64,000 bases of DNA from Thermosediminibacterales bacterium (GCA_029982205.1 JARRCM010000006.1:9438-73437); one strand, 5' to 3'. Positions 1-64,000 are shown, numbered from the stretch's first letter. Made by a program: numbers and translations. Notes: generated by a model not told the origin, from the sequence alone.

Positions 1-70
1 ATAAAACAGCCAATTTAACCATTGTTCTTGTTTTAGCACTAGATTGTGCTGTAAGTGTTTCATTTGGCAC
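1..70 (-). CDS. 5' end of an unidentified CDS running off the window edge (GTG start; VPNETLTAQSSAKTRTMVKLAVL...)
   Basis: AGGAGGAG Shine-Dalgarno lies 7 nt upstream of the GTG at 70-68. The frame is open to position 1. It lies directly downstream of the structured leader at 112-276. Too short for a functional call. Confidence 0.3.
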   Translation of the reverse strand, partial: MPNETLTAQSSAKTRTMVKLAVL

Positions 71-111
71 AGAACATCTCCTCCTCGTTTTTGATAATAA
101 AGTTGATTAAA

Positions 112-276
112 CTAAAAAGCCCTAAAGGCATACACCTTCAGGACTTATACACAAACAAAAAACGCCTTCTCCCATCCAGACTTTACTGTCGGCTTTGGAA
201 TTTCACCAAATCAACCCGATTAAGGGCTCGCGGGCTTTACCGCCGGTCGGGAATTTCACCCTGTCCTGAAGGTTTT
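112..276 (-). promoter_or_regulatory. Riboswitch-like structured leader with terminator/anti-terminator platform (tentatively cobalamin class)
   Basis: The minus-strand RNA has GGUGAAAUUCC twice, CGGCGGUAAAGCCCGCGAGC and GCCGACAGUAAAGUCUGGAUGGGAGAAGG. A 10-bp long-range helix pairs 272-263 with 144-135. The 3' arm can instead pair with 128-121 to form an 8-bp hairpin followed by GCUUUUUAG (120-112). Confidence 0.5.
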
Positions 277-345
277 ATTGTTTTTTCATTTATATTCTAT
301 CACAACCAAAGTTTAGATTCAATGTCTTTGTTGAGCTTTATTTGG

Positions 346-1647
346 TTATAATATTATACTTCTCACTTTTCCAATCAGATATAAAGACCCTGTAAAACAT
401 ACCATATCATTCTGACCAGCCATTGACAAACCTGTTTCTACAGCTTTTACGATATTCGGCTCGACGGCAACACTACAATCGAATTTTTCAAATTCTTTTC
501 TAAGTCTTTCAGGTTCAAGGGCTCGCGGGCTTTCAGGTTTTGTTATGACGACTTTATCAGCTAAAGGACCGAGTATACTAACTATTTCAGTAAAATCTTT
601 ATCCGCTAAAACCCCGATGACTAAAACCAGTTTTTTATATTTGAAAAAAGTCTTAATGGTTTCTGCTAAAACTTCTGCTCCGGCCGGGTTATGCGCCCCA
701 TCTATTAACACAGTAGGGCTCTTGGCTAAAATTTCCATGCGTCCCGGCCATTTCACTTTTTTTAAACCCTCGTAAATGCTAGCTTTATCAATCTGAAGCC
801 CTTTTAGGTTTAGTAGTTCTATAGAGGCGACTGCGTTTGCTGCATTCTGCTGCTGGTGTTTCCCCAGTAACGGAATATATACTTCATGGTAGTTATCATT
901 GATTCCATGAATATCGAATACCTGGCCATTTTCATCAAACTCTTTTTCAACCGCGCAGAAATCCTTTCCATAGATGTAAAAAGGAGAATTTGCCTCAAAA
1001 CATTTGTTTTTTATGATTCCCAGGGCCTCTTGAGGCTGTCGGCCGCAGATCACAGAACTTTCCGGTTTTATTATCCCTGCCTTTTCCCGGGAAATATCTC
1101 TCAGATTGTCACCTAAAATTCCTGTATGGTCAAGGCTTATAGGTGTAATCACCGAAACCAGTGGTTTTATCACATTTGTGGAATCAAGACGGCCCCCAAG
1201 GCCCACTTCTACTACTGCAATATCAACTTTACATTTTTCAAAATAGCTAAAACACATAGCAGTTACAAATTCAAACTCTGTAGGTTCACCAATTCCCACT
1301 GTCTTCATTTTTTCTACAACAGGTTTAGCGTTTTTAACAAATTCTAGAACTTGTGTTTCGGGAATATCACTTTGATCCAAATTGCCTTGAAATATCTGTA
1401 TTCGCTCGGTAAACCGTTCTAAATAAGGAGAAGTGAATTGACCTACTTTAAAGCCAGATTCTTTCAAAATTGATGTGATCATCGCAGAAGTAGAACCTTT
1501 GCCATTAGTTCCGGCTATATGAACCGCCTTCAACTTTTCGTGGGGATTACCTAGAGCTTCTAATAAAAAGTTGATTCTTTCAAATCCTAATTTTATACCA
1601 AACTTCTGAAGCCCGTGTATATAATCTAAAGCTTCGGTGTAGTTCAC
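346..1647 (-). CDS. folC: Folylpolyglutamate synthase / dihydrofolate synthase
   Basis: 433 aa. Mur-ligase type P-loop HIAGTNGKGST, and the FolC-typical N-terminus (YxEALDYI..L..FG). Sits downstream of valS as in Bacillus. Confidence 0.9.
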   Translation of the reverse strand: MNYTEALDYIHGLQKFGIKLGFERINFLLEALGNPHEKLKAVHIAGTNGKGSTSAMITSILKESGFKVGQFTSPYLERFTERIQIFQGNLDQSDIPETQVLEFVKNAKPVVEKMKTVGIGEPTEFEFVTAMCFSYFEKCKVDIAVVEVGLGGRLDSTNVIKPLVSVITPISLDHTGILGDNLRDISREKAGIIKPESSVICGRQPQEALGIIKNKCFEANSPFYIYGKDFCAVEKEFDENGQVFDIHGINDNYHEVYIPLLGKHQQQNAANAVASIELLNLKGLQIDKASIYEGLKKVKWPGRMEILAKSPTVLIDGAHNPAGAEVLAETIKTFFKYKKLVLVIGVLADKDFTEIVSILGPLADKVVITKPESPRALEPERLRKEFEKFDCSVAVEPNIVKAVETGLSMAGQNDMVCFTGSLYLIGKVRSIIL

Positions 1648-1699
1648 CGTTTTTATTCCTCCTAATCCCTAAAATAAAAAAATAATAATTTATGGCAAA

Positions 1700-1732
1700 A
1701 ACCTTCAGCTGCGCAGCTAGGTGCATCCCGCG
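1700..1732 (-). terminator. Putative terminator hairpin after valS
   Basis: Minus strand reads ACCU-AGCU-gcgc-AGCU-(ga)-AGGU followed by UUUUU. Short, imperfect stem. Confidence 0.4.
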
Positions 1733-1768
1733 GACCGAATCTCATCCTTTATCGCTTTAATAATTCTC

Positions 1769-4417
1769 CTACATGAAAAGTTTTAACCTTTCCTCCACTT
1801 TTTTGTACCTTTCTGTATAATCTTTCTGTTTCTTCCTTTCTTTTTCAACTACATCTTTTGGGGCTTTTTCCAGAAAGCCCTTGTTGGACAGTTTTTTATT
1901 GGCTCTTTCAATTTCACTTTTCAGGTTTTTAAGTTCTTTTTGAAGTCTCTCGATTTCTTTATCAATATCTACAAGGCCTTCTAACGGCATATAAATCTCT
2001 GCTCCAGAAATAACTGCCGTCATAGCTTTCTTGGGAACATCTTCTTTTTTCTCAATAAAAGTTATTTTTGATACATTAGCAAGGTTTTTGATATAAACTG
2101 CTCCTTCTTTTAAAATTTCTAAAACATCGTCAGAACTTACACGAACCACAGCTTCTGCCTTTCGTGAAGGGGCAACATTTAACTCTCCCCGGATGTTCCT
2201 GATACTTCTAATGGCTTCCATTATTAGATACATTTTAGATTCATCATCCGGGAAGCAATTTGCCTCATCAAATTCAGGCCATTTTGATACCATTATACTT
2301 TCACCTTCATGTGGAAGATGCTGCCATATTTCTTCGGTAATAAATGGCATAAATGGATGAAGCAGTTTCATTGTTCCGCTTAAAACTAACCACAACACAT
2401 GCTGGGCTGTAACCCTGCTTTCCATATCCTCACCGTAGAGCCGCGGCTTTGTCAGTTCTATATACCAATCACAGAATTCACTCCAGATAAAATCATAAAG
2501 TTTCTGAGCGGCTATACCAAATTCATAGCTGTCAAGGGATTTGGTCACTTCTTTTATAATCGAATTGTAACGGCTTAAAATCCATTTGTCTGCAATTGTC
2601 AGTTTGGCAGTATCCATATCTCCTTTCGGCGTAAAATCTTCTAGGTTCATCATAACAAACCTGGAGGCGTTCCAAATCTTGTTTGCAAAGTTTCGGCTTG
2701 ATTCTACCCTCTCCCAGTAAAACCTCAGGTCATTACCCGGTGTGTTGCCGGTACTCAGTGTAAACCTCAGGGTATCAGCACCGTATTTTTCAATAACTTC
2801 TAATGGATCTATACCGTTACCCAGTGACTTACTCATTTTACGGCCCAACGAATCCCTGACCAAACCAGTTACAACCACATCTTTAAAAGGAATGTCTTTC
2901 ATAAACTCAAGCCCTGAAAATATCATCCTAGCAACCCAGAAGAAAATAATATCATAACCTGTAACCAATACAGAAGTTGGATAAAAGTATTTTAAATCCT
3001 CTGTTTCTCTTGGCCATCCCAGAGTAGAAAAAGGCCAGAGCGCAGAACTAAACCATGTATCAAGAACATCCGGATCCTGTTCCAGGATATTTCCGCCGCA
3101 CTTACTGCAGCTTTTCGGGGTTTCCCTTGCAACAATAATTTCTCCACAGTTTTTGCAGTACCAAGCGGGGATCCTGTGACCCCACCACAGCTGGCGGGAA
3201 ATACACCAGTCTTTTATGTTTTCAAGCCAGTTTATATAGATTTTAGTAAACCTTTCAGGTATAAATCGAATCTTTCCTTCTTTTACTACTTCGATTGCCG
3301 GTTCTGCAAGGGGCTTCATTTTCACAAACCACTGTTTGGAAATCATTGGTTCAATAGTCGTATCACATCTATAACAATGGCCTACATTATGGTAATGGTC
3401 TTCCACTTTAAGCAAATAACCCTGTTCATCTAAGTCCTTGATAAGTGTCTTTCGACACTCGTAACGGTCCATGCCTTCGTATTTGCCGGCATTTTTTGTC
3501 ATTTTGCCTTCATCATCAATTACCACGATAGGCTCTTGGTTATGCCTTATACCTATTTCAAAGTCGTTCGGGTCATGGGCGGGAGTCACTTTAACTGCAC
3601 CGCTTCCAAACTCGGGGTCAACATATTCATCAGCAACTATTGGGATTTCTCGGTTTAATATAGGCAGTATCAGAGTTCTACCCACCAGTTCTTTGTAACG
3701 TTCATCATCAGGATGAACCGCAACACAAGTGTCCCCCAGCATTGTTTCAGGTCTGGTTGTTGCAACTGTTACATATCCGCTTCCATCTTTAAACGGGTAT
3801 TTTATGTGCCATAACTTCCCTTCTTCCTCTATATGTTCAACTTCTATATCCGAAAGGGTGGTATGGCACGTAGGACACCAGTTAACAATATAGTCTCCCC
3901 GGTAAATCAATCCCTTTTCGTAAAGTCTTACAAACACCTCACGAACCGCTTCAGAACAACCTTCATCCATTGTAAACCTTTCGCGCGACCAGTCACAGGA
4001 CGCGCCAAGTTTTTTTAGCTGTTTAATAATTGTCCCGCCGTATTTTTCTTTCCACTGCCATACCCTCTTTAAAAACTCCTCACGCCCAAGGTCATATTTG
4101 CTGAGCCCTTCTTCAGCAATCTGCTCCTTTACCTTTGCTTCAGTGGCTATACCGGCATGGTCTGTACCCGGAAGCCATAATGTAGGAATTCCTTCCATGC
4201 GTTTTTTTCTGATTATTATATCCTGCATAGTGTTGTTCAAAGCATGCCCCATATGGAGCTGCCCTGTTACATTAGGAGGCGGAATTACTATAGTAAACGG
4301 GCGTTTACTATAATCAATTTCGGGAGTAAAATACCCTCCTTCTAACCAGTAATCATACCATTTGTCTTCTACTTTTTTTGGATCGTAAACCGTCGATATA
4401 TTTGCGGCTTTTCCCAT
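1769..4417 (-). CDS. valS: Valine--tRNA ligase
   Basis: 882 aa. Class I HIGH (HMGHALN) and KMSKS motifs, plus the C-terminal coiled-coil typical of ValRS. Confidence 0.97.
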
Positions 4418-4440
4418 CTCATCTCCTCCTTTATTAATAC

Positions 4441-4690
4441 ATATAAAAACCTAAAGCCTTTCATCCGTTAAAGGACGAAAGGCTCTTTGTCTTCCGCGGT
4501 ACCACCTTATTTCCCTAAAGGGCAGCTTGCAATTCTAACGGAACTTCCGTCTGAACTTACTGTTTTCAGTTCAGATGCTCCCGGGCGACATTCAGGGTTA
4601 ACCTGCCGAAAGGCTTTTCAGCCTATGAGCCTTTCTCTCTGAGGCGGTTCGCTCCTTACTCCTCCCGTTCAAAGCATTTTTCTTCTTGAG
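4441..4690 (-). promoter_or_regulatory. T-box leader of valS (candidate GUC Val specifier)
   Basis: Minus strand has AGAGAG and AGUAA boxes, GAAU-GUC-G in the specifier-loop position (GUC at 4589-4587) and the T-box core AAUAAGGUGGUACCGCGGAAG. The terminator is AGCCUUUC...GAAAGGCU followed by a U-run. Confidence 0.85.
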
Positions 4691-4707
4691 AATTCTGTTT
4701 CTTAATA

Positions 4708-5313
4708 TTATACACTATTTCTTTTAGTTGTCAATAAATCTCCTATCAGTCGAAGCAGTTCTTCTCTGCCTTCTTTATTAAGAGCAGAAAAGGTTATAAG
4801 TTTATCCCCAGATTGGATTTTCATCATTTCTTCAATAACTTTTAAATGTTTATTCCATTGACCCCGTGATATCTTATCTGCCTTAGTAGCACAAACAATC
4901 GTATTAATGCGGTAATACTTAAGCCAATCATACATAAGTATATCGTCTTCTGTTGGTGGATGTCTAATATCTACTAATTGAACAACTCCTGTTAAATTTT
5001 TCCTGTTTTTTAGGTATTCTTCTAATTTTATTCCCCACTGCTCCTTTTTTTTCTTTGACACTTTAGCAAATCCATAACCAGGTAAATCCACGAAGAAAAA
5101 AGCGCCATTATTAACTTTATAGAAATTGAGCATCTGGGTTTTCCCTGGCCTGGAACTTGTTTTAGCTAAATTCCGTTTATTTAATAAACAGTTTATTAAG
5201 GAAGACTTGCCTACATTAGACCTTCCAACAAAAGCAATTTCCGGTTTTTTATGTTTCGGGTATTGTGTATGGTTAAGGCAGCTTTTCACAAAAGCAGCTT
5301 CAAAAACCTTCAT
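4708..5313 (-). CDS. engB: Ribosome-biogenesis GTPase EngB/YsxC
   Basis: 201 aa. G1 motif GRSNVGKSSLIN, plus DLPGYG and TKADK. Lies downstream of lon as in B. subtilis (lonA-ysxC). Confidence 0.9.
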   Translation of the reverse strand: MKVFEAAFVKSCLNHTQYPKHKKPEIAFVGRSNVGKSSLINCLLNKRNLAKTSSRPGKTQMLNFYKVNNGAFFFVDLPGYGFAKVSKKKKEQWGIKLEEYLKNRKNLTGVVQLVDIRHPPTEDDILMYDWLKYYRINTIVCATKADKISRGQWNKHLKVIEEMMKIQSGDKLITFSALNKEGREELLRLIGDLLTTKRNSV

Positions 5314-7646
5314 TATGTTTCACCCTTTTTCACAAGCGCATGTTTTAACACCTGGTCCATATGATCAACCATAATAAACTCTAATCTCTTTTTTACATTT
5401 TGCGGTATTTCTTCAAGGTCCTTTTTGTTTTCAACAGGCAGCAAGATTTTCTTAATGCCTGCCCGGTGAGCAGCAAGAACCTTTTCTTTAATCCCCCCAA
5501 CAGGAAGAACCCTACCTCTAAGTGTAATCTCTCCTGTCATAGCCACATCTTTGCTTACAGGAATATTGCTTAAAGCCGATACCAGTGCCGTAGCCATAGT
5601 AATCCCTGCAGAAGGCCCGTCTTTCGGTATAGCCCCTTCAGGAACATGAATATGAATATCGTATTTTTCATAGAAGTCCTCTTCGATATCAAACTCAGAT
5701 GCCCTAGACCGAATATAACTAAATCCTGCCCTGGCCGACTCCTGCATGACATCTCCCAGCTTACCTGTAAGGGTAAGTTTGCCCTTTCCCTTCATTACAG
5801 ATACTTCGATTGCAAGAATGTCTCCACCGCTTTCAGTCCATGCTAAACCAGTAGCTACACCTATTTCATCGTTCTTTTCCGCCATTCCGTATCTAAATCT
5901 GGGAATACCTAAAAACATTTCTATGTTTTTTGCGGTTACACTTATACGTTTATTTTCTCCTTTTACTATTTTTGTGGCACACTTACGGCATACAGCAGCT
6001 ATTTGACGTTCCAGATTACGCACACCTGCTTCTCGCGTGTATTCCCTTATGATTTTTCTTATTGCAGATTCAGAAAACTTAATGTTTTCTCTTTTCAAAC
6101 CGTGTTCTTTTAATTGTTTCGGCAATAAATAGTCTATTGCTATTCTTACTTTTTCTTCTTCTGTGTAGCCAGATATATATATTGTTTCCATACGGTCCAA
6201 AAGCGGCCTTGGAATGTTGTATTGCGCATTAGCAGTTGTAATAAACATGACCTTTGAAAGGTCAAACGGCAGCTCAATAAAATGGTCGCTAAAAGCATTG
6301 TTTTGTTCGGGGTCAAGTACTTCCAGCAATGCAGAAGAAGGGTCTCCACGGAAATCGGAACTCATTTTATCTATTTCATCCATCAAAAAAACAGGGTTTT
6401 TAGAGCCTGCCTGCTTCATGCCTTGAATAATTCTTCCAGGCAAAGCACCTACATATGTTCGTCTATGCCCCCTTATTTCAGCCTCATCACGCACTCCGCC
6501 AAGGGAAATACGAACAAATTTCCTTTCAAGGGCACGTGCAATAGATCGGGCAAGAGATGTTTTACCCACACCAGGAGGGCCAACAAGGCAAAGAATCGGG
6601 CCTTTCATTTTTTTAGCAAGTTGCCTGATAGCCAAATATTCAATTATTCGCTCTTTAACTTTTTTTAATCCATAATGGTCTTCATCTAAAATCTGTTCAG
6701 CAACATTTATATCCAGTCGGTCCTGAGTCTCATACGTCCAGGGAAGTGACAATATCCAGTCAAGATAGTTTCTTATCACAACACCCTCTGCAGCAGCAGG
6801 AGGCATTTTAGAAAGCCTATCAACTTCTTTTAAAGCCTTTTCTTTTACTGCTTCAGGTAAATTCAATTTTTCTATTTTTTCCCGGTATTCATCTACTTCG
6901 GCTATACGTTCATCTTTTTCTCCAAGTTCCTTTTGAATTGCTTTCAACTGTTCCCTAAGATAGTATTCTTTCTGTGTTTTTTCCATTTGTTTGCGAACCC
7001 TCATACTGATTTTTCTTTCTATTTCTAATATCTCTATTTCTCTACTCATAATAGCATATAATTTCTTGAGTCTTTCTTTTGCTGTAACCGCTTCAAGGAT
7101 TTTCTGTTTGTCTTGAATTTTCAATGTAAGGTGAGATGCAATTATATCTGCTAGACGGCCGGGTTCATCTATTACGTTTATAGTAGTCAATATTTCAGGA
7201 GAAAGTTTTTTGCTGAGTTTGACGTAGTCTTCAAACTGATCCTTAACACTTCTCATAAGTGCTTCTATTTCAGTATTGCTTTCATCTTCCTCTTCTTCTA
7301 TTTCCATAATTTCAACTTTAAAGAACGGTTCTGTTTCTATATAATTCAAAATTTTAGCCCTTTTTATACCCTCTACAAGTACCCTTATGGTATTTCCGGG
7401 AAGTTTTAAAAGCTGTTTTATTCTTGCTATGGTACCCGTTCTGTATATATCATTTTCTTGTGGAGAATCAATTTTGGGATCTTTCTGAGTACACAAGAGA
7501 ATCAATTGATCCTCAGCCATAGCTTCTTCAAGTGCGCTGATTGACTTGTCCCTGCCTACATCAAAATGTAATATCATATATGGAAAAACTATTAAACCTC
7601 TTAAAGGAAGCAGGGGAAGTAGTTTTTGTTTCTCTTGAGTCATCAA
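5313..7646 (-). CDS. lon: ATP-dependent Lon protease (LonA type)
   Basis: 777 aa. N-terminal LON domain, Walker [10 protein letters not shown], and a C-terminal protease domain with the DGPSAG active-site serine motif. Confidence 0.97.
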
Positions 7647-7743
7647 ATCACTTCCCTTCTTAATTTGTTTTTTTGTCTTTTTAAATGTTTATGTATTTTT
7701 ATGTATTCGATTTGATTTCAGTAAATCCTGCATAAATTTAATT

Positions 7744-7762
7744 ACCCGGCCTGAGACCGGGT
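7744..7762 (-). terminator. Hairpin after lonB
   Basis: ACCCGG...CCGGGU stem 11 nt after the lonB stop. The T-run is stronger on the plus strand, so the hairpin may act in both directions. Confidence 0.45.
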
Positions 7763-7772
7763 TTTTAGTTTT

Positions 7773-9446
7773 TTAAACTCCTTTTGCACTCAACACTTCA
7801 ATTTGCGGACTGGTCGTAAATGTATTTTTATCTGTGTTGACAAGGGCCTGTTCTATAACTTCTTCAATCCTTTCAACAGGAATTATATCTATTTGATAAT
7901 TTTTAAACATCTCCTGCCAGTTCTCTTTGGGAATTAAAACCTTCTTTGCTCCTGCCTGTTTTGCGGCCTCTATTTTTGCAACTATACCACCAACAGGTTT
8001 AACATAACCTCTTACAGATATTTCTCCTGTCATTGCCACCTTGTTGTCGACAGGTATGTTTTTTATAGCAGAATATATAGCTGTAGCCACTGCAACTCCA
8101 GCCGAAGGCCCATCTACAGGAACACCCCCCGGGAAATTCAGATGAATATCATAGTCTCTTGAATCAACATTAAGGTAACTGCGCAGAACAGTAATGACAT
8201 TATCTGTAGAGCTTTTTGCAGTGGCTTTTCGCCGAATTTTTCTGCCTCCACCACCCATTTCTTCTTCCTCAACAATTCCTGTTACAACAAAACTTCCCTG
8301 ACGTTTTTTTGTGTTAATTGCTGTTGCTTCTATTTCAATTAAACTGCCTATATTAGGGCCGTAAATAGCCAAACCGTTAACATAACCTATCTGAGGGGAA
8401 TCGGGGATTTTTTTCTCAGGCCTGGGTGAATAATGACCGCTGTTCACAACCCATTCTATATCTTCAACCTTTATTTCTTTTCTTTTTTCTGTTAAAGCAA
8501 TGCCTCCCGCTATTTGTATAATGTTGACTGCTTCTCTGCCGTTTGTGGCATACCTTTTTATAACATCGATAGCTTTATCCTCCATTTTAAAGTCTACTTT
8601 TTTGGCGGCATTTGCGGCAATAATTCCGATTTCCTCAGGAGTCAAGGGCCTAAAAAACACCTCTAAACATCGTGATCGTATGGCAGGAGGTATCTCCTCA
8701 GGGGTTCTGGTTGTGGCTCCTACCAACCTAAAGTCTGCGGGGAGGCCGTTTTGAAAAATGTCATGAATATGTTGGGGAACGTTTGTATCTTCTGAACTGT
8801 AATATGCGCTTTCCAGAAAAACTTTTCTGTCTTCCAAAACTTTTAGCAGCTTGTTCATTTGAATTGGATGGAGTTCACCTATTTCATCTATAAACAATAG
8901 ACCGCCATGAGCTTTGGTCACAGCCCCTGGTTTTGGCTGAGGTATTCCTGCCATCCCCAAAGGACCAGCCCCTTGATAAATAGGGTCATGAACTGATCCT
9001 ATTAAAGGGTCTGCAATTCCTCGCTCATCAAATCTGGCGGTTGTTGCATCAATCTCAACAAACTTAGAGTATTCATTGAAAGGAGAATCAGGGTTTTTTT
9101 TGGCCTCTTCTAATACTAACCTCGCAGCAGCTGTTTTTCCTATGCCAGGAGGGCCGTAAATTATCAGGTGCTGCGGATTGGGACCGCACAAAGCGGCTCT
9201 AAGAGCTTTTATCCCTTCTTCCTGGCCAATTATTTCCTCAAAACTGGTTGGCCTGGTTTTTTCCGAAAGAGGCTCTGTCAAATTTATTTCCCTAAGTTTT
9301 TTCAGTTTTTCCATTTCTTTTTTGGATTCTCTTTCAACAGCAATCTTATTTCCCTGTTGGCCTCGTAACAGGTTCAAAAAATAAAGCCCTATTACAACAG
9401 CGAAAAAAAACTGTATCAACCCAAATATACTGGAATTAAACGTCAC
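7773..9446 (-). CDS. lonB: Sporulation-type Lon-like protease LonB
   Basis: 557 aa. N-terminal TM helix, AAA Walker A GPPGIGKT, and a C-terminal Lon protease fold with DGPSAG. Position between clpX and lon matches B. subtilis lonB. Confidence 0.85.
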   Translation of the reverse strand: MTFNSSIFGLIQFFFAVVIGLYFLNLLRGQQGNKIAVERESKKEMEKLKKLREINLTEPLSEKTRPTSFEEIIGQEEGIKALRAALCGPNPQHLIIYGPPGIGKTAAARLVLEEAKKNPDSPFNEYSKFVEIDATTARFDERGIADPLIGSVHDPIYQGAGPLGMAGIPQPKPGAVTKAHGGLLFIDEIGELHPIQMNKLLKVLEDRKVFLESAYYSSEDTNVPQHIHDIFQNGLPADFRLVGATTRTPEEIPPAIRSRCLEVFFRPLTPEEIGIIAANAAKKVDFKMEDKAIDVIKRYATNGREAVNIIQIAGGIALTEKRKEIKVEDIEWVVNSGHYSPRPEKKIPDSPQIGYVNGLAIYGPNIGSLIEIEATAINTKKRQGSFVVTGIVEEEEMGGGGRKIRRKATAKSSTDNVITVLRSYLNVDSRDYDIHLNFPGGVPVDGPSAGVAVATAIYSAIKNIPVDNKVAMTGEISVRGYVKPVGGIVAKIEAAKQAGAKKVLIPKENWQEMFKNYQIDIIPVERIEEVIEQALVNTDKNTFTTSPQIEVLSAKGV

Positions 9447-9521
9447 CTATATATCAACCTCCCTTCCTTTATAATTGCAACATTTTTATTATATCCATAG
9501 GAAGGGATTTTATCCTGATGG

Positions 9522-9554
9522 AAAAAGCTAAGTGCAGCGTAAAAGGCTGCACTT
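9522..9554 (-). terminator. Rho-independent terminator after clpX
   Basis: 9-bp stem AAGUGCAGC/GCUGCACUU with a 7-nt loop, followed by AGCUUUUU on the minus strand. It overlaps the clpX stop codon. Confidence 0.75.
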
Positions 9555-10827
9555 ATGCCGTTTCCTCTTTTTTCTTTTTAGACTTCTTTTTTCTGTCAGC
9601 TGTAACTAGAATAGGCTCTTCACGGTTTAATATAACTTCTTTAGTTACTACACATTTGGTAATATCTTTTCGTGACGGGATCTCATACATTACATTTAAC
9701 ATGATATCTTCCAAAATTGCTCTCAAACCTCGAGCACCAGTTTTTCGTTTTATTGCCTCTTGAGCAATAGTCCTTAAAGCATCCTCTTTAAATTCAAGCA
9801 TAACATCATCTATTTCAAAGAACTTTTGATACTGTTTCACTAAAGCATTCTTTGGCTCTGTCAAAATCTTAACAAGGGCATCTTCATCTAATCCGTCTAA
9901 TGTTACAATCACAGGTAGCCTTCCAACAAATTCCGGAATAAGACCGTATTTTAAGAGGTCTTCAGGAAGTATGTGTTTTAAGACTTCGCCGATTTCAAGG
10001 TTTTGTTTGCTTTGAATCTCTGCACCGAACCCTATTGATTTTTTCCCTATTCTGTTTAATATTATCTTGTCTATACCGTCAAATGCGCCACCACATATAA
10101 AAAGTATGTTTGTAGTATCAATTTGGATAAATTCCTGATGAGGATGTTTCCTGCCTCCTTGAGGCGGAACGCTAGCTACCGTACCTTCTAAAATTTTCAG
10201 CAGAGCCTGCTGAACACCCTCGCCTGATACGTCTCTGGTTATTGATGGATTCTCGGATTTTCTAGCTATTTTATCAATTTCATCAATATATATTATACCT
10301 TTTTCTGCTTTCTCAACATCATAATCAGCTGCCTGAATCAGTTTCAAAAGGATATTTTCAACGTCCTCACCCACATAGCCAGCTTCAGTAAGAGATGTAG
10401 CATCAGCTATGGCAAAAGGCACATTTAGTATCTTGGCAAGGGTCTGAGCCAGTAAAGTTTTCCCTGAACCGGTAGGGCCTAACATTATAATATTGCTCTT
10501 AGTGAGTTCAACATCATCTACTCTCATATCTGAATTTATACGTTTATAATGGTTATAAACTGCAACAGCTAAAGTTTTCTTTGCCCTCTCCTGGCCTATC
10601 ACATATTGGTCCAAGATCTTCTTGATTTCTTTGGGTTTTGGGATATCTTTCAAGTCTAATTCCGCTTCTTCCCCAAACTCTTCTTCTATTATTTCGTTAC
10701 AGAGTTCTATACATTCATCGCAAATATACACCCCGGGTCCTGCAACGAGCTTTCTAACCTGTTCTTGCAGTTTGCCACAGAAGGAACACCTTAACTGACC
10801 TTTATCATCGTTAAATTTAAACATCAT
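9553..10827 (-). CDS. clpX: ATP-dependent Clp protease ATP-binding subunit ClpX
   Basis: 424 aa. N-terminal zinc ribbon CSFCGK...CDEC, Walker A GPTGSGKT, and the IGF-type loop region. Confidence 0.97.
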
Positions 10828-10843
10828 ATCACCTCTTTCAAGC

Positions 10844-11428
10844 TCATTTCCTCCGGGTTATAACTTCATCTATGATACCGTATTTCTTTGCCTCCTCTGA
10901 CGACATGTAAAAATCCCGTTCAGTATCCTTTGAAATCCTATCAATAGACTGTTTGGTATGTTTCGATAATATTTTATTAAGCAGTTCCCTTAACTGGAGT
11001 ATTTCTTTTGCGTGAATTTCAATATCTACAGCTTTACCTTGAACCCCACCCCATGGCTGATGAATCATTATTCTTGAATGAGGTAGTGAATATCTCTTAC
11101 CTTCAGCGCCTGCAGCCAACAATACGGCTCCCATACTTGCGGCAAGCCCTGTACAAATAGTAGAAACATCCGGTTTTATATACTGCATTGTATCATAAAT
11201 AGCGAGCCCTGCTGTAACAGACCCTCCAGGGCTGTTAATATAAAGATGAATATCTTTATCCGGGTCTTCTGATTCTAAAAACAGCAGCTGTGCTATGACA
11301 AGGCTTGCAATTGTATCATCTATAGGAGTTCCTATAAAAATTATTCTGTCTTTAAGAAGTCTGGAATATATATCATATGCGCGTTCGCCACGGTTTGTTT
11401 GTTCAACAACAATAGGCACCAAACTCAT
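10844..11428 (-). CDS. clpP: ATP-dependent Clp protease proteolytic subunit
   Basis: 194 aa. Full-length ClpP-like sequence with the Ser/His/Asp triad context (GLAASMG, HQP). Confidence 0.97.
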
Positions 11429-11463
11429 AACAAAACCTCCTAAATAGTTATCGTTTATTTTTC

Positions 11464-12843
11464 TTAACTTTCAGATACTCCGTCTTGTTTTTCTCCTTCA
11501 CTTGTATTAGTTTCTTCTTCTTTTTTTATGTTGCTTTCACCTTCTTTGATTGATTTCACCTTTATATTAGCATTATCTACTAAAAAATCAAGGGTTTTTC
11601 TGTTAACAATATTGTCCTTTATGCGCTCTAGCTGTTCCTCAGAGATGTTTTTCTTATAGTCCTCAAAGCTCTTGTTATAAACCTTGGCCATTTCTTTCAA
11701 CTCTTCATCAATCTCATCCTGAGTAGCTTCCAGTTTTTCTTGTTTTGCAATAGCTTCTAATACAAGTGCCGCTTTAACATCATAATATGCATCATCTCTA
11801 AATTTGCTTTTTAAATCTTCCTGAGTCATGTTGGCTGAATCCAGATATGTTTCAAGATTTGTTCCCTGATACCTAAGCTGCAGACTAAAGTTGCGGATCA
11901 TGTTGTTTATTTGATTCTCTACCATTACTTCGGGAATATCGACTTCAGCATTTTCAGTAACTTTTTTTACAATTGTGTCTTGCAACATGTTTTTGCTGAG
12001 ATTTTCTAACCTTTCTTTTATTTTATTCTCTAAATCTTTCCTGAATTCCTGCAAAGTTTCAAACTCACTCACATCTTTTGCAAATTCATCGTCCAGTTCC
12101 GGCAGCTGTTTTTCCTTTATTTCCTTTACTTTAACTTTGAATATAGCCTCTTTACCTGCAAACTCTTTTAAGTGATATTCTTCCGGGAAAGTTACTTTTA
12201 TTTCTTTCTCATCATCGATTTTTACCCCTTCTAACTGTTCCTCAAAACCCGGTATGAAACTTCCTGAACCAAGTTCAAGAGGAAAGTTTTCAGCTTTACC
12301 TCCTTCAAAAGGCTGGCCATCAATAAAACCTTCAAAATCTATAATAACTATATCACCTTTTTGAGCGGCGCGGTTTTCAACCGAAACAAGTCTGGCGTTT
12401 TTTTGCCTTATTTTTTCAAGTTCATCATTTACTGTTTTTTCTGTTACTTCATATTCTAATTTTTCCGCTTCTATGCCTTTATATTCCCCTAATTTCACTT
12501 CAGGTTTAACGGTTACTTCGGCCGTAAATATAAACGGCTTGTCTTTTTCAAGCTGTAGAATGTCAAATTTAGGATTGTCAACAGGCTCAATCCCTGTTTC
12601 TTTTACCGCCTTTGGATATACCTCAGGAATTATCAGGTTTACAGCATCTTCATAAAAAATAGCCTCACCATACCTTGCTTCAAGTATTTTCCTAGGAACT
12701 TTACCCTTTCTGAATCCCGGAACAAAAAATTTTTTTACATTTTTTCTATAGGATTTTTCTATAGCCTCAGCAAATTTCTCTTTAGTAACTTCTATTTTTA
12801 TAGTTGCAGTATTTTTTTCTTTCTTCTCAAGTTGGGCCTTCAT
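11464..12843 (-). CDS. tig: Trigger factor
   Basis: 459 aa. The ribosome-binding motif GFRKGKVP is near the N-terminus and an FKBP-type domain is central. Sits upstream of clpP-clpX. Confidence 0.95.
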
Positions 12844-12908
12844 TTATTAGTTCCTCCTCTTGAAAAAATTTATGTAAAAAATAAAAAAATACTAACTTTA
12901 ACCATTAT

Positions 12909-12937
12909 ATTATAGCATACATTATTATAATATCCAA
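12909..12937 (-). promoter_or_regulatory. Sigma-A type promoter for tig
   Basis: Minus strand has TTGGAT (12937-12932), a 17-nt spacer and TATAAT (12914-12909). Confidence 0.5.
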
Positions 12938-13000
12938 TAAAACACAAAACAAAAACCCTGCCTGTAAATAGAAACATAACACACCAATAATATACCACAA

Positions 13001-13029
13001 TTTTAGCGCACCATAAAGGTGCGCTAAAA
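13001..13029 (-). terminator. Terminator after the distal tRNA cluster
   Basis: Perfect 12-bp stem UUUUAGCGCACC/GGUGCGCUAAAA with a 5-nt loop, flanked by A/U runs. Confidence 0.75.
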
Positions 13030-13068
13030 TGCACTCAACAAAAGAATTTACAGTTAAAAAAATAAAAA

Positions 13069-13143
13069 TGGAGCGGAAGACGGGATTTGAACCCGCGACC
13101 CTCGCCTTGGCAAGGCGATGCTCTACCACTGAGCCACTTCCGC
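13069..13143 (-). tRNA. tRNA-Gly (GCC)
   Basis: The reverse complement folds as a cloverleaf with GGTTCAAATCC T-arm, anticodon loop TTGCCAA and encoded CCA. Confidence 0.92.
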
Positions 13144-13147
13144 ATAC

Positions 13148-13234
13148 TGGTGCGAGGAAAGGGACTCGAACCCCCACGCCGTAAGGGCACTAGATCCTAA
13201 GTCTAGCGCGTCTGCCAATTCCGCCATCCTCGCA
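13148..13234 (-). tRNA. tRNA-Leu (TAG)
   Basis: 87 nt class II tRNA with a long variable arm, anticodon loop CTTAGGA, GGTTCGAGTCC T-arm and encoded CCA. Confidence 0.9.
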
Positions 13235-13243
13235 ATTAGTTAA

Positions 13244-13319
13244 TGGTGAGCCATGGAGGAATCGAACCTCCGACACCCTGATTAAAAGTCAGGTGCTCTA
13301 CCGACTGAGCTAATGGCCC
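13244..13319 (-). tRNA. tRNA-Lys (TTT)
   Basis: Anticodon stem-loop CCTGA-CTTTTAA-TCAGG, GGTTCGATTCC T-arm and encoded CCA. Confidence 0.92.
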
Positions 13320-13340
13320 ACGTTCAGTCCAACTTCTTAA

Positions 13341-13417
13341 TGGTGCGCCCGGCAGGATTCGAACCTGCGACCTCCAGATTCGAAGTCTGTAACTCTATCC
13401 AGCTGAGCTACGGGCGC
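13341..13417 (-). tRNA. tRNA-Arg (TCG)
   Basis: Anticodon loop CTTCGAA, GGTTCGAATCC T-arm and encoded CCA. Confidence 0.88.
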
Positions 13418-13438
13418 TTAATAAATTTGACAGCTAAA

Positions 13439-13467
13439 ATTATAACAAAAAAACTTCACCTGGTCAA
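13439..13467 (-). promoter_or_regulatory. Near-consensus sigma-A promoter for the distal tRNA cluster
   Basis: TTGACC (13467-13462), a 17-nt spacer and TATAAT (13444-13439), about 20 nt upstream of tRNA-Arg. Confidence 0.65.
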
Positions 13468-13475
13468 GGACAATT

Positions 13476-14201
13476 TCAGCCTAACTTCACCCTATTGTAA
13501 AAACCAAAAAAACTGTTCCCAGAAGTCGTTTTTATAAAATAAGTCCGGTTTGGATTTATTATTATCTCAAATGGAAAACTAAATGTCTGAGGCTTTCCAT
13601 AAATGTCAAGTATATCAACATCCCTTATATCAGGATATGTCGTAAAAAACTTCTGCAGTGTTAAACCAAAAGGCCTGGCCAGCACATTTGCTAAAAGAAA
13701 GACCGCTGCAATGTTTATCAGAGACAGGTGTTTATAAAAAAAGAGCATAAATATAAATACAAGAGAGAAAAGAAAATTGGCAGCTGCTATTGAAGTTCCA
13801 CATCTTGGATGCAAAGCAAGTCTTGTTTCACCGTTCGCCATGCGGTAAAGGCCTTCTCTTGCAGCATCCAAAACTTCGTAATGGGATGGAAGATCCGGGC
13901 CTGAAAGCGAGAAACCGTTAGAATATGCAAGCCCTCCTATTCTTAAAGAACGGCCGTATCTCTCCTCAAGCACGTTAACAGTAGCATGTTCCAAACTATG
14001 ATTCTTTCTAACCCTCTTGTCCACAGCTATTTTCAAAATCTGCCACGGTATCGTAATTACATTGAAAAAGGAATTAAAAATGATTACATATGGAATCAAA
14101 AACAAAAAACCTATTACAGAGAAAATAAGAAACGGTATCAGAAGATAAGGAAAGAATAAAAGAATTAAAAGCAACACAAATAAAAAAGGCACAAAAATCA
14201 A
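13476..14201 (-). CDS. Hypothetical polytopic membrane protein with an HSLEH (HxxEH) motif and HPRCGTS
   Basis: 241 aa, or about 238 aa if the GTG at 14192 is used (GGGAGG lies 9 nt upstream). Hydrophobic N-terminal and central helices flank a soluble segment, NHSLEHATVNVLEERYG...HPRCGTS. I recognise no family. Confidence 0.6.
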   Translation of the reverse strand: MIFVPFLFVLLLILLFFPYLLIPFLIFSVIGFLFLIPYVIIFNSFFNVITIPWQILKIAVDKRVRKNHSLEHATVNVLEERYGRSLRIGGLAYSNGFSLSGPDLPSHYEVLDAAREGLYRMANGETRLALHPRCGTSIAAANFLFSLVFIFMLFFYKHLSLINIAAVFLLANVLARPFGLTLQKFFTTYPDIRDVDILDIYGKPQTFSFPFEIIINPNRTYFIKTTSGNSFFGFYNRVKLG

Positions 14202-14229
14202 CCTCCCTTTTGATGGAAGAACTGTTTTT

Positions 14230-14238
14230 ATTATATCA
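14230..14238 (-). promoter_or_regulatory. Extended -10 promoter (TGATATAAT) for the membrane-protein CDS
   Basis: Minus strand reads TGATATAAT about 25 nt upstream of the SD. No good -35 element. Confidence 0.4.
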
Positions 14239-14290
14239 AATAATTTGACAAAAAAAAATAAAAACTCACTAAAAACAAACTTAGTTCAAA

Positions 14291-14319
14291 ACAAAAAAAC
14301 AGCTTGTTTAAAGCTGTTT
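14291..14319 (-). terminator. Terminator after the proximal tRNA cluster
   Basis: 9-bp stem AAACAGCUU/AAGCUGUUU followed by UUUUUUUG on the minus strand. Confidence 0.75.
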
Positions 14320-14329
14320 CACGACTTTT

Positions 14330-14407
<78 letters not shown>

Positions 14408-14412
14408 ATAAA

Positions 14413-14489
14413 TGGTGCGCCTGGGAGGACTCGAACCCCCGACACACGGATTAGAAGTCCGTTGCTCTATCCACCTGAGCTACAGGCGC
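14413..14489 (-). tRNA. tRNA-Arg (TCT)
   Basis: Anticodon stem-loop ACGGA-CTTCTAA-TCCGT, GGTTCGAGTCC T-arm and encoded CCA. Confidence 0.9.
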
Positions 14490-14500
14490 ATTTTATATAA

Positions 14501-14576
14501 TGGAGCGGGAAACGGGATTCGAACCCGCGACCCCCAGCTTGGAAGGCTGGTGCTCTAGCCCCTGAGCTACTCCCGC
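14501..14576 (-). tRNA. tRNA-Gly (TCC)
   Basis: Anticodon stem-loop CCAGC-CTTCCAA-GCTGG, GGTTCGAATCC T-arm and encoded CCA. Confidence 0.92.
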
Positions 14577-14620
14577 ATCTTTATTCTTAAACAAAAAAAT
14601 TTAAATTAAAGACAATGTAT

Positions 14621-14649
14621 AGTATAACCGAATTTCAAACCCGAGTCAA
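14621..14649 (-). promoter_or_regulatory. Sigma-A promoter for the proximal tRNA cluster
   Basis: TTGACT (14649-14644), a 17-nt spacer and TATACT (14626-14621), about 45 nt upstream of tRNA-Gly. Confidence 0.6.
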
Positions 14650-14796
14650 AATCGGGAACAGCATTTAAATTTACATTAATAAAAGCTATTAGATAAATAC
14701 TCGCTGTATTTCTGTTTTTCTCGTGTTATCGTTATTAATTTTACCATAATTTCATTTTGTATGCAACTTTAAGAACAACAAAAAGATGTTTTCTAA

Positions 14797-16080
14797 TTAT
14801 ATATGCTTTTGAAGTATTGAAAAATATCCCGGAAAAGAAACTGAAACACACTCCGAGCCCTTGATAACCGTTTCCCCCCTGGCTTTCAAACCAGCAACAG
14901 ACATTGCCATAGCTATTCGATGGTCGTTATGGCTTTCAACCTCAGCTGAGTGTAGTTGTTTCCTGCCTTTTATTATAAGCCCGTCATCTGTTTCGGTTAC
15001 TTCTCCACCCAATTTGTTTAATTCTGCAGCCATTGCGCTTAAGCGGTTGCTCTCCTTGACCTTTAGCTCAGCAGCGTCTTTTATGACGGTAGTGCCTTCG
15101 GCAAAAGCGGCGGCTACAGACAGTATAGGAATTTCATCTATTAACCTGGGTATTATTTCACCGCCTATTTCTGTGGATTTCAATTTGCTGCTTACTACCT
15201 CTATATCTGCCACTGGTTCGTTGTTTTTTACTCTTTTGTTTCTAAGCCGGATTTTAGCACCCATTCGGTATAATACATCGAGAAGCCCTGTTCGGGTAGG
15301 GTTAATTCCCACTTCTTCAATTATAATGTGGGAATCTGGAATTAAAGTTGCAGCAACGATAAAGAAGGCGGCTGAGGAGAAATCCCCGGGGACAACAATA
15401 TCTGCAGCAGTGAAACTGTCAACCCTGCGGACTTTTACCGTGTTTCCTTCAACTGTTACGGGACAGCCGAAGTGTTCAAGCATCCGCTCGGTATGGTCTC
15501 GTGATTTGGCGGGTTCAGTAACTTTAGTCTCCCCTTCGGCGTAGAGCCCGGCTAAGAGCAGACAGGACTTTACCTGAGCACTGGCCACAGGGCTTTTATA
15601 ATCTATGCCTTTTAACCTGCCTCCCTTTATTTTTAACGGTGCAAGATTGGCATCATCCCTGCCGTAAATCTCAGCGCCCATCAACTTCAAAGGCTTAGTT
15701 ACCCTTGCCATCGGCCTTCTTTTAATCGAATCATCCCCGGTTATCTCTGCTGTAAAGGGCTGGCCTGCAAGTATGCCGAGGAGCAGCCGTATTGTGGTCC
15801 CTGAATTCCCAACATCTAATACCTGTTCAGGCGGTTTTAAGCCATAAAGTCCTTTGCCGTATACCACAACCCTATTTCTTGTTTTGTCAACATCTATCTT
15901 AACTCCCATTTTCCTAAAACAGTTTATTGTGCTTATACAGTCTTGGCCCATTAAAAATCCATCAATTGCAGTTATCCCCTCAGCTATTGAACCCAGCATT
16001 ACTGCCCTGTGTGAAACAGATTTATCGCCTGGTATTCTTATTATGCCTTTTAAACCTTTTGTTGCCTCTCGAATAATCAA
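14797..16080 (-). CDS. aroA: 3-phosphoshikimate 1-carboxyvinyltransferase (EPSP synthase)
   Basis: 427 aa. EPSPS signatures: PGDKSVSHR near the N-terminus, LGNSGTT-like ([11 protein letters not shown]), and DHRIAMA near the C-terminus. Confidence 0.95.
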
Positions 16081-16117
16081 CTGCTATCACTCCTCAAATT
16101 GTTTCATTGTTTTCTTA

Positions 16118-17146
16118 TTACATTTCATTACCGTTAAACCTTCTGCCAGTGAGTTCAACCACTGATTTTAATTCTTTCATAAGATTTGTAAAGTTTTCTA
16201 TTGTCAAGGACTGTGGGCCATCTGAACATGCCTCTTTTGGATTAGGATGGACCTCTATTATTAAACCGTCTGCTCCGGCGGCCACTGCCGCTTTTGCCAT
16301 AGGTGAAACCATCCACCATTTGCCTGTGGCATGGCTCGGGTCAACTATAACAGGCAAATGGCTCAATTGTTTTATTGCCGGAACAGCGCTTAAATCAAGG
16401 GTGTTCCTCGTATAAGTTTCAAATGTCCTTATTCCCCTCTCGCAAAGCATCACATTAAAATTGCCTTCTTTCATGATATATTCTGCTGCATTAAGCCATT
16501 CTTCAAGTGTAGCAGACATCCCGCGTTTTAGCATAACAGGTTTGTTTGTTTTCCCTACTTCTTTAAGCAGGTGAAAGTTCTGCATGTTCCTAGCTCCGAT
16601 TTGCAATATGTCAGCATATTTAGAAACCATTTCAAGTGTATCAACCCTTACAACTTCAGTAATAATTAAAAGACCGGTTTGTTCCCTGGCTTCTGCCAGT
16701 ATCTTCAACCCTTCTTCTTCTAAACCCTGGAAGGAATAAGGTGATGTTCTCGGCTTAAACGCTCCACCACGCAGTATTTTAGCTCCGGCTTTTTTAACGG
16801 CATGGGCGGTTTTGAGAACCTGCTCCCTGCTTTCAACTGCACATGGGCCTGCCATAACAACAAATTCACCGTTACCTATCTCTACATCGCCTATTTTAAT
16901 AACAGTAGGCTCAGGCTTGAAACTCCGGCTGGCAAGCTTGTAAGGTTCCATAATAGGCACTATTTTTTCAACCCCGCTCATCAACTCTATAGGTTTATCT
17001 ATTATCTTGTTCCTGTCACCTATAACCCCTATTATGGTTACTTCTTTTCCTTTTGATAGGTGCACTTCCAGCCCTGAATTTTTTATAAATGATACCACCT
17101 GTTCAATATCATGCTTTGTTGCGCTTTTGTTCATAACAATTACCAT
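16118..17146 (-). CDS. aroF: 3-deoxy-7-phosphoheptulonate (DAHP) synthase, type I-beta, with an N-terminal regulatory domain
   Basis: 342 aa. An N-terminal extension of about 75 aa resembles the ferredoxin/ACT-like one of Thermotoga-type enzymes. The catalytic core carries [21 protein letters not shown] and DPSHATG. Confidence 0.9.
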
Positions 17147-17180
17147 TCGTAAACACCTCCACTATTTAATATTTGTTAAA

Positions 17181-17455
17181 TTTAAATCAAAAACCCCTCG
17201 CCCTTCTGGGACGAGAGGTTCTCGCGTTACCACCCAGGTTATTTTGCGTTTGCAAAATCCCTCATTATTAGGGTACGGAGCTTTTAAGCCCTTATACCCC
17301 CTTTCTTTTAACGGTGAAAGTTTCCGTCCCGGCCTACTGTCATTTCAGCCTGCAGCTCCGGGGTGTATTCAACGGTTTCTCCCCATCGGCCTTCCACCAT
17401 CACCGACTCGCTAAAGGTATCGAAAGCCGTCTACTTCTCCCCTTCACAGCCCTTT
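17181..17455 (-). promoter_or_regulatory. T-box leader with UAC (Tyr) specifier upstream of DAHP synthase
   Basis: The specifier loop reads AGAAGUA on the 5' side and GAA-UAC-A on the 3' side (UAC at 17367-17365). The T-box core is GGGUGGUAACGCGAG. The terminator CCUCUCGUCCC-agaa-GGGCGAGGGG is followed by UUUUU. Confidence 0.85.
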
Positions 17456-17504
17456 TGACATTATTTAAATTCAATTGTTTTATAATATTTTGAATAAAAT
17501 TATA

Positions 17505-18611
17505 TTATATTTTTTTACCCCTGTCAACAACATCAAAAAATTTTTCTAAAGTTTTGTGATCTATTTCAAACACATCTACCATTCCATAATCTTTCGGCAG
17601 CACGAACCTTGGAATTTCTCTTTTTATCTTTTTATCATAATATATGTTCCTGATGACCTCTTCAGGGTCGATTCCGTTAAAATCAATTGGAAGCCCTGCT
17701 TTAATCAGGATTGCTTTAATTCTTTCAACAATATCCTCCCTTACAAGGCCCAGGAATACGGCTAATTTAGCTTCGAAGTACTGCCCCACCGCAACTGCTT
17801 CTCCATGGCGAAAGCGCGAATACCCTCCTGCAGCTTCAACCGCATGGCCGATCGTATGCCCAAAATTCAATATTGCACGAATTCCCTTTTCTTTTTCATC
17901 TTTAGAAACTATATGAGCCTTGATTTCACAAGACCTTTTTACAGCTTTGATAATTTTTTCTTCATCGAAGTCAAAAAAGATTTTATCAAGTTCTTTTTCC
18001 AGGAACTCAAAAAACTCCCAGTCCCATATGATTCCATACTTAATAACTTCACTGAGGCCTGCCCTGAATTCTCTTTCAGGCAGCGATTTTAATACAGATA
18101 TATCTATGAATACTGATTTGGGCTGGTGAAACGCTCCGATTATGTTTTTGGCATGGGGTAGATTTACAGCCACCTTACCGCCAACGCTGCTGTCTACTTG
18201 GGCTAAAAGGGTCGTGGGAATCTGAAAGTAGTCTATACCCCTCATGTAACAGGCTGCGGTAAACCCTGCGATATCACCCACCACACCGCCGCCTAATGCA
18301 ACTATAACTGAATCCCTATCCAATCGTTTTTCCAAAGCGGCTGTAAACAGGCTTTCCATAACCGAAAGGCGCTTGCTTTTTTCGCCGGGAGGAATCTCCT
18401 CAACAAAAACATCCAGACCTTCATCAAGAAATGATTTTTTAACCTTTTCACCCGCCAAACGGTTTACTGTAGAATCGGTTATTATCATAACTTTAGGTGA
18501 TCTCATATATTGTCTCAAGAAACGTCCTGCTTTACTAATTTCCCCGTTTGTTATAAAAATCGTGTATGAATTTTCCCCCAGTTTAACTTCTACTCTTTCC
18601 AAGGTTTCCAC
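17505..18611 (-). CDS. aroB: 3-dehydroquinate synthase
   Basis: 368 aa. GGGVVGDIAGF nucleotide-binding motif and the HTIGHA metal site. Confidence 0.93.
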   Translation of the reverse strand: METLERVEVKLGENSYTIFITNGEISKAGRFLRQYMRSPKVMIITDSTVNRLAGEKVKKSFLDEGLDVFVEEIPPGEKSKRLSVMESLFTAALEKRLDRDSVIVALGGGVVGDIAGFTAACYMRGIDYFQIPTTLLAQVDSSVGGKVAVNLPHAKNIIGAFHQPKSVFIDISVLKSLPEREFRAGLSEVIKYGIIWDWEFFEFLEKELDKIFFDFDEEKIIKAVKRSCEIKAHIVSKDEKEKGIRAILNFGHTIGHAVEAAGGYSRFRHGEAVAVGQYFEAKLAVFLGLVREDIVERIKAILIKAGLPIDFNGIDPEEVIRNIYYDKKIKREIPRFVLPKDYGMVDVFEIDHKTLEKFFDVVDRGKKI

Positions 18612-19667
18612 CTACCTATTTCTTAAATGTTTAATATAATTTTCAAAATTAGATACAAGTTCTTCTAAACTGTCACCGCCGAACTTTTCCGTTACTGCTT
18701 GAGCTAAAACCCATGCAACTACAGCTTCACCTACTACAGATGCTGCATAAACCGCACTCACATCTGAACGTTCTATTCCTGCGGCAATAGGCTGTTTTGT
18801 CTTTATATCCACACTTCTAAGGGGTTTTCGTAAAGTTGGTATTGGCTTCATAGCTGCCTTAACTACTATTGGACTGCCGTTAGAAATACCTGCTTCTATC
18901 CCTCCTGCATTGTTGGTTTCCCGGTAAAAACCCCTCTGTTTGTCATAAAAAATCTCATCATGCACTTTTGAACCCGGCAATCCGGCAGATTTGAAACCCA
19001 AACCTATTTCAACACCTTTTACTGCCTGAATGCTCATTAGACCAAAAGCCAGGTGCGCATCAAGTTTCCGGTCCCAATGGACATGACTTCCTAAACCCGG
19101 CGGAACACCTTCTGCCGTAATCTGGAAAATTCCTCCCAGGGAATCTCCTTCTGAACGAACTTTATCTATAGTCTTTTTTATATCATCTTCTTTATCCGCT
19201 CCACCTACTTCCAAGACCTTTCCCGTTACTGTTATCCCTAAAACTTCCAACAGCTGTTTTGCAACACCACCCACAGCTACTCTTATGGCTGTTTCCCTTG
19301 CGCTGGCTCGTTCCAAAACGTTTCTTATATCATTATGGTTGTATTTCAAAGCCCCTGCCAGGTCCCCATGACCTGGTCGTGGCCTCGTAAACACAGGGGG
19401 GGTTTTGTCTTTCCAGTTTTCCCAGTCAAGATTTTTTATCATTAAAGTAAGGGGTGAGCCTGTTGTCCTGTTTTTGATTAGCCCGCTCAGAACCTCCACA
19501 TGGTCTTTTTCTATTTTCATTCTGCCTCCCCGGCCATAACCCTGCTGCCTCCGTGCCAAATCGGCATCTATTTTCGAAGTGTCTATTGTCAAATTTGACG
19601 GCAGACCTTCAATTATTGCCATCAATGCCTTTCCATGGGATTCTCCTCCTGAAAGATAGCGCAGCAA
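18612..19667 (-). CDS. aroC: Chorismate synthase
   Basis: 351 aa. GESHG at the N-terminus, [12 protein letters not shown], and the RSDVSAV-like motif. Confidence 0.93.
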
Positions 19668-19699
19668 TCATATCACCTCTTTTAAAAAACACACTTCAC

Positions 19700-20194
19700 C
19701 TACAATGTGAAATGCTTTATTTCAGTTTTCACCTGACCGTTTTCTTCTATATAGAGCTTGCCGAAAGACCTTTGAGACCCGCTTCGGGGTAATGCGGTGC
19801 TTCCTGGATTCAAAAAAACTATTCCGTCATCTACAAAGACCTCTGCTATATGTGTATGGCCAAACACCACGATATCAGCTTTGACTTCTTTTGCCCTTAA
19901 TATGATATTTATGTATCCCCATTTAACATTATACCTGTTTCCATGTGTCAATAAAATACGCTTATCCATAAGGGTAAAAAGCCTTTCTTCAGGAAAAACT
20001 TTATTAAAATCGCAGTTGCCAGATACACATATTAATTCAAACCTGGGAAAATGCTGTTTTATTTTTTTTATATCTGAAACACCATCTCCGGCATGTAACA
20101 ACACATCTATACGTCCCATTTTATTAACAGCCTTTTTTGCTGTTTCATAAAACCCGTGAGTATCACTAATAACTCCGATCACCAAACAAATCAC
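19700..20194 (-). CDS. YfcE/YsnB-family metallophosphoesterase
   Basis: 164 aa. SDTHG, GD, GNCD and GHTH motifs. Position after rdgB matches B. subtilis ysnB. Confidence 0.85.
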   Translation of the reverse strand: MICLVIGVISDTHGFYETAKKAVNKMGRIDVLLHAGDGVSDIKKIKQHFPRFELICVSGNCDFNKVFPEERLFTLMDKRILLTHGNRYNVKWGYINIILRAKEVKADIVVFGHTHIAEVFVDDGIVFLNPGSTALPRSGSQRSFGKLYIEENGQVKTEIKHFTL

Positions 20195-20802
20195 CTTTCC
20201 ATTTGAAAAACGTCAATTATCTTTTGTTTCATTTTTGATAAAGCTTTAGCCCGATGACTGATACGGTTTTTCAAATCATCACCAAGTTCAGCCATTGTTG
20301 CATTGTATTCCGGGATGAAAAACAGGGGGTCGTATCCGAACCCGTGTTTGCCTTTAGGTTCTGTTGCTATATACCCTTCACATGAACCTGTTGTTGTAAA
20401 TATACTGCCCTGGGGAAGGGCTAAAGCCATAACACATACAAATCGGGCGGTTCTTTCATTGAAACTTACTCCCTCCAGCAGTTTAAGCAGCTTTTTATTG
20501 TTCTGTTCATCTGTTGCGTTTTCGCCTGCAAACCTGGCAGACCTTACTCCGGGCAGGCCTCCTATGTAATCAACTTCAAGGCCTGAATCATCAGCCAGTA
20601 CCGGTAGGTCTAAGATTTCCATAATTGTTTTTGCTTTTTTAACAGCATTTTGCTTAAAAGTGTCCCCGTCTTCTTTTACCTCCGGTAGACCTTTAAAATC
20701 ATCAATGGACTTTACCAACAAGGGTAGTTCGGAAAGAATGCTTTTTATTTCTTTAATCTTACCTTTGTTTCTGCTTGCTATGACAATCTTATTCATATCC
20801 AT
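20191..20802 (-). CDS. rdgB: dITP/XTP pyrophosphatase (Ham1/RdgB)
   Basis: 203 aa. SRNKGK, DDSGLEVD and FGYDPLF motifs. Overlaps the next gene by 4 nt. Confidence 0.92.
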   Translation of the reverse strand: MDMNKIVIASRNKGKIKEIKSILSELPLLVKSIDDFKGLPEVKEDGDTFKQNAVKKAKTIMEILDLPVLADDSGLEVDYIGGLPGVRSARFAGENATDEQNNKKLLKLLEGVSFNERTARFVCVMALALPQGSIFTTTGSCEGYIATEPKGKHGFGYDPLFFIPEYNATMAELGDDLKNRISHRAKALSKMKQKIIDVFQMER

Positions 20803-20822
20803 ATCTAATCAATCAGCCCTTT

Positions 20823-21545
20823 TCAAATATTATTCAAAACTTGTTTTTGTATTTGAATAAGTTCTTTTATTCCTTTTTCCGCCAGGTTTAAAAGTTCCAA
20901 CATTTCCTGTTTTGTAAAGGGGCTTTCTTCGCCTGTACCCTGGATTTCTACGATTTTTCCACTTTCTGTCATAACAACATTCATGTCCACCTTGGCTCCC
21001 GAGTCTTCGGTAAAACACAAGTCAAGCATTGGTTTATCATTTACCACACCCACACTCACGGCGGCCAAAAACTCTTTTATGGGAAATCTTTCTATTTGGC
21101 CATTTTTTAAAAGATGATCTAAAGCATCATATAGGGCTACAAATGCACCGGTTATAGAAGCAGTCCTTGTTCCACCGTCAGCTTGAATCACATCACAGTC
21201 TAACCAAATTGTACGTTCACCAAGAGCTGAAAGGTCTACTACAGAACGCAAAGCTCTTCCTATAAGGCGCTGAATCTCCTGTGTCCTGCCGCTGAGTCTT
21301 CCCTTGGCAACTTCTCGTATGTTTCTGGCTTCAGTTGCCCTGGGAAGCATTGAATATTCACCGGTTACCCATCCTTTGTTTTGCCCTCTAAGGAAGGGAG
21401 GCAGTTTTTCTTCAACTGTCGCAGTAACTATCACTTTGGTATCTCCTGTTTCTATTAAAACAGAACCCTCTGCATACTTGTTATAATTTCTTGTAATTTT
21501 GACAGGGCGAAGTTCGTCAAATTGCCTTTTGTCACATCTTTCCAT
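20823..21545 (-). CDS. rph: Ribonuclease PH
   Basis: 240 aa. Full-length RNase PH-like sequence (R.D.R...[29 protein letters not shown]). Confidence 0.95.
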
Positions 21546-21565
21546 GGCATCATCTCCTTATTCAA

Positions 21566-21594
21566 CATTATATTTGAACAAAAGACTATTTGCA
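21566..21594 (-). promoter_or_regulatory. Sigma-A promoter for rph
   Basis: TTGCAA (21594-21589), a 17-nt spacer and TATAAT (21571-21566). Confidence 0.55.
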
Positions 21595-21649
21595 ACAAAA
21601 TTACCACAGCTTGTCCTCTTAAAATTTAAAAAAGTCTGTATTAATTATT

Positions 21650-22693
21650 TTATAGGTTCAAAGAATTAATAAAGACTGGTTTAATGATCGGCTGTTCCAG
21701 CATTGTCCCTTCAGGAAGCAGGCCTGACTTGCCTTCTATTTTTATTTTCACACTATTTATACCCGGAAACTGGGTCAGTGTCAGCAGGATTGATTTAACA
21801 AGGGTCATTTCATTAGTGATACCTCCTCCATAATTCATTACTTCTTTTGAAAGGTCAATAATGGCCATGTCTCCATTTGTTTCTATGCCTAACAACTTTG
21901 TGTCATTCGGTATTGAACTATAAAGATTTTTGCCTTTACACGGCCCTTTTATTAGTTCTTCCAAAGCAGTTTTCATTAAATTGCCCTCAGGTTTGACACG
22001 TCTTGTTACAGGAACAAAATACTGAAAACTACCGTCGGCACCTGATGAAGCAAAATAAAGGGTGATGTGGGAATACCCCGCGACATCACCCTTAACACCA
22101 TCTTCAAGATTGATCTCTTTTCTCGTTAAAGGTTCCCCAACATAAGTGCCGTGATTAAGGGTTTCAAGAATTTTCCCGTTCACCATTATTTGAACCCTGT
22201 CAACGGTTTGGAATTCTGTCAGGGTGTACACCACAGCATTCACTCCATTTTTTTCAGCCTGTGCATCTTCAAAATTCAAAAAGTTTTCATTGAAATCGAT
22301 TTTAGCCAATCCATCTCTTATAGTCATGCCTAAAATCTGAGTGCCTGATGGAAGGCTTGGCTTCAAACCCTGGGCTTCCAATTCATTCCTTAATTCATCA
22401 GTGTCGATCAGGCCCCTTACAGCAGCTTTTCCGATGCCTTCAACCCATTTGATTTCTTTCATTATCGGCACAAGGTATCCATCACTGTTTACATAGTAGA
22501 AAACCGTTTGCCTCATTCTGGTTTCACCTGCAGAAGATGCAGGCTCTTCGGGCTGCTGCTGATCAGGGATTTCCAACTCTTCCTGTTTTATTTCTCCTTC
22601 TTCTGTCTCCTTTTCTACTAGAGTCTTACATGCTGTAAAACTAAACGCCATCAACAAAATAAACACTATCAACAGGAACTTTTTAAACAGCAC
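21650..22693 (-). CDS. gerM: GerM-like sporulation/germination lipoprotein (two GerMN-type repeats)
   Basis: 347 aa with a GTG start. Lipobox LMAFSFTAC. Two similar halves, each ending in a 'V..V.I.V.GK' pattern. Position upstream of rph matches B. subtilis gerM. Confidence 0.75.
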   Translation of the reverse strand: MLFKKFLLIVFILLMAFSFTACKTLVEKETEEGEIKQEELEIPDQQQPEEPASSAGETRMRQTVFYYVNSDGYLVPIMKEIKWVEGIGKAAVRGLIDTDELRNELEAQGLKPSLPSGTQILGMTIRDGLAKIDFNENFLNFEDAQAEKNGVNAVVYTLTEFQTVDRVQIMVNGKILETLNHGTYVGEPLTRKEINLEDGVKGDVAGYSHITLYFASSGADGSFQYFVPVTRRVKPEGNLMKTALEELIKGPCKGKNLYSSIPNDTKLLGIETNGDMAIIDLSKEVMNYGGGITNEMTLVKSILLTLTQFPGINSVKIKIEGKSGLLPEGTMLEQPIIKPVFINSLNL

Positions 22694-22781
22694 TTGTTAA
22701 ACCCCCTCACAAAAAATTAAATTGTGCTTTAAGTCAAATCTACTCTTTTATTTAACTATATTAATGAGGGGGGCTAACTAT

Positions 22782-24182
22782 TCATAGTAAAACAAGATTT
22801 TTTTTCATGATTCTTAGGGCAGTTGACGGATAGTGTTTTGATAAAAGGCCCATTGCAGACAAGATATAAAGTTTGTCAAGTAAAAATGCAGGTTTTTTAG
22901 GCTTTAATATGTTTGGATTACTTTTGTCATAGATGGCTTCTTTTAATATGTTTAAAGGGTTTTTGCTATGTATAACCACTCCACCTGTTCCTACAACATA
23001 TTTTATTCCCGTCAAATCTTTACCCCATTGTAGATACTTAGGCCCAAAAGGCAGGGATGTAGGCTTTCTGTAACCCACATGCCTTTCTACGGCTAGATTC
23101 ACAGCAATTTTCGCCAGGGCTTCATCCATTTTATATTCAGATGGTGTTTGGGGCAAAATCCCCAAATCTGTTTTCACACGTTCAACCCACGACGCCAATT
23201 CCTTAATTTTAATTTCATTTGTATCATGCCGTTTTATTATTGTTTGCAATAGATTCCTCGCATTATACCTTACACCCAAATCACCTTCTACTGTTCGTTT
23301 CGCATAAGGTTCTTCCATGCCTTTTTTCAGAACATTATCATCTTCAGGGTCTCCCCATCCTATAGAATATAGATCAGTAGTAGCTCCTCCCACATCCACC
23401 AGCATTAAAGGACCTAAGCCCTCTTCTTCAGGAGTTCCGTCAGCAAGAAGCTTTGCAGCATCTAACACCGCTGAAGGTGTGGGTACAAGAGTTTCATCAA
23501 CAAAAGCATCTGCTTTTTCTAGCCCTTTAGCTTCAATGATTTTTTCAATAAACACGTCATGAATAACCTTACGGGCCGGTTCGGCGTTTAATATGTTTAG
23601 TTTAGGCATAACGTTTTCTGTTACATAAACAGTTTTTCCGCCTCTTGATAATATATCTGCCACCCTGTCTTTAACACGGAAATTTCCTGCAAACACAATC
23701 GGAACATCAATGTTTAGTTTTGAAAGCATTTTTGCATTATAAACAAGTATTTCTTCATTTCCACCATCTGTTCCGCCCACAAGCAAAAGAATATCTGGTT
23801 TCAGTGATTCAATTCTTTGTAAATCCCGGGTTTTTAACTTGTATGATAAAGTTTCTATTACTTTTGCTCCCGCTTTTAGGGCAGCTGTACGAGCAGCTTT
23901 GACTGTTAACTCCTGAACAACACCTATAGAAATCATCCGAAGCCCGCCAGCTGCACTGCTTGCAGCAAATTTATGTTTGAATTTTAGTCTTCTGCCTAAC
24001 TTTTGTTCTACTTGTGCCAGTGCGTTTTTAAAACCTGTCATTATGTCAGTATCTACAGTGGTCAAAGCCTTTGCCGTTGCAGCTATTTCCTCTTTCAACA
24101 AATCCACTACAGTTAGTTTTGTAAATGTGCTGCCGAAATCAATAAGCAAAACTAGCTCCACAACAGAATCCCTCCACATCAC
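22782..24182 (-). CDS. GlmL/MutL-like ASKHA-fold protein (methylaspartate-mutase accessory protein family)
   Basis: 466 aa. Actin-like ATPase phosphate motifs DFGSTFTK, LLVGGTDGG and VDVGGATTD. No glmS/glmE is adjacent. Confidence 0.7.
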   Translation of the reverse strand: MMWRDSVVELVLLIDFGSTFTKLTVVDLLKEEIAATAKALTTVDTDIMTGFKNALAQVEQKLGRRLKFKHKFAASSAAGGLRMISIGVVQELTVKAARTAALKAGAKVIETLSYKLKTRDLQRIESLKPDILLLVGGTDGGNEEILVYNAKMLSKLNIDVPIVFAGNFRVKDRVADILSRGGKTVYVTENVMPKLNILNAEPARKVIHDVFIEKIIEAKGLEKADAFVDETLVPTPSAVLDAAKLLADGTPEEEGLGPLMLVDVGGATTDLYSIGWGDPEDDNVLKKGMEEPYAKRTVEGDLGVRYNARNLLQTIIKRHDTNEIKIKELASWVERVKTDLGILPQTPSEYKMDEALAKIAVNLAVERHVGYRKPTSLPFGPKYLQWGKDLTGIKYVVGTGGVVIHSKNPLNILKEAIYDKSNPNILKPKKPAFLLDKLYILSAMGLLSKHYPSTALRIMKKNLVLL

Positions 24183-24724
24183 TTTGCTTTTTGGGTTCTT
24201 CTAAAATATCCGCCTCTGGTAGCACGAGCATCCATTACCGTAACAAATGCTTCAGGGTCAATTTTTTCAATATAGTCAAGCAGCCGCGGAAGGTCGCGCC
24301 GTTTTAAAGATATGTTAAGAATTTTCCTTGGCCCCTTTAAACCGAGGGCTTCTATAACAGTAACACCAAAACCCTGGGATCTTAACGTCTCTAAAAGTTC
24401 AGAACATTTGTTTTTAGGAATAACTTGAGCTGAAATGTTGCCTAAAGCTATTTTTTCTTCAATAAAACTACCCACAAAATTCCCTGTAGCAAAACCCAGC
24501 GCATACATTAGAAGGTTTAACGGATTATCCAGGTTTTTCACAACTTTATTTAAAGCAACAATATAAACACTAACTTCGAAAAATCCTATGCATGCCGCCT
24601 GTAACCGACGTCCCCTTACAATCATCAATGTTCTCAAAGTTGCAAGGCTGACGTCTATTACCCTTGCAAAAAAAATAAAAAGGTAGCCTCCAATAACTGA
24701 AAAAATCATAAAAATTACCTCCAT
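24179..24724 (-). CDS. UPF0316/DUF2179 membrane protein
   Basis: 181 aa. Three N-terminal TM helices and a C-terminal soluble domain (GFGVTVIEALG...VTVMD). Overlaps the glmL-like gene by 4 nt. Confidence 0.7.
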   Translation of the reverse strand: MEVIFMIFSVIGGYLFIFFARVIDVSLATLRTLMIVRGRRLQAACIGFFEVSVYIVALNKVVKNLDNPLNLLMYALGFATGNFVGSFIEEKIALGNISAQVIPKNKCSELLETLRSQGFGVTVIEALGLKGPRKILNISLKRRDLPRLLDYIEKIDPEAFVTVMDARATRGGYFRRTQKAK

Positions 24725-24826
24725 AATTGTATTAACAATATGGAATGTTATCAGATGTATATAGAAGTGTCAACAATATTATATAATAAAAAGAGTGATA
24801 ATATCACCCTTGATAATACCACTCTT

Positions 24827-26881
24827 TTAATCTTTCTGTTCATAGTATTTTAAAATCCCTTTATAGAGCGCTTCTGCGGCTTTTTGTCGAAACTCCGGGT
24901 CTAAAAGCTTTTTCTCGTCTTCGGGATGTGTAAGGTAGCCCACCTCTGCAAGAACTGCAGGCATTTTTGTTTCCCGTAAAACTACCAAGTTTTCCCTTTC
25001 CCAGATGCCGCGGTCAACCATACCGAGCTCTTCTACCATGGTTTCCTGTACTAATTTTGCAATTTTTTTGCTTTCACCGGAACTGCCGGAACAGTAAAGT
25101 GTTTCAACTCCCTGTATCCTATCGTTGTAATAAGCATTGATGTGTATACTGAAAAACAAATCCGCTTTCATTTCGTTCGCTATATTAGGCCTTATCTGGT
25201 AAGGAACAGTAATATCCGTAGACCTTATCATATACGTTTTTGCACCTCCATCCAGGAGAAGCTCATTTAGACGTTTAGCTATATCTAATGTAAGGTCCTT
25301 TTCTTTTACTCCCGAAGGGCTTATTGCACCCGGTTCGTCACCGCCATGGCCTGCATCAACTACTATTAACTCTTCGGATAACGGAGACTTGAAGATATCT
25401 ACGATGACCTCTTCAGTAGGGCAGGTGTTTATGATTTCATGTTTATAGTAATAAGGCAGTTTTATTACAGCAACAACTTTAATTCCTCCGTTTTCCTCAA
25501 CCTGCTTTAGTTCAATATTATCAACAATCCCGTCATCCACAGGAAGGACGTTTTGCGATATTTTAATAACAGCCTGAGGAATTTCTACAGTTAGCTGTTT
25601 ATCTTCTCTCTCCACTCTAAAATCAACAGGGTCATTTGTTTTAAAAACAAGTCTTGTCCTGTTTGAAAACTTTTTAAATCTTACTTCTTCAAGCTTTTTA
25701 TATTTATTAAAGTAAACCTTTAAACCTTCCCCTTCAACCGGTTCTACGGTATAATCTGCCTTTTCCTTTAAATCAAACACAACCCTAACCACATCCGGGT
25801 TCACTGAAAACTGTGCCATTCTTATTCTATAAAGGATTTCATCGTTAATTTCTATATTAGAACTATCTGCATTAAATTCGGCATCATGTAAATCTATAAC
25901 AATTCGATCAGGTTCCGAAAGCTCATTGACGCTGTATTCTGTGTCAAATGGAGTTTTTATCAAAGCACTCTGCCCTAATTCTTCTTTGCTGTAATCCACA
26001 CCAAACATTTGGTTTTTAAAACAAACCACAACCTGTTTTTTGTTTTCAGATGTATGTATAGAATATGACATTTCTTTCTCTAAATCTATCACAACTCTAG
26101 TTATATCAGGGTCAACTTTAAACTGTCCAACCCTTATCTGCTTTACTCCGTTTTTCCCCACGTTTACTACCGGAACCTGTAACGCCACTTTTGTGGAAGG
26201 AAAATCTAAAATCAACCTGTTCGGATTCTGTAAAAAAAGTTGTTCATACTCCACAGGCCCGGAAGCATCAATCAGAACATCCAGCCCTTCAGGTGTTTTA
26301 GCATAAGCTACATTTATAATCTGTTGAGACTTTTTAACAACTTTGACAGTTCTTGTAGAACCATCCCAGAAAACATCTGCTCCTAATGCTTCACCCACAA
26401 AACGCAATGGAACCATGGTCCGGTTGTTAAAGATCTTGGCAGATACGTCCAATGTTACTTTTTTTTCATTAATTAAAGCCTCATTTTTATCTATAGTTAA
26501 TTTGATGATTCTGTTATGGGTTTTGATTTCTACCTGGCGTTCGGAACTGTGCCAGAAAACTTCAGCTCCCAGAGTTTCCGATACTATTCGTATAGGCACC
26601 ATCGTCCTGTTTTTATATATAAGAGGAGGGGTATCAGATTTTATTGTTTTGTTATTTATTATAAGAGTAATATCATTAGACCTCTCCGCAGTTACCGGCA
26701 CAATATTTGATAGTAGAATCAATATAACAATTACTAGAAAAGCCGCTTTTTTAAACACTGCAACAGCTCCTCCCCAGATTTCTATTTTAATACTTTTTAA
26801 CCTTTTTCGACCTTTTTTGTCTAAATCCTGCAAGAAATTAATGGGATTAAAAAAAAGGCCGGTATTCGACCTTGTTTTCAA
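24827..26881 (-). CDS. N-acetylmuramoyl-L-alanine amidase with copper-amine-oxidase-N-like repeats and multiple AMIN domains
   Basis: 684 aa. Signal anchor, then two NRTMVP(I/L)R...LGA.V.W repeats. At least two clear AMIN-like units (RLILDFP...TRVVIDL and RIVIDLH...VRVVFDL) plus a third degenerate one. C-terminal Amidase_3 domain (VVDAGHGG...SIHINA...E.GYL). Confidence 0.85.
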   Translation of the reverse strand: MKTRSNTGLFFNPINFLQDLDKKGRKRLKSIKIEIWGGAVAVFKKAAFLVIVILILLSNIVPVTAERSNDITLIINNKTIKSDTPPLIYKNRTMVPIRIVSETLGAEVFWHSSERQVEIKTHNRIIKLTIDKNEALINEKKVTLDVSAKIFNNRTMVPLRFVGEALGADVFWDGSTRTVKVVKKSQQIINVAYAKTPEGLDVLIDASGPVEYEQLFLQNPNRLILDFPSTKVALQVPVVNVGKNGVKQIRVGQFKVDPDITRVVIDLEKEMSYSIHTSENKKQVVVCFKNQMFGVDYSKEELGQSALIKTPFDTEYSVNELSEPDRIVIDLHDAEFNADSSNIEINDEILYRIRMAQFSVNPDVVRVVFDLKEKADYTVEPVEGEGLKVYFNKYKKLEEVRFKKFSNRTRLVFKTNDPVDFRVEREDKQLTVEIPQAVIKISQNVLPVDDGIVDNIELKQVEENGGIKVVAVIKLPYYYKHEIINTCPTEEVIVDIFKSPLSEELIVVDAGHGGDEPGAISPSGVKEKDLTLDIAKRLNELLLDGGAKTYMIRSTDITVPYQIRPNIANEMKADLFFSIHINAYYNDRIQGVETLYCSGSSGESKKIAKLVQETMVEELGMVDRGIWERENLVVLRETKMPAVLAEVGYLTHPEDEKKLLDPEFRQKAAEALYKGILKYYEQKD

Positions 26882-26885
26882 AGAA

Positions 26886-28583
26886 TTAACTGCATGTTGT
26901 CAAAAGCCCCCCAATTGATTTTTTTTGTTTCAAGACTTTTAGAAAAGCTTCAACAACCATGGGATCAAACTGGCTGCCGGAACATCTCTGAAGTTCATCT
27001 ATTGCTCCCTCATATGTTTTAGCAACAGCTTTATACGGCCTATTAGTAGTCATGGCATCAAAACTGTCAGCAACCGAAAGTATTCTTGCACCTAGCGGAA
27101 TTTGGTCACCTTTAAGGCCGAAAGGATATCCCCCTCCGTCATAGTATTCATGATGATACAAGATAAAAGGAACAATGCAACGCAGTGACTGAACCGATTT
27201 TATTATATCAGCTCCCCAAATTGGGTGTTTTTTCATGATTTCCCATTCCTCTAAAGTCAATGGAGACTTTTTGTTCAAAAGGCCCTCATCAATTTCTATT
27301 TTTCCAATATCATGTAAATAAGCAGCGTATTTAAGAATTCTTTTATCTTTATCAGAAAGCTGTAGTTGATCTGCAATAAGCTGAACATAAGCAGCAACCC
27401 GCTCAGAATGACCGTATGTATACCTGTCTTTAGCATTTATTATACTTATAAGGGTTTTTGCGGTTTCTATCACCTTTTGATCAGATTGATTCAAATCCTT
27501 TTTCAGATTATCCAGCACGGAAAAATAAAGTTCAACTTTATTTCTGCTTATATACTTGGCTTTATATAGAGCTTCGTCTGCTGCCCTGATAAGAGAATCT
27601 TTATCTTTCGCATTATCCGGATAGATTCCTATACCTATTGACACCGTCAATTTGCGTTTCAATGTGTTCTCAATTCCCGTAAATGGGAACTTCTCTAAAT
27701 TCGACCTTATTCTTTCAGCCACTTTTTGGGCAGAGTTTGCATTTGTTTCAGGCATTATTATGGCAAATTCATCTCCCCCGTAGCGTGCCGGTATGTCTGT
27801 TGCCCTTGTGTAATGCATCAAAAGTTTCCCTATCTGTTTCAAAATCATATCCCCTCTATGATGGCCGTTAGCATCATTATAAAATTTAAAATGGTCTATA
27901 TCCAACATTATTAAGGCCAACTTTGAATTCTTTTCTTCGGCTTTGTTTATTTCACGTTCCAACCTCTCCTGGAAGTACCTGTGATTATATAAACCCGTTA
28001 ATCCATCCCGGTTTGCCAAGGCAGTTAATGTCTTCCTGAAACCCATTTCTGTCTCAACCATTGAGCCTATTATCCAGCCGGCCATAAAAAAAATACCTAT
28101 TAAGACAATATCCGATTCTAAGTAGATGTTGCGGGATAAGTGCATATTTAAAACAAAGTCATTAAACAATACCCCTAAAGTAGATAATAATGAAGTTGTT
28201 ATGCCTATTTTCTTTCCATGTCTTAATGAATAAACGATTATTGCAAGAAGATAAAGGTCTTTAAACCTGCTTTCATGCGCACCTGTAAAATACACTATTG
28301 TTGTCAAAAAAACAATTGTAAAAAGTAAGTACAGGTAATGTGACTTTGTTAAAGAAGTATTTATATCTTTTTTATTTGAATATATCTCCCATATTTTCAC
28401 TAAAACAAAGAAAAAGAAATAAAAAACAGCAAGAATACTTATGGTTAAAGTAGATGTATTCATTTCCAAAGGCATATAGCTTATTAAAGCAACCACAATT
28501 AAAAATAAAGAAAATATTTTTATAATCGCTATTAAGTCATTAAGTTTTTTTACCCGCTCTCTTTCATATCTCTGCATAAACAC
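26886..28583 (-). CDS. Membrane-bound GGDEF diguanylate cyclase fused to an HD-GYP phosphodiesterase
   Basis: 565 aa. About 5-6 N-terminal TM helices. GGDEF domain with intact RYGGDEF and an RATD I-site 5 residues upstream. HD-GYP domain with HSERV, LHDIGK and HHEYYDGGGYP. Confidence 0.9.
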   Translation of the reverse strand: MFMQRYERERVKKLNDLIAIIKIFSLFLIVVALISYMPLEMNTSTLTISILAVFYFFFFVLVKIWEIYSNKKDINTSLTKSHYLYLLFTIVFLTTIVYFTGAHESRFKDLYLLAIIVYSLRHGKKIGITTSLLSTLGVLFNDFVLNMHLSRNIYLESDIVLIGIFFMAGWIIGSMVETEMGFRKTLTALANRDGLTGLYNHRYFQERLEREINKAEEKNSKLALIMLDIDHFKFYNDANGHHRGDMILKQIGKLLMHYTRATDIPARYGGDEFAIIMPETNANSAQKVAERIRSNLEKFPFTGIENTLKRKLTVSIGIGIYPDNAKDKDSLIRAADEALYKAKYISRNKVELYFSVLDNLKKDLNQSDQKVIETAKTLISIINAKDRYTYGHSERVAAYVQLIADQLQLSDKDKRILKYAAYLHDIGKIEIDEGLLNKKSPLTLEEWEIMKKHPIWGADIIKSVQSLRCIVPFILYHHEYYDGGGYPFGLKGDQIPLGARILSVADSFDAMTTNRPYKAVAKTYEGAIDELQRCSGSQFDPMVVEAFLKVLKQKKSIGGLLTTCS

Positions 28584-28604
28584 ACCTCAAAAACTTTTTA
28601 ACAG

Positions 28605-28640
28605 TGAAAGAAAAGGTAAGCTCAGCCACCTTTTCTTTTC
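28605..28640 (-). other. Stem-loop between agrD and the GGDEF/HD-GYP gene
   Basis: Core stem GAAAAGGU/ACCUUUUC (28635-28628 pairs with 28617-28610), extendable to about 12 bp with one bulge. No U-tract directly follows. Confidence 0.5.
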
Positions 28641-28646
28641 AAAAAC

Positions 28647-28772
28647 TTATTCTTCTCTTAAAGCTTTAGGAAGTTCAGGTTGATAAAACAACAATGTACA
28701 AGCTGAAGCAGCACTTGCCTGAGCCACCAGGGTCAATAATGCAACTCCAAGCGCAAACAGCATTTTTTTCAT
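28647..28772 (-). CDS. agrD: AgrD-type autoinducing-peptide precursor (41 aa), absent from the ORF track
   Basis: Translation is MKKMLFALGVALLTLVAQASAASACTLLFYQPELPKALREE. The ATG overlaps the agrB stop (TGATG) and GGAGG lies 9 nt upstream. Cys plus 4 residues (CTLLF) is followed by an acidic E.PK.L tail like S. aureus AgrD (CDFIM-DEVEVPKELTQLHE). Confidence 0.8.
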   Translation of the reverse strand: MKKMLFALGVALLTLVAQASAASACTLLFYQPELPKALREE

Positions 28773-29437
28773 CAAAAAACACCTCCTTTATCTTTAGTTT
28801 TTCTGTAAAACAAACTTAACCATGTCAAACCATAATCTACCTTGTTCAAAAATCTGTAACCTGTTGGGGTTATGATAAATGCCTGCCATGTCATACCAAT
28901 GATAATACTGAGTATGTATTCAGGATCTAATTTAAAGAAAATCAGCAGAACAGCAAGAGCGAAATATAAAATAACAATTGTAACAGATATTCTCCTTAAA
29001 CCTGTTTTCTTTTTATTTGAAATAGGTTTTGCAGGGGTATCTGCAGGTGAGTATTTCATAAAAGAGCTTAAACTGATTAACAAAGATATAAAACTTGCAA
29101 ACAGCATAAAATAAATATTACTTACATTTTGTGAAACGTAATATGTCAACAACCCTAAACTTGGAAAAAATATGGAACCGAAAAAGTTGCATTTAAACGG
29201 TGTCGAACAGTGTGCGCCTCCTGCAAAAACTCTTAAAATACCTGCAGCTATCGTAATAGTTAATGTCGTTTCTAATACTCCCAAAAACATCGAAACAATA
29301 ATAACAAAAAAAAGTCCTATTGTAATTGACATCACTACATTAAGCGAGTATTCAACAACTTCTCGCTTATCTTCATCTAAAGAGAGTTCGTCTTTCAGGA
29401 TAAATGAAATTTTTGAAGAAATTTCGCTAATCGACAT
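28772..29437 (-). CDS. agrB: AgrB-family membrane endopeptidase (AIP maturation)
   Basis: 221 aa, polytopic. The LRVFAGGAHCSTPFKC motif has His and Cys 7 residues apart, like the catalytic H77/C84 of S. aureus AgrB. Confidence 0.85.
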   Translation of the reverse strand: MSISEISSKISFILKDELSLDEDKREVVEYSLNVVMSITIGLFFVIIVSMFLGVLETTLTITIAAGILRVFAGGAHCSTPFKCNFFGSIFFPSLGLLTYYVSQNVSNIYFMLFASFISLLISLSSFMKYSPADTPAKPISNKKKTGLRRISVTIVILYFALAVLLIFFKLDPEYILSIIIGMTWQAFIITPTGYRFLNKVDYGLTWLSLFYRKTKDKGGVF

Positions 29438-29933
29438 TTTTCAAACCTCTTTTATTCCTGTTAGAATCCACTTTATATTTAATAAAGCAAAATATATACA
29501 GTATAGCTAAGGATGGCAAGCCAAACATTAATCTTAACAAGTCATTACTTAACATGTAATTCAAATCATAACCGGTAATTTTCAACATCAATGTAATACT
29601 TATCCATTCTCCAATTGCTAAAAGTGCAACAGCAGAAATCATCGCTGTAATTGATTTTTTCAATTCTATACTTAGATATAGGTTGAGAATAAACATATAG
29701 ATAATCATACTTATAATTGAGTGAATACCAAATTTCACGGGAAGCATCCTTATAAAATATACAATAATACCTCCGCTCAAGCCAAAAATCAATGTATTCC
29801 TTAATGTGATTTTTTCATATTCTTTTATAACCGCCATTCCCACCAAAAAAATCCCTATAACTTCAGGAATGGCTCTTAGAAACAAAAATGAAAACGGCGC
29901 TTCAAATCTTATAACCTCCTGAGTTTGTTCCAA
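29427..29933 (-). CDS. Hypothetical 5-TM membrane protein, first gene of the agr operon
   Basis: 168 aa with about five hydrophobic helices and a basic C-terminal tail. Its stop overlaps the agrB start by 11 nt (ATGTCGATTAG). I recognise no catalytic motif. Confidence 0.6.
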   Translation of the reverse strand: MEQTQEVIRFEAPFSFLFLRAIPEVIGIFLVGMAVIKEYEKITLRNTLIFGLSGGIIVYFIRMLPVKFGIHSIISMIIYMFILNLYLSIELKKSITAMISAVALLAIGEWISITLMLKITGYDLNYMLSNDLLRLMFGLPSLAILYIFCFIKYKVDSNRNKRGLKNVD

Positions 29934-30010
29934 AATTTTCTTTATATAAAATTATACGACAAAAACTAAAAAAATCCTGCCATAATTGTAAAATTTTGTT
30001 CAAAATATTA

Positions 30011-30032
30011 ACCCTGCTTTTTAAAGCAAGGT
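30011..30032 (-). terminator. Terminator-like hairpin after the histidine kinase gene
   Basis: ACCUUGCUU-uaaaa-AAGCAGGGU immediately after the stop, followed by UAAUAUUUU. Confidence 0.5.
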
Positions 30033-31805
30033 TTAATTTTGCATTTTCGGTAAAGTAAAACTAAAGATAGAACCCTTTCCGGGAGAACTCTCTGCTGAAA
30101 CCTCTCCGCCATGGACTTCTATGATGTTTTTTACTATTGCCAGTCCAAGCCCGGTGCCTCCTGTTTTCCTGGTTCTGGATTTGTCTACTTTGTGAAACCT
30201 TTGCCATATATTTTCTATATCTTCTTTAGGTATACCGATTCCTGTATCCTGAACACTAATTTTTATATACTGTTCCATCTCCTCAGAAAAAACAGTAACA
30301 GTTCCTTTTTCAGGAGTAAAATTAATCGCATTGGATATCAGATTTATTAATACCTGTTCTATCCGATCCTCATTTCCATAAGCTAAAGATAAATTATCGT
30401 TTATATTGTTAATAATTTTTATATTCCTATTATCTGCTAGAGCTTTCATTTTATCTATAACCCTTTTTGTGATTTCGGGAAGGCTGATAGGCTTCATTTC
30501 CCATTGAACTTTACCCGATTCCAAAAGGGCTAAATCCAATAAATCGGTAACCAATCGGTTAAGCCTCAAGGTCTCTTCATGAATCATGTTTAGATATTTT
30601 TCCTGACTTTCTTTTTCATCAATAAGACCATCGATCATGGCCTCTATAAAACCCTGAATAGAAGTCAGCGGCGTTCTCAACTCATGAGAAACGTTTGCCA
30701 CAAAATCTCTCCTCATTTGTTCCAGCTTCCTGATTGCAGTAATATCCTGTAAAACCGCCACAGCGCCCTGGAGGTCTTCTTCTCCGCTCTGTATCGGCGA
30801 CGCGTGAACCAAAAAAATCAACTTTTCATTATCTAAAACAATTTCGGTGCTGCTGGATTCTTTTTCAATTAAAACTTTATTTAAAACTTCAGCAAGCTTT
30901 TGGGGCTTTAAAACATTTTCAACAGACATGCCGTTATAGTTGATTTCTTTAAGGCCCAAATGCTCTTCCGCCTGGGCATTGGCTAAAATCAATCCCCCAT
31001 TTTTGTCTATAGCTATTACCCCTTCAGCCATATTTTCAACGATTTTTTCTATTTTACTTTTTTCAGTAGATAAGGCCGTTATGGTTTTGCTTAAAGTTTC
31101 AGTCAGGGTGTTAAAACTCTGGGCCAACTGGCCTACTTCATCCTGTGATGTTACTTCTATCCTATGATTAAAATCGCCTCTTGCCATTTGTAATGATGCT
31201 CTGCTCATTTGTTTTAATGGTTTGGAAATGGATTTTGATAAAAAAATACCAATTACCGCTGAAAGTATCACACCTCCCAAAGCTGCATAAACAATCATCT
31301 GCCGCACATTAAATATCACAGCTGTTGCACCTTCAATAGGGGCTCTAAGCAGCAAGCCGCCGATTATTTTGTTATTCATTTTAATAGGGACAGCTACAGC
31401 TATCATTGCCTGGTTAAACAGGGGGTGAAACCCTATGCTTGTGACTGTTTCACCTTTTAAGACCCTTGCAGTTTCCTCTGTATTCAGCTTGAGCCCTCTT
31501 GGAAGCCTCTTCCCGGCAGTAGATGCAACTATTCTGCCTTCAGTATTTATTACGAACAACCTTGAATCTAAAAAGTTGTCTAAAGTTTTAAGCAATATTT
31601 CGGCTGTTTCATCTGGAAGACGATTCTGGGTGTTTTGAACAAGAATACGGGCTATTTCCTTTCCTTCTCTGATAAGTTCGTTTTGTTTTGAATTAAAATA
31701 ATAGTTCTGGAAAAGATGTGACAACAGTATACCCATAGATAAAAGTGTTATAACTATAATTCCCAGGTATGACACAAATAACCTGCTGAAAAGGTTTTTA
31801 AACAT
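30033..31805 (-). CDS. Sensor histidine kinase (2 TM, extracytoplasmic domain, HAMP-PAS-HisKA-HATPase_c)
   Basis: 590 aa. H-box SHELRTPLTSI, N-box LISNAINFT and G-boxes DTGIGI / GGTGLGL. An extracytoplasmic loop of about 150 aa lies between two TM helices. Confidence 0.92.
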   Translation of the reverse strand: MFKNLFSRLFVSYLGIIVITLLSMGILLSHLFQNYYFNSKQNELIREGKEIARILVQNTQNRLPDETAEILLKTLDNFLDSRLFVINTEGRIVASTAGKRLPRGLKLNTEETARVLKGETVTSIGFHPLFNQAMIAVAVPIKMNNKIIGGLLLRAPIEGATAVIFNVRQMIVYAALGGVILSAVIGIFLSKSISKPLKQMSRASLQMARGDFNHRIEVTSQDEVGQLAQSFNTLTETLSKTITALSTEKSKIEKIVENMAEGVIAIDKNGGLILANAQAEEHLGLKEINYNGMSVENVLKPQKLAEVLNKVLIEKESSSTEIVLDNEKLIFLVHASPIQSGEEDLQGAVAVLQDITAIRKLEQMRRDFVANVSHELRTPLTSIQGFIEAMIDGLIDEKESQEKYLNMIHEETLRLNRLVTDLLDLALLESGKVQWEMKPISLPEITKRVIDKMKALADNRNIKIINNINDNLSLAYGNEDRIEQVLINLISNAINFTPEKGTVTVFSEEMEQYIKISVQDTGIGIPKEDIENIWQRFHKVDKSRTRKTGGTGLGLAIVKNIIEVHGGEVSAESSPGKGSIFSFTLPKMQN

Positions 31806-32488
31806 TACTTATCCACCTCAAATTTATAGCCCACTCCCCATACTGTTTTGATAAACTGGTTGCCATCTTTTTCTAACTTCATTCTCAATCTTTTTACATG
31901 TGTGTCAACAGTTCTCGGGTCGCCCAGATATACATAACCCCATACATTTTCTAACAGCTGTTCCCTGCTGTAAACCCTGCCGGGGTTTTTTGCCAAAAAC
32001 CAAAGCAGTTCAAATTCTTTAGGCGACAGCTTTATTTCTTTGCCCCCTACTGTCACCTTGCGAAAATCATAGTCTATATTTAAGCCATCATAAGAAAGGG
32101 ACTTAGAATCAGAAACAGAGCTGTCAAGCCTTCTTAAAATTGCTTTTACTCTTGCCACAAGTTCTCTCGGGCTAAAAGGTTTACATACATAATCATCGGC
32201 GCCCATCTCAAGCCCTAATACACGGTCTATCTCTTCTCCCTTTGCCGTCAGCAGAATGATTGGAATGGAATAATTCTTGCGAATTTCCTGACAAACCTTC
32301 AATCCATCAATCTTTGGCAGCATAATGTCCAGAATTATCAACTTAGGGCTTATTTCTTTTACCTTTTTTAAAGCTTCTTCTCCGTTGTTTGCAGTAAATA
32401 CCTTAAAACCATTTTTTTCAAGGTATAACCTGACAAGTTCAAGTATTTTCTCCTCATCATCAACTACTAAAATAGCAGGTTTATCCAT
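31805..32488 (-). CDS. OmpR/PhoB-family response regulator
   Basis: 227 aa. Receiver domain with DD..., the phospho-acceptor D in ILDIMLP and the conserved K. C-terminal winged helix (TVDTHVKRLRMKL...GVGYKF). Its stop overlaps the kinase start (TAATG). Confidence 0.93.
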   Translation of the reverse strand: MDKPAILVVDDEEKILELVRLYLEKNGFKVFTANNGEEALKKVKEISPKLIILDIMLPKIDGLKVCQEIRKNYSIPIILLTAKGEEIDRVLGLEMGADDYVCKPFSPRELVARVKAILRRLDSSVSDSKSLSYDGLNIDYDFRKVTVGGKEIKLSPKEFELLWFLAKNPGRVYSREQLLENVWGYVYLGDPRTVDTHVKRLRMKLEKDGNQFIKTVWGVGYKFEVDK

Positions 32489-32582
32489 AAAAGCTTTCCT
32501 CCCGATAACAGGTTGTCTTCTTGATTAAATATATTATTTCATTATCTTCAAATCTTTTCAACTAATCCTGGTTAAAAAACTC

Positions 32583-32618
32583 AAAAAAAATGAAGGAAGG
32601 TAGCTTTAACCTTCCCTC
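32583..32618 (-). terminator. Rho-independent terminator after the Spy/CpxP-like gene
   Basis: GAGGGAAGGU-uaaagcu-ACCUUCCUUC stem with one mismatch, followed by AUUUUUUUU. Confidence 0.7.
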
Positions 32619-32632
32619 AAACCCTACTTAAA

Positions 32633-33088
32633 TTAAAACCTGAAACCTCTTCCCCCGCAACCGAACCCGCCACGGCGGAACCCTTTGCCGAAACCGCGAG
32701 CAAACCCTGACTCAAGTTTTTCTAGCTGTTCTGTAGTTAAAATTGACTTCAGCTCAGTTCTGTGTTCTTCGGCTAGTTCTTTCATTTTTGTTCTAAGGTC
32801 TGTTAGCTGTTCTTTTAATTCTGAAATCTTGTCCTGATCAGGATTTTCCTGCAGATAAAGCTGCCTTAATTCAAACATTTTTTCTGCTATTTGTTCTCTC
32901 ATGTCCTGAGTTTCAGTAAAATGTTCCTTCTGAAGTTCTAACAGTTGCGCTCTTTGTTCTTCTGAAAGGTCTAAACTAACGTTCCATCTTTCACCTCCCA
33001 TAAAACCAGGGCCTGCCGCAGAAGCAAACTGTGCAATACCCAGCACCAGAAGTGAAACTACGGTTAACAAAATCACCTTTTTCCTCAT
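32633..33088 (-). CDS. Secreted Spy/CpxP/ZraP-like (LTXXQ-type) protein with a Gly/Arg/Phe-rich tail
   Basis: Signal peptide ...IAQFASA-AGP. LSEEQ and LTTEQ motifs sit in helical, E/K/Q-rich sequence. The C-terminus is GFGKGFRRGGFGCGGRGFRF. I moved the start to the second ATG (33088) because the upstream ATGGAGGTGA reads as its SD. Confidence 0.65.
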   Translation of the reverse strand: MRKKVILLTVVSLLVLGIAQFASAAGPGFMGGERWNVSLDLSEEQRAQLLELQKEHFTETQDMREQIAEKMFELRQLYLQENPDQDKISELKEQLTDLRTKMKELAEEHRTELKSILTTEQLEKLESGFARGFGKGFRRGGFGCGGRGFRF

Positions 33089-33208
33089 TTTCTTCACCTC
33101 CATTTTTATTTGATTTTATTTTATCCCACGTTTTTGACAAAACTGTGAACAAACTCTAAAGAAAATATGAATTATAACTCCATTAATTATAATCCCAAAA
33201 AAACACAT

Positions 33209-33238
33209 CAAAAAAATCCCAGGTTATACTGGGATTTT
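33209..33238 (-). terminator. Terminator after hfq
   Basis: 10-bp stem AAAAUCCCAG/CUGGGAUUUU with a 6-nt loop and a U-run on the minus strand. Confidence 0.7.
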
Positions 33239-33247
33239 CTTTTGAAG

Positions 33248-33508
33248 TTAATTAATTTCGGGTTCAGAATTTTTTTTGTGATCAAAATTGGTATAATTTA
33301 CGTTTCTAAAAGGGGTTATAGTAGATACTGCATGTTTATAAATCAAATGCTGTTTTCCATCTATATCCATGACTATTGTAAAATTATCAAAACCTTTGAC
33401 CACTCCCTTCAATTGAAATCCGTTTACTAGATATACAGTAACGGGAATATTTTCTTTACGCACCTGGTTTAAAAAACTGTCCTGTAAGTTGATTTGTTGT
33501 TTAGTCAT
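33248..33508 (-). CDS. hfq: RNA chaperone Hfq
   Basis: 86 aa. Sm1/Sm2 motifs: LQDSFLN..R...[22 protein letters not shown] and YKHAVSTI. Confidence 0.95.
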
Positions 33509-33558
33509 CTTCTTATTTCCCCCCTTATCTAATTATTATAGTAATTCTAGGAAATCGA

Positions 33559-34494
33559 TTATTTTCCTGCAAATTTTAGATAATTTTCATATATAAAATC
33601 AACAGGGTTTAATTCATCAGTATTTATCCATATAATCCTTTTATCCTTCTTAAACCATGTAAATTGTCGTTTTGCAAATCTTCGGGTTTCACGTTTGATA
33701 AGATTGATTGCTTCATCAAGTGTTAACTTGCCTTCTAAATAATCTATTATTTGTTTATATCCAAGACCTTTCATGGAATTCATTTTTTTAGTAAAACCCA
33801 TATCCAGGAGGTTTTTCACTTCTTGTACCAATCCTTTTTCTATCATTTTATCGACTCGCTTATTTATCTTTTCATAAAGCTTTTTTCTAGGCGCCTCAAG
33901 CCCATAAATTATTAATTTGTATTTCGGTTTTCTTAGTTTTGTTTGCTCATAATAATATGAAATAGGTTTCCCCGTTTTTTCATAAACCTCTAATGCCCTT
34001 ATAATTCGTTTTGTGTCATTAGGATGAACTTTTTCCGCTGTTTTTGGGTCTATCTGTTTCAGCTTTTCATACATATACATTTTCCCATATTTTACAAACT
34101 GGTCTTTTAACTTGTTTCTTAATGGCCAGTCAACATCAGCTTCTGAAAAAAAGTAATTATCTGTTATTGATTTAATATACAGACCAGTTCCACCTGTAAG
34201 TATAGGCAATTTTCCAGTATGTAAAATTTCATCAATCTTTTCTTCAGCCATTTTTTTGTAATCTGCTACGCTAAACTCTTGATCAGGCTCTATTATATCT
34301 ATCATGTGATGTTTGATACCTTTCATTTCATCTCGAGTTGGCTTGGCCGTTCCTATATCCATATATTTATAAATCTGCATTGAATCGGCTGATACAATTT
34401 CCCCATTGAGACGTATAGCTACATCAATTGCTGTAGATGTCTTTCCCACGGCTGTAGGACCTACAATTACCATCAAATTTTTTTCTTCTTTCAT
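33559..34494 (-). CDS. miaA: tRNA dimethylallyltransferase
   Basis: 311 aa. P-loop GPTAVGKTS, DSMQIYK.MDIGTAKP and GGTGLY. Confidence 0.95.
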   Translation of the reverse strand: MKEEKNLMVIVGPTAVGKTSTAIDVAIRLNGEIVSADSMQIYKYMDIGTAKPTRDEMKGIKHHMIDIIEPDQEFSVADYKKMAEEKIDEILHTGKLPILTGGTGLYIKSITDNYFFSEADVDWPLRNKLKDQFVKYGKMYMYEKLKQIDPKTAEKVHPNDTKRIIRALEVYEKTGKPISYYYEQTKLRKPKYKLIIYGLEAPRKKLYEKINKRVDKMIEKGLVQEVKNLLDMGFTKKMNSMKGLGYKQIIDYLEGKLTLDEAINLIKRETRRFAKRQFTWFKKDKRIIWINTDELNPVDFIYENYLKFAGK

Positions 34495-34531
34495 ACCAAT
34501 TCCTCTTTTTTATAATCTTAGAGTTTGCAAA

Positions 34532-36328
34532 TTAAATCCTTTTGAATTTCTTCATTAATTCGTTTTGACTTATAGAAACAATTGTAGGTCTGCCATGGGG
34601 ACAGGTATAAGGGTTTCTGGTTTGTTTCAGCTGATCTAATAACTTTTTAATTTCTATTAAGTTTAATCTATCAGACGCTTTTATCGCAGCACGACAAGCT
34701 GTAACAGTGATGATTTTATTTTCAATTTTAGAATTTTTTATAGGAAATGAAACAATTCCATCTACTATGCTCAAAAAGTGTTTATCAACAAACTTTTTAT
34801 TGAAAAACGATGGAACTGACCTAATAAGTATAGTCTTTTCTCCAAAGTCTTCAATTTCATAACCTAACCTTTCAAAGATTTCAAGGTTTTGAATTACAAT
34901 GTTTTTTTCAAAGTATGTTAAGTTAACTGAAAAAGGTGTCAGTATCGTTTGTTTTATGGCTTTTCTTTTTTCATAATTTTCCAGTAAGGACTCATATATA
35001 ATCCTTTCGTGTGCTGCATGCTGATCAATAATAAAAAACTCATCTTTACTTTGAGCAAGAATATACGTATTAAACAATTGACTTAAGGGAACCATTTCCG
35101 GAAGTTTGTCTTGGGGTTTATATTTATAAGAAACTTTTTCTTCATTTAGTATTTTTTCCCTTTTTTTGTGTAAATATTCGTTTTTTTTAGTTTCAGTTGT
35201 TAAATTACCGCTTTGATTTGAATTTAATTCAGTTAAATATATCTGCTGCTGTTTTATATTATCTTCAGTTCTGGGCAAATCTTGTTTTGGTTTGGGTTCA
35301 GGGAATTCAAATCCCGGTATAAGCCGTTTGCTTAAAATGTGTTTTTGAACAGCCTCTTTTATGAAAACATAAACACCTTTTTCGTCATCAAATCTAACCT
35401 TTATTTTAGAAGGATGAACATTAACATCTACCCTGTCTAAATCAATGTTTAAATTCAAAACAAATACAGGATAACTGTTCCTGGGCAATAATGTTTTATA
35501 CCCTTCTTCCACAGCTTTTGAAAGCAAATAGTCTTTTATCATTCTTCCATTAACAAAAAAAGATTGATGTGTGCGGTTTCCTCTAAACAACTCAGGTTTT
35601 GAAATATAACCATACAGCCTGAAATCTGATGTTTCTTCTTCAATGTAAACCATAGATTTTGCTGCATCTAAACCATATACATTAATTATTGTATCAATCA
35701 ATTTTTCATTGCCGGGTGAGTCAATTATCACTTTGCCGTTATGAGTAAGCTTAAAATATTTTTCAGGATTCCCTAAAGTGAATTTGCTGACCAAATCACT
35801 TATATAGCTGAATTCAGTGGCAGCGGATTTTAAATGTTTTAATCTGGCTGGTGTATTAAAAAAAATATTAGACACTTCTATAGATGTCCCTCCAGGCCAT
35901 CCGATTTTAGATGTTTCAACTATTTTCCCTGCTTTTATATTCAAACAGGTTCCCAATTCTTCTTCATCGGTTTTTGTTTTTAAACAAACCATCGAAACCG
36001 CTGCTATGCTGGGAAGGGCTTCACCTCTAAATCCTAAAGTTTTAACCTTATACAGGTCTTCAAAATTGAATATTTTACTTGTGGCATGCCTTTCAAAAGC
36101 AAGCTGTGCATCTATAAAATTCATCCCAATACCATCATCAACAACTTTTATATACTTCTTGCCTCCATCAACAATTTCTATTGAAATACGAGAACTGCCA
36201 GCATCGATGGAATTTTCAATCAGTTCTTTGACCACCGATGCAGGCCTTTCTACAATTTCACCTGCAGCAATCTTATTTACAAGTTTTTCATCTAATACTC
36301 TAATTTTATTATTCATATGTTTTTTCAC
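34532..36328 (-). CDS. mutL: DNA mismatch repair protein MutL
   Basis: 598 aa. GHKL ATPase N-terminus (IAAGEIVERPASVVKELIENSIDAG). C-terminal endonuclease motif region (DQHAAHERI) and CPHGRP. Confidence 0.95.
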   Translation of the reverse strand: MKKHMNNKIRVLDEKLVNKIAAGEIVERPASVVKELIENSIDAGSSRISIEIVDGGKKYIKVVDDGIGMNFIDAQLAFERHATSKIFNFEDLYKVKTLGFRGEALPSIAAVSMVCLKTKTDEEELGTCLNIKAGKIVETSKIGWPGGTSIEVSNIFFNTPARLKHLKSAATEFSYISDLVSKFTLGNPEKYFKLTHNGKVIIDSPGNEKLIDTIINVYGLDAAKSMVYIEEETSDFRLYGYISKPELFRGNRTHQSFFVNGRMIKDYLLSKAVEEGYKTLLPRNSYPVFVLNLNIDLDRVDVNVHPSKIKVRFDDEKGVYVFIKEAVQKHILSKRLIPGFEFPEPKPKQDLPRTEDNIKQQQIYLTELNSNQSGNLTTETKKNEYLHKKREKILNEEKVSYKYKPQDKLPEMVPLSQLFNTYILAQSKDEFFIIDQHAAHERIIYESLLENYEKRKAIKQTILTPFSVNLTYFEKNIVIQNLEIFERLGYEIEDFGEKTILIRSVPSFFNKKFVDKHFLSIVDGIVSFPIKNSKIENKIITVTACRAAIKASDRLNLIEIKKLLDQLKQTRNPYTCPHGRPTIVSISQNELMKKFKRI

Positions 36329-38958
36329 TCCTGAACATTTTTCAAACGTTTCTGAAAAGAATATAGAAGATTTAAAGCCTCAATTGGAGTGATCGTAGAT
36401 ATGTCTATATTGTTTATTTCTTCTATTACCTTTTGAGATTCTAAATAAAAAAGGTTTATCTGGCTGTCCCTATCAACAAGGTTTTCTTTAACAGAACTTG
36501 TTTCTTTTCGGGCTTCAATTTCAATTCCCTCGATCTCCTTTAGAATTTGTTTTGCTCTTTCAATAACTTTTGGAGGAAGGCCTGCAAGACGGGCAACCTG
36601 TATTCCATAACTTTTGTCTGCTTCACCACGAACTATTTTTCTTAAAAAAATAATGTTATCGCCTTTTTCTTTTACAGATATTTTATAGTTTTTAATTCCG
36701 AAATATTTGTTTTCCAGTTCTGTTAATTCATGATAGTGAGTGGCAAAAAGTGTCTTTGCGCAAATGTTTTCATTTATAAACTCTATCACAGACCAAGCAA
36801 TACTCATTCCGTCAAATGTACTTGTGCCTCTCCCTACCTCATCAAGTATGATTAAACTTTTTGATGTTGCATTGTTTAAAATATTTGCGACTTCATTCAT
36901 TTCTACCATAAACGTGCTCTGGCCGGAAACAAGGTCATCAGATGCACCTACTCTTGTAAAAACACGGTCCACTATACCTATCACAGCTTCTTCTGCTGGT
37001 ATAAAACTACCTATTTGAGCCATTATTACATTCAAAGCCACTTGACGTATGTAAGTTGATTTTCCTGCCATATTAGGCCCTGTTATTATAGCCATTTGGC
37101 TTTCTTTATTGTTTAAAAAAACATCATTTGGAATAAATAAATCATTTTTTAGAACTTTTTCAACTACCGGATGGCGTGAATTCTTGATTTTTATTACATC
37201 ACTTTCATTCACAACAGGCTTTTTGTATTCATTGTAAACAGCAACTTCTGCTAAAGAAGTCAAAACATCTATTTGGGCAATTATTTTAGCGGTATTTTGT
37301 ATCCTCTGAGTTTGCTGGCTGATTTTTTCTCTTATTTCATTAAACAATTCATACTCCAATTGTTTTACTTTTTCTTCCGCCCCAAGAATCATGGATTCAT
37401 ATTCTTTTAGTTCAGGAGTAATAAATCTTTCAGAATTTACCAAAGTTTGTTTTCGAATGTATTCATCAGGCACTGATTCGAGGTTGGATTTAGTAATTTC
37501 TATATAATATCCAAAAACCTTATTAAAACCAACTTTTAAAGACTTAATGCCAGTCCTTTCCCTTTCTTTTGCTTCTAAAGAAGCGATCCAGTTCTTTCCC
37601 TCGGTTGAGGCAGAGCGCAGCTCATCAACTTTCGAGTTGTAACCTGGTTTGATGATTCCGCCATCTTTAACAGATACAGGGGGGTTTTCGATAATAGCTT
37701 CTTCAATAAGCTGATTCAAGTCTTCTAAAGTATCCAAATTATTCTTTGAGTCAACTAATATCTCACTGGTTGATTTGTTTAATGCAGCTTTTATTGCCGG
37801 CAAATGTTTTAAAGAATTTTTTAAAGCTATAAGGTCCCTTGGATTTACAGTGTTATAAATTATTTTGCTTAGAATCCTTTCTAGGTCATATATGTTTTTA
37901 AGGGAATTTTTGATTTCTTCTCTTAATACGGTGTCGTTTACTAAATTTTCAACAGCTTTTAATCTCAAATTTATTTTTTCCACACTTAATAACGGTTGTT
38001 CAATCCATTTTCGAAGCAACCTTCCTCCCATAGCCGTAACTGTTTTGTCTAGCACCCATAAAAGTGTTCCTTTTTTGGTGTCATCCGAATATTTTTTGGT
38101 TAGCTCTAAATTCCTTTTGGTTGCAAGGTCAATAACCATATAATCATTGCTGTTATATGTTGATAATGTTGAGAGGTTTTTTAATGATATCTTTTGAGTT
38201 TGTTCTAAATATTCAAGTAAAGCCCCTGCGGAAATAACTGCTTTTTTCTTGTTTTCACAGCCATATCCTTCTAAATTTAATGTATTAAAATGTTTGATCA
38301 GTTTGTTATAAGCATATGAGAAGTCAAAAATCCACTCTTCTAATGAATTTATCATTAAACCAAAACGTTCTTTAAGCTGTTGTATCAGTTTATCATTTTC
38401 TAGAATATTCTTGTTAACTATACATTCAACAGGATCAAAACCTGAAATTTCATCAAAAAGTTGATTGAATTCTGAATCTGTTTTAAACTCTGTTGTAAAA
38501 AAATCCCCTGTGGAGATGTCTACAGCTGATAAACCAAAACACAAACCATCTTTGTAAATAGAAATCAAAAAATTGTTCTTTTTTTCTTCTAATGCTTTTG
38601 TGTCTATTAATGTACCAGGAGTTACAATCCGCACAACATCACGTTTCACAATTCCTTTAGCCTGTTCTGGGTTTTCAAGCTGTTCACATATCGCTACTTT
38701 ATAACCTTTTTCTACCAGTTTTGATATGTAATGCTCAGCCGACTGATGTGGTACCCCTGCCATAGGAATATTATTCTTTGAATCTCTAGAAGTTAATGCG
38801 ATTTCTAATTCTTTAGATGCTATTTTAGCATCTTCATAAAACATTTCATAAAAGTCACCCATTCTAAAAAACAGTATAGCGTTTTTATATTGTTCTTTGA
38901 TCTTTTTGTACTGCTGCATCATGGGTGTGTCTTTTACCAAATCCTTCACCCCTTTCAT
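36325..38958 (-). CDS. mutS: DNA mismatch repair protein MutS
   Basis: 877 aa. TPMMQQY and GDFYE mismatch-binding motifs, Walker A GPNMAGKST and DEVGRGTST. Confidence 0.97.
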   Translation of the reverse strand: MKGVKDLVKDTPMMQQYKKIKEQYKNAILFFRMGDFYEMFYEDAKIASKELEIALTSRDSKNNIPMAGVPHQSAEHYISKLVEKGYKVAICEQLENPEQAKGIVKRDVVRIVTPGTLIDTKALEEKKNNFLISIYKDGLCFGLSAVDISTGDFFTTEFKTDSEFNQLFDEISGFDPVECIVNKNILENDKLIQQLKERFGLMINSLEEWIFDFSYAYNKLIKHFNTLNLEGYGCENKKKAVISAGALLEYLEQTQKISLKNLSTLSTYNSNDYMVIDLATKRNLELTKKYSDDTKKGTLLWVLDKTVTAMGGRLLRKWIEQPLLSVEKINLRLKAVENLVNDTVLREEIKNSLKNIYDLERILSKIIYNTVNPRDLIALKNSLKHLPAIKAALNKSTSEILVDSKNNLDTLEDLNQLIEEAIIENPPVSVKDGGIIKPGYNSKVDELRSASTEGKNWIASLEAKERERTGIKSLKVGFNKVFGYYIEITKSNLESVPDEYIRKQTLVNSERFITPELKEYESMILGAEEKVKQLEYELFNEIREKISQQTQRIQNTAKIIAQIDVLTSLAEVAVYNEYKKPVVNESDVIKIKNSRHPVVEKVLKNDLFIPNDVFLNNKESQMAIITGPNMAGKSTYIRQVALNVIMAQIGSFIPAEEAVIGIVDRVFTRVGASDDLVSGQSTFMVEMNEVANILNNATSKSLIILDEVGRGTSTFDGMSIAWSVIEFINENICAKTLFATHYHELTELENKYFGIKNYKISVKEKGDNIIFLRKIVRGEADKSYGIQVARLAGLPPKVIERAKQILKEIEGIEIEARKETSSVKENLVDRDSQINLFYLESQKVIEEINNIDISTITPIEALNLLYSFQKRLKNVQE

Positions 38959-38994
38959 AAAACAGCTAATATTAAAGTGTCGAAAAACTAAGAT

Positions 38995-40314
38995 TTAGTC
39001 TTGGTTAATTACACCATCTAATGTCCAGGTTTTAGGATTAGTTATTTTTACATTGACAAGGCGGCCAATTAATTCTTTGCTGCCATCAAAGTGTACCAAT
39101 TTGTTTGTTCTTGTCCTGCCGAAAAGTTTGCCTTTTTTTGATTTGTCATAACCCTCAACCAACACTTCAACTGTCTTTCCTTTTAAAAGCTGGTTTTTCT
39201 GTTTGCTAATTCTGTTTTGCAGGTCCATTAAACGTTCAAGCCGGTTTTTTTTGATTCTTTCATCAACCTGACAAGGCATGGTTGCCGCAGGAGTACCAGT
39301 TCTTTTTGAATATACAAATGTAAAAGCAGAATCAAATTCTACTTTCTCAACAAGGTCCAGTGTTTCCTGAAAATCTTCTTCGGTTTCTCCTGGAAAACCA
39401 ACTATTATATCAGTAGTTATACTGCATTCCGGGATCTCAGAACGTATTTTTTCCACTAATTCTATATAACGTTCTTTAGTGTAATGGCGGTTCATCATTT
39501 TAAGAACTTTATTGCTTCCAGCCTGAACTGGCAAATGTATATGCTCACATATTTTTTTGCATTCTTTAATCGTGAATATCAATGAATCAGAAAAATCTTT
39601 AGGATGAGATGTCATAAACCGTATTCTTTCTATCCCGTTTATTTTATTTAATTCTTTTAAAAGCCCCGAAAAGTCAATTTCTGTTTTTAGGTCTTTTCCA
39701 TAAGAGTTTACATTCTGTCCTAAAAGAGTAATTTCTTTATAACCTTTTTCTGCTAAACGTTCAACTTCTTTGATTATTTCTTTAGGCAAACGGCTTCTCT
39801 CTCTCCCTCTCACATACGGTACTATACAATATGAACAAAAGTTGTTGCATCCATAAATAATTGTAACCCATGCTTTCAAATTATCTGCTCTTGAAACAGG
39901 CAGGTTCTCTATTATTTTTTCTTCTTTTTCTAATACTTCTATGAAAGTTGTTTTTGATTGCACAGCTTTTTGCAGCAGTTCTGGAAAATTGTCCAAGTTA
40001 TATGTTCCAAAAACCAGATCCACGTATGGAAAATTTTTGGCTATCTTTTCAGCTACGCCTTTTTGCTGAGTCATACATCCGCAAACCGCAATAATCAGAT
40101 TCGGATTTTTATGTTTTAAATGTTTTAACTGACCGATCCGTCCAAACACTTTAATTTCAGCATTTTCTCTTACACAACAGGTGTTTAATATTATAATGTC
40201 AGCCTCGTTCAACTTTTCAGTACGGGTGTAATTCATTTCCTCTAACATTCCTGATAGCACTTCAGAATCATGTTCATTCATCTGACATCCCCATGTCAAA
40301 ATATGATACTTCAT
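38995..40314 (-). CDS. miaB: tRNA-i6A37 methylthiotransferase MiaB
   Basis: Radical-SAM [14 protein letters not shown]0004 N-domain TWGCQMN and a C-terminal TRAM domain. The ORF track start (40353) has no SD; the ATG at 40314 ([13 protein letters not shown]) has GAGAGG upstream. The start remains uncertain. Confidence 0.9.
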
Positions 40315-40339
40315 ACTTTTTGAACCTCTCTTTTTTAAT

Positions 40340-41047
40340 TTATTTAAAGTCATAATCCGGCTTGATTTCTTTACACTTCTGTATGGCTTTTTGGAAATCT
40401 CCCCAAACCTGCCATTTGGCCTTTACTAACGCCTGTCCTTTTTTTCTTAACAGATATGCAGGGTGAAAAGTGGGTAATACCCATATCCCCTTATAGATAA
40501 TCCAGTTTCCCCTTTCTTGCATTATACTTGTTTTTTCTTTGAAAAATCTTAATGCAACAGATCCTAATGCTATAATAACTGAAGGTTTTATAATATTTAT
40601 CTCAAGTTCTAAGATTCGTCTGCATGCTGATATTTCCTTTGGAAAAGGAGTGCGATTATTGGGCGGCCTGCATTTTACCACATTAGTTATATATACCTTT
40701 TCCCGATTGATCTCGCTTTTTGATAATATTCTGCTTAAAAGCTGCCCTGCTTTTCCTACAAACGGTTTCCCTTGACGGTCTTCTTCAAACCCGGGGGCTT
40801 CTCCAACAAGCATTAGAGGTGTAAAAATTGACCCTTCTCCGGGAACTTTTTGAGTGCATCCTCCAGAAAATCTCAAGTTGCATTCTTCACATTTTAAAAC
40901 TTTATTTCTTATAGCATTTTTTAAAAAAAGAGCTTTATTCAAGCTTTGATTGCTGTCCTTTAACAAAAATTCAGCTTCTATTTCTGCATTCAATTTAACA
41001 GTTTTAAAGCCAAAAAGCCTCTGAATATCTTCGATGGTTACCCCCAT
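40340..41047 (-). CDS. Family-4 uracil-DNA glycosylase with an N-terminal extension
   Basis: 235 aa. [17 protein letters not shown] motif A, Cys ligands for the 4Fe-4S cluster, and HPAYLLR motif B. Confidence 0.85.
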
Positions 41048-41134
41048 TTTACTGCCCCCTATTTTTACAATTCATCAATATTATAACATAAATCGTTTTT
41101 TTACCAAAAGCTTATAAATCAAACTGGTTTAATT

Positions 41135-42478
41135 TCATTTTCCATAGTAAATTATAGTGTCTGAAGGTTTATATATGTCAGTCGAAATCAATTCTTTTTT
41201 AACTATTTGACCATATGTATTTTTAACAATCCTCCAGACCTTTACTTTATAGCCAGGCCTGCCTTCTTTTATTCTAATCTCCCCTGGTTTTAAATTGGCA
41301 TCTTTTTCAATTTTTACTTCTGGTTGTATTCGTTCTACAAGTGAAGAATTAATCTCTACATCGATATTATTATTTTTATTTCCAAAAAGTTTAAGTAATA
41401 ATGTATCATCATAGATTTTTGAAATCAACAATAAATAGTCTGGAGTGTTATTTTTGAATTTTAGATCAATTTGATCAAAAACTACTGTTGCGTCTCTCCC
41501 TAAAGGCACGTAACTTACGGGTTGAGAATGGTTTGCCCTCTCTATGATTTCTAAATCAGCCAATAAAGCTGCATTGTATAAAGTAGATGAAACCTGGCAT
41601 ATTCCTCCACCATAATCTAACTCTACTTTGTCGTTTATAAAAACAGGTGCTTTTTCATATCCTCTATCTTCTGAACGTAAACCTATAGTGTCGTTGAACG
41701 AAAATATTTCTCCCGGTTTGATAATACAGCTATTAAGTTTGTTTGCAGCAATTGTAATGTTTTTTGTTCTTGATATTTTTGTTTTATCAAACTTTGTCGA
41801 AAAAGCAGCAATCAGATCATTGATTTTAAGAGATTCAGCATCTTCAGTTGTAAAACTGGGTTTAACCGTTTTGGTTTTTAAAAACACAATACGTGATTTA
41901 GTGTCATTATATGTTAGGGCTTTTTTTAAATCTATTAGAAACAAATCTTCATTTAACTGCCGGCCGTATTTAGAATTAATGATCTTTATTTTGTTGTCTT
42001 GTTCAGTAAATCGAGCATCCGCAGGCGCTTCATATACGGTTTCTTTAAATATATCGAGATGTTTTCTGAAGTTTTTGTTTGTTTTGATTTCAACAGGTAG
42101 ATATACATAGTTTTTTGACATGGCCTTTCTGTTTAAAATTATTCTTATAGGATTTTTTTCCGACCTGCCAATAAGAAAAGCATTTTCAACTGTTTTAGTA
42201 ATATCTAAATCTATTCCTAATTGCTTAGGTGTATATACCCAATTCAAATCTTTATATTTGAATTGTATCTCATCATTTAATATCTCATTTTTTTTATATA
42301 ATAAAATTTTTTCAGCTTCTTTTTTTGTTTTACCCCCTATAGATATATTATATATATATACTCCATCAAATATCATTCTACAGTATTTGATATAGTCACT
42401 TATCAATGTTAAACATGTTCCTGTTATTAATATTAATAATATCAATAACAAAAAAGCAAATGTTTTTTTTAAATACAT
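41135..42478 (-). CDS. VanW-family protein with a C-terminal G5-like domain
   Basis: 447 aa. N-terminal TM anchor, VanW core (GGGICQVSSTLYNAAL...ERANHS) and a C-terminal G5-like segment (...PGYKVKVWR...). Confidence 0.8.
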   Translation of the reverse strand: MYLKKTFAFLLLILLILITGTCLTLISDYIKYCRMIFDGVYIYNISIGGKTKKEAEKILLYKKNEILNDEIQFKYKDLNWVYTPKQLGIDLDITKTVENAFLIGRSEKNPIRIILNRKAMSKNYVYLPVEIKTNKNFRKHLDIFKETVYEAPADARFTEQDNKIKIINSKYGRQLNEDLFLIDLKKALTYNDTKSRIVFLKTKTVKPSFTTEDAESLKINDLIAAFSTKFDKTKISRTKNITIAANKLNSCIIKPGEIFSFNDTIGLRSEDRGYEKAPVFINDKVELDYGGGICQVSSTLYNAALLADLEIIERANHSQPVSYVPLGRDATVVFDQIDLKFKNNTPDYLLLISKIYDDTLLLKLFGNKNNNIDVEINSSLVERIQPEVKIEKDANLKPGEIRIKEGRPGYKVKVWRIVKNTYGQIVKKELISTDIYKPSDTIIYYGK

Positions 42479-42546
42479 AACAGGTAGCCCCTTTAAAAAA
42501 AGATTTTTTGGGATAAATTAGAAGCCGAAAAAATAAAAAGGAAGTT

Positions 42547-42798
42547 TTAAGGGTTTGTGTTGTCTCTTTTATGATAACTCAAAAGAATTGAAGCATATTT
42601 TTTGTTGTTTTTTCTTAGTTGTTTTATTTGCCTTTTCAATCTATTTATTTCATTGTTTCGATTTCTTTCGATTTCGTGTATTAAATTCATCAAAATTCTT
42701 CTTCCAATTCTGAGTTTGGTAATTTTTTCTTCCATTTTTGATATCTTTTCTTTTAAAAAATCTAATTCTTTATAATTATTAACAGTTTGTTTCATCAA
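42547..42798 (-). CDS. Small basic coiled-coil protein, function unknown
   Basis: 83 aa, rich in K/R/E/N/I/L with heptad-like spacing. Good codon usage, but I recognise no family. Confidence 0.5.
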   Translation of the reverse strand: MMKQTVNNYKELDFLKEKISKMEEKITKLRIGRRILMNLIHEIERNRNNEINRLKRQIKQLRKNNKKYASILLSYHKRDNTNP

Positions 42799-42869
42799 AA
42801 CACCTCCATAAATCTTTTGTTTTATATATATTTAAAAACAACTTTTTTTATACTGTTAATAAGCGGTTT

Positions 42870-42921
42870 AAAACAACAACACCCCATTTCCTTTTATAGG
42901 TAAATGGGGTGTTGTTGTTTT
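42870..42921 (-). terminator. Very long perfect hairpin after meaB
   Basis: 20-bp perfect arms AAAACAACAACACCCCAUUU / AAAUGGGGUGUUGUUGUUUU with a 12-nt loop, 7 nt after the meaB stop. Confidence 0.65.
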
Positions 42922-42927
42922 AATGCT

Positions 42928-43875
42928 TTATAATCTTTTTAAGGCTTGTTTAATTATTTCAGTTGAAGCTGTGTACGGATCGGTCAATTTTAAATAGACT
43001 TTCTCTATTAGACCATTTATATCTATATTATTTTCCGTTGATTTGTCATATATGACATTAAATATTTTTAATTTCACCAATTCAAGTATCTCATTCTTGA
43101 TTATTTCCTTACGTTTTTTCATAAGCAAGTTATTAGTTTTAAGAAATTCCAGGTGTTCTAGTACCGTATTTAAAAGTTCTTCTATGCCTTTATTCTCCGT
43201 AGCTGTGGTTTTTACAACGGGGGCCCTCCACAGGCTGTTATCTTGTTTTAGATCTAGCATTAGTTCAATCTCCGTAACTACCTTTTCTGATCCTTCTTTA
43301 TCAGCCTTATTCACCACAAATATATCTCCAATTTCCATTATACCTGCTTTAATCGTCTGTATATCATCACCCAAACCAGGAACCATAACTAAAATAGTGG
43401 TATCGGCCGTTTTTACTATATCAACTTCTGATTGCCCTACACCCACAGTTTCAATAAAAATAAAATCTTTTCCTAGAGCATCTAAAATTTTTACTGCAGA
43501 TAATGTTGCTTTAGATAAACCCCCTAAATGCCCTCTGGTACCCATGCTCCTGATAAAAACCCCTTCGTCTAAACTGAGGTCCTGCATTCGAATTCTATCG
43601 CCCAAAATAGCTCCACCGGTAAAAGGGCTGGTTGGATCAACTGCAATTATACCTACGGTTTTGTTTCTTTTGCGCAGTTCCTTTGCTAATTTGTCTGTTA
43701 AAGTGCTTTTGCCTGAACCTGGAGGGCCTGTAATGCCTATCACATAGGCATTACCTGTATATTTATACAACTCTCTCAAAAAGTTGACAGCTTCAGGGCT
43801 GTCGTTTTCTGCCATGGTTATAAGTTTTGCTGCAGCTCTTCGATCACCGTTTTTTATTCTGGTTACTAAGTCCAT
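42928..43875 (-). CDS. meaB: MeaB/ArgK-type G3E GTPase (B12-mutase chaperone)
   Basis: 315 aa. P-loop GPPGSGKST, plus IAVDPTSPFTGGAILGDRIRM and NKADK. Confidence 0.9.
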   Translation of the reverse strand: MDLVTRIKNGDRRAAAKLITMAENDSPEAVNFLRELYKYTGNAYVIGITGPPGSGKSTLTDKLAKELRKRNKTVGIIAVDPTSPFTGGAILGDRIRMQDLSLDEGVFIRSMGTRGHLGGLSKATLSAVKILDALGKDFIFIETVGVGQSEVDIVKTADTTILVMVPGLGDDIQTIKAGIMEIGDIFVVNKADKEGSEKVVTEIELMLDLKQDNSLWRAPVVKTTATENKGIEELLNTVLEHLEFLKTNNLLMKKRKEIIKNEILELVKLKIFNVIYDKSTENNIDINGLIEKVYLKLTDPYTASTEIIKQALKRL

Positions 43876-43890
43876 TTTTTCACCGCCTGA

Positions 43891-44286
43891 TTATTTTACG
43901 TTACTCTTTATGAAATCAATTATATCTTTAGTAGAAGTTCCAGGAGTAAAAACTTCTGCTATTCCGGCCTGTTTTAATACAGGAATGTCTTCTTCTGGAA
44001 TTACACCTCCACCTATAATAAGAATATCATTTGCTTCTTTTTGTTTAAGCAGCTCGGCAACTTTGCTAAATAAAGGCAAATGAGCTCCAGAGAGACTGCT
44101 CAAACCTATAACATCAACATCTTCTTGTATTGCTGTTTCTACTATTTGTTCTGGTGTTTGCCTTAATCCGGTATATATTACTTCCATTCCAGCATCCCTT
44201 AATGCTCTCGCAATCACTTTTGCCCCTCTATCATGGCCGTCTAAACCAGGTTTTGCTACTAAAACTCTTATCTTTTTTTCTTCCAT
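43891..44286 (-). CDS. Cobalamin-binding small subunit/domain of an acyl-CoA mutase
   Basis: 131 aa. The DxHxxG B12-binding motif sits within [13 protein letters not shown], with GxxG-type S.LSG and GGG.IP. Confidence 0.88.
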
Positions 44287-44377
44287 AATCTATAATCCTC
44301 CTTTAAATATAATTTTGTATATTGTATTATCTAATTAATATAATACCAAAAAAAATCATAATTTAACATACTTAAAT

Positions 44378-44421
44378 CAAATTATAACCTCTCTTTTATG
44401 TAAAAGAGAGGTTATAATTTG
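44378..44421 (-). terminator. Long perfect palindrome downstream of gdh
   Basis: 21-nt arms CAAAUUAUAACCUCUCUUUUA / UAAAAGAGAGGUUAUAAUUUG separated by 2 nt, 30 nt after the gdh stop. Confidence 0.6.
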
Positions 44422-44451
44422 ATATGTCTTTTTTTATTTTACGATTTTATT

Positions 44452-45708
44452 TTATAACCATCCGCGTATTTTCATGGCATCAGCCACTCGTTTTACAGAA
44501 ACGAGATAGGCTGCTTCTCTCATATTAACTCCTTTTTCTTTATGCATAGCATAAACTTCTTTAAACGCTTTAACCATAATTGCTTCAAGTTTTGAGTTGA
44601 CTTCTTCTTCTGACCAGTAATAGTTCATCAAATTCTGTACCCATTCAAAGTATGATACGGTAACTCCGCCGGCATTTGCCAAGATATCCGGTATGACCAG
44701 AATTCCATTTTTATAAAGAATTTTATCAGCTTCAGGTGTTGTCGGGCCATTGGCGCATTCACCTATGATTTTGGCTTTTATGTTAGCAGCATTTTTGGAA
44801 GTAATTACGTTTTCTAATGCAGCAGGAATAAGAATATCGACATCAAGTTCCAGCAGTTCTTCTCCACTGATATCTTTAGTTCCAGGGAAACCTTTTACCG
44901 TAGATGTATTTTCTTTATGTTTAAGAACAGCAAGTGGGTCTAAACCTTCAGGATTGTAGGCTCCACCTTTGGAATCATTTACAGCTACGATTTTACATCC
45001 AAGTTCAGCCAACAGTTTAGCAGCTACACTGCCAGCATTTCCATATCCCTGAACCGCCACAGTTGCTCCATTCAAATCCAATCCAATTTCTTTAGCGGCT
45101 TCACGAATTGTAAAGGTGCATCCTCGAGCTGTGGCTTCATTTCTTCCGGCCGAACCTCCGAGATTAAGAGGTTTTCCTGTAACAACACCGGGTGTATTGT
45201 ATCCTTTTAATTTGCTGTATTCATCCATAAACCATGCCATTATTTGCGGGTTTGTATAGACATCAGGAGCTGGAATATCTTTTTCCGGGCCAACCATTGA
45301 TGCAATAGCTCTAAAATATCCCCTTGCAAGTCTTTCAAGTTCTGATTTTGAAAGCTCTTTAGGGTTTACAACAACTCCGCCTTTTGCTCCTCCATATGGA
45401 ATTCCTACAACTGAACATTTTATAGTCATCCATGTAGAAAGAGCTTTAACTTCATCTAATGTAACATCAGGATGGAACCTGACACCACCCTTTGCGGGCC
45501 CTACGGCTGTGTTATGCTGGGAACGGAATCCAATAAAAGTTTTAATACTGCCATCATCCATCTTAACAGGAATGTTTACGGTAAGAACCTTTTCCGGTTC
45601 CTTTAACAATTCATATACGGAATCGTCATAACCCAGCTTTTCACAAGCAGTTTTCAGCTGTTGCTGAACAATCTTAAAAGGATTAAGTAGTTCAGCCATT
45701 TTTAACAC
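44452..45708 (-). CDS. gdh: Glutamate dehydrogenase
   Basis: 418 aa. The catalytic-Lys motif GPAKGGVRFHP, PYGGAKGG and dinucleotide fold GYGNAGS. Confidence 0.95.
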   Translation of the reverse strand: MLKMAELLNPFKIVQQQLKTACEKLGYDDSVYELLKEPEKVLTVNIPVKMDDGSIKTFIGFRSQHNTAVGPAKGGVRFHPDVTLDEVKALSTWMTIKCSVVGIPYGGAKGGVVVNPKELSKSELERLARGYFRAIASMVGPEKDIPAPDVYTNPQIMAWFMDEYSKLKGYNTPGVVTGKPLNLGGSAGRNEATARGCTFTIREAAKEIGLDLNGATVAVQGYGNAGSVAAKLLAELGCKIVAVNDSKGGAYNPEGLDPLAVLKHKENTSTVKGFPGTKDISGEELLELDVDILIPAALENVITSKNAANIKAKIIGECANGPTTPEADKILYKNGILVIPDILANAGGVTVSYFEWVQNLMNYYWSEEEVNSKLEAIMVKAFKEVYAMHKEKGVNMREAAYLVSVKRVADAMKIRGWL

Positions 45709-45883
45709 CCTCCTTATTTTTTTGTTATTCTCTATAATTCTCTAATCATACTATACGGTTAAGCCTTAATTCACCTCCTTCAAAATGCTAAAATAAAGCA
45801 GCAACTATATTTAATATTTTATGATTTATAGTATTCTACATATAACAAATAAATCCTTCTAGAATTATTTTTCCTAAATTCAA

Positions 45884-45925
45884 AAAACCTGTTTATTCAT
45901 TTTTATTTATGAATAAACAGGTTTT
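45884..45925 (-). terminator. Rho-independent terminator after spoVS
   Basis: 17-bp stem AAAACCUGUUUAUUCAU / AUGAAUAAACAGGUUUU with an 8-nt loop, followed by UUGAAUUU. Confidence 0.75.
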
Positions 45926-45933
45926 AAAAAAAC

Positions 45934-46194
45934 CTATCGAGGTTGAACGATCAATTTTATAGCTGTCCGTTCCTCTCCATCTATTTCAATGTCTGTGAAT
46001 GCGGGTATACAAATCAAATCAACTCCACTTGGAGCAACAAACCCTCGTGCTATAGCTACTGCTTTTACTGCCTGATTTAGTGCCCCTGCTCCTATTGCTT
46101 GAATTTCTGCCCCACCTCTTTCACGTAAAACACCGGCTAATGCACCTGCAACTGAGTTGGGATTTGATTTTGCTGATACTTTTAATACTTCCAT
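45934..46194 (-). CDS. spoVS: Stage V sporulation protein S
   Basis: 86 aa. Near full-length identity in pattern to SpoVS (MEVLKVSAKSNPNSVAGALAGVLRE...AIGAGALNQAVKAVAIARGF). Confidence 0.95.
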   Translation of the reverse strand: MEVLKVSAKSNPNSVAGALAGVLRERGGAEIQAIGAGALNQAVKAVAIARGFVAPSGVDLICIPAFTDIEIDGEERTAIKLIVQPR

Positions 46195-46242
46195 GGATAT
46201 AACCTCCTTATGAGTTTAATAATTACTAGATATGTAATTATA

Positions 46243-46268
46243 TTCTATAGAGTAGATTTAAAATCCTC
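46243..46268 (-). promoter_or_regulatory. Candidate sigma-H promoter for spoVS
   Basis: The minus strand has AGGAUUU (46268-46262), 12 nt, then AUAGAAUAU (GAAT at 46246-46243). This fits RNAGGAWWW-N11-12-RNNGAATWW. Confidence 0.4.
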
Positions 46269-46315
46269 TTTTTCCCACTTCAAAAAATACTTTTTTTACT
46301 AAAAATTTAATCATT

Positions 46316-47101
46316 CTAAATATTGTCATATTTTAAATTTAATCTGCAAATGTTTTTAGCTTTTCCGAGTTTGTCATCTATTTCGATTACTACCGCATTT
46401 ATTTGTGCGGGGCCTTTTGCAACCTCAAAGCGAACAGGCATTTGCGTAAGAAATTTCTTTAAAATTATGCCAGTTTCAACTCCAAGTACAGAGTTGTAGG
46501 GTCCGGTCATTCCCACATCGGTAATATAAGCAGTATCTCCCGGAAGGATACATTCATCAGCAGTCTGTATATGTGTATGAGTACCGACGACAGCACTTAC
46601 TTTTCCGGCTAAAAACCATCCCATGGCTACTTTTTCAGATGTGGCTTCTGCATGAAAATCAACCAGTATACAGTTAGTTTTATCTTTGATTTTTGATATT
46701 TCCGTTTTAACAGACATAAAAGGACAGTTAAGAGGATCTAAAAAAATTCTGCCTGAAACATTTATGACTCCTAAGCTGGTATTATTTTTATTAATAACCA
46801 TAGAACCTTTACCTGGACACTCCGCAGGATAATTTGCAGGTCTAATAATACGGTTATCGCTGTCTATAAAATCAATTATTTCTTTTTTATCCCAAACATG
46901 GTTACCCATTGTTAAGAAATCTATTCCTGAAGAATAAAGTTCCTCTGCTACTTTTTTTGTAAGACCATTCCCCCCTGCAGCATTTTCTCCATTTGCTATC
47001 GTTATATCAATACAAAATCTTTCTATTATTTCTTTCAAATGTTTTTTTACCACATTTCTTCCCGGTCTACCCATAATATCCCCAACAAACAAAACATTAA
47101 T
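46316..47101 (-). CDS. ymdB: YmdB-family metallophosphoesterase (2',3'-cyclic-nucleotide phosphodiesterase)
   Basis: FVGDIMGRPGR, GENAAGG, GNHVWD, DFHAE and GTHTHIQTAD motifs. The start is proposed at ATT 47101 (GGAGAGGGTGA-N6-ATT). The only canonical in-frame start is the TTG at 47092, with poor SD spacing. Confidence 0.88.
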   Translation of the reverse strand: MNVLFVGDIMGRPGRNVVKKHLKEIIERFCIDITIANGENAAGGNGLTKKVAEELYSSGIDFLTMGNHVWDKKEIIDFIDSDNRIIRPANYPAECPGKGSMVINKNNTSLGVINVSGRIFLDPLNCPFMSVKTEISKIKDKTNCILVDFHAEATSEKVAMGWFLAGKVSAVVGTHTHIQTADECILPGDTAYITDVGMTGPYNSVLGVETGIILKKFLTQMPVRFEVAKGPAQINAVVIEIDDKLGKAKNICRLNLKYDNI

Positions 47102-47191
47102 AAAAAATCACCCTCTCCTGCATTATCAAAATTATTATTACCAGTATTATTAGTATTATTAGCAATTCTTATCCAGTTAAAAATTTATAAG

Positions 47192-47215
47192 AAAAACGCG
47201 CTTAAGCGCGTTTAT
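47192..47215 (-). terminator. Terminator after rny
   Basis: AAACGCGC-uuaa-GCGCGUUU stem followed by UUUCUU on the minus strand. Confidence 0.65.
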
Positions 47216-47226
47216 TTATTGAATTG

Positions 47227-48768
47227 TTATTTTGCATATTCTACTGCACGTATTTCTCTAATAACATTAACTTTAATTTGGCCGGGATACTCTAATTCTT
47301 CTTCAATTTTTTTAGCAACGCTTCTTGCGATCTGAGCAGCTTCATAATCATCCACATCCTCAGGTTTAACCATTATTCGAACTTCACGACCAGCTTGAAT
47401 AGCATACGCTTTTTCAACACCTTTAAAAGAATCTGCGATTTCTTCAAGCTTCTCTAAACGTTTTATATATGACTCAAGAGTTTCTCTCCGGGCTCCGGGA
47501 CGCGCAGCGGAAATGGCATCTGCTGCTTGGACAAGTATGGCTTCCACAGATTTTGGTTCTACATCATTGTGATGTGCTGCTATTGCATGTATCACTTCAG
47601 GAGTTTCCCGGAATTTTTTGGCTAATTCAGCTCCAATAGTTGCATGAGGGCCTTCTACTTCATGGTCAATAGCCTTGCCAATGTCATGTAAAAGCCCCGC
47701 TCTCTTAGCAATTTGTATATCAGCACCTAATTCTGCAGCCATCACCCCTGCTAAATGAGCAACTTCTATCGAATGTTTTAATACATTTTGGCCATAACTT
47801 GTTCTGAATTTTAGCTTTCCAAGAAGTTTAACAATTTCTACATGCAAACCGTGCACTCCTGTTTCAAAAGTGGCTTGTTCCCCTTCTTCTCTAATACGGG
47901 TGTCTACTTCTTTTTGGGCCTTTTCGACCATCTCTTCTATCCTAGCAGGATGGATTCTTCCATCAGTTATCAGTTTTTCAAGAGCAACTTTGGCTACTTC
48001 CCTTCTTATAGGATCAAATCCCGAAAGAATCACAGCTTCTGGTGTATCATCAATTATCAAATCAATCCCTGTAAGAGTTTCTAAAGCCCTGATGTTCCTT
48101 CCTTCTCGACCGATTATTCGGCCTTTCATTTCATCATTAGGTAATGAAATGACTGAAACAGTTGTTTCAGCAGCATGATCGGCCGCACATTTTTGAATTG
48201 CCATTGAAATAATTTCTTTTGCTCTTTTTTCAGCTTCTTCTCGAGCTTCAGTTTCAATCTCTTTAATCATCATCGCTGCTTCATGTTTTATCTCATCTCT
48301 TATGTTAGATAAAAGAAGCTCTTTTGCTTCTTCAGAAGTCAAGCCTGATAATCTTTCTAATTCTGCAAGCTGTTGTTTGTAAATCTCTTGAATCTTGTTT
48401 TGAGTATCATTAATTTGTTGTTCTTTTTCAGTCAATGATTGTTCTTTTTTTTCTAAAATTTCGGCTTTTTTGGTTAATATCTCTTCTTTTTGTTCTAAAC
48501 GTCGTTCTATCCTATGGAACTCATTTCTTCGTTCTCTTATTTCTTTTTCAAACTCGTTTCGCAATTTGTGAAGTTCTTCTTTAGCTTCTAACATTGCTTC
48601 TCTTTTGTTAGATTCAGCTTCTCTGTGTGCTTCTTCGATTATTTTCTTTGCTGCTTCTTCCGCAGAAGCTATTTTTGCTTCAGCTATATATTTTCGCACG
48701 AAATAACCTATCAAAAAGGAGACTATTACAATAGAAACAAGAATTATTATTATTGGTATTAGATTAAT
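47227..48768 (-). CDS. rny: Ribonuclease Y
   Basis: KH domain ([11 protein letters not shown]) and HD domain ([10 protein letters not shown]...LLHDIGKA). The N-terminal TM helix [23 protein letters not shown] is only encoded if translation starts at ATT 48768 (GGAGGTGA-N6-ATT). The track start, TTG 48714, lacks the anchor. Confidence 0.92.
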
Positions 48769-48957
48769 ATAACCTCACCTCCATAAAACTTAGTAGAAAC
48801 TCAACTATAAAGAAATAAAACCGAGGGGAACTCGGCTTTATAAAGAGAAACATTTTATATGTTGTTATTACAGTTAAAAGTCGCTCTTAAATAAAGACTC
48901 TGCCTTAGTTCCTGCTATTGACCCGAAAAACTAAGCTGATGTTGTTATCACAAATTT

Positions 48958-48986
48958 ATTTTATATCTTTTTTTATACATTGTCAA
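48958..48986 (-). promoter_or_regulatory. Sigma-A promoter upstream of rny (long 5' UTR)
   Basis: TTGACA (48986-48981), a 17-nt spacer and TAAAAT (48963-48958). The leader to the rny start is about 180 nt. Confidence 0.5.
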
Positions 48987-49015
48987 GCTAATAAATTCCA
49001 GCAATCACGCAGGGT

Positions 49016-49486
49016 TTAAGTTCTTAGCTGATTTTTAAGCTCCTGTAATATTTTAATTATAACATCATACCCGAAACCCCTTCTCTTCAAAAAAGCAGCT
49101 GTTTTATTCAGCTTTTTTTCCATGGAATCATTATGATATCTTTTGATTCTCGTATTTGCAAGCTTTAAGGCTGTTTGATATTCATATTCCTCAGAAATGT
49201 CAGAAACCAGTTTTTCTATTATCTCTTTTGGTATACCCTTTTTGGCTAAGTCCCAATATACCTTTCTTTTGCCAACAGGTTTTAAAAGTTGATGGTTTTC
49301 TAACCAAAGCTTTGCGTATTCTTCATCGTTTAAGTATTTCTTTTGCTTCAATTCACGAACAGCCTGTTCTACAACATCTTCTTTAAAACCTTTATTAATA
49401 AGTTTTTTATAAATTTCTTGCGATGTATAATTTTTATATGAAAGAATTCTTAATGCTTCATTATATGCTTTTTTTATTTCTTCCAT
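49016..49486 (-). CDS. recX: Recombination regulator RecX
   Basis: 156 aa, helical-repeat protein immediately downstream of recA. Typical A...AL..L..R..S..E and GY.DD. patterns. Confidence 0.85.
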   Translation of the reverse strand: MEEIKKAYNEALRILSYKNYTSQEIYKKLINKGFKEDVVEQAVRELKQKKYLNDEEYAKLWLENHQLLKPVGKRKVYWDLAKKGIPKEIIEKLVSDISEEYEYQTALKLANTRIKRYHNDSMEKKLNKTAAFLKRRGFGYDVIIKILQELKNQLRT

Positions 49487-49488
49487 TG

Positions 49489-50529
49489 CTATCTAACCTT
49501 TTGCTTGGTTTTTTCTTCTATTTCTTTGTTTTCGCTTTTCTTAACCAATCCGAATTTTTCTTTAATTTTCATCTCGATTTCTTTACATATTTCAACATTG
49601 TCTCTTAAAAATTGCTTTGCGTTTTCCCTTCCCTGACCCAGACGCTCATCACCGTAAGAATACCATGAACCACTCTTATTTAACACGCCTATATCTACTC
49701 CAAAGTCAAGAATACAGCCTTCTTTAGAGATACCTTCACCGTACATGATGTCAAATTCCGCTTGTTTAAAAGGAGGCGCCAGTTTGTTTTTTACTATTTT
49801 TACACGTGTTCTGTTGCCTATCAGTTCATTTCCCTGCTTAAGTGTTTCTGTTCTTTTAACTTCCATTCGGATTGATGAATAGAATTTTAATGCTCTACCC
49901 CCAGGAGTTGTTTCAGGGTTGCCATAAATTACACCGACTTTTTCCCTGATTTGATTTATAAAAATCGCAGTTGTGTTTGATTTGCTGATAGCTCCTGCCA
50001 ACTTTCTTAAAGCCTGAGACATAAGCCTTGCCTGTAAACCCACATGAGCATCACCCATTTCACCATCTATTTCAGCCCTGGGTACCAATGCGGCAACTGA
50101 GTCTATAACTACAACGTCTACAGCGCCGCTCCTGACAAGGTGTTCTGAAATTTCTAAAGCTTGCTCACCATTATCAGGTTGAGATATTAAAAGATTGTCT
50201 ATATCAACTCCTAATTTTTTTGAATAAGATGGATCAAGTGCGTGTTCTGCATCAATAAAAGCTGCTATGCCTCCAGCTTTTTGCGCTTCAGCAATAATAT
50301 GTAGTGCAACAGTCGTTTTACCCGAAGACTCAGGGCCATAAATCTCTACAATACGCCCTCGAGGGACACCACCGATTCCCAAAGCAATATCTAAAGGTAA
50401 GGCGCCGGTGCTTATTACATCAACATTCAACTTGGCAGTTGCCTGGCCCAATTTCATGATTGAGCCTTTGCCGAACTGTTTTTCAATTTGCTTTAAGGCG
50501 TTCTGAAGAGCCTGTATTTTTTCAGACAT
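49489..50529 (-). CDS. recA: Recombinase RecA
   Basis: 346 aa. Walker [10 protein letters not shown], plus [19 protein letters not shown], and L1/L2 loop regions. Confidence 0.98.
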
Positions 50530-50582
50530 TTTTTTGACCTCCTTGATAAAACATATGTTCGATCGTGATTGTAAAATAAAAC

Positions 50583-51143
50583 TTATTTCAATGTAAACGT
50601 TTTTAGCGGGGTATAAACAGGGCCTTTAGGTGTTAGAACACTTTTTATAAAACTTATAGAATTTATACATGTTTTTATTTCAACGTTGTTAAATTTTTGT
50701 AGCTCGTCATAAAGGTTGATTTTCAGATTTGACTTTATTCTGCCTAAGGTCATATGGGCTTTAAATTTTCTTTTTTCTTTTGAAAACCCTATTTTGAAAA
50801 GTTCTGTTTCCAGTTCATTATAAATATTAACAAGGCTTTCTGTTTCCGGATGAACCGCAATCCATATAACTTTCGGATTTTTAAAATTCGGAAACACGCC
50901 TAAGCCTTTAAAAGATAACCTAAATGCAGTTTTACCTTTGAAAACTTGTTCCGATTTTTTGATGATTTCTATGGCTCTTTCTGGTGAAACTTCACCTAAA
51001 AACTTTATTGTAACATGAAAATTATGAGGATCCACCCACTTTACCGGATATATTTTGTTTTTGATATTTTTTTGCAGTAAACTCAATTTGTTCACAGCAT
51101 CTTCAGTTAAGTCTGCTGCAAAAAATCCCCTTATATTGTACAT
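50583..51143 (-). CDS. thpR: 2H-phosphoesterase, RNA 2',3'-cyclic phosphodiesterase / 2'-5' RNA ligase (LigT/ThpR)
   Basis: Two HxT/S motifs (HVTIKFLG and HMTLGRI). Start set at ATG 51143 (GGAGG 5 nt upstream) rather than the longer track ORF. Confidence 0.85.
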
Positions 51144-51216
51144 AACAACCTCCTGCATTAATAATTCTACATTAATAGATGTTTTCCTTCTAGACAAAAA
51201 AAAGAGGTTTAAACCC

Positions 51217-52590
51217 TTAATCAATCAAAACTCGTTCAAGGGTCAAACCCCTTTTCAAATTATAAACTTTAATAATATCTGCTGCCACTAGTTTCGGCGA
51301 TTCATTAATGTCAAAATACAACAGCACTACACTATAAGGTATTTCTTTTTGGGTTTGCAGCCCCCTTATACCAGCTGCTCCAGAAGTCCCTGCATTAACA
51401 AAAACACTACCGTCAATGTTTTCTATACCGAAAGAATGAGTATGGCCAAAAAGAACAACTTTTTTGTTTTTAAATATTTTTTTGGCTATAACAGGGTTAT
51501 GGGTTGCAGCTATATCGATAGGTGTATTTATGTTTTCCATCGTATTGATTATGTTTTCGGTAAATGTATCCAAAATAAACCCATCCGGCGGTTTGATATC
51601 ATTGTAATCAGCCGAGGGGTCTTGAACCCCAAATATTTTCAAACCTTTAACTTTAACTAAATCTTCTTTTAAAACTACTACATTTTTAAGTGTTTTCATT
51701 TTTTCAGTTATTATAGGCGAATCATGATTACCGGGAATAAAAATATAAGGTATCTTCAATTTTTCAATTCGGGTTAAAAGCTCTGCTTCCAGTGGTGTTC
51801 CAAAATCGGTAATGTCTCCGGTATCAATTATAATATCTGCTTTGAAACTTTCAACAATATCTTCTATAAAATCCATTGCAACAGGATTGTTATGAATGTC
51901 CGAAACATGAAGAACTTTGATTCTTTCTTTTTCATTCAATCCTAAAGGCTTAAGCTCATCTATTTTTTCAAAAAGTGTATAAATGTTTTCTGCCATTATC
52001 TCCATTCGGTCACCTAACTCATTAACTTTCGAAAGGGCTTCTTCCGCCAATCCCATCATCCATGGGGCAGCTTTTAAAATGCCTGTATATTCAGGGTTTG
52101 AAAAAGCATTGTAATCATAAGTGTAATATGTTAACGAAACCATCGCTGCCATAAACAACAAACCAATCAAACCATAAAAAAAAACATATTTTATAGCTTT
52201 TAAATTTGCGGCATACGCTGCAAAAACTGCTCCTAAAAAGGAAAGAAACAGGAGTTTTAATATATAGATTTTTATTATCTTGCCTGCTTCATTTTTAATA
52301 TCATTGAATATTGCCAACTTGTCAGGTGATGAAAGCAGTATGTCTTTGATAACATCAAGATTAACATTTGTTAATGTAATATTAATCTGAAGCGGGGTTT
52401 TGTGGGTGATTGCCGTTATCCTGCCTATAGGTGGAATATTAACATTTGTAGCCGGTCTAGTAGAGAATTTAGAAGACAGTTTTATCTCAAAAGCACTAAT
52501 TCGAGCAGAATATTCACCAAATATATGGACAAAAACCAGAACACCTATCAGTGAAACAAATAATATCCATAACATCTTTTTTCTGCTCAT
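51217..52590 (-). CDS. Membrane-anchored calcineurin-like metallophosphoesterase
   Basis: 457 aa. The N-terminal half has a signal anchor plus 3 TM helices. The C-terminal half carries SDIHNN, DTGDITDFG, GNHD, GHTH and GAAG motifs. Confidence 0.8.
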   Translation of the reverse strand: MSRKKMLWILFVSLIGVLVFVHIFGEYSARISAFEIKLSSKFSTRPATNVNIPPIGRITAITHKTPLQINITLTNVNLDVIKDILLSSPDKLAIFNDIKNEAGKIIKIYILKLLFLSFLGAVFAAYAANLKAIKYVFFYGLIGLLFMAAMVSLTYYTYDYNAFSNPEYTGILKAAPWMMGLAEEALSKVNELGDRMEIMAENIYTLFEKIDELKPLGLNEKERIKVLHVSDIHNNPVAMDFIEDIVESFKADIIIDTGDITDFGTPLEAELLTRIEKLKIPYIFIPGNHDSPIITEKMKTLKNVVVLKEDLVKVKGLKIFGVQDPSADYNDIKPPDGFILDTFTENIINTMENINTPIDIAATHNPVIAKKIFKNKKVVLFGHTHSFGIENIDGSVFVNAGTSGAAGIRGLQTQKEIPYSVVLLYFDINESPKLVAADIIKVYNLKRGLTLERVLID

Positions 52591-52603
52591 TCAATCACCC
52601 GTT

Positions 52604-53839
52604 TCACGGCAAATTTATTAGATACTTCCTCAACATGTTAAGTGCAGTGAGAGCAGCACGGTTTTTTATGATCTCTCTTCTACCGTTAAATACATAATTT
52701 TTGCAAATAGTGTTTTCTGGAGTTGAAAGTGCAACATAAACAAGACCAACCGGTTTGTCAGGAGTAGCTCCAGAAGGGCCTGCAATACCTGTCACAGCCA
52801 AGCCCAGCTTGCTTCCTGAAACTTTTCTTATTCCTTCAGCCATTGCTGTAGCAGTTTCTTTGCTGACTGCTCCAAAGCTGTTCAAAATCTCAGGCGGTAC
52901 GCCTAATTCTTCAATTTTTGATTTGTTACTGTATGTTACTATACATCTATCGAAAACTTTCGAAATTCCCGGAACGTTGGTAAGTTTATCAGCTATAAGA
53001 CCTCCTGTACATGATTCAGCTATTGAGATTGTTTGGTTTTTATCAACAAGGATTTTACCAACACATTCTTCTAAAGTTTCATCATCCACACCGTAAACAT
53101 ACTTGCCGACCCTTGCTCTAATTAGTTTTTCCATATTTGATATTTTTTCTTCAACTTTTTTTGCCTCTGTTCCTTTTGCAGTGATTCTCAGAGAAACTTC
53201 ACCTCTTCCTGCTAAAGGAGCAAGTGTCGGGTTATCGCTTCTAAGTAAATCTTTTATTTTTTCTTCAAGGCTTGATTCACCTATTCCTATGAATTTAAGG
53301 ACTTTAGATTTTATTATCCCCTGACCTCTTTTTATCAAATATGGTTCTACATGTTCTTTATACATAGCCATCATTTCATTTGGCGGACCAGGAAGCATAA
53401 ACACCGTTTTGTTGTTTTTTTCTATTAAAACTCCGGGGGCAGTACCCTGTCTGTTCGGTAGTGCGATAGAACCTTTGGGAATCAAGGCTTGTTTTTTGTT
53501 GTTATTAGTCATTTTTACTTTAATCTTCTCAAAATAATTTTTAATGCTCTGCAAAGCTTCAAAATCTTCTTCAAGCTCTAGCCCCAAAACATCAGCAATG
53601 GTTTCTTTTGTAAGGTCGTCTTCTGTTGGGCCTAACCCTCCGGTAGTAATGATTAAATCAGAACGTTTTAGGGCTGTTTCAAACACAGATTTTAACCTTT
53701 TCTGATTGTCACCTACCTCTGTTCGATAATAAACATTAATTCCTATGCTGGCAAGGGACTTAGACAAATACTGCGCATTTGTGTTCAAAATTTGGCCCAG
53801 GAGAAGCTCGGTTCCAATTGAAATAATTTCAGCATTCAT
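52604..53839 (-). CDS. cinA: CinA (competence/damage-inducible protein; MoCF-binding domain plus NMN deamidase PncC domain)
   Basis: MNAEIISIGTELLLGQILNTN start with GAGGTG SD, TGGLGPTEDDLT, and a C-terminal CinA domain with AESCTGG. The track ORF is N-terminally over-extended. Confidence 0.92.
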   Translation of the reverse strand: MNAEIISIGTELLLGQILNTNAQYLSKSLASIGINVYYRTEVGDNQKRLKSVFETALKRSDLIITTGGLGPTEDDLTKETIADVLGLELEEDFEALQSIKNYFEKIKVKMTNNNKKQALIPKGSIALPNRQGTAPGVLIEKNNKTVFMLPGPPNEMMAMYKEHVEPYLIKRGQGIIKSKVLKFIGIGESSLEEKIKDLLRSDNPTLAPLAGRGEVSLRITAKGTEAKKVEEKISNMEKLIRARVGKYVYGVDDETLEECVGKILVDKNQTISIAESCTGGLIADKLTNVPGISKVFDRCIVTYSNKSKIEELGVPPEILNSFGAVSKETATAMAEGIRKVSGSKLGLAVTGIAGPSGATPDKPVGLVYVALSTPENTICKNYVFNGRREIIKNRAALTALNMLRKYLINLP

Positions 53840-53867
53840 TCTGAACACCTCGATCAAAAATATTTTT

Positions 53868-55385
53868 TTAATATATAATTCTTTCTTCAATTTCATAATC
53901 CTTTATTTTGGTACGTTGAATTTCTTTCAATAGTTTTTTGAATTGAGCACCGCCGATCTTTTCCTGGTCTAATAATATGTTTACTAATTTATTTATAACA
54001 CTTGCGTTTTTTTCTAATACTGAATTTACAAAAATCTCCTGTTTTTTCAAAATCGCTTTCGTTTCATTATGAATCGTTTTTGATGAAACATTCTCTTTAT
54101 CTACAACCCCTAAAGAAGAAAGCCCTGAAAAAATTATTTTTTTTGCCAGTTTGACAGCCTGTTCAAAGTCGTTAGAAGACCCGGTGCTTTTATCACCTAT
54201 TATTAATTGTTCTGCACATGCCCCTGCCATACATACAGCAATTTGGTTTTCTATATATTTTTTTGTATATAAATACATGTCATCTTCAGGTGTCTGCCTC
54301 ATATATCCAAGGGCATTGCCCCTCGATGTTATTGTTATTGCGGATACTGATCCGGGCCTTACAACTTCACTAATTATGGCATGCCCTGTTTCATGAACTG
54401 CCACTCTATACAGCTCATCTTTCTTCGGTTTTCTGTCAAGTTTTTCCCCCATTATAACCTTGTCTACCGCTTCGAGAAAATGTTTTTGCTGTATTTTATT
54501 TTTGTTTTCTCTAAGAGCTAAAATAGCAGCTTCATTAGTTAAACTCTCTAAATGAGCTCCTGAAAAACCAAAAGTTTCTTTAGCGATAATTTCCAAATCT
54601 ACGTCAGAATCAAGAGGCTTGTTTTTAGTATGAAGTTTTAATATATGAATTCTCCCTTCTTTATCGGGAAGGTCAACTTTTACAACCCTGTCAAAACGTC
54701 CGGGCCTCATTATGGCTGGATCAAGAATTTCAGGACGGTTTGTTGCCCCTATTAATAACAATCTAACTTGGTCATCAACTGATATGCCGTCCATCTCAAC
54801 CAATAATTGGTTTAAAGTTTGATCATATTCCAAATGACTTTGATGTTGACCACGTCTGCCAGCCAACACATCTATTTCATCTATAAATATAACAGCATTG
54901 CTCTTTTCTTTTTTCAAAGCTTCTTCCCTTGCTGTTTTAAAAAGCTGGCGAACTCTTTGAGCACCTACCCCTGCATACATCTCTATAAATTCACTGCCCG
55001 AAGCAGTAATAAATACTGAATCTATATAATTTGCAGCAGCTTTAGCCATCAATGTCTTTCCCGTACCTGGAGGGCCGATTAGAAGAATCCCTTTTAAAGG
55101 CCTGATGCCAAGCCCTTTGATTTTTTCTTCGTTAATAATGAAATCTAATGCTTCTAACAATTCTTTTTTGGCTGTTTTTTGTCCGCCTATTTCATTAAAA
55201 GTTATTATACCGTCTCTTTTAGATATGTTTTTATAATTTTTTCTGGCGATTATTCCATTTTGTGTCAAATAATAAACTGCTCCAAGCATTCCAAAAAAGA
55301 AAATTAAAGGCATTAAATTAATGCCTTGAAAAAGCAGAAATATGAATACAGCTAATATTGCTCCGATACCGATCTCTTTAATCAT
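53868..55385 (-). CDS. Short FtsH-like AAA+ / M41 zinc metalloprotease lacking the extracytoplasmic domain
   Basis: 505 aa. Two closely spaced N-terminal TM helices, Walker A GPPGTGKT, Walker B IFIDEID, pore loop MYAGVGA, SRH ATNRPEILDPAIMRPGRFD and HETGHAI zinc site. Confidence 0.88.
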   Translation of the reverse strand: MIKEIGIGAILAVFIFLLFQGINLMPLIFFFGMLGAVYYLTQNGIIARKNYKNISKRDGIITFNEIGGQKTAKKELLEALDFIINEEKIKGLGIRPLKGILLIGPPGTGKTLMAKAAANYIDSVFITASGSEFIEMYAGVGAQRVRQLFKTAREEALKKEKSNAVIFIDEIDVLAGRRGQHQSHLEYDQTLNQLLVEMDGISVDDQVRLLLIGATNRPEILDPAIMRPGRFDRVVKVDLPDKEGRIHILKLHTKNKPLDSDVDLEIIAKETFGFSGAHLESLTNEAAILALRENKNKIQQKHFLEAVDKVIMGEKLDRKPKKDELYRVAVHETGHAIISEVVRPGSVSAITITSRGNALGYMRQTPEDDMYLYTKKYIENQIAVCMAGACAEQLIIGDKSTGSSNDFEQAVKLAKKIIFSGLSSLGVVDKENVSSKTIHNETKAILKKQEIFVNSVLEKNASVINKLVNILLDQEKIGGAQFKKLLKEIQRTKIKDYEIEERIIY

Positions 55386-55944
55386 TTTTGTTCCCCCTTT
55401 CAGTAATGTTAGCCGCCCAATATGGTGTATCTGTTCTGGAAACTATTTTATATAGATATTTATCTTCATTGTTGAGTTGAATATATAAGTTCTTTTCATC
55501 AATATAAAGTTTTGAATTGACATTACTTCTTTGAGATTCTGCCATAATATATTGAGACATCTTCAAAAAGTCACCTTTTTGAATTGCCTCATAAACAACA
55601 AATTGTATTTTATAATAAAATTCATTCAGTTTCTCATCAGCATTTTTATCATTTTCTAATTTTATAACAAACTTTTTGTTATTCAGCACTTTTTCTGTTC
55701 CAACTAAAAGAGAGTCATAAGCATCTTTTAGATTGTCTACCTGTTTTAAAGTCAAGTTGATTTCTTTAATGCTATTTTTGTTGATGATTTCATAGTCTTT
55801 AACAATTGATGAGTTTTCATAAAACTCTTTTAGTGGTTTTTCGATATAATATATTCTATAAACATAATTAGCCAAAAATAATATGCTCAAAAAAACGAGT
55901 AAAAAAATCATTACTCGCCTAACATTAATATCTTTAAATTCCAA
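55378..55944 (-). CDS. Hypothetical membrane-anchored protein overlapping the FtsH-like gene by 8 nt
   Basis: 188 aa with a TTG start behind a GGGGGAGGGGGA SD. One N-terminal TM helix, then a K/N/E/Y-rich soluble domain. I recognise no family. Confidence 0.55.
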   Translation of the reverse strand: MEFKDINVRRVMIFLLVFLSILFLANYVYRIYYIEKPLKEFYENSSIVKDYEIINKNSIKEINLTLKQVDNLKDAYDSLLVGTEKVLNNKKFVIKLENDKNADEKLNEFYYKIQFVVYEAIQKGDFLKMSQYIMAESQRSNVNSKLYIDEKNLYIQLNNEDKYLYKIVSRTDTPYWAANITERGNKND

Positions 55945-56034
55945 TGGGTCCCCCTCCCCCTGCCTCTTGTTTACATAATATTATTATATCATACATAATT
56001 CTTTTATATCAAACACAAAAAAGTTTTTAAAAAC

Positions 56035-56060
56035 AAAAAAGGCACTTTTTATTCTGTGCC
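56035..56060 (-). terminator. Terminator at the pgsA stop
   Basis: GGCAC-agaauaaaaa-GUGCC stem spanning the stop codon, followed by UUUUUUGUUUUU. Confidence 0.55.
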
Positions 56061-56606
56061 TGTTTTAATTAATTCTCTTCCGCGATACAGGTAATCGATT
56101 CCGGATAAGACAGTGAAAAACACGGCAAATCCCATAAATATTTCTCCAAAAGGAATATGAAGCCTCATCAATGAAAGAGGGTAATCGTTAACCAAAATGC
56201 TTACAATCGCTATAATTTGAGTTAATGTCTTGATTTTCCCTAGTTTGCTGGCAGAAATAACTATGCCTTCAGAAGCTGCTATTACCCTTAATCCGGTGAT
56301 AGCGAACTCTCTACCTATAATAATCATCGCAACCCAAGTTGATAATCTTCCCATTTCAACCAGAGATACTAATGCTGCTGTTATTAGCAATTTGTCTGCA
56401 AGTGGATCTATGAATTTGCCTAATTTTGTTATTTGATTTCTGGACCTCGCAATATATCCATCCAGACCATCCGTACTTGCAGCAAGTATAAAAATTCCTG
56501 TCGCAATATATATGCCATATTTCACTTTTGTTAGCAGAAAAAAAAGAAAAACAGGAACTAAAAATATCCTTATCAAAGTCAGTTTATTGGCCAAATTAAG
56601 ATTCAT
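56049..56606 (-). CDS. pgsA: CDP-diacylglycerol--glycerol-3-phosphate 3-phosphatidyltransferase
   Basis: CDP-alcohol phosphotransferase motif DGLDGYIAR...G...DPLADK. Start taken at MNLNLANKLTLIRI. Confidence 0.93.
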   Translation of the reverse strand: MNLNLANKLTLIRIFLVPVFLFFLLTKVKYGIYIATGIFILAASTDGLDGYIARSRNQITKLGKFIDPLADKLLITAALVSLVEMGRLSTWVAMIIIGREFAITGLRVIAASEGIVISASKLGKIKTLTQIIAIVSILVNDYPLSLMRLHIPFGEIFMGFAVFFTVLSGIDYLYRGRELIKTGTE

Positions 56607-57942
56607 CAAGAACCTCTCCAATCAAGTCATAATCCAATCCTTTTATTATTTTAGCATGAACAAAACTGCCAATTTTTATCTTTTTGTCTGACTTTACAAA
56701 AATTTCACCATCTATTTCCGGTGCATCACGATATGTTCTTCCATAATACATGTTTTTTTCATCATCAAAACCTTCTACTAAAACTTTAAATGTTTTACCA
56801 CAAAGGTTTTCGTTTTTTTTACGAGATATATCTTTTTGAAGCTTCATCAATTTGTTATACCTTTTAATTTTTTCGGATTTCGAAACCTGTAACGGCATAA
56901 GTGCCGCAGGTGTTCCTCCTTCTTGAGAATAAGAAAAAACTCCGAGCTTGTCAAATTCTACTTCCCTTACAAAATCTAACAATTCTTCAAACTCTTCTTC
57001 AGTTTCTCCCGGAAATCCTACTATAAAAGTAGTTCTTAAAACAATTCCAGGGATTTTCTTTCTCAATTTGGCTATAAGGTTTTTGATTTGTGTTTTGGTT
57101 GTTTTTCTCCCCATTTTTTTGAGAATGTCGTTGTTTATGTGTTGCAGCGGGATATCTAAATATCTGCATATTTTATCATTGTTTAGTATTGTATTTATCA
57201 GTTCTTCTGAAATATATTGCGGATAGCAATACAAAAGCCTTATCCATTCAACCCCTGAAATTTTTGAAGCCGATTCTATCAGTTCAGGCAGCTTGTATTC
57301 ACCATACAAATCAATGCCGTATTGTGTAGTATCTTGAGCTATCAAGATTATTTCTTTTGCTCCGGAATTTGCAAAGCGCCGTATTTCATTTAATATGTTT
57401 TCTAGATGCCTGCTTTTGTAACTTCCTCGCAACAATGGTATTACACAATAGGTGCACCTGTTATTACACCCCTCGGCAACTTTAATATAAACAGTATGTT
57501 TTGGTGCGGTTGATACCCTTGGCAGGTTTTCAGGATAACAAAATTCGTTTTGCAGTTCTGTTAAGTTTAAACCATGTTTGCCATTAATACATTGCTTTAT
57601 TACATTGACTATTTCGGTATAATTCATTGTTCCGATAAGGGCATCAATCTCGCCTATCTGATCCAACAGCTCGTCTTTATACCTTTGGGCAAGACATCCG
57701 GTAACTATAATCTTTTTGTTTTTGTCTAATTTCTTATAGTTAATAAGCTCAAAAATTGTATCGATTGATTCTTGTTTTGCATCTTCTATAAATCCACAGG
57801 TGTTTACAACTAAAATTTGAGCATCTTTAGGGTCTCTGGTAAAGCTAAAGCCTTCCTTTTGCAAAAGGCCCAACATAATTTCACTGTCTATTAGGTTTTT
57901 ATCACAACCAAGTGATATAAATCCGACTTTAAATGACTGCAT
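56596..57942 (-). CDS. rimO: Ribosomal protein S12 methylthiotransferase RimO
   Basis: Radical-SAM CNNRCTYCVIP, N-domain SLGCDKN and a C-terminal TRAM domain. Start at ATG 57942 (GGAGG 8 nt upstream), so the track ORF is over-extended. Confidence 0.9.
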   Translation of the reverse strand: MQSFKVGFISLGCDKNLIDSEIMLGLLQKEGFSFTRDPKDAQILVVNTCGFIEDAKQESIDTIFELINYKKLDKNKKIIVTGCLAQRYKDELLDQIGEIDALIGTMNYTEIVNVIKQCINGKHGLNLTELQNEFCYPENLPRVSTAPKHTVYIKVAEGCNNRCTYCVIPLLRGSYKSRHLENILNEIRRFANSGAKEIILIAQDTTQYGIDLYGEYKLPELIESASKISGVEWIRLLYCYPQYISEELINTILNNDKICRYLDIPLQHINNDILKKMGRKTTKTQIKNLIAKLRKKIPGIVLRTTFIVGFPGETEEEFEELLDFVREVEFDKLGVFSYSQEGGTPAALMPLQVSKSEKIKRYNKLMKLQKDISRKKNENLCGKTFKVLVEGFDDEKNMYYGRTYRDAPEIDGEIFVKSDKKIKIGSFVHAKIIKGLDYDLIGEVLDES

Positions 57943-58032
57943 CGAATTTTCCTCCATTTTCAAACTGATTTTTAGTATATTGTATTTATTTAATTCTGTC
58001 AATTTTCAATGCCAATCAAAATAAGCTGATAT

Positions 58033-58857
58033 TTATTTACTTTTTTCAAAAACAAAATTTCTTGCAGTTTTACCTAAACCGTTCAACTCAAAGCCATTTA
58101 TATAAATATTTGCCGATAATGGGTTGCCAATTCTTATTACTATTTTTTCTTTGCCTGCCCATTCTTTTTCATTATCAGTTTCTTTAATTGTTCCTTCAAA
58201 AACCGGAGTGCCGTCAACATTTACTGATATCCAGCACCTGTCTGTTGTTTTGAATTTCATGTTAATGCTGTCTGAGTCTATTAGATAATAAACATTGTTT
58301 TCATCTTCTTTGATTTTTATTACTTTACTTTGCGTATCGGGAACATATTGGTTAGATTCATTGCTTTTTGGAACATAACTCTTATTAAGCTCAGTATTTG
58401 AAGGAGTATTATCAATCTCAGCTTTTTGTTGTATGTTTAATGATTCTTGATTTTGCGGCAAATCGTTCTTTTTGAATACGAAAAAAATTGAGATTATTAC
58501 AATTACAATTATCAACAAGGCTGCTGCTTTATATAAAAAAGTATTCTTAAAACTAACTTTTTCTGGAAATATAGTGATTGATTGTTCATCTGATTTTTCG
58601 TCTGTTAACTGATCAGGGTCTTCTTTGTTTAACTTTTTATATTCTTGTATGATTTCTTCACCGTTAATATCAACACAGCTGGCATAATTCTTAATGAAAC
58701 CTTTTACATATGGTTCTCCGCCAGGAATTTTATCAAATTCACCCTCTTCGATGTTTTTTAAGTATTTAACTTTTATTTTCGTTTCCTGGCTAATATCATC
58801 TAATGTTAATTCTTTTTTGATTCTAGCACTTTTTAATTTTTCTCCAATCTGTTTCAA
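58033..58857 (-). CDS. rodZ: RodZ-like cytoskeleton protein (XRE HTH, TM helix, DUF4115)
   Basis: 274 aa. N-terminal HTH (IGEKLKSARIKKELTLDDISQETKIKVKYLKNIEEG), one central TM helix and a C-terminal beta-rich domain. Confidence 0.8.
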   Translation of the reverse strand: MKQIGEKLKSARIKKELTLDDISQETKIKVKYLKNIEEGEFDKIPGGEPYVKGFIKNYASCVDINGEEIIQEYKKLNKEDPDQLTDEKSDEQSITIFPEKVSFKNTFLYKAAALLIIVIVIISIFFVFKKNDLPQNQESLNIQQKAEIDNTPSNTELNKSYVPKSNESNQYVPDTQSKVIKIKEDENNVYYLIDSDSINMKFKTTDRCWISVNVDGTPVFEGTIKETDNEKEWAGKEKIVIRIGNPLSANIYINGFELNGLGKTARNFVFEKSK

Positions 58858-58859
58858 AA

Positions 58860-59909
58860 TCAGCTCACCTCCCGGTCGTTATTTATGAATTTCTTAATAA
58901 TCTGTTCTGCTGCAGTTTGAAGGTTTGAAGAGTCTAAAACCATATCATATTTTTCAACTTTCAGCTCAGAATGTTTGTAAAACGGATCATAATATTTTAT
59001 CAGCAATTCTTCAATAAATCTATCAATATTCCTTGTTTCCAAATACTTTATAAGGTTTTGATAGTTTTGTTTTCCTAACTTGTTTGTTATTTTACTTAAA
59101 CTTTTTTTTATCCTTAATACTTCATCATCATTCAAATCATTTGAATAAATTTTTTTCAACCTATTAACTCTTATTGCTAAAGGAGCTTTCAACAAAATAT
59201 GTCTTCCTTGTTCCATCTTATTAATCAAAAATTTTGGTACTATAATATTCCCTATCCTTGCGCTTTCCGATTCTATAAATACTACATTTTTTGAGATTTG
59301 ATTAAGTTTTTGCAGAAGATAACTTTCGAACATTTTCTGGGAAGCGGGTCTTCCCATTCCATAAGACCCGAAGATTGAACCCCGATTATTTGCCATTTTT
59401 TCAAGATCTATAATCTCTGCACCCTTTTTCTCTAATATGGATAAAAGTTCAGTTTTCCCCACACCAGTCATGCCGTGGACTACAACAAAATCAAACCAAA
59501 GATTTATATTCTGAAGGCTTTCAATAACATATTTTCTATATGCCTTGTAGCCTCCTTTAAGTACATAAATGTTATCAAGGTTCATCAAATCCAAAACTTC
59601 AGCAATCGATCGGCTTCTCATGCCGCCTCTCCAGCAAAAAATAATTACCTTGTTGTTTTTTTGAATCTCTTTTATTGATTTATATATCTGCAAAAGTTTA
59701 GAAGATAAAATTTCTAATCCTTTTTCATAAGCACTGCCACGGTCAATTTTCTTGTATATTTTACCTATGATTTCCCTTTCTTCATTGTTAAAAACAGGTA
59801 TGTTCACAGCTCCCGGTATCGTAGCGTTTTCAAATTCTTTTGGAGACCTTAAATCTACAAATACCGCTTTTTCTAAATTTAATGCTTCATCTATGTTTAT
59901 AACTTTCAT
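58860..59909 (-). CDS. selU: tRNA 2-selenouridine synthase
   Basis: Rhodanese domain with the active-site loop CWRGGMRS, then P-loop GMTGVGKT. Start at ATG 59909, one nt after the ftsK stop. Confidence 0.85.
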   Translation of the reverse strand: MKVINIDEALNLEKAVFVDLRSPKEFENATIPGAVNIPVFNNEEREIIGKIYKKIDRGSAYEKGLEILSSKLLQIYKSIKEIQKNNKVIIFCWRGGMRSRSIAEVLDLMNLDNIYVLKGGYKAYRKYVIESLQNINLWFDFVVVHGMTGVGKTELLSILEKKGAEIIDLEKMANNRGSIFGSYGMGRPASQKMFESYLLQKLNQISKNVVFIESESARIGNIIVPKFLINKMEQGRHILLKAPLAIRVNRLKKIYSNDLNDDEVLRIKKSLSKITNKLGKQNYQNLIKYLETRNIDRFIEELLIKYYDPFYKHSELKVEKYDMVLDSSNLQTAAEQIIKKFINNDREVS

Positions 59910-59910
59910 A

Positions 59911-62151
59911 TTAAAATGAATCACTTCCTGATTTAGTTTTTTCAAAATTAAAATATTTGTCAAACTGCTGTTTGCTTATCAAAACCTGACGGGGTTTTGT
60001 CCCTTCATATCCTCCTATGTAACCATGTTCTTCCATTTGATCAATTAAGCGAGCAGCCCTTGTATAACCAATATGTAATCGGCGTTGAAGCAAAGAAATT
60101 GACGCTTGGCCCGTATCAACAATTAATTTTAATGCTTCAACAAAAAGCTCGTCAACATCAGAAGAATTTTTAGTGTTCGGTTCTTCATTAATAACTATCT
60201 CTTCCTGCTGAATATGTTCCCCCTGTTTTTTTATAAATTTTACTACTTCTTCTACTTCTTTTTCAGTAATATAAGTCCCCTGTATTCTTTTGGGTTTTGA
60301 AAAACCAACAGGATAAAAAAGCATATCTCCTTTCCCTAAAAGCTTTTCAGCTCCATTCATATCTAAAATTGTTCTGGAATCGGTTTGTGAAGAAACCGCA
60401 AAAGATATCCTTGAAGGAATGTTTGCTTTTATAACACCAGTAATAACATCCACTGACGGCCTTTGAGTCGCCACTACAAGATGAATGCCTGCAGCCCTGG
60501 CCATTTGAGCAAGACGGCAAATCGCATCTTCAACATCAGCAGGTGCAACCATCATTAAGTCTGATAATTCATCTATTATCACCACAATCTGAGGCATAAG
60601 AGAAGTGTTTTCATTGATTTTTTCATTGTAGCGCTGAATATCTCTAACACCTGTTTTTGCAAATTTTCTATAACGGTTCTCCATTTCTGAAACAACCCAG
60701 TTCAAAGCCGATGCAGCCTTTTTAGCATCAGTTATAACAGGTGTTAAAAGGTGAGGAATTCCGTTATATGTTGTTAATTCCACAACTTTAGGGTCTATAA
60801 GCAGCATTTTGACTTCATACGGAGATGCCTTATAAAGAATGCTTATAATAATGGTATTAATACAAACACTTTTTCCCGATCCTGTAGCACCGGCAATCAA
60901 TAAATGAGGCATTTGAGACAGGTCTGCCACAACAGGATTTCCGGTTATATCTTTTCCCAAAGCTATAGTAAGTTTGGACTTGCTTTCTTTAAAAGCTTTT
61001 GTTTCTATTACTTCTCTACAATGAACAAGCGATATTTGTTTGTTTGGAATTTCAATACCTACAGCCGCTTTTCCAGGAATCGGTGCTTCTATCCTTACAT
61101 CAGGTGCTGCCAAACTAAGAGCTATATCATCAGTCAAAGAAACTATTTTGCTGACTTTAGTACCGGGTGTTGGCTGTATTTCATATTTAGTTACTGCAGG
61201 CCCGCAATTAACTTGAATTACTTTTGCATCTACACCGAAACTTTTTAGTGTGTTTTCCAGTGTTTTTGCATTATTTAAAAGCTCTTTTTGTGTTATAGTT
61301 GTTTTTTTCCGCATATCTTTTTTTAAAATCGATAATGGAGGCAGTTTATAGTCAGATATCTTTTCATTAACACCGTTTATTTTTATATCCAAAGTATCAT
61401 TGTCTTCTGTCTCGGAGTTCATTTCTGATTTTGTTTGAGGGTGAACTTGAATTTGCCCTTCCGTGTTAGAAATATTCAATTCTTTTGGTTCAATCACAGG
61501 TATGTTTTCTTCGCTGTTTTCTTTTAAGTTCTTTAACACGAAAACCAATACGTTGTTTTTAACAATCAAAAAAAGATTATATAATATTTTTAAAAAAGCT
61601 TTTATCAAGGAAGTTATGGTAGTATTTACTGTTAATAAAAAACCTATCAAAATAACAGCACTTAAAACAATTTTAATCCCGGACATGCCAAAAAGTTTAT
61701 AAAAACCTATAGTTAGAATCCCGCCAATAAATCCACCTCCTTTTCCTTCAATGCCAAGGTCAATGCTGTTTTTCAGGTTTTGAACAAAAGAAAGTTCTTT
61801 CAGGTTTTGTTCATAAAACGGAATATGTAAAAAAGTTAATATTGCCAAAAAAATAAGCATGATACCTAAAAATCTGGTATTTATATTATTAAATTTGGAA
61901 CGAAATATTATGACCATAACCCCAAAAACCATAATTAAAAACGGAAACAGTACAGCTCCTTTTCCGGTCAAACCTTCCAAAATTTTACTCAAAAATCTGC
62001 CTATATTTCCTCCCTTTTGGGATAAAAGACTAATATAACATAAAGCGGAAAAAGCAATCAAAATTATTCCAAGTATTTCTGATTTTATATCTTCTTTAAT
62101 TTTATCTTCAGCAGACATAACAATCACCCCATGTCTAATATTTCTACACAA
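59911..62151 (-). CDS. ftsK: DNA translocase FtsK/SpoIIIE
   Basis: 746 aa. 4-5 N-terminal TM helices, a linker, the motor domain (Walker A GATGSGKS, Walker [11 protein letters not shown]) and a C-terminal gamma winged helix. Confidence 0.95.
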
Positions 62152-62227
62152 AACAATAAATCCCTTTTAAAACAAAGAACACAAAGAACATAATAAAAAG
62201 ACACAGAATATAATTTCCATGTCTTTA

Positions 62228-63043
62228 CTAAGCAAATAATATAACTAATAAAGCTAAAATCCAACAATAAATGGAAAAATAGTATAGCTTCCCACGATTA
62301 AGAATATTAATCAAAAATTTAATAGCTATTATTCCTGAAACTGCTGAAGTTATAACACCCGCAACAAGGGGAGTTACAAAAATATTATTAATACCTATAT
62401 CTAAAACATCTTTTGATTTTAATAAAGCTGCACCCAAAACTGCCGGTAAAGAGAGCAAAAATGAATATCTAACAGCATTTTGGTGGCTTAGCCCCCGGAG
62501 CAGGCCTGCAAATATCGTCGCTCCTGATCGAGAAATACCAGGGGTTACTGCAAGCCCTTGAAAAAAACCGATAAAGACAGCATCCCCAACTTTCATATCT
62601 GAAAAAGATTTATTCTTTTTAGGTATTTTATCGCTTAATAAAAGAAAAAATCCTGTAATTATCAACATGAATCCTACAAATGAAGGTGAGTTAAACAGTT
62701 TTTCAATGAAATCTTGAAAGGTAAATCCGATAACTGCAGTAGGTATACTTCCTACTATTATCATAATTATCAAATATTCATATGTATCTATTTTTAAACT
62801 TTTGATTTTTAGAAAACCAGCTAAAATATTTACCGTCCCCTTAACAAGATTTTTCACATCTTCATAAAAAACTATAATTATCGAAAACAATGTTCCTAGA
62901 TGTAAAGCTATTTCATATAATGATCCGGGTTCTTCGACTTTTAATATGCTTTTAATTATTACTAAATGACCTGAACTGCTAATAGGCAAAAATTCTGTTA
63001 ATCCTTGAAAAACACCTAAAATAATCCCTTCAATAAGTGTCAT
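62228..63043 (-). CDS. uppP: Undecaprenyl-diphosphatase
   Basis: 271 aa polytopic protein. BacA motifs GLTEFLPISSSGH and PGISRSGATI. Confidence 0.93.
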   Translation of the reverse strand: MTLIEGIILGVFQGLTEFLPISSSGHLVIIKSILKVEEPGSLYEIALHLGTLFSIIIVFYEDVKNLVKGTVNILAGFLKIKSLKIDTYEYLIIMIIVGSIPTAVIGFTFQDFIEKLFNSPSFVGFMLIITGFFLLLSDKIPKKNKSFSDMKVGDAVFIGFFQGLAVTPGISRSGATIFAGLLRGLSHQNAVRYSFLLSLPAVLGAALLKSKDVLDIGINNIFVTPLVAGVITSAVSGIIAIKFLINILNRGKLYYFSIYCWILALLVILFA

Positions 63044-63082
63044 GATATCCCTTCCCTAAATTTTTTTGATGTGCACACGATT

Positions 63083-63111
63083 ATTATATCTTTTTTATTA
63101 TCAATTTACAA
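63083..63111 (-). promoter_or_regulatory. Sigma-A promoter for uppP
   Basis: TTGTAA (63111-63106), a 17-nt spacer and TATAAT (63088-63083). Confidence 0.5.
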
Positions 63112-63120
63112 TGTGTTTAA

Positions 63121-63140
63121 ATCATTCATGATCATTCATG
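63121..63140. repeat. Tandem direct repeat, 2 x ATCATTCATG
   Basis: Exact 10-mer duplicated head-to-tail, 10 nt upstream of the uppP -35 element. Confidence 0.9.
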
Positions 63141-63154
63141 TAATTGTCATATAA

Positions 63155-64000
63155 TCACCTAATGGTTTTTTTTAAAAAAATTATGTAGTAGTCCAAAAAC
63201 GGCAGAAACAAAATAACGTTTATAATATTAAACAAAGTATGGAAAACAACCAACTGGTGTTCAACTCTAGATTTTATGATGAGATTAATCAGGTCGCTTA
63301 AAGGTTTAATCAAAAAAATCGCCCATATTATACCAATAAAATTAAAAATAATATGGGCTGCCGCAGCTCTTTTACCATTTTTATTTGAAAACAATGAAGC
63401 CAAAAAAGCAGTAATACATGTTCCTAAATTCTGACCTAAAATAACAGGTATTCCTGTTTTTAAATCAATTAATCCTTCGGAAGCCAAAGCCAAAAGAAAT
63501 CCCATTGTTGCACTGCTGCTTTGAACTATTAAAGTAAGGATCAAACTCGATAATACACCTAATACAGGATTAAATTTAAATTTTTCAATCATATGTCCGA
63601 TAAATTCACTATTCCTCAGTGGATAAAGAGATATCTTAGTTATATTTAATCCAAAAACTATAAAGCTCAAACCAAGTAATATATCTCCTACGGCCTTTGT
63701 TTTAAAATTTTTACTGACCAATTTTATAACTAAACCTATCAAAAGTATAAAGGGCGCAAGGTCATCCAAGTTTAATATTAAAATATAAGAAGTAAAAGTT
63801 GTTCCTATATTTGCACCTAATATAAGACCTACTGCCTGAGTAATTTCAATTATATTTTCATTTAATAAACTTATAATTATAACTGTCATAGAACTGCTGC
63901 TTTGAATTATAGCTGTAATAACTGTTCCAAAAAAGATAGCTTTAATATGACTGTCAGTAAATAATTTGATAAGTTGTTTTATATGGCCTGAAACTACATT
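63155..64000 (-). CDS. Na+/Pi-cotransporter family protein (C-terminal part; the gene continues beyond the window)
   Basis: Polytopic, with the repeated motifs QSSSA/T (TAIIQSSSS, LIVQSSSATMG) and GANIGTT / GQNLGTC. The frame stays open upstream of the track Met through position 64000. Confidence 0.8.
   Translation of the reverse strand, partial: NVVSGHIKQLIKLFTDSHIKAIFFGTVITAIIQSSSSMTVIIISLLNENIIEITQAVGLILGANIGTTFTSYILILNLDDLAPFILLIGLVIKLVSKNFKTKAVGDILLGLSFIVFGLNITKISLYPLRNSEFIGHMIEKFKFNPVLGVLSSLILTLIVQSSSATMGFLLALASEGLIDLKTGIPVILGQNLGTCITAFLASLFSNKNGKRAAAAHIIFNFIGIIWAIFLIKPLSDLINLIIKSRVEHQLVVFHTLFNIINVILFLPFLDYYIIFLKKTIR

Follow-up and report, generated by a model that had tools for sequence, protein, structure and literature searches.

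The window analysed here is a 64-kb stretch of DNA (64,000 nucleotides) from a Thermosediminibacterales bacterium, in which every gene between positions 26886 and 32488 lies on the minus strand (Table 1). The genes and features follow in the order OmpR-type regulator, HAMP-PAS kinase, terminator, orfX, agrB, agrD, hairpin, a gene for a protein with six transmembrane (TM) helices and GGDEF and HD-GYP domains (6TM-GGDEF-HD-GYP, here called the sensor), and a second terminator. The initial annotation had the kinase/regulator unit ending in its own hairpin, and a terminator-like hairpin was seen at that position; the next terminator that closes a unit was found only 3' of the sensor gene. The promoter of the genes from orfX onward presumably lies between the kinase hairpin and orfX, where a TATAAT is present at 29956-29951 and where a sigma-70 scan did not find a full two-hexamer match. 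The same kind of scan gave no promoter-like site between 28775 and 28584.

Table 1. Features of the agr locus and its upstream neighbours in the window
Feature	Position	Strand	Description
OmpR-type response regulator (RR)	32488-31805	-	Response_reg and Trans_reg_C domains
Histidine kinase (HK)	31805-30033	-	2 TM segments around a periplasmic loop, then HAMP, PAS, HisKA, HATPase_c
HK terminator-like hairpin	30033-30010	-	3' of HK
Putative cassette promoter region	29934..30009	-	Between HK terminator and orfX; sequence read
orfX	29427..29933	-	168-aa multi-TM ORF; overlaps start of agrB by 11 nt
agrB	28772..29437	-	PF04647, E 2e-37, 128.7 bits vs cut-off 23
agrD	28647..28772	-	TIGR04223, E 2e-10, 40.5 bits vs cut-off 19
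AU-rich hairpin	28606..28640	-	~13 bp; starts 6 nt past agrD stop; no canonical U-tract
Sensor	28583-26886	-	6TM + GGDEF + HD-GYP
6TM sensor module, residues 1-185	28029..28583	-	AF2 model, pLDDT 88.4, pTM 0.83
GGDEF diguanylate cyclase domain, residues 190-348	27540..28016	-	E 3e-50
HD-GYP c-di-GMP phosphodiesterase domain, residues 377-543	26955..27455	-	HD_5/HD-GYP, E 8e-38
Cassette-closing intrinsic terminator	26855..26873	-	7-bp GC-rich stem + T8; 13 nt past sensor stop

The product of agrB is a membrane peptidase/cyclase that processes AgrD. The pheromone precursor AgrD has 41 aa (MKKMLFALGVALLTLVAQASAASACTLLFYQPELPKALREE), in which an amphipathic leader is followed by a Cys-x4 ring and by an acidic tail with P-K-x-L; the agrD start codon overlaps the agrB stop codon (TGATG). 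The C-terminal part of AgrD reads SAC-TLLF-YQPELPKALREE. From an alignment with 12 AgrD sequences of the cassettes described below, and from its distance to the conserved P-K-x-L, judged by Staphylococcus aureus AgrD (established knowledge combined with inference), a thiolactone ring C25-T-L-L-F29 is predicted, the tail YQPELPKALREE being cut off by AgrB. The third gene, orfX, was overlooked in the initial annotation and belongs to the agr operon. Its family comprises conserved membrane proteins of about 155-170 aa with five helices and the invariant residues R53, G60, H62 and E100 (159-aa numbering); no Pfam or NCBIfam family was matched, and an HMM of the family itself matches the relatives, which are encoded upstream of agrB in 59 of 69 metagenome loci and 13 of 14 genomes. 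An AGGAGG ribosome-binding site (29920-29915) lies slightly inside the listed ORF, and the true start is likely the TTG at 29905-29903. Compared with another assembly, the window has a 1-nt indel that puts this TTG out of frame, and its orfX may be frameshifted at the start.

The AF2 model of the N-terminal part of the sensor has six helices (residues 2-36, 45-69, 80-99, 106-122, 124-145 and 155-184), consistent with the five to six TM helices annotated initially, three outer loops (37-44, 100-105 and 146-154), and an N-in, C-in topology with a positive-inside pattern. The TM domain gave weak, sub-threshold matches to 6TM_PilS and DUF4118, no match to solved structures with Foldseek (best, the membrane cyclase ImcA, E 0.66), and, in a comparison with one AgrC sequence, no similarity that hhalign could detect (probability 1.7%). 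The two catalytic domains had been described as apparently active, and their motifs are indeed intact: RYGGDEF with an RATD I-site (RxxD) at the PleD spacing (RATDIPARYGGDEF), and LHDIGK and HHEYYDGGGYP of the HD-GYP domain. Among 170 members of the family, GG[DE]EF is present in 165, the I-site in 123 and HHExx[DN]GxGYP in 169, both catalytic motifs being under purifying selection. More than 100 proteins are orthologous to the full-length sensor, TM domain included, at 43-52% identity and with 96-100% of the length aligned. The TM domain alone matches 91 representative clusters, among which the outputs are GGDEF-HD-GYP, PAS-HisKA-HATPase, HisKA-HATPase and GAF-HK-REC.

When every ORF of 80 aa or more in the window was searched with phmmer, just one receiver domain (of OmpR type), one kinase core (HisKA/HATPase_c, in the HAMP-PAS kinase), one GGDEF and one HD-GYP domain were detected, and a single AgrA/LytTR query found no match in the 64-kb window. 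AgrB and AgrD of the canonical agrBDCA system are present in the window; an HPK10-type AgrC and a LytTR-type AgrA are absent from it, as had been noted before.

The adjacency of agrD and the sensor gene is kept across Clostridia, which answers a check proposed with the initial annotation, namely the conservation of the neighbourhood in relatives. The orfX-agrB-agrD-sensor cassette was found in 13 of the 14 species-level genomes that encode a full-length sensor homologue, namely the source MAG, Clostridium sporogenes, Oxobacter pfennigii, C. tepidum, C. estertheticum, Clostridium sp. B9, Crassaminicella thermophila, Caproiciproducens sp. and several MAGs; the remaining genome, Geosporobacter, retains only orfX and the sensor gene. 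The genes that flank the cassette are unrelated from genome to genome, and agrB was missing from all 73 control loci, whose GGDEF-HD-GYP proteins do not have the TM domain of the sensor. In the window, orfX overlaps agrB, a hairpin directly follows agrD, the 6TM sensor gene begins within the distance of about 60-90 nt that marks the cassette, and the sensor is orthologous over its full length: the locus is one member of a widespread clostridial orfX-agrB-agrD-(hairpin)-sensor cassette. As a reverse test, we selected 120 metagenome loci solely by the AgrD peptide motif, and in 96 of the 105 interpretable loci the next gene encoded the 6TM domain. The output was GGDEF-HD-GYP in at least 69 of these and PAS-HisKA-HATPase in 6, the rest being cut by contig ends or fragmentary and their output untypable. 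Beside agrBD in L002 and L005, histidine kinases carry this 6TM domain as a fusion, a 6TM histidine kinase is encoded beside agrBD in L211, and in L213 a 6TM kinase and a 6TM-GGDEF-HD-GYP protein are encoded on either side of one agrBD.

Comparison of near-identical strains with different AgrD rings showed that orfX, agrB, agrD and only the TM domain of the sensor form one hypervariable block, the catalytic part being about 90-98% identical. L145 and L191 carry the rings C-FWAH and C-IWSH. Their DNA is 54-89% identical in a stretch that runs from the promoter via orfX, agrB and agrD about 530 nt into the sensor gene, and 95-100% identical in the remainder of that gene and both flanks (protein identity, 76% in the TM domain and 97.8% in the catalytic part). 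Four further allele pairs behave alike (TM identity 68-71%, catalytic identity 90-94%), and pairs with the same ring have TM identities of at least 96%. Differing residues are more frequent in the predicted outer loops (48%) than in the membrane (27%). This block is known from loci related to that of the source genome, in about five independent allele pairs. In the specificity groups of S. aureus agr, the hypervariable block consists of agrB, agrD and the TM half of the sensor, and the cytoplasmic half is conserved; the block described here mirrors these groups. The conserved adjacency, together with the co-divergence of the TM domain with agrD, agrB and orfX, supports the functional tie between the membrane GGDEF/HD-GYP enzyme and the pheromone genes that had been suggested from the window. 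Instead of ligand binding, the co-divergence could also have its cause in contacts of the TM domain with the AgrB or orfX protein.

The gap of 63 nt reported between agrD and the sensor gene holds from the listed GTG start codon; if the sensor gene starts at the ATG at 28577, which is likelier, the gap is 69 nt. The gap has no U-tract terminator, as stated in the initial annotation, but it is not empty, since it contains an AU-rich hairpin, at a position where a hairpin is conserved in relatives. In the window its stability (MFE -16.4, centroid -14 kcal/mol) is only marginally beyond that of shuffled sequences (z -1.8). A hairpin stands at the same position in 12 of 12 genome cassettes, and 79 of 84 distinct metagenome agrD-sensor intergenic regions have z < -2; their stems have a median of 13 bp and begin some 3 nt past the stop codon. 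The simple co-transcription of agrD and the sensor gene proposed at first needs revision, because a conserved hairpin follows agrD and read-through is therefore probably attenuated. The hairpin is probably a leaky terminator, an attenuator or a 3'-stabiliser that would set the ratio of agrD to sensor expression.

Synteny, domain swapping and co-divergence together make it probable that the cognate receptor of the pheromone is the 6TM domain, which would switch the synthesis and hydrolysis of c-di-GMP. AgrB would cyclise AgrD, whose predicted thiolactone ring is C-T-L-L-F, and release it as a pheromone that would build up outside the cell and bind to the 6TM domain of the protein encoded directly downstream, probably with the participation of orfX. 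We infer that binding would shift, in one direction or the other, the balance between the GGDEF (synthesis) and HD-GYP (hydrolysis) activities of the sensor, and cell density would be read directly as c-di-GMP with neither a kinase nor a response regulator. At the hairpin, most transcripts would stop, giving much peptide, and a fraction would read through, giving little receptor. If this is true, agr-type quorum sensing feeds c-di-GMP directly through one membrane protein.

It is possible, though unlikely, that the 6TM domain senses another cue such as the state of the membrane or envelope, or contacts AgrB or orfX, with c-di-GMP tuning pheromone production or a shared regulon and another protein sensing the peptide. 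The lack of detectable similarity to the sensor domain of AgrC would fit such a role, as would the pairing of orfX with the sensor even where agrBD is missing, which suggests a membrane complex, and in C. perfringens the AIP receptor is reported to be VirS (PMC10602386). However, the hypervariable block stops at the TM/cytoplasmic junction and tracks the changes of the AIP ring, its differences concentrate in the predicted outer loops, and the same TM module occurs on kinases at other agrBD loci, as expected of a ligand-binding input module. We regard as somewhat less probable still that the peptide is received solely by a canonical AgrC/AgrA or VirS/VirR pair encoded in another part of the genome and that the GGDEF/HD-GYP gene is a mere conserved neighbour. 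The analysis covers 64 kb of the genome, beyond which such a pair could lie, and there are known cases, such as VirSR of C. perfringens (PMC10602386), in which the receptor for an orphan agrBD locus is of the kinase type and encoded far from it; a kinase receptor can thus coexist with or replace the c-di-GMP route. A neutral neighbour, however, would not have kept its place next to agrD in 96 of 105 loci from different clostridial orders, nor would its sensor domain alone co-diverge with agrD.

Either neighbour of agrBD had been considered a possible AIP receptor. The upstream OmpR/HAMP-PAS pair adjoins the cassette in the same orientation and its kinase has a periplasmic loop between the two TM segments (about 130 aa, shorter than the 150 aa annotated, the domains being as described), but a terminator stands between the pair and the cassette, and no such pair was seen upstream of agr at any of the 9 other genome loci checked or of the 31 metagenome loci that offered 3.5 kb or more of upstream sequence, so that it is very improbable that this pair is the AIP receptor and drives the promoter at 29934-30032. 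The kinase is closest to WalK/PnpS/PhoR in NCBIfam, with scores under the cut-offs of those families. Full-length orthologues in Syntrophomonadaceae, Pelotomaculum and Desulfofundulus occur without agr, one of them preceded by the same LTXXQ/Spy-like gene. The pair is an unrelated neighbour of agr and forms, with a Spy-like gene, an independent module of the envelope-stress type.

In the agrBDCA system of S. aureus, AgrB and AgrD yield a cyclic thiolactone peptide, as is predicted for the cassette. The cassette resembles it in that a polytopic membrane sensor with six to seven helices is encoded directly after agrD, and in the hypervariable block over agrB, agrD and the TM part of the sensor found at related loci. 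It differs in its output (GGDEF and HD-GYP instead of an HPK10 kinase and the LytTR regulator AgrA), in the extra conserved gene orfX, in the hairpin that parts agrD from the sensor gene, and in a TM domain without detectable sequence similarity to that of AgrC. In Burkholderia RpfR (a BDSF receptor, PAS-GGDEF-EAL) and Vibrio parahaemolyticus ScrABC, a quorum signal switches a bifunctional c-di-GMP enzyme directly or via one binding protein, and no transcription-factor cascade is needed, as we propose for the cassette. These systems belong to Gram-negative hosts, respond to a fatty acid or to a small molecule of unknown nature, detect it with a cytoplasmic PAS domain or a periplasmic binding protein, and hydrolyse c-di-GMP with EAL and not HD-GYP, whereas the cassette would use a ribosomal cyclic peptide and an integral-membrane domain in Gram-positive anaerobes. 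In Xanthomonas RpfC/RpfG, DSF acts through a kinase on a REC-HD-GYP protein. There, as proposed for the cassette, a quorum signal ends in HD-GYP-mediated hydrolysis of c-di-GMP, but through a two-component phosphorelay, whereas the sensor and the enzyme of the cassette are a single polypeptide. The cassette may be seen as a variation on known quorum-sensing designs (RpfR is summarised in PMC13220807). Like the MASE-type sensor domains, the 6TM domain is a promiscuous integral-membrane input module common to c-di-GMP enzymes and histidine kinases; unlike them, it has a candidate ligand that can be named. The searched text of the survey by Galperin and Chou (bioRxiv 10.1101/2021.11.05.467447) mentions neither the clostridial 6TM domain nor a link to agr.

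The cassette shares the AgrD type SAC-x4-[Y/H]QPE.PK.L and the lack of adjacent agrCA with the clostridial orphan agrBD loci of C. perfringens, C. botulinum/C. sporogenes (agr-1 and agr-2) and C. difficile (agr1). The C. sporogenes genome with the cassette (L002) has two such agrBD loci, which we take to be agr-1 and agr-2. The accessible literature describes the orphan loci as receptor-less or as signalling via distant kinases (VirS), and does not discuss a downstream 6TM-GGDEF-HD-GYP gene. A limited search of the searchable literature found no description of a cassette of a peptide pheromone and a c-di-GMP sensor, in keeping with the earlier remark that a c-di-GMP enzyme is not a described agr output. 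The agr operon of C. perfringens is CPE1563-CPE1562-agrB-agrD, in which the upstream genes for hypothetical membrane proteins are co-transcribed with agrBD (PMC2706048), and the near-identical AgrD in L008 suggests C. perfringens CPE1560 as a candidate sensor gene.

The genes between 33.1 and 24.8 kb of the window all lie on the minus strand. The initial annotation had placed agrBD beside an OmpR/kinase pair and a gene for a multi-TM GGDEF/HD-GYP protein (the sensor), and this arrangement proved to be real in both gene order and domains, including the quoted catalytic motifs of the sensor (RATDIPARYGGDEF, LHDIGK and HHEYYDGGGYP). The reported lack of AgrC/AgrA-type genes also held, as phmmer searches against every ORF of at least 80 aa in the 64 kb detected only a single copy each of the receiver domain, kinase core, GGDEF domain and HD-GYP domain, and no LytTR-like protein. 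The earlier description of the genes stands, except that it omitted two features: the hairpin of 13 bp behind agrD, and orfX, a gene that shares 11 nt with agrB and is clearly part of the agr operon.

Features of the agr locus and its neighbours, in order of transcription
Feature	Position	Strand	Remarks
Spy/CpxP-like LTXXQ protein	33103-32633	minus	first in transcription order
Strong terminator after LTXXQ gene	32619-32591	minus	
OmpR-type regulator	32488-31805	minus	overlaps kinase gene
HAMP-PAS-HisKA-HATPase kinase	31805-30033	minus	
Terminator-like hairpin after kinase	30033-30010	minus	
orfX	29933-29427	minus	168-aa multi-TM ORF, no family
AgrB	29437-28772	minus	PF04647, E 2e-37
AgrD	28772-28647	minus	TIGR04223, E 2e-10
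AU-rich hairpin	28640-28606	minus	13 bp, right behind agrD stop
agrD-to-sensor spacer		minus	63 nt
Sensor	28583-26886	minus	565 aa; six N-terminal helices, GGDEF, HD-GYP
Terminator closing sensor gene	26873-26855	minus	amidase gene next

The AMIN/amidase ORF (24827-26881) is listed with a TTG start at 26881, upstream of the sensor terminator, so that the terminator falls within the listed ORF; translation probably begins at a later codon, near the signal-peptide-like sequence VFKKAAFLVIV. Rfam gave neither a c-di-GMP riboswitch nor any other RNA element at the cassette, and its matches elsewhere in the window (an FMN riboswitch, two T-box leaders and a seven-tRNA cluster; 160-277, 4468-4681, 13072-14576 and 17204-17456) are unrelated to it.

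The sensor has more than 100 full-length homologues in Clostridia (43-52% identity). Conservation of the neighbourhood, a check that the initial annotation had proposed, was evident, since the order orfX-agrB-agrD-sensor was found in 13 of the 14 species-level genomes checked, within otherwise unrelated surroundings. The 14th, Geosporobacter ferrireducens (locus L207, 3472-5701), has orfX (family HMM, E 2e-39) followed directly by the GGDEF-HD-GYP sensor, with agrB, agrD and the hairpin all missing. This 'orphan receptor' arrangement suggests that orfX partners the sensor rather than peptide synthesis. Negative controls came from a genome scan with the full-length family alignment, the patterns of which derived from the HD-GYP motif and returned mostly unrelated GGDEF-HD-GYP proteins; agrB was present in 0 of 73 such loci encoding proteins without the TM domain of the sensor.

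For the reverse search, metagenomes were scanned with a DNA pattern back-translated from the AgrD motif A-C-x4-YQPEEPK, which is blind to the downstream gene and was chosen because the alignment of the N-terminal six-helix (6TM) domain of the sensor offered no sufficiently conserved stretch. Among the 120 loci obtained, 105 had enough downstream sequence to be judged, and the next gene encodes the 6TM domain in 96 of these (at least 69 GGDEF-HD-GYP proteins and six PAS-HisKA-HATPase kinases; the remainder, cut by contig ends or fragmentary, are untyped). The nine exceptions comprise one AgrD subfamily, one locus with nothing recognizable downstream and four loci with the order agrD-agrB. The subfamily (...SASACWIWFYQPEEPK...; L097, L114, L126 and L169), without a 6TM sensor downstream, is followed by a VanZ-like ORF in L114, L126 and L169 and by a different 474-aa ORF in L097. 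The single locus (L176) has a distinct AgrD. At L128, L167, L178 and L197, agrB follows an AgrD type from gut metagenomes (...ANSACFFFLYQPEEPK.LK.L..F, with an extended tail), which reverses the gene order. The finding itself is genuine and belongs to a large, apparently undescribed family.

According to the initial annotation, either neighbour of agrBD could be the receptor of AIP, the Agr pheromone cut from AgrD. We rejected the kinase/regulator pair in this role. It precedes the cassette in the source organism only, being missing from the other nine of the ten cassette genome loci tested and from all 31 metagenome loci whose upstream sequence extends at least 3.5 kb, and its own terminator divides it from the cassette. 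Moreover, the kinase has full-length orthologues at 43-51% identity, which are common among Syntrophomonadaceae, Pelotomaculum, Desulfofundulus and their relatives, and agr genes are absent both from the RR-HK arrangement in Desulfofundulus and from a Syntrophomonadaceae contig (L210) with the same LTXXQ-RR-HK trio. The pair is thus a bystander, which we read as an independent two-component module of the envelope- or metal-stress type. Note that the LTXXQ/Spy-like gene, the regulator and the kinase (30033-33103) form a conserved trio of their own, which resembles a CpxP/CpxRA-style module for envelope stress in Gram-positive anaerobes.

The strongest evidence is a hypervariable specificity block. 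Pairs of metagenome cassettes with the same ring (the predicted thiolactone part of AIP) have TM domains at least 96% identical; in pairs with different rings and catalytic regions 90-98% identical, the TM domains are merely 68-76% identical. When locus L145 (ring C-FWAH) was compared with L191 (ring C-IWSH), the DNA was 97-100% identical in both flanks and 95-100% identical in the sensor gene from about nucleotide 530 onward, and 54-89% identical across the promoter, orfX, agrB, agrD and the TM-coding part. This profile was repeated in four further pairs and was absent from a same-ring control. Amino-acid differences concentrate in helices 1-3 and in predicted outer loops 1 and 3 (they affect 48% of outer-loop versus 27% of membrane positions). 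The pheromone specificity groups of Staphylococcus aureus are defined by joint variation of agrB, agrD and the sensor-coding half of agrC, and the same pattern here argues that orfX, AgrB, AgrD and the 6TM domain are one co-adapted unit. Such allelic blocks imply pheromone specificity groups in clostridia, between which cross-inhibition is possible, as in staphylococci.

Residues 1-185 of the sensor gave a confident AF2 model of six helices (pLDDT 88, pTM 0.83), and the placement of K and R residues is consistent with an N-in, C-in topology whose short predicted outer loops lie at 37-44, 100-105 and 146-154. The domain gave only sub-threshold Pfam matches (6TM_PilS and DUF4118), and its best structural match in the PDB, the membrane cyclase ImcA (E 0.66), was not significant. 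That it is a diverged AgrC sensor found no support (hhalign probability 1.7% against an S. aureus AgrC sequence). The catalytic motifs are kept in most of 170 family members (GG[DE]EF in 165, HHExxDGxGYP in 169 and the RxxD I-site in 123), and from this conservation both cyclase and phosphodiesterase activities appear to be maintained.

An exhaustive HMMER search matched residues 1-185 to 91 representative clusters, many of about 560 aa and presumably of the same architecture as the sensor; one (P0138) carries an additional C-terminal MEDS domain. Other outputs are PAS-HisKA-HATPase (614-619 aa), HisKA-HATPase (393-471 aa) and HisKA-HATPase-REC hybrids, one with GAF. Clostridium sporogenes and C. 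tepidum have a second orfX-agrB-agrD set followed by a hairpin and a 6TM kinase, and a third orfX paired with another 6TM kinase. In both species (L002, 10839-16647; L005, 8887-13291) the orfX-like gene with its 6TM-PAS-HisKA kinase precedes the orfX-agrB-agrD-hairpin-6TM kinase set, and these genes adjoin the GGDEF-type cassette. The orphan kinases of C. botulinum include CBO0336 and CBO0340 (PMC11210211), to which these 6TM kinases correspond, judging from length and architecture. As matches to 'orphan sporulation kinases', they may mark a pheromone-to-Spo0A route. At L211, the gene for a 6TM kinase of 415 aa immediately precedes a 149-aa ORF, AgrB and a 30-aa ORF, the two ORFs being placed as orfX and AgrD by position only. 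At L213 (1957-6290), a 393-aa 6TM HisKA kinase is followed by a 191-aa ORF (placed as orfX by position only), agrB, agrD and a 569-aa 6TM-GGDEF-HD-GYP protein; thus L213, like L212, has one agrBD pair flanked by two sensors with a common 6TM domain, the kinase upstream and the GGDEF-HD-GYP protein downstream. The 6TM domain is an exchangeable input module associated with agrBD.

The stretch from agrB to the sensor gene contains no sigma-70-like site. Each of the 12 genome cassettes has a hairpin behind agrD, and 79 of 84 distinct metagenome spacers fold far more stably than shuffled sequences (median z -4.7), with a median stem of 13 bp that starts about 3 nt past the agrD stop. T-rich tails occur in only some of the spacers, and the hairpin of the window barely exceeds its shuffles (z -1.8). 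The hairpin may be a leaky terminator or a processing/stabilizing element, which would give much agrD message and little sensor message.

In the proposed mechanism, AgrB would cyclize AgrD to give the ring C-T-L-L-F, an assignment that follows S. aureus in using the five-residue spacing to the conserved P-K-x-L. The 6TM domain, perhaps complexed with orfX, would then sense the peptide and thereby toggle the GGDEF and HD-GYP activities; we lean weakly towards a switch to hydrolysis. We consider it likely that the cassette links a 6TM receptor to c-di-GMP. With moderate confidence, we also favour the wider proposal that the 6TM module, probably with orfX, represents an unrecognized class of clostridial AIP receptors that connects the same Agr pheromone to different outputs, most commonly the bifunctional GGDEF/HD-GYP protein and alternatively PAS-HisKA or HisKA kinases, including those resembling CBO0336/CBO0340. 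If true, this would explain how the many 'orphan' clostridial agrBD loci are sensed, and would join quorum sensing directly to c-di-GMP and perhaps also to the phosphorylation of Spo0A, the kinase versions suggesting a parallel pheromone-to-sporulation-kinase route.

To our knowledge, this would be the first direct link from a Gram-positive peptide pheromone to c-di-GMP. The cassette resembles canonical agr in peptide synthesis, sensor placement and allelic hypervariability, but the HPK10 kinase and LytTR regulator that define canonical agr are both missing at the window locus. Quorum signals are coupled directly to a c-di-GMP enzyme in Burkholderia RpfR and Vibrio ScrC; however, those signals are not Gram-positive cyclic peptides. 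The RpfR coupling is summarized in PMC13220807. The searchable literature contained no description of a link from agr to GGDEF/HD-GYP, in agreement with the initial annotation, which did not know it as a described agr output, and an earlier passing mention is possible; nor is this 6TM domain listed in a survey of HD-GYP domains (10.1101/2021.11.05.467447). Pheromone sensing in clostridia with agrBD and without agrCA is an open question: the receptor of C. difficile AgrD1 'remains elusive' (PMC10602386), and the agr pathways of C. botulinum 'remain to be defined' (PMC9229411). A candidate receptor gene beside agrD, with c-di-GMP synthase and hydrolase domains, is concrete and testable, and quickly so because the cassette occurs in species open to genetics (genetically tractable), such as C. 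sporogenes.

Of the 69 metagenome loci with room upstream, 59 have orfX ahead of agrB, usually with an overlap. Among the ten that lack orfX, four (L097, L114, L126 and L176) are without the sensor too, so that the presence of orfX appears to track that of the sensor; L169 has too little upstream sequence to judge. None of 12 orfX members matched a Pfam family, NCBIfam gave no match, and a word-based homology search returned only orfX itself. That orfX is a stand-alone copy of the sensor TM domain was ruled out (hhalign probability 0.3%). Its single-sequence AF2 model was weak (pLDDT 60) and too poor for a structure search. The TTG start of orfX at 29905-29903, close behind the RBS AGGAGG (29920-29915), is not in frame in the window sequence; in a second assembly of this organism (L001), an additional T (gaagcTgccg versus gaagcgccg) brings the TTG into frame and gives the 159-aa protein known from databases. 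Strain variation, a genuine frameshift or an error of assembly could account for the difference. Often another gene lies before orfX; it is called DUF5317 (PF17248) in L002 (5914-6465) and L206 (2106-2660), and ORFs of 187 and 189 aa, similar by eye, occupy the same position in L008 (4074-4637) and L011 (3916-4485). The hypothetical genes CPE1563 and CPE1562 of C. perfringens, co-transcribed with agrBD (PMC2706048), may be the counterparts of the DUF5317-type gene and orfX. At L206, the adjacent genes further include luxS and one for an AI-2E transporter.
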